Assembly (NCBI GenBank): GCA_037442745.1
Contig: JBBIPP010000001.1
Coordinates: forward strand, 1-13,788
Origin: an archaeon
GTDB taxonomy: Archaea; SpSt-1190; DYHY01
Length of the DNA stretch: 13,788 nucleotides
Reading direction: 5' to 3'
Shown here one piece after another: positions 1-13,788 of this stretch. The notes under the pieces are model-generated. The model was given only the letters and a program-made list of their open reading frames with translations. It was not told where the DNA came from and did not search any database. The position numbers and the translations under genes were made by a program. Every line of letters begins with the position of its first letter. Position 1 is the first letter of the stretch.

Positions 1-1021
1 CTTCCTTTTTCGCATTGTAATTTTCCCTGGCTCCGTTAAGTGCCCGTGACAGGAAACCCTGTTTGTTTAAGAGGGCTTTCATCTCAACTCCAGACTTCCT
101 GAGAACTTCCTCTGCGTTCTGATATTTTTTCTTCTCTCCCTGTACTGCAGAATCGAAATCATTATATGCCGCCAGCCTCCTTGCTTCCGCAGCATCATTT
201 GTTCTGCGGTTAACGTCTTCTATCTGGATCTTTCCAAGTAACTCTAGGTTGGCAACTGCCTTGAGCCCTCTTGCGGACACGGCCGCTGCAGCTTCTTCTC
301 CTGCTTTTTTCAAGGCATCTGGTGTGTTGTTTGCGAGCCATTCTGCCACTGCTTTTGAGATTGCACCTTCTGAAACTACTGCTATTGTTCCGTTTTGAAC
401 ACCATCCAAGTAAGTTTGGGCATCCTTAAGCAAATCACTTAGACTTACTGTCTCGGTTTCTGTTTTCCTTTCTGTTGTCGAAACAAGTCTATATCCGTTT
501 TTTTCCAGCTCAGCTATTCCGGTAGCATCCGTCGGAGAAACAGTTATCTGCGAAACCTCTTCATATGAAGAGTTTAAAAGTTTGGAAATCGGTCTTCCTC
601 TTCCAGTTCCCAAAAATCCGCCGTCTGCCCTCCTCTCAAACGTTTTTCCTCCTTCAACAATTACTTTCTCTATAGTAACCTTTGGAGAGTCCCCCGCAAC
701 CTTAGATTTCAGTATTATCTGAGATCCGGAAACCCCTGTTGTTGGGCTAACATATTGGTCGAAAGAAGTGTATCTTTCGGCCTCTAAACGCGCGGCAGTT
801 CTTTGATTCTCTATCTCAGAAAGCAAAGCTTCCATTTGAGTATTCATCTGATTTCCAACAACTTTGTCCGCATTTCCTGCCAAAGTTGTAAAGACACCAT
901 CCGCCTCCACTCCGGTAAGAACCTGTTTGAAAACGTCCGCATAGTTTTTCAGAACGTCAGATACCCCTGAAGGTAAGGGCATATCCAAATATGTTGCCGT
1001 TTTTCTTTTCTTTGCTACCAT
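1..1021 (-). CDS. Hypothetical protein, 3'-partial (>=340 aa), Ala/Glu/Lys-rich, probably alpha-helical and cytoplasmic
   Basis: Not in the ORF track because it has no stop in the window. I translated it by hand from ATG at 1021 (MVAKKRKTATYLDMPLPSGVSDVLKNYADVFKQVL...LNGARENYNAKKE); it is stop-free to the window edge. GTGAT RBS-like motif and TTATATAAA box upstream. No recognisable family, signal peptide or TM helix. Confidence 0.85.
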   Translation of the reverse strand, partial: MVAKKRKTATYLDMPLPSGVSDVLKNYADVFKQVLTGVEADGVFTTLAGNADKVVGNQMNTQMEALLSEIENQRTAARLEAERYTSFDQYVSPTTGVSGSQIILKSKVAGDSPKVTIEKVIVEGGKTFERRADGGFLGTGRGRPISKLLNSSYEEVSQITVSPTDATGIAELEKNGYRLVSTTERKTETETVSLSDLLKDAQTYLDGVQNGTIAVVSEGAISKAVAEWLANNTPDALKKAGEEAAAAVSARGLKAVANLELLGKIQIEDVNRRTNDAAEARRLAAYNDFDSAVQGEKKKYQNAEEVLRKSGVEMKALLNKQGFLSRALNGARENYNAKKE

Positions 1022-1055
1022 TTTTTATCACTTAAAAATAACATATTAACTAATC

Positions 1056-1072
1056 CTTTATATAACTTTGCC
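1056..1072 (-). promoter_or_regulatory. Putative archaeal BRE/TATA promoter for the leftward gene
   Basis: Minus strand reads GGCAAAG-TTATATAAAG, with the TATA at 1057-1065, about 36-44 nt upstream of ATG 1021 in the AT-rich divergent spacer. Confidence 0.6.
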
Positions 1073-1084
1073 ACGTTATAGTTG

Positions 1085-1140
1085 TAAAAACGTTATTTAG
1101 CCTTATAAAGGACCTTTTCCAAGTAAAAACTGATATATCG
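1085..1140 (+). promoter_or_regulatory. Candidate promoter region for the tadC/pilin operon
   Basis: Several TATA-like candidates: AAAAAC-GTTATTTAG (1086-1100), CTTATAAA (1102-1109) and AAAAAC-TGATATAT (1125-1138, about 26 nt before ATG 1165). I cannot tell which is used. Confidence 0.4.
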
Positions 1141-1164
1141 AAAGAGGGGTTTCTCAAGGAAAGA

Positions 1165-3300
1165 ATGTCCTCAAGCTCCAGTTATGGCTCTTCTCAGTCT
1201 GGATATTCCCAGACTGGGAATGTTAACCCAACCCTCTCTGGAGCCGGAAACCTCCCGACATACAAGAGCTTCTTCACTCCGGAGGAAACTGCGCTATTCA
1301 CAAGCCATTATTTCAAGGCATACAGAAGCGAGGAGAAAATAGAGGCATCAACTCTCTATGAGAAATTGTGCACATCAGTTCCCAAGTGGGCGGAAATCCC
1401 AATGCCGCTCAGCAAGGACTCTTTTGCCGGAACTCTTCGGGAAGCTCTCCTCGTCTGCACTCCGAACCAGGTTTTCACAATGGCGTTCTATTCGTTCATG
1501 TTCGCAATGTTCCTCTCAGTCTTCGGCCTGACATATCTTCCCTATTCCGGGATATTGCTCGCAGTCGCTTTCGCTACCCCGTTTCTAATTGCTGGGGTCT
1601 ATTTCCTTTATCCAATAATCAAGATACGGATGGACAGGATGGCTGTTGTCGGGGAAGCTCCCTTGGCAATTCTCTATCTAGTAATATCCCTCCGCGTTTC
1701 CCCGTCCCTTGAGAGGGCAGTCTCCTATGCCAGCAAGAACGTTCCGGAGCCGATTGGGCGGGAATTCAAGTTCCTGATGTGGGACGTTTCAATGAAAACG
1801 AAAAATTCTATGAAGGACGCTGTCGGGGCATATAGCGCAAAGGTAAAATCCTGGGCTCCGGGATATTCGGACGCGCTCTATCTTGTCGCGAACTCGGTTG
1901 AGGAGCCCTCGAACAAGAGCAGGCTCGCAGTCCTTGAAAAGGCAATGGAGAACGCTCTTGAGAGCACTAAATCAATTATGGACAATTTCGCGCGGGGCCT
2001 CGGGATGCCTGTCGCGGTCACTAACGCCTTGGCAATCCTCCTACCGATTCTAGGCCTTGTAATGGCCCCGATGGCCTCAATGTTCATGAAGCAGGCGGGG
2101 GCGCTTCCAACGCTTCTCGTCCTTGTCTATGACTTTTTCCTTCCGGCAGTCCTCTTTGGAGTAGTTCTCCTGATAATATCTAGAAGGCCGTCCACATTTT
2201 CAGAAATTGACATTTCGGGCGATCCGGAAATTCCAAAGGAGGGCTATTACAGGATAAAGGGAGCGGGCGACATCCCGATTGGCCTCGTCTGTTTCGCGAT
2301 TTTCATTGTCCTTGCGTTCGTCTCGATCTCAATAGTAATCAGCACTGCAGGGGGCGTCTTCCTTCCATCTCCTCCGAAAGGAATGGGGAATGCCACTGGA
2401 TACACTGCCCTAAACACGCTTCCAATTGTCCTCGCGCTCGGGATATCAATAGGCCTCTACTATTACCTGAAGAACGTCCAGAAAATAAAGAGCAGGAAGA
2501 GGATTATAGAAATGGAGCGGGAATTCGCTTCAAGCCTCTTTCAATTGGGAAACATTCTTGAGCAGGGCAAACCATTGGAGGAGGCCTTTGAATATTCCGC
2601 CAAGGGCCTGAAAGGGACGAACTCGGCCGAGTTCTTCGTTGCAACAATAAGGAACGTCCGGCAAATGGGATTCCCGATTAAGCGGGCGATTTTCGACCCG
2701 AAATACGGCTCAATGAGCAAGGTGTCCTCTACCCTTATGAAGAACATTCTGGGAGTAATTATCGAGTCAGCGGACAGCGGGCCGATTGTAGCGTCCCAGA
2801 CAACCCTATCAATTTCAAACTATATCAGGAACATCCAAAACGTCCAGGAGAAAATTACAGACAGCCTATCTGACAACGTCACATCAATGCGCTTCCAGGC
2901 GCTTATTCTCGTCCCCCTTATTAGCGCGGTAATTGTCGGCCTGACGCAAATGGTGACTAACATCCTCCTTGCAATGAGTAAGCAGGTTGGTGAGCTTTTC
3001 AGTGGCGCTGAAAACACTGGAATTGCAATGTCCTTGTTCTCAACTTCCCTCTTCAATGTTGGAAACATTATGCAGGGCTCCTTCCTCCAGATTGTCGTAG
3101 GCATCTACACACTAATTCTCCTAGCAACTCTTGGCTTTTTCGTTGCAGGTCTCTCCAACGGAATACAGGACAGAATCGAGGTTGAAATGAACATTGGAAA
3201 AACCCTTTTCCTAGGGACAATTATATACTCAATAATAGTCGTTGTTATTGTGACAACATTCACTGGTCTTACTGAAGGTCTTATGGGAGGGGGGTTCTAG
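1165..3300 (+). CDS. tadC: Type IV pilus/archaellum membrane platform protein, T2SS-F family (TadC/TadB/FlaJ-like) with two T2SSF domains, 711 aa
   Basis: Two repeats of the T2SSF pattern: 'EAPLAILYLVISLRVSPSLERAV...EPIGREF' and 'EREFASSLFQLGNILEQGKPLEEAF'. Each is followed by TM hairpins, with about 9 hydrophobic helices in total. Lies directly upstream of a prepilin array. The symbol is a family-level assignment. Confidence 0.88.
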   Translation: MSSSSSYGSSQSGYSQTGNVNPTLSGAGNLPTYKSFFTPEETALFTSHYFKAYRSEEKIEASTLYEKLCTSVPKWAEIPMPLSKDSFAGTLREALLVCTPNQVFTMAFYSFMFAMFLSVFGLTYLPYSGILLAVAFATPFLIAGVYFLYPIIKIRMDRMAVVGEAPLAILYLVISLRVSPSLERAVSYASKNVPEPIGREFKFLMWDVSMKTKNSMKDAVGAYSAKVKSWAPGYSDALYLVANSVEEPSNKSRLAVLEKAMENALESTKSIMDNFARGLGMPVAVTNALAILLPILGLVMAPMASMFMKQAGALPTLLVLVYDFFLPAVLFGVVLLIISRRPSTFSEIDISGDPEIPKEGYYRIKGAGDIPIGLVCFAIFIVLAFVSISIVISTAGGVFLPSPPKGMGNATGYTALNTLPIVLALGISIGLYYYLKNVQKIKSRKRIIEMEREFASSLFQLGNILEQGKPLEEAFEYSAKGLKGTNSAEFFVATIRNVRQMGFPIKRAIFDPKYGSMSKVSSTLMKNILGVIIESADSGPIVASQTTLSISNYIRNIQNVQEKITDSLSDNVTSMRFQALILVPLISAVIVGLTQMVTNILLAMSKQVGELFSGAENTGIAMSLFSTSLFNVGNIMQGSFLQIVVGIYTLILLATLGFFVAGLSNGIQDRIEVEMNIGKTLFLGTIIYSIIVVVIVTTFTGLTEGLMGGGF

Positions 3301-3303
3301 GGA

Positions 3304-3591
3304 ATGGGAAGAGAGGCCGAGAATATGGCGAGGTCCGGAGCGGGCGGGCGGATGGTTGACCAGTGTTATCAGGAATCCGGAAAATGGGAAATCCGGAGAC
3401 AGAGCCGGAAGGGAGACGTTTCAGTCAGCCCTTCAAAAGAGTCTGTCAAGAATGTCGGGCTCTTCATCCTTTTTATTGCAATAATAATACTCCTAATAGT
3501 CCTTCTTTGGAGGCATTTTTTCGAGGGCGGAAACATTGTGACAAGCCTCTTCTCCCAGCTTATGCGCCTGACTGAGCCGAGGTATTCCTGA
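3304..3591 (+). CDS. Small prepilin-like membrane protein with long leader (class III signal peptide RKG|D)
   Basis: RQSRKG|DVSV followed by hydrophobic helix GLFILFIAIIILLIVLLW. Starts 3 nt after the tadC stop and ends 1 nt before the next ATG. Alternative starts at 3325 and 3352. The hydrophobic core begins about 15 aa after the motif, later than usual. Confidence 0.72.
   Translation: MGREAENMARSGAGGRMVDQCYQESGKWEIRRQSRKGDVSVSPSKESVKNVGLFILFIAIIILLIVLLWRHFFEGGNIVTSLFSQLMRLTEPRYS
3346..3417 (+). repeat. Diverged 72-bp direct repeat, copy 1 (pilin leader segment)
   Basis: Ungapped hand alignment to 4311-4382 gives about 53/72 identical nt. Confidence 0.8.
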
Positions 3592-3592
3592 A

Positions 3593-3970
3593 ATGGCGAA
3601 ACGTTTAGGAGAAGCAACTGCCTGGCCAATGAGCGCGGTTTTTATTGCTGGAGCGGCTGCCCTGATAATCGTCGCCCTCATTCTCTTCGCTTTCCTTGGA
3701 GGGAGCTTTGGAAAGCGCCTCTCAGAAAGGTTCGTTGACATTTTCTTCTCAATCTCCCTCCCAATTTCCCCTATTTTCCTGAAAAGAAAGAGAGTAAAAA
3801 GAAAGGGGCAGGTTGACGACGAGGCAGTCCTCACTGTGACAATAATAATCGGCGCGCTCTTTGCCCTGATTGCGCTCCTCTACTTGGGTTTTGTTAATGA
3901 CGGCTTTGCGAAGGCAGGGTCAATAATAAAGCAGAGGTTCGAGAGAACGGGGGGTTTTTTCGGGACATGA
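3593..3970 (+). CDS. Prepilin-like protein with two tandem class III signal/pilin modules, 125 aa
   Basis: N-terminal MAKRLG|EATAWPM plus hydrophobic helix. Internal KRKRVKRKG|QVDDEAVLTVTIIIGALFALIALLYLGF, with Q73 at nt 3809. Confidence 0.8.
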   Translation: MAKRLGEATAWPMSAVFIAGAAALIIVALILFAFLGGSFGKRLSERFVDIFFSISLPISPIFLKRKRVKRKGQVDDEAVLTVTIIIGALFALIALLYLGFVNDGFAKAGSIIKQRFERTGGFFGT

Positions 3971-4152
3971 CAAAAAGGCGGGCCCAGAACGGGTCAATGA
4001 TTTTCTGGATAGTTGTTGTCAGCGCCTGCGCGCTTTTTGCGGGAATTGTCCTCTATTACATGCTAAAACCGGACCTCTCCCTCCTTGCGAATCCGGATCC
4101 AATGAAGAAAACCGCGACAGATATTGTTGACAAGCTCCTTGGGATGGGCTGA
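3967..4152 (+). CDS. Micro-pilin, class III signal peptide (KRRA|Q), 61 aa
   Basis: MTKRRA|QNGSMIFWIVVVSACALFAGIVLYYML. ATGA overlap with the upstream stop. Confidence 0.8.
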   Translation: MTKRRAQNGSMIFWIVVVSACALFAGIVLYYMLKPDLSLLANPDPMKKTATDIVDKLLGMG

Positions 4153-4170
4153 CTTGGGTGAGATGAAAAA

Positions 4171-4302
4171 ATGAATGAGCGGAAATCCCAAACTGAAATG
4201 CCAATGATGATTGTCTGGCTGATTCTGGGATTAATTGGCCTCGCAATCGTGATTGTTCTCGCAATGCAGGGAAAGGATCTCTTCAAGGCGGTGCTTTGGT
4301 AG
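4171..4302 (+). CDS. Micro-pilin, class III signal peptide (RKS|Q), 43 aa; not in the ORF track
   Basis: Hand translation MNERKS|QTEMPMMIVWLILGLIGLAIVIVLAMQGKDLFKAVLW*. GGGTGA RBS at 4156-4161. Fills the gap between neighbours, with its stop 2 nt before ATG 4305. Confidence 0.8.
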   Translation: MNERKSQTEMPMMIVWLILGLIGLAIVIVLAMQGKDLFKAVLW

Positions 4303-4304
4303 GG

Positions 4305-4949
4305 ATGCGTGAGCGGAGGGTTGAATTGTGTCATCAGGAATCTGGACACGAGGAAATCTGGAGGCAAGGCAGAATGGGAGCCGACTATAGCGCGGTTTTT
4401 TACCTCCTGATCGCAATAGTAATAGTCGTCCTTTTGACGCTCGTTGTTCGGGTTGCTTGGGAAAAATACGTGGAAACGGAGGAGAGACAGAACCCGCCAG
4501 AGACCCCTATAGGGACAACAATTGGGAAACTCTGCCAATATGCTGACACGAGAACCGGGAGCGCAAAATCATTCTATACAGCTACAGGGGAAGTAGGTTA
4601 TCGTAACAGGGACATTTTCACCCGGGAGATGTTTTCGGCAAGGCTTGTCGAATGCTTCCAGCCTGACACTTGCATTGAGGCGGACGCGTCAGGAAACTGC
4701 CTTGAATCCTGGAGCGGAACAGTTTCCCTAGAATTCGCTGAAACCTGCCAGTTTGGGTCGGAGAATTTCGGTGGGCTCTCAGGGAAAATAATCTGCTCTC
4801 AAGGAGAGGATTGCTCCGGAAACCTGATGGGAAACTATGAGGTTGAAGTCAAGACAATTCTCGGGGACTATTCGGTAACCGCCCTTCCGGATTTCTGCAT
4901 ATGGTTTAGGCCTGTTGATTCAACAAGCGGGCTTGTGGGGGCGACTTGA
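4305..4949 (+). CDS. Cys-rich pilin-like protein with long leader (GRMG|A), 214 aa
   Basis: Start re-assigned from 4296 to ATG 4305. RQGRMG|ADYSAVFYLLIAIVIVVLLTLVV, then a domain with 8 Cys. Confidence 0.8.
   Translation: MRERRVELCHQESGHEEIWRQGRMGADYSAVFYLLIAIVIVVLLTLVVRVAWEKYVETEERQNPPETPIGTTIGKLCQYADTRTGSAKSFYTATGEVGYRNRDIFTREMFSARLVECFQPDTCIEADASGNCLESWSGTVSLEFAETCQFGSENFGGLSGKIICSQGEDCSGNLMGNYEVEVKTILGDYSVTALPDFCIWFRPVDSTSGLVGAT
4311..4382 (+). repeat. Diverged 72-bp direct repeat, copy 2 (pilin leader segment)
   Basis: About 74% identical to 3346-3417, ungapped, in the same reading frame relative to each gene. Confidence 0.8.
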
Positions 4950-5602
4950 TGGGGGACAACGAATTCGGGGCGAACACCCTTCTCGGATTCTTGAGCGTCC
5001 TAGTTGTCGCGGTCCTTGTTGTCTGGGCGGTTTTCGGCCCAATCAGGGAAAAATTCGGGGAATCAATGGATAATTTGGAAAACTGCCGGTGCTCTGTTCC
5101 GGATCCAGTCCAGATAACCCTGAGCAAGGGGCGCGTTCTTGCGACTGCGGATTCTGAGAACAGGGCTAAGGACCCATTCATTGAGGACGGCTTTGACGGG
5201 ATTGAAATAGACATCTGCAACTGCGAAGGAACGCCGTTGAATCTCGAGAACATGCGGATTGTTTTCAATGTTACCTATGACTGCTCACTTGAGAAATACG
5301 GGGACGGAACGCTCGTCAGGGAGTACAGAATCCCCAAGGACTTGAGAAAAGTCTCCCTTCCGAGAAACAAGGGAGTTTATTTCAAGTACAGAGACCTGAC
5401 TGCAAGTGTCGGAACTTTTGAATACACTCTCTATTCCAAGGAAGCAAAAGAGTTGAGGCTCGAAATGTTTCTCCCGAGAACTGATTCCTCCGGAAGGTGG
5501 CGAGCAGAAGCATACGTTGATGGTCGGCTCTCCGGAATGAGGGAAGGATGGGTTGAGTTCGAGAACAAAATGACTAGCGAAATGTGCGTTCTTGGTGGAT
5601 GA
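4949..5602 (+). CDS. Pilin-like N-terminally anchored protein with atypical acidic leader, 217 aa
   Basis: TGATG stop/start overlap at 4947-4951. MGDNEFG|ANTLLGFLSVLVVAVLVVWAVFG. 6 Cys including two CxC, and a beta-strand-like C-terminal domain. Confidence 0.78.
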   Translation: MGDNEFGANTLLGFLSVLVVAVLVVWAVFGPIREKFGESMDNLENCRCSVPDPVQITLSKGRVLATADSENRAKDPFIEDGFDGIEIDICNCEGTPLNLENMRIVFNVTYDCSLEKYGDGTLVREYRIPKDLRKVSLPRNKGVYFKYRDLTASVGTFEYTLYSKEAKELRLEMFLPRTDSSGRWRAEAYVDGRLSGMREGWVEFENKMTSEMCVLGG

Positions 5603-5805
5603 TTCGAATGGCTGAAAGACAATATAAAAAAGGAAGAAAAGCGGAAGGGGAAGGAAGGGGTTTCGCAATGAACTTTACAATCGGGATTGTCGGGGGGCTG
5701 ATAGTTTTCCTCGTAATTGTCTTCCTAATTGCATATGCAAGAGGCTCTCTTGAAGGAAACCTATTTTCCCTCCGGCAACCCGGGAAATTCGTTCTTCCCT
5801 TCTGA
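5599..5805 (+). CDS. Micro-pilin, class III signal peptide (RKA|E or GRG|F), 68 aa
   Basis: ATGA overlap at 5599-5602 (alternative ATG 5608). KKGRKA|EGEGRG|FAMNFTIGIVGGLIVFLVIVFLIAYA. Confidence 0.75.
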   Translation: MIRMAERQYKKGRKAEGEGRGFAMNFTIGIVGGLIVFLVIVFLIAYARGSLEGNLFSLRQPGKFVLPF

Positions 5806-5823
5806 AAGGGAAAAACAGAATTC

Positions 5824-5850
5824 CGATAAGTATTATAACCGGAAAGGAGG
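5824..5850 (+). promoter_or_regulatory. Putative internal BRE/TATA promoter and AGGAGG motif
   Basis: CGATAAG-TATTATAA (TATA 5831-5838), about 25 nt before ATG 5864, in a 58-nt gap. AGGAGG at 5845-5850. Confidence 0.5.
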
Positions 5851-5863
5851 AAAAAAAGCCGAA

Positions 5864-6373
5864 ATGGGCAGAAAAGCCGTTGAAATGGGCATCAATTTTG
5901 CTGTAATTATCCTAATTGTCCTTGCAGTCGCAATGTGGGCGCTAGGCGGGATAAACATGGCCGGAACACTTTTCAAGCCAGTAGGAGAAGGAGGAAAGGA
6001 ATATACTTACCAAGTGAGCGGGAATTTTCCGCAGATTTGCGATGATTGGATTTCCTCCAGCGAGAAATATATTCCCTCATACATTCTCGGGGGCCCCTTC
6101 AGGCCGTCAGTCACAAAGTCTGCGGAAACCCAAGGGGCAAAGTTCGCTTGTTGCACAAAGAGCCTGAACCTCGCTGCAGAGAACCTGAAGAGCAAGGGCA
6201 AATATTTCACGAGCGATGAAGAGGCTTCCTGGAATCTTGTCAACCGATGCCTTGATGCCTGCCATGCTGTCGTGAATGCGCGGACAGCCTGCAACAATAA
6301 CAACAACATTTCTGAAAAGTTCGACAAATGCATGACAAGACAGCTTGAGAACTTCGATTCTTGCAAAGAGTAG
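5864..6373 (+). CDS. Cys-rich pilin (RKA|V), CxxW / C-x3-C-x9-C family, 169 aa
   Basis: Start re-assigned from 5729 to ATG 5864: MGRKA|VEMGINFAVIILIVLAVAMWAL. Contains CDDW and CLDACHAVVNARTAC; 8 Cys. Confidence 0.85.
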   Translation: MGRKAVEMGINFAVIILIVLAVAMWALGGINMAGTLFKPVGEGGKEYTYQVSGNFPQICDDWISSSEKYIPSYILGGPFRPSVTKSAETQGAKFACCTKSLNLAAENLKSKGKYFTSDEEASWNLVNRCLDACHAVVNARTACNNNNNISEKFDKCMTRQLENFDSCKE

Positions 6374-6399
6374 AGAAGGCACTGGAAAGGGTTTCCAAT

Positions 6400-7812
6400 A
6401 TGGAGAATGGAAGAGCCGGACGGAAGGGGGATCTTGCAACAGTAATAACCCTCGTAATGGCAGCAATAATTGCAATTGCAGTCCTTTTCTTTCTTTTGGG
6501 CGGAATTTTCCCTTTGATAAGAGTTATCGGGGTCGATGTCCCGACAGAAGCATTGGTTGACATGAAAAAGAGCTATGTAGTCTCTTCCTGCTCAGGCTGG
6601 CTCGATTCTGGCGCCCTTGAGATTTCCTATAACCCGAAAATAAACGATGCCCAGAAATCAGCCGATCTTGGATGGGACGAGTTCTGCTCGCCTGATGCTA
6701 TACGGGACAATCCAATGATGCGTTGCACCTGCGCGAAAGCCTGCACAAAGGCAGTCTCGGCTGACAAGAAGTGCCAGCTGAATCCGAACATTTTCAAGCC
6801 AGATCTCTTCACCCATTCTACTGACGACCCGGAAAAGGGGACAATTTCAACATCTTTCGAGTCAAGGGAGGGTGTCTCAAGAAAGTTCGCGGCATCCTAT
6901 TGCGCCCTGGATTTCCTGAAAAGTCTCTCCGAAATTGACAGGACGTGCCGGCCGGAGAGCGAAACAGCTGGGCTTATTGTTGTCCAGATTCAATTGGAAT
7001 ATTCCAAGCCAATTGCTGACTATGGGACGCTGACACCAATTGGATCGCTGAGAACAATTACCGGGGATCCCTTCCCCAACATAAACGAGGTGAAGGTGAC
7101 TTGCCGGGTGACTTGCAGGGTTCCGGGAGGATGCGATGGAACAACAGTCTCCGTCAACTACGGATGCAAGAGCTATCGTCCTTATTGGGCTTCACTAAAT
7201 TCTGCAGACCATTGCTGTGAACGGAGCATTACTAGTTATCCGGGATCAGTTATTCCGAATGCGGAAAGGACAATTCCGGTGTCAACCGGGCGCTGTCTGG
7301 GCAGTGCCGGGGAATGCGGAAGCATTGAGAACTTCAGGGTCGAAAGCTCGGAAGAAACAAACGCATATTCAAGCATAACATTCATTTCCGGGGACGGCGC
7401 CAAGGCGCTTGAAAGGTTCCAGATTGTTGAACCTGCCCAGACCTGCGACCATATTGCTGAAGGGGAGAGTTGCTCTAAAGAATTCACAATAAGGGCGCTC
7501 GACGAAGTGTTCGATGTTGACATTGGTGGCTCCCTTCGGGGAGCGCATTCCCTTGAGAACAATGCTCTCTATTGCAAGGCAGTCTATCAGGGGGACGACA
7601 TATTCTCGACAAGAGAGCCACCGGTTTTGACTGTTCTGGCGGCACAGTCCGCTTATTATGCGTACGACACTGCTCCGGGCAACGTTTACAAGAATTTCCT
7701 ATGCATTAACGAGGACGAAAACTGCAACGCAATTTCCCAGTCTCAGGCAGGAGCCCGACCGGGAACTCCTTATGACATGTCTGCAGGCAACTTGAAGGGG
7801 GCGTGCGGATAA
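6400..7812 (+). CDS. Large Cys-rich pilin/adhesin-like protein (RKG|D), CxxW / C-x3-C-x9-C family, 470 aa
   Basis: Start re-assigned from 6361 to ATG 6400: MENGRAGRKG|DLATVITLVMAAIIAIAVLFFLL. Contains CSGW and CAKACTKAVSADKKC; 22 Cys; extra C-terminal domains. Confidence 0.85.
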   Translation: MENGRAGRKGDLATVITLVMAAIIAIAVLFFLLGGIFPLIRVIGVDVPTEALVDMKKSYVVSSCSGWLDSGALEISYNPKINDAQKSADLGWDEFCSPDAIRDNPMMRCTCAKACTKAVSADKKCQLNPNIFKPDLFTHSTDDPEKGTISTSFESREGVSRKFAASYCALDFLKSLSEIDRTCRPESETAGLIVVQIQLEYSKPIADYGTLTPIGSLRTITGDPFPNINEVKVTCRVTCRVPGGCDGTTVSVNYGCKSYRPYWASLNSADHCCERSITSYPGSVIPNAERTIPVSTGRCLGSAGECGSIENFRVESSEETNAYSSITFISGDGAKALERFQIVEPAQTCDHIAEGESCSKEFTIRALDEVFDVDIGGSLRGAHSLENNALYCKAVYQGDDIFSTREPPVLTVLAAQSAYYAYDTAPGNVYKNFLCINEDENCNAISQSQAGARPGTPYDMSAGNLKGACG

Positions 7813-8270
7813 TGGCTATTGAAAGGAAGGGCGCACTTCAACTGACAATAACTGCGGTAATTGCAGCGGTAATCGCAATAGTTGTCCTTTGGATTGTGAT
7901 TGGCCGGGTAGCTCCCCAGATAAACCTGATGTTAAACAACGGAACGGAAATCCAAGGGAACAAATATCTTGAAATACAGGCTCTTCATAAAGCCTGCTCT
8001 ACTTGGAGGGGCTTTGAATATTTGGACACAATTGACCTTGGAATTGACGACTCATTCACCAAAATCGGCCTCTCAAAGAGAATTGGGGACAACCTTGTCT
8101 GCGAGGACCAGAAAAGGGACTATATTTCCTGCGTGAAGAAGTGCGCTGCCTTGGAAACCCAGCTCTCAGCCTGCGCCGAGAGGAAGGAAGGGTGCTATTC
8201 TGTGGGGGGCAAATATTTCCAGAGGTGCGATATTGAAGGGTGCACGGGAACGGGAGGCTCCTCTCAATGA
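7812..8270 (+). CDS. Cys-rich pilin (RKG|A), CxxW / C-x3-C-x9-C family, 152 aa
   Basis: TAATG overlap. MAIERKG|ALQLTITAVIAAVIAIVVLWIVI. Contains CSTW and CVKKCAALETQLSAC; 8 Cys. Confidence 0.85.
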   Translation: MAIERKGALQLTITAVIAAVIAIVVLWIVIGRVAPQINLMLNNGTEIQGNKYLEIQALHKACSTWRGFEYLDTIDLGIDDSFTKIGLSKRIGDNLVCEDQKRDYISCVKKCAALETQLSACAERKEGCYSVGGKYFQRCDIEGCTGTGGSSQ

Positions 8271-8920
8271 GCGGAGCAATAAGAAAGGCTGAAGGGGGGG
8301 TCAGTCTCCCAATAATGCTAGTACTTGCAACAATAGTTGCGATTGTAATACTTGCAATTGGAATAGGAGCCCTTTCAAAAGTGAAAAAAGAAGGCAATGA
8401 CTTGGGCTCTGAATACAGGGTTGCCGAGGCTGTCGCATATTCCCAGATAAAGTCGAAATGCATGTTCTGGAGGGGGCAACTCGGGGGAATGGGCGGGGGC
8501 GCATATCTTGAGGGCCAGTGCCAGACCTCTCCAGATTCCTGCAGGTCGTCTTTCATGGACACTGCATTCAAGACATATGGGATAATGTTCTATTCGGGGG
8601 CGGCGCGCCTTGAAAAAAGCGTCTATTTTGACAGAGTCAGGAGCACCCGCACGCTTGCCTGCATAAGGGCTTCTGAGACTCTCTCTGCCGGAGTCTCAAA
8701 GGAAGACGACGCTCAAGCTCTCCTCCAGATTGCGAATTCCCTTGAAGCGAAATACCAGACTCCGACCGGAAAGCAGGAAATCCTTGACATTGCAATGAGT
8801 TGCGCCAAAATCTGCGAATGGGTTGCAACAAGGGAGGCTGCCTGCGAGAGAGGCCCTGCCAATTGCGCCCAGATTGCAATTGACTTGGATGAGGGAATTC
8901 TTGATGATTATTTGCCCTAG
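8267..8920 (+). CDS. Cys-rich pilin (RKA|E), CxxW / C-x3-C-x9-C family, 217 aa
   Basis: ATGA overlap. MSGAIRKA|EGGVSLPIMLVLATIVAIVILAIGI. Contains CMFW and CAKICEWVATREAAC; 8 Cys. Confidence 0.85.
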   Translation: MSGAIRKAEGGVSLPIMLVLATIVAIVILAIGIGALSKVKKEGNDLGSEYRVAEAVAYSQIKSKCMFWRGQLGGMGGGAYLEGQCQTSPDSCRSSFMDTAFKTYGIMFYSGAARLEKSVYFDRVRSTRTLACIRASETLSAGVSKEDDAQALLQIANSLEAKYQTPTGKQEILDIAMSCAKICEWVATREAACERGPANCAQIAIDLDEGILDDYLP

Positions 8921-8952
8921 ATTGCCGGGTAGTTCTTGCTAGAAAAGGGGTC

Positions 8953-8969
8953 TGAAAAGGATTAAATAC
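8953..8969 (+). promoter_or_regulatory. Putative internal BRE/TATA promoter (leaderless transcript)
   Basis: GAAAAGG-ATTAAATA (TATA 8961-8968), 25 nt before ATG 8994, in a 73-nt gap. No RBS is apparent. Confidence 0.6.
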
Positions 8970-8993
8970 TTGTTTTGCCTTTTTTAGGGCAGT

Positions 8994-9548
8994 ATGGCTA
9001 AATCCGGAAGAAAAGGGGCAGAACAGCCAATCTGGCTATTGGTTGCGCTTCTCCTAGCAGTTGTTGTAGGAATTGCAATGTTTAACATGATTAGCAAGGG
9101 GACGGGAATTTTCCAGCTCTTCATGGGCCAGGGCCAAAGCGGGGATACTGAGCGCATTGCAATGGAATCCTTCTGCAGGTCGTGGATTAGGCCGACTGAA
9201 ACCGATCTCAACGGGAACATTAACCCTAGGGCAAGCGAGCCTCCCGTGAGGGAGCGGGAACGCATGACTGATGTTTTCAGGAAAGCTGGCTGGCTCTCCG
9301 CTGAAAAGGACCCGACAACAAGAGCGTATATTGAGCAGGGGCCCCCATCTGGATGCGATTGCCTTGTATTCCTTGCAACTCCTGCCGGAGGGAACCTCCT
9401 AGGGCCGACCAAATCCAAGCAGTTCCTTTCTGACGAGGTGTCGAGCGGGTCAATCTACTCGCCCTATTCCTGCAACACAAAGGCTGCCTGCGTTGCCCAG
9501 AAATCAGTTCCTGAACTGGCAGAACTCTTCACATTCAGGAGCTGTTAA
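8994..9548 (+). CDS. Cys-rich pilin (RKG|A) with CxxW, 184 aa
   Basis: MAKSGRKG|AEQPIWLLVALLLAVVVGIAMF. Contains CRSW; 6 Cys. Confidence 0.87.
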   Translation: MAKSGRKGAEQPIWLLVALLLAVVVGIAMFNMISKGTGIFQLFMGQGQSGDTERIAMESFCRSWIRPTETDLNGNINPRASEPPVRERERMTDVFRKAGWLSAEKDPTTRAYIEQGPPSGCDCLVFLATPAGGNLLGPTKSKQFLSDEVSSGSIYSPYSCNTKAACVAQKSVPELAELFTFRSC

Positions 9549-10205
9549 TTGAAGGCAGGGGGAAAATAATGCCTCTCCCTCCCAAATCCCCTGCGGGGGG
9601 GGCTTTGCCAAAGCGGAAGAATGGGGGAAGGAACTCGATTATTCTCACATCCCTAACGACTATTTTCGGGGTAATTGGCCTAGTAGTCCTCGTTTTCGTA
9701 ATTTCCGTAATCCTCACATATACAATCAGGGGAGGGGTTGCAATTTCCCTTGCCCGCTCTGTATCCGCCCTCGCAACCGGGCTTGATCAAGTGTGCAAGA
9801 ACGACAGGAACCTCATCCAGTTGGAGCTGACAATACCAAAGGAAAAGTCGATCTATATTCTCAATTGCGAGCAGGTGGGAAACCTCGCGACAATCCCCCA
9901 ATATTCCGCCCGGTGGTCGGACAAGATCAGGCAAATGGATGTCGCCAGATACCGGGGCTGGAGCGACATATTGCTCGACTGCTCGAAAGTTGTCGCTGGG
10001 AACGAGAAGAAAAGGATTCATGTTGCCATTTTCGAAATAGAATATGTGCATCCGAGCGGAGGAAACACAATAATTATTCCAAAAGTGTCCTCAACCAAGG
10101 TGAACTGCGCGCTCCATGACGTTGAGCTAATGGAAGGGGAAGGGGAGTTTGTCGGTGGGACTAAAAGAAAGGTTGAAATAGGGATAACCCCTGTCGGTAC
10201 TGTTT

Positions 10206-12068
<1,863 letters not shown>

Positions 12069-12087
12069 GTGAGTGGGTTCGGACGAA

Positions 12088-12101
12088 AGAAAAGCTTTTC
12101 T
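12088..12101. terminator. 14-bp perfect palindrome between convergent genes; possible bidirectional terminator or protein-binding site
   Basis: AGAAAAGCTTTTCT gives a CTTTTCT tract on both strands within the 37-nt convergent gap. Function is inferred. Confidence 0.4.
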
Positions 12102-12105
12102 GGTT

Positions 12106-12939
12106 CTATTGGGAGAGTGTGAGGGAATATTTCTCCCTTGACATTGCTGGGATGGCTGCAACTGCCGTCAGTTTGTCGTAATTGTTGGGAGCGCTTCCTT
12201 GGGGCTCTGGAACTTGATTAACAGGGGTTCCCCAGACGCCAGGGAAAGAGGAAGCTAATTCCAAAACCGACTCTATAGAGTATCCTTCCTTGAGGATAGG
12301 ATCTGTAATTTGCTCGCCAGTAAACTCCCCTACACAATTCCCATCAACATCTTCAGTTATTTTGGACACATAGAAGTTACCAGACAACACAGAACTGGGA
12401 ACTAATATATACCCGACGCCATTTTCGGGACCTCCCGCAAATGAGTAAACATTTCCTTCAGGAAGCGTTCCTACTTTAGTTAATGGTATGTCTGCGCACA
12501 AAGATCCGAATTGGTAATTTCCCACCGCAGGTTGAAAGTATGTTTGAGCAAAAATAGTCAGGTTAGAGGTGTTTTTTGCGCTTACAGAGCATACACGCGC
12601 ATTATCAGGCCCGGTTATTCCAAAAACATAAACATCCCTCGAAGCCCATTCAGGATATCCCTCATGGGAATAATCTTTGCCAAGGGCGTTCGCTGCATCG
12701 AAGAAAGATTCCGGGGGTGCTATTGGATACCAACCGGCGTTCTGCCATCCGGGCGTAACCTGGGTTTGAGGAACATAAGGAGTTGCTGTCGGTTCAACAG
12801 TCGGGGTCGGAGGAGCGGTCTCGGTAACTGCCGGAGGTTCTTGGGTTGCTGTTGGTGTTGGCATAGGAAAGCTGTTGCATGCAGACATTGTTGTTGCAAG
12901 GGCGAATGTCAAAAGAAGAGGAACGTACTTTTTCACCAT
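12106..12939 (-). CDS. Putative lipoprotein with Pro/Thr-rich linker, 277 aa
   Basis: MVKK plus hydrophobic stretch plus lipobox-like MSA|C, then PTPTATQEPPAVTETAPPTPTVEPTATP and an unrecognised globular domain. Confidence 0.8.
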   Translation of the reverse strand: MVKKYVPLLLTFALATTMSACNSFPMPTPTATQEPPAVTETAPPTPTVEPTATPYVPQTQVTPGWQNAGWYPIAPPESFFDAANALGKDYSHEGYPEWASRDVYVFGITGPDNARVCSVSAKNTSNLTIFAQTYFQPAVGNYQFGSLCADIPLTKVGTLPEGNVYSFAGGPENGVGYILVPSSVLSGNFYVSKITEDVDGNCVGEFTGEQITDPILKEGYSIESVLELASSFPGVWGTPVNQVPEPQGSAPNNYDKLTAVAAIPAMSREKYSLTLSQ

Positions 12940-12974
12940 TTTTTCATTTTCCTTGGCTAGCTAGGCGGTAATTG

Positions 12975-12990
12975 GTTTTTAAGTATTTGC
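12975..12990 (-). promoter_or_regulatory. Putative BRE/TATA promoter of the lipoprotein gene
   Basis: Minus strand GCAAATA-CTTAAAAA (12983-12976), about 37-44 nt upstream of ATG 12939. Confidence 0.4.
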
Positions 12991-13021
12991 AAAAATAAAC
13001 CATTTCCGGTTCAAATTGTCA

Positions 13022-13645
13022 TTATTGTCCCTTTTTGGTTATAATGTAAAAAATTGCTCCCGCCAAAACAAGCAAAAAGAGACCTCCCGCAATATAAGGA
13101 ACCTTTTTCGACCCCTGCCGGGGAGAGAGCCCCCCCAAAATGCAGTCAGAAGGGCAGATTGTCGCCCGCTCCCCCTTGGAGCAGATCCTGTCCCCGCAAT
13201 AGACAACCCGCTCTCTCTCGGCAATCCGCCCGTTCCTCTCAACTGCAGCCTCGATTGTCTTCCCTTCAGAATCCTCAGGGAGCGGCAGGAAAAGGCTTGT
13301 TGAAAACCCCTGCTTGATGTTCCTTCCGGTGTCAAAGGAGAATTCGCTTGCCCGTTCACCGTCAACAAAAGCAACTGTTGAATATTCCCCGGTTCCCCCG
13401 CTCGTTCCGAGAGCCCCGTAAACCTCCCCGGAATATTTTATGTGCTTTTTCGAGGAATTGACAATCTCGAAATTCCCGTCCCCGGAATATTTTATTTCAA
13501 TAATCACAACGTCCCCTTCTCCTTCCGAGAGAGCCGCTATCTCAGGGGAAACGCTCGGGAAAGCGGGAACTGCCATGAAAGTAAGAAGGACGGCAATGAG
13601 GAGAATAAGGAGAAAATTCTTCCGGAAAAACACACTAGCTCTCAC
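13022..13645 (-). CDS. Secreted, C-terminally membrane-anchored surface protein with a CGD-x-IC-x3-E-x4-CPSDC cysteine motif, 207 aa
   Basis: GTG start with GGGGAAGGA RBS. Sec-type signal peptide. CGDRICSKGERATICPSDC at 13142-13198 resembles the Myxococcus-type Cys-rich repeat. C-terminal TM (YIAGGLFLLVLAGAIFYII) plus KK. Confidence 0.82.
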   Translation of the reverse strand: MRASVFFRKNFLLILLIAVLLTFMAVPAFPSVSPEIAALSEGEGDVVIIEIKYSGDGNFEIVNSSKKHIKYSGEVYGALGTSGGTGEYSTVAFVDGERASEFSFDTGRNIKQGFSTSLFLPLPEDSEGKTIEAAVERNGRIAERERVVYCGDRICSKGERATICPSDCILGGLSPRQGSKKVPYIAGGLFLLVLAGAIFYIITKKGQ

Positions 13646-13661
13646 TTCCTTCCCCGCAGGG

Positions 13662-13788
13662 GTTGTCTCCTGCTCAAAGACTGATTCCGAATTTTACAGG
13701 GAAATTTCCGTTGACGCGTGCGTTATTTCAGCAGTAAACCTTCTCGGAAACCCCTCCCTCTACCCAATAGCGTCTGTTGAAAGGAAGG
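13662..13788 (+). repeat. Exact 127-bp direct repeat, copy 2, running to the window end
   Basis: Identical to 11517-11643; the true length is unknown because the sequence ends. Confidence 0.95.

Follow-up and report, generated by a model that had tools for sequence, protein, structure and literature searches.

Background

Very short all-helical pilins exist, for example Flp of Tad pili and PilA of Geobacter, and gene fusion can, as a general principle, join small membrane-protein partners in a hairpin whose loop is positively charged. Micrarchaeota live as ultra-small symbionts, whose contact with the host may involve surface filaments.

Archaeal minor pilin genes, as presented in the main text of Makarova, Koonin and Albers (2016, PMC4858521), stand in operons with a secretion ATPase and a TadC-like platform and code for small, fast-evolving proteins with one N-terminal hydrophobic helix each. 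According to this text, many archaeal pilus loci contain at least five such proteins; it mentions fused FlaC/D/E but no fused pilins, some of which the supplements may list. Archaeal class III signals, in the account given by PMC10117864, are short N-terminal sequences of 3-12 residues ending in glycine, with charged residues at -2 and -3 and a hydrophobic stretch thereafter. An archaellin whose -1 glycine was changed is described there as poorly cleaved, and Q at +1 is noted in PMC2910488 for some (DUF361-type) pilins. Our full-text literature searches for a pilin polyprotein or an internally processed prepilin found none.

We analysed a window (the whole stretch of DNA under study, 13,788 nt) containing an unusual ORF at 3593-3970. 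In a preliminary description, this ORF was proposed to code for a pilin polyprotein with two class III signal peptides, whose middle hydrophobic segment returns the chain to the cytoplasm so that two pilins are released in 1:1 ratio.

Gene content of the locus

The ORF lies downstream of a platform gene on the same strand, between small genes that we number 1 and 4 of an array. The locus contains the following features:

1165..3300, + strand: 711-aa polytopic protein, a divergent TadC/FlaJ-like (T2SSF) platform according to hhalign against the genome's own T2SSF proteins
3304..3591, + strand: small gene 1 of the array, 95 aa as listed, with SRKG/D followed by a helix (slashes mark candidate cleavage sites)
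3593..3970, + strand: fused small membrane-protein ORF, 125 aa plus stop, in the place of array genes 2 and 3
3967..4152, + strand: small gene 4 of the array, 61 aa, with a DP motif in its tail that is common to relatives
4171..4302, + strand: small gene 5 of the array, 43 aa, with ERKS/QTEMP (GRKG/QATEMP in a Ca. Micrarchaeum relative)
4296..12068, + strand: nine larger consecutive ORFs, most with an RKG-type N-terminus and a hydrophobic helix (pilin-like), several of them Cys-rich

A 766-aa T2SSE ATPase is encoded upstream, on another contig (C6) of the genome, and a divergently oriented gene for a 454-aa protein lies between it and the platform gene. Pfam search of the 711-aa platform gave no match and PDB profile search with the platform alignment gave 0 matches. 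When the 10-sequence platform alignment was compared by hhalign with the genome's six T2SSF-domain proteins, the probability was 91.5% (E 8.8e-7, 208 columns). The platform protein was detected in all 17 genomes of the class. The same is true for peptidase genes; in the genome studied here, the A24 prepilin (class III signal) peptidase gene (C15:25672-26025 region) scores 43.7 bits at a cut-off of 26.5. Since a T2SSE ATPase, a T2SSF-related platform, small and pilin-like genes and an A24 peptidase gene in the genome are found together, the locus is, by its gene content, type IV pilus-like.

Several other features were observed. The contig of the ATPase gene also carries genes for eRF1, Rpb3 and RIO kinase, which mark the genome as archaeal. 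One relative, whose platform protein is 66% identical, is labelled Candidatus Micrarchaeum sp. Platform homologues of four relatives (G001:C34, G006:C2, G008:C26 and G015:C66) each read through one in-frame stop (TGA once, TAG twice, TAA once). Direct repeats of 71 nt, 75% identical, occur at 3348-3418 and 4313-4383; in frame, they code for similar long leaders (C-x-QESG-x-x-EI-x-RQ-x-R-x-G) that precede the helices of small gene 1 and of a 217-aa ORF. The Cys-rich larger pilin-like ORFs within 6361-12068 include those of 483 and 620 aa; cysteine richness of pilus-locus proteins is also remarked for some other archaea in the main text of PMC4858521. Runs of AAC repeats encode poly-asparagine at the C-terminus of the 620-aa ORF (12017-12054) and, in a shorter version, in a 214-aa ORF (6289-6308). 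Far from the window, on the minus strand of G000:C11:60973-62443, two paralogous ORFs (157 and 167 aa, ~500 nt apart) both have textbook class III N-termini, RKG/QGALEYL.

Architecture of the 125-codon ORF

All elements claimed in the preliminary description are present in the sequence, i.e. KRLG/E, a helix, a second hydrophobic stretch, KRKRVKRKG/Q and another helix. Hydrophobicity is given below as the 19-residue Kyte-Doolittle mean (KD19), together with helix limits of an AF2 model:

3593..3628, + strand: N-terminal tail, residues 1-12, with KRLG/E (residues 3-7), a weak class III-like motif
3629..3700, + strand: helix 1, residues 13-36, of module 1 (the gene 2 equivalent); KD19 2.96, AF2 helix 13-35
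3731..3781, + strand: middle proline-containing hydrophobic stretch, FVDIFFSISLPISPIFL, residues 47-63; KD19 1.26, compared below with the gene-2 tail
3782..3808, + strand: K/R linker KRKRVKRKG, residues 64-72, 96% purine at the DNA level, ending at the candidate internal cleavage site G72/Q73
3809..3967, + strand: module 2, residues 73-125 (the gene 3 equivalent), with acidic QVDDE, helix 78-101 and an amphipathic tail ending in GGFFGT

Helix 1 and the middle stretch are separated by a basic stretch, GKRLSER. The first ATG (3593) is one base beyond the stop codon of the ORF before it, with GAGGT 9 nt ahead of the ATG; an existing gene call of the same sequence (P0002, 113 aa) begins at Met13 instead of codon 1. 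In-frame ATG, GTG or TTG is restricted to codons 1, 13, 82 and 98, so the reported absence of these codons ahead of the second module is right. An internal translation start for module 2 can be ruled out, as no canonical in-frame start is present between codons 13 and 82.

Fused and separate genes in relatives

We wondered how the two halves of the ORF are arranged elsewhere. Protein searches returned few homologs. Word-indexed search with the 125-aa protein retained two proteins of 522 candidates, namely its own gene call and P0001 (125 aa, 89% identical, with the same architecture). Full HMMER search of 1.84 billion representatives matched the 125-aa protein only with itself, and the top score in the ESM Atlas search (0.78) was under the meaningful level. 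A search of 61 related genomes yielded one credible match beyond the own genome, in G001 of the same genus (E 4.7e-5); the remaining 12 matching genomes gave E values of 0.0066 or worse, apparently due to helices only. In Pfam-A and NCBIfam, the 125-aa ORF has only sub-threshold matches to unrelated membrane families and none to a curated pilin family, and no family of either collection covers the scanned window members (95-, 125- and 61-aa ORFs).

The DNA downstream of the platform gene was thus read directly in 16 platform-anchored loci (L021-L036). The two genes stand apart, each with its own stop and start, in 11 of them: nine family f3 genomes plus G002 and G004. These loci contain five small genes of about 65, 49, 66, 63 and 37 codons, with one hydrophobic helix each. 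Two loci have a single two-helix ORF in place of genes 2 and 3, G001 (121 codons) and G003 (148 codons), the latter being a Ca. Micrarchaeum contig from another genus of the same family. Two loci (family f4) are arranged differently and one ends at the contig end. Outside this set, the fused state is found in the window itself and in P0001. Scanning of metagenomes with the platform alignment gave nine loci (L044-L052), two of which (L044 and L052) were left out of the comparison since the match runs to the locus end. Among the other seven and two genome-contig loci (L042, L043), no new fused lineage was detected: L047 and L048 have split genes 2 and 3, the contig of L042 is the Ca. Micrarchaeum one already counted, and L043, L049 and L050 are devoid of the array. 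The two modules claimed for the ORF are thus separate genes in most loci and one gene in a few, and orthologs prove to be fused or split according to lineage.

Genes 1, 4 and 5 are recognisable in fused and split loci, gene 4 by the DP motif and a D-x-I-V/G tail. The number of helices agrees as well, as the window has five helices in four genes and split loci have five in five. Since 11 relatives possess a five-gene array and one ORF replaces genes 2 and 3 here, the ORF is very probably a lineage-specific in-frame fusion of these two genes. Profile comparison of the halves by hhalign is weak (residues 1-44 against gene 2, P 7e-4; residues 82-110 against gene 3, P 0.12), the sequences being tiny and divergent, so the identification of halves with genes 2 and 3 is based on gene order and position. 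As the two genes are fused in some lineages and split in others, their products are probable partners. Platform identity to the window is 76% in G001, 67% in G003, 52% in G002 and 44% in G004. From this order we infer that the fusion probably arose once, in an ancestor shared by both fused genera.

Predicted topology of the fused protein

Hydropathy of the middle segment is far below that of the flanking helices in all three fused lineages. Its KD19 equals 1.26 in the window, 1.76 in G001 and 0.98 in G003, compared with 2.96 and 2.82 for helices of the window protein and 2.5-3.5 for flanking helices across the three lineages. A crude sum over a biological hydrophobicity scale gave +10.6, +4.9 and +9.5 for the middle segments against -2 to -7 for the flanking helices. 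By position, the middle stretch matches the short tail, e.g. RYFLKLPAYAVLYYGG, at the C-terminus of the free gene 2 product. Judged from these values and this position, we take it to be an amphipathic gene-2 tail rather than a membrane span. Hydropathy therefore gives two membrane-grade helices where three had been expected, and the proposed return of the chain to the cytoplasm through the middle segment finds no support.

K and R residues are distributed unevenly in the window protein, with 2 in the N-terminal tail, 10 in the loop and 4 in the C-terminal tail. According to the positive-inside rule of von Heijne, basic loops lie on the cytoplasmic side. The loop is thus predicted to be cytoplasmic, with both ends outside.

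We therefore favour a hairpin of two helices that is left uncut and has its basic loop in the cytoplasm; to this reading we assign a probability of roughly one half. A short N-terminal tail would lie outside, followed by helix 1, a cytoplasmic loop of ~40 residues composed of the former gene-2 amphipathic tail and the new K/R cluster, helix 2 and an amphipathic C-terminal tail again outside. The basic cluster is just what a cytoplasmic hairpin loop needs. Left uncut, the protein would represent a covalent pair of two small subunits of the pilus machinery. It is from sequence features that we infer this topology, the absence of cleavage and the joint action of both partners.

Several observations do not fit easily with the hairpin. 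Charge sums of the flanks over 11 sequences are -5 (N) and +21 (C) for free gene 2 and -19 (N) and +14 (C) for free gene 3, which suggests that both free proteins share the N-out/C-in orientation. Since they seem to be oriented alike, module 2 would be inverted in a hairpin. With 9 K/R ahead of helix 1, the long form of the Ca. Micrarchaeum protein (G003) would rather have its N-terminus inside. The weak profile matches of the halves mentioned above also count against this reading. The AF2 model, built from a 4-row alignment, shows helices 13-35, 40-55 and 76-119 and a disordered linker; since its confidence is low (pLDDT 56, pTM 0.27), it adds little to the hairpin and was used for helix limits only.

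The candidate internal cleavage site

One objection to an uncut hairpin comes from the linker itself. KRKG/QVDDE has K/R at -2 and -3 and G at -1, and a helix follows (residues 78-96, KD19 2.82). It resembles the N-terminal class III-like sites of the genome's own candidate pilins, such as KRKG/QSSVEL and RKG/QGALEY, with Q at +1 and an acidic residue at +5 or +6 (E at +5 in the window ORF). Moreover, [KR][KR][GS] directly precedes the acidic start of module 2 in all four fused sequences (KRKG/Q twice, RRKS/V and RRKG/D), although the rest of the linker varies in both length and sequence.

These features raise the possibility that class III signal peptidase cuts G72/Q73 on the cytoplasmic face. 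The ORF would then code for a prepilin with a 72-residue leader containing a membrane helix; the protein would insert in hairpin form or use a marginal third span. Products would be a 53-residue, all-helical, pilin-like subunit and membrane-anchored residues 1-72, in fixed 1:1 ratio. Internal cutting is topologically possible in a hairpin since G72/Q73 would face the cytoplasm there, and the site would be cytoplasmic in either topology. Peptidase genes are present in all 17 genomes of the class. Module 2 is the more conserved part of the fused protein as judged by comparison with P0001, to which it is identical at 53 of 53 residues, against 58 of 72 in module 1. It also appears as one long helix (76-119) in the low-confidence AF2 model. 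The serine found at -1 in one fused sequence has a parallel in gene 5, where ERKS/Q of the window corresponds to GRKG/Q in a relative.

On the other hand, the site is located at residues 72/73 of the precursor, far beyond the 3-12 residues given for N-terminal archaeal signals in PMC10117864. The serine at -1 belongs to the same-genus ortholog, and changes of the -1 glycine impair cleavage in the archaellin case of the same paper. Free-standing gene 3 shows no basic leader in any of 11 relatives. The idea that families with leaderless array genes lack the peptidase was ruled out, as all 17 genomes carry one. The lack of any internally processed pilin in our literature searches also counts against internal cutting.

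The motif can be explained in another way. In 9 of the 11 split junctions, inspection by eye showed a GGAGG- or GGTGG-like sequence where gene 2 ends, within its final codons and immediately ahead of the start of gene 3. These codons specify a C-terminal Gly-Gly, and stop and start often overlap at the junction; Gly-Gly codons doubling as ribosome-binding site may be the reason why many array proteins end in GG. At the same position, the three fused lineages have AGA AAG GGG, AGG AAA TCG and AGG AAG GGC. Linker codons AGR AAR GGN/TCG are thus Shine-Dalgarno-like and occupy the position that the gene-3 ribosome-binding site has in split relatives, so that RK[GS] is what a relic of this site encodes in the given frame. 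Motifs of this type are also common before internal helices. We compiled an approximate gene set of the genome (1,301 ORFs, 385 with predicted helix) and looked for [KR][KR]G in the 12 residues ahead of each helix. It was present at 17 of 754 internal helices and at 17 of 276 first helices; besides the ORF studied here, 16 other internal helices are preceded by it. A ribosome-binding-site relic together with a positive-inside loop would account for the linker of an uncut hairpin, and we regard processing at G72/Q73 as less likely than an uncut protein.

The N-terminal motif and the three-span model

The original proposal goes further, as it assumes three spans, cutting of both signals and two pilins in 1:1 ratio. 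Both motifs do exist in the window, and a proline-containing hydrophobic middle segment is found in all three fused lineages. The second motif has the residues of the class III pattern, but it is internal and of a type not rare before helices in this genome. The first departs from the pattern: the -2 residue is L in KRLG/E and S in P0001 (RRSG/E), in disagreement with the charged -2 and -3 residues listed in PMC10117864. The claim of "two class III signal peptides" is thus not confirmed. The N-terminal tail is fast-evolving, with 8 of 12 residues identical to P0001, and the same-genus ortholog G001 starts with MPEDTPAS, which contains neither a basic residue nor glycine. The first signal is therefore, as far as these sequences go, non-canonical and not conserved.

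One argument for the three-span model is the Ca. Micrarchaeum ortholog. Read from its first ATG, it has RRKG before both helices, and its 9 N-terminal K/R lie before helix 1. In this basic N-terminal extension (L022:3748-3830), however, AGGAAGGG stands 7 nt before an ATG inside the frame, and a start at this ATG would give MDDW..., similar to MEDW... of a free gene 2. The internal ATG may thus be the true start, in which case the upstream RRKG would be untranslated.

The low hydropathy of the middle segment in all three lineages also speaks against three spans. Furthermore, the product of module 1 would in this model retain both of its spans together with a strongly basic tail in the cytoplasm and would hardly be extractable into a filament. 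Ending in KRKRVKRKG, it could not act as a pilin, and the claim of two pilins in 1:1 ratio is not supported. Taken together, the three-span model is very improbable.

Integrity of the reading frame

Logan contigs of two runs (X1 and X2, possibly the source runs) show 0 differences over 3300-4300, including the stretch 3700-3810 that had been singled out for verification. A contig from a different study (X3) is ~91% identical over 3404-4295. It has two indels in the ORF, at 3792 and 3795, that compensate each other. Its changes at 3600-3620 correspond to K3R, L5S, A8V and A10T and match the differences of P0001 exactly, and third codon positions account for 19 of the 32 X3 substitutions in the ORF among those listed (up to 3795). 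The ORF is also intact in two further genomes at 26-28% identity (G001 and the Ca. Micrarchaeum contig G003). The 125-codon ORF is real and not an assembly error, and no stop or frameshift separates its modules, as had been stated.

The contig of the window (C1 of the 1.14-Mb, 20-contig genome G000) is a duplicate of C6:73921-87788 (7,640 nt at 100% identity, 6,131 nt at 99.8%), where it spans an N gap. Its terminal 134 nt (13655-13788) are 98.5% identical to 11510-11643, a repeat that resembles an assembly join. An artefact or decaying gene, i.e. sequencing or assembly error or recent functionless loss of a stop codon, might be suspected from this redundancy and from the terminal repeat, by which the assembly is not flawless, but identical contigs of two runs, an intact 91% variant with compensating indels and third-position excess, and preservation at 26-28% identity leave it hardly any probability.

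Comparison with known systems

The locus of this micrarchaeon carries a conserved array of five genes for tiny membrane proteins outside curated families, two of which are joined in some lineages. If the internal site is cut, the known action of prepilin peptidases would be widened, and signals should be searched for inside proteins and not at N-termini alone. If the hairpin stays uncut, a ribosome-binding-site relic combined with a positive-inside loop can mimic a signal peptide.

The array is similar to archaeal minor pilin genes, as these are characterised in the main text of PMC4858521, in its association with a secretion ATPase and a TadC-like platform and in comprising several small, fast-evolving one-helix proteins. 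Unlike those minor pilins, array members have no Pfam or NCBIfam pilin match, are only about 37-70 residues long with no globular domain, and are leaderless in many relatives.

With canonical PibD/FlaK/EppA signals, as far as described in PMC10117864 and PMC2910488, the linker site has in common its basic -2 and -3 positions, the glycine at -1, the Q at +1 and the hydrophobic helix thereafter; the genome also possesses a cognate A24 peptidase gene. The site differs from them in its location at residue 72, behind a membrane helix, and in the five polar or acidic residues that separate it from the hydrophobic run of module 2.

Module 2, if released, would be comparable to Flp and Geobacter PilA as a single long helix of ~53 residues whose first half is hydrophobic. 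It has no Flp-type G/XXXXEY motif, and the likeness noted here is one of shape.

The favoured uncut hairpin has a parallel in fusions of small membrane-protein partners, with which the ORF has in common two single-span neighbours, a new K/R-rich connector and a fused or split state depending on lineage. In contrast to such hairpin fusions, the free partners seem to be co-oriented here.
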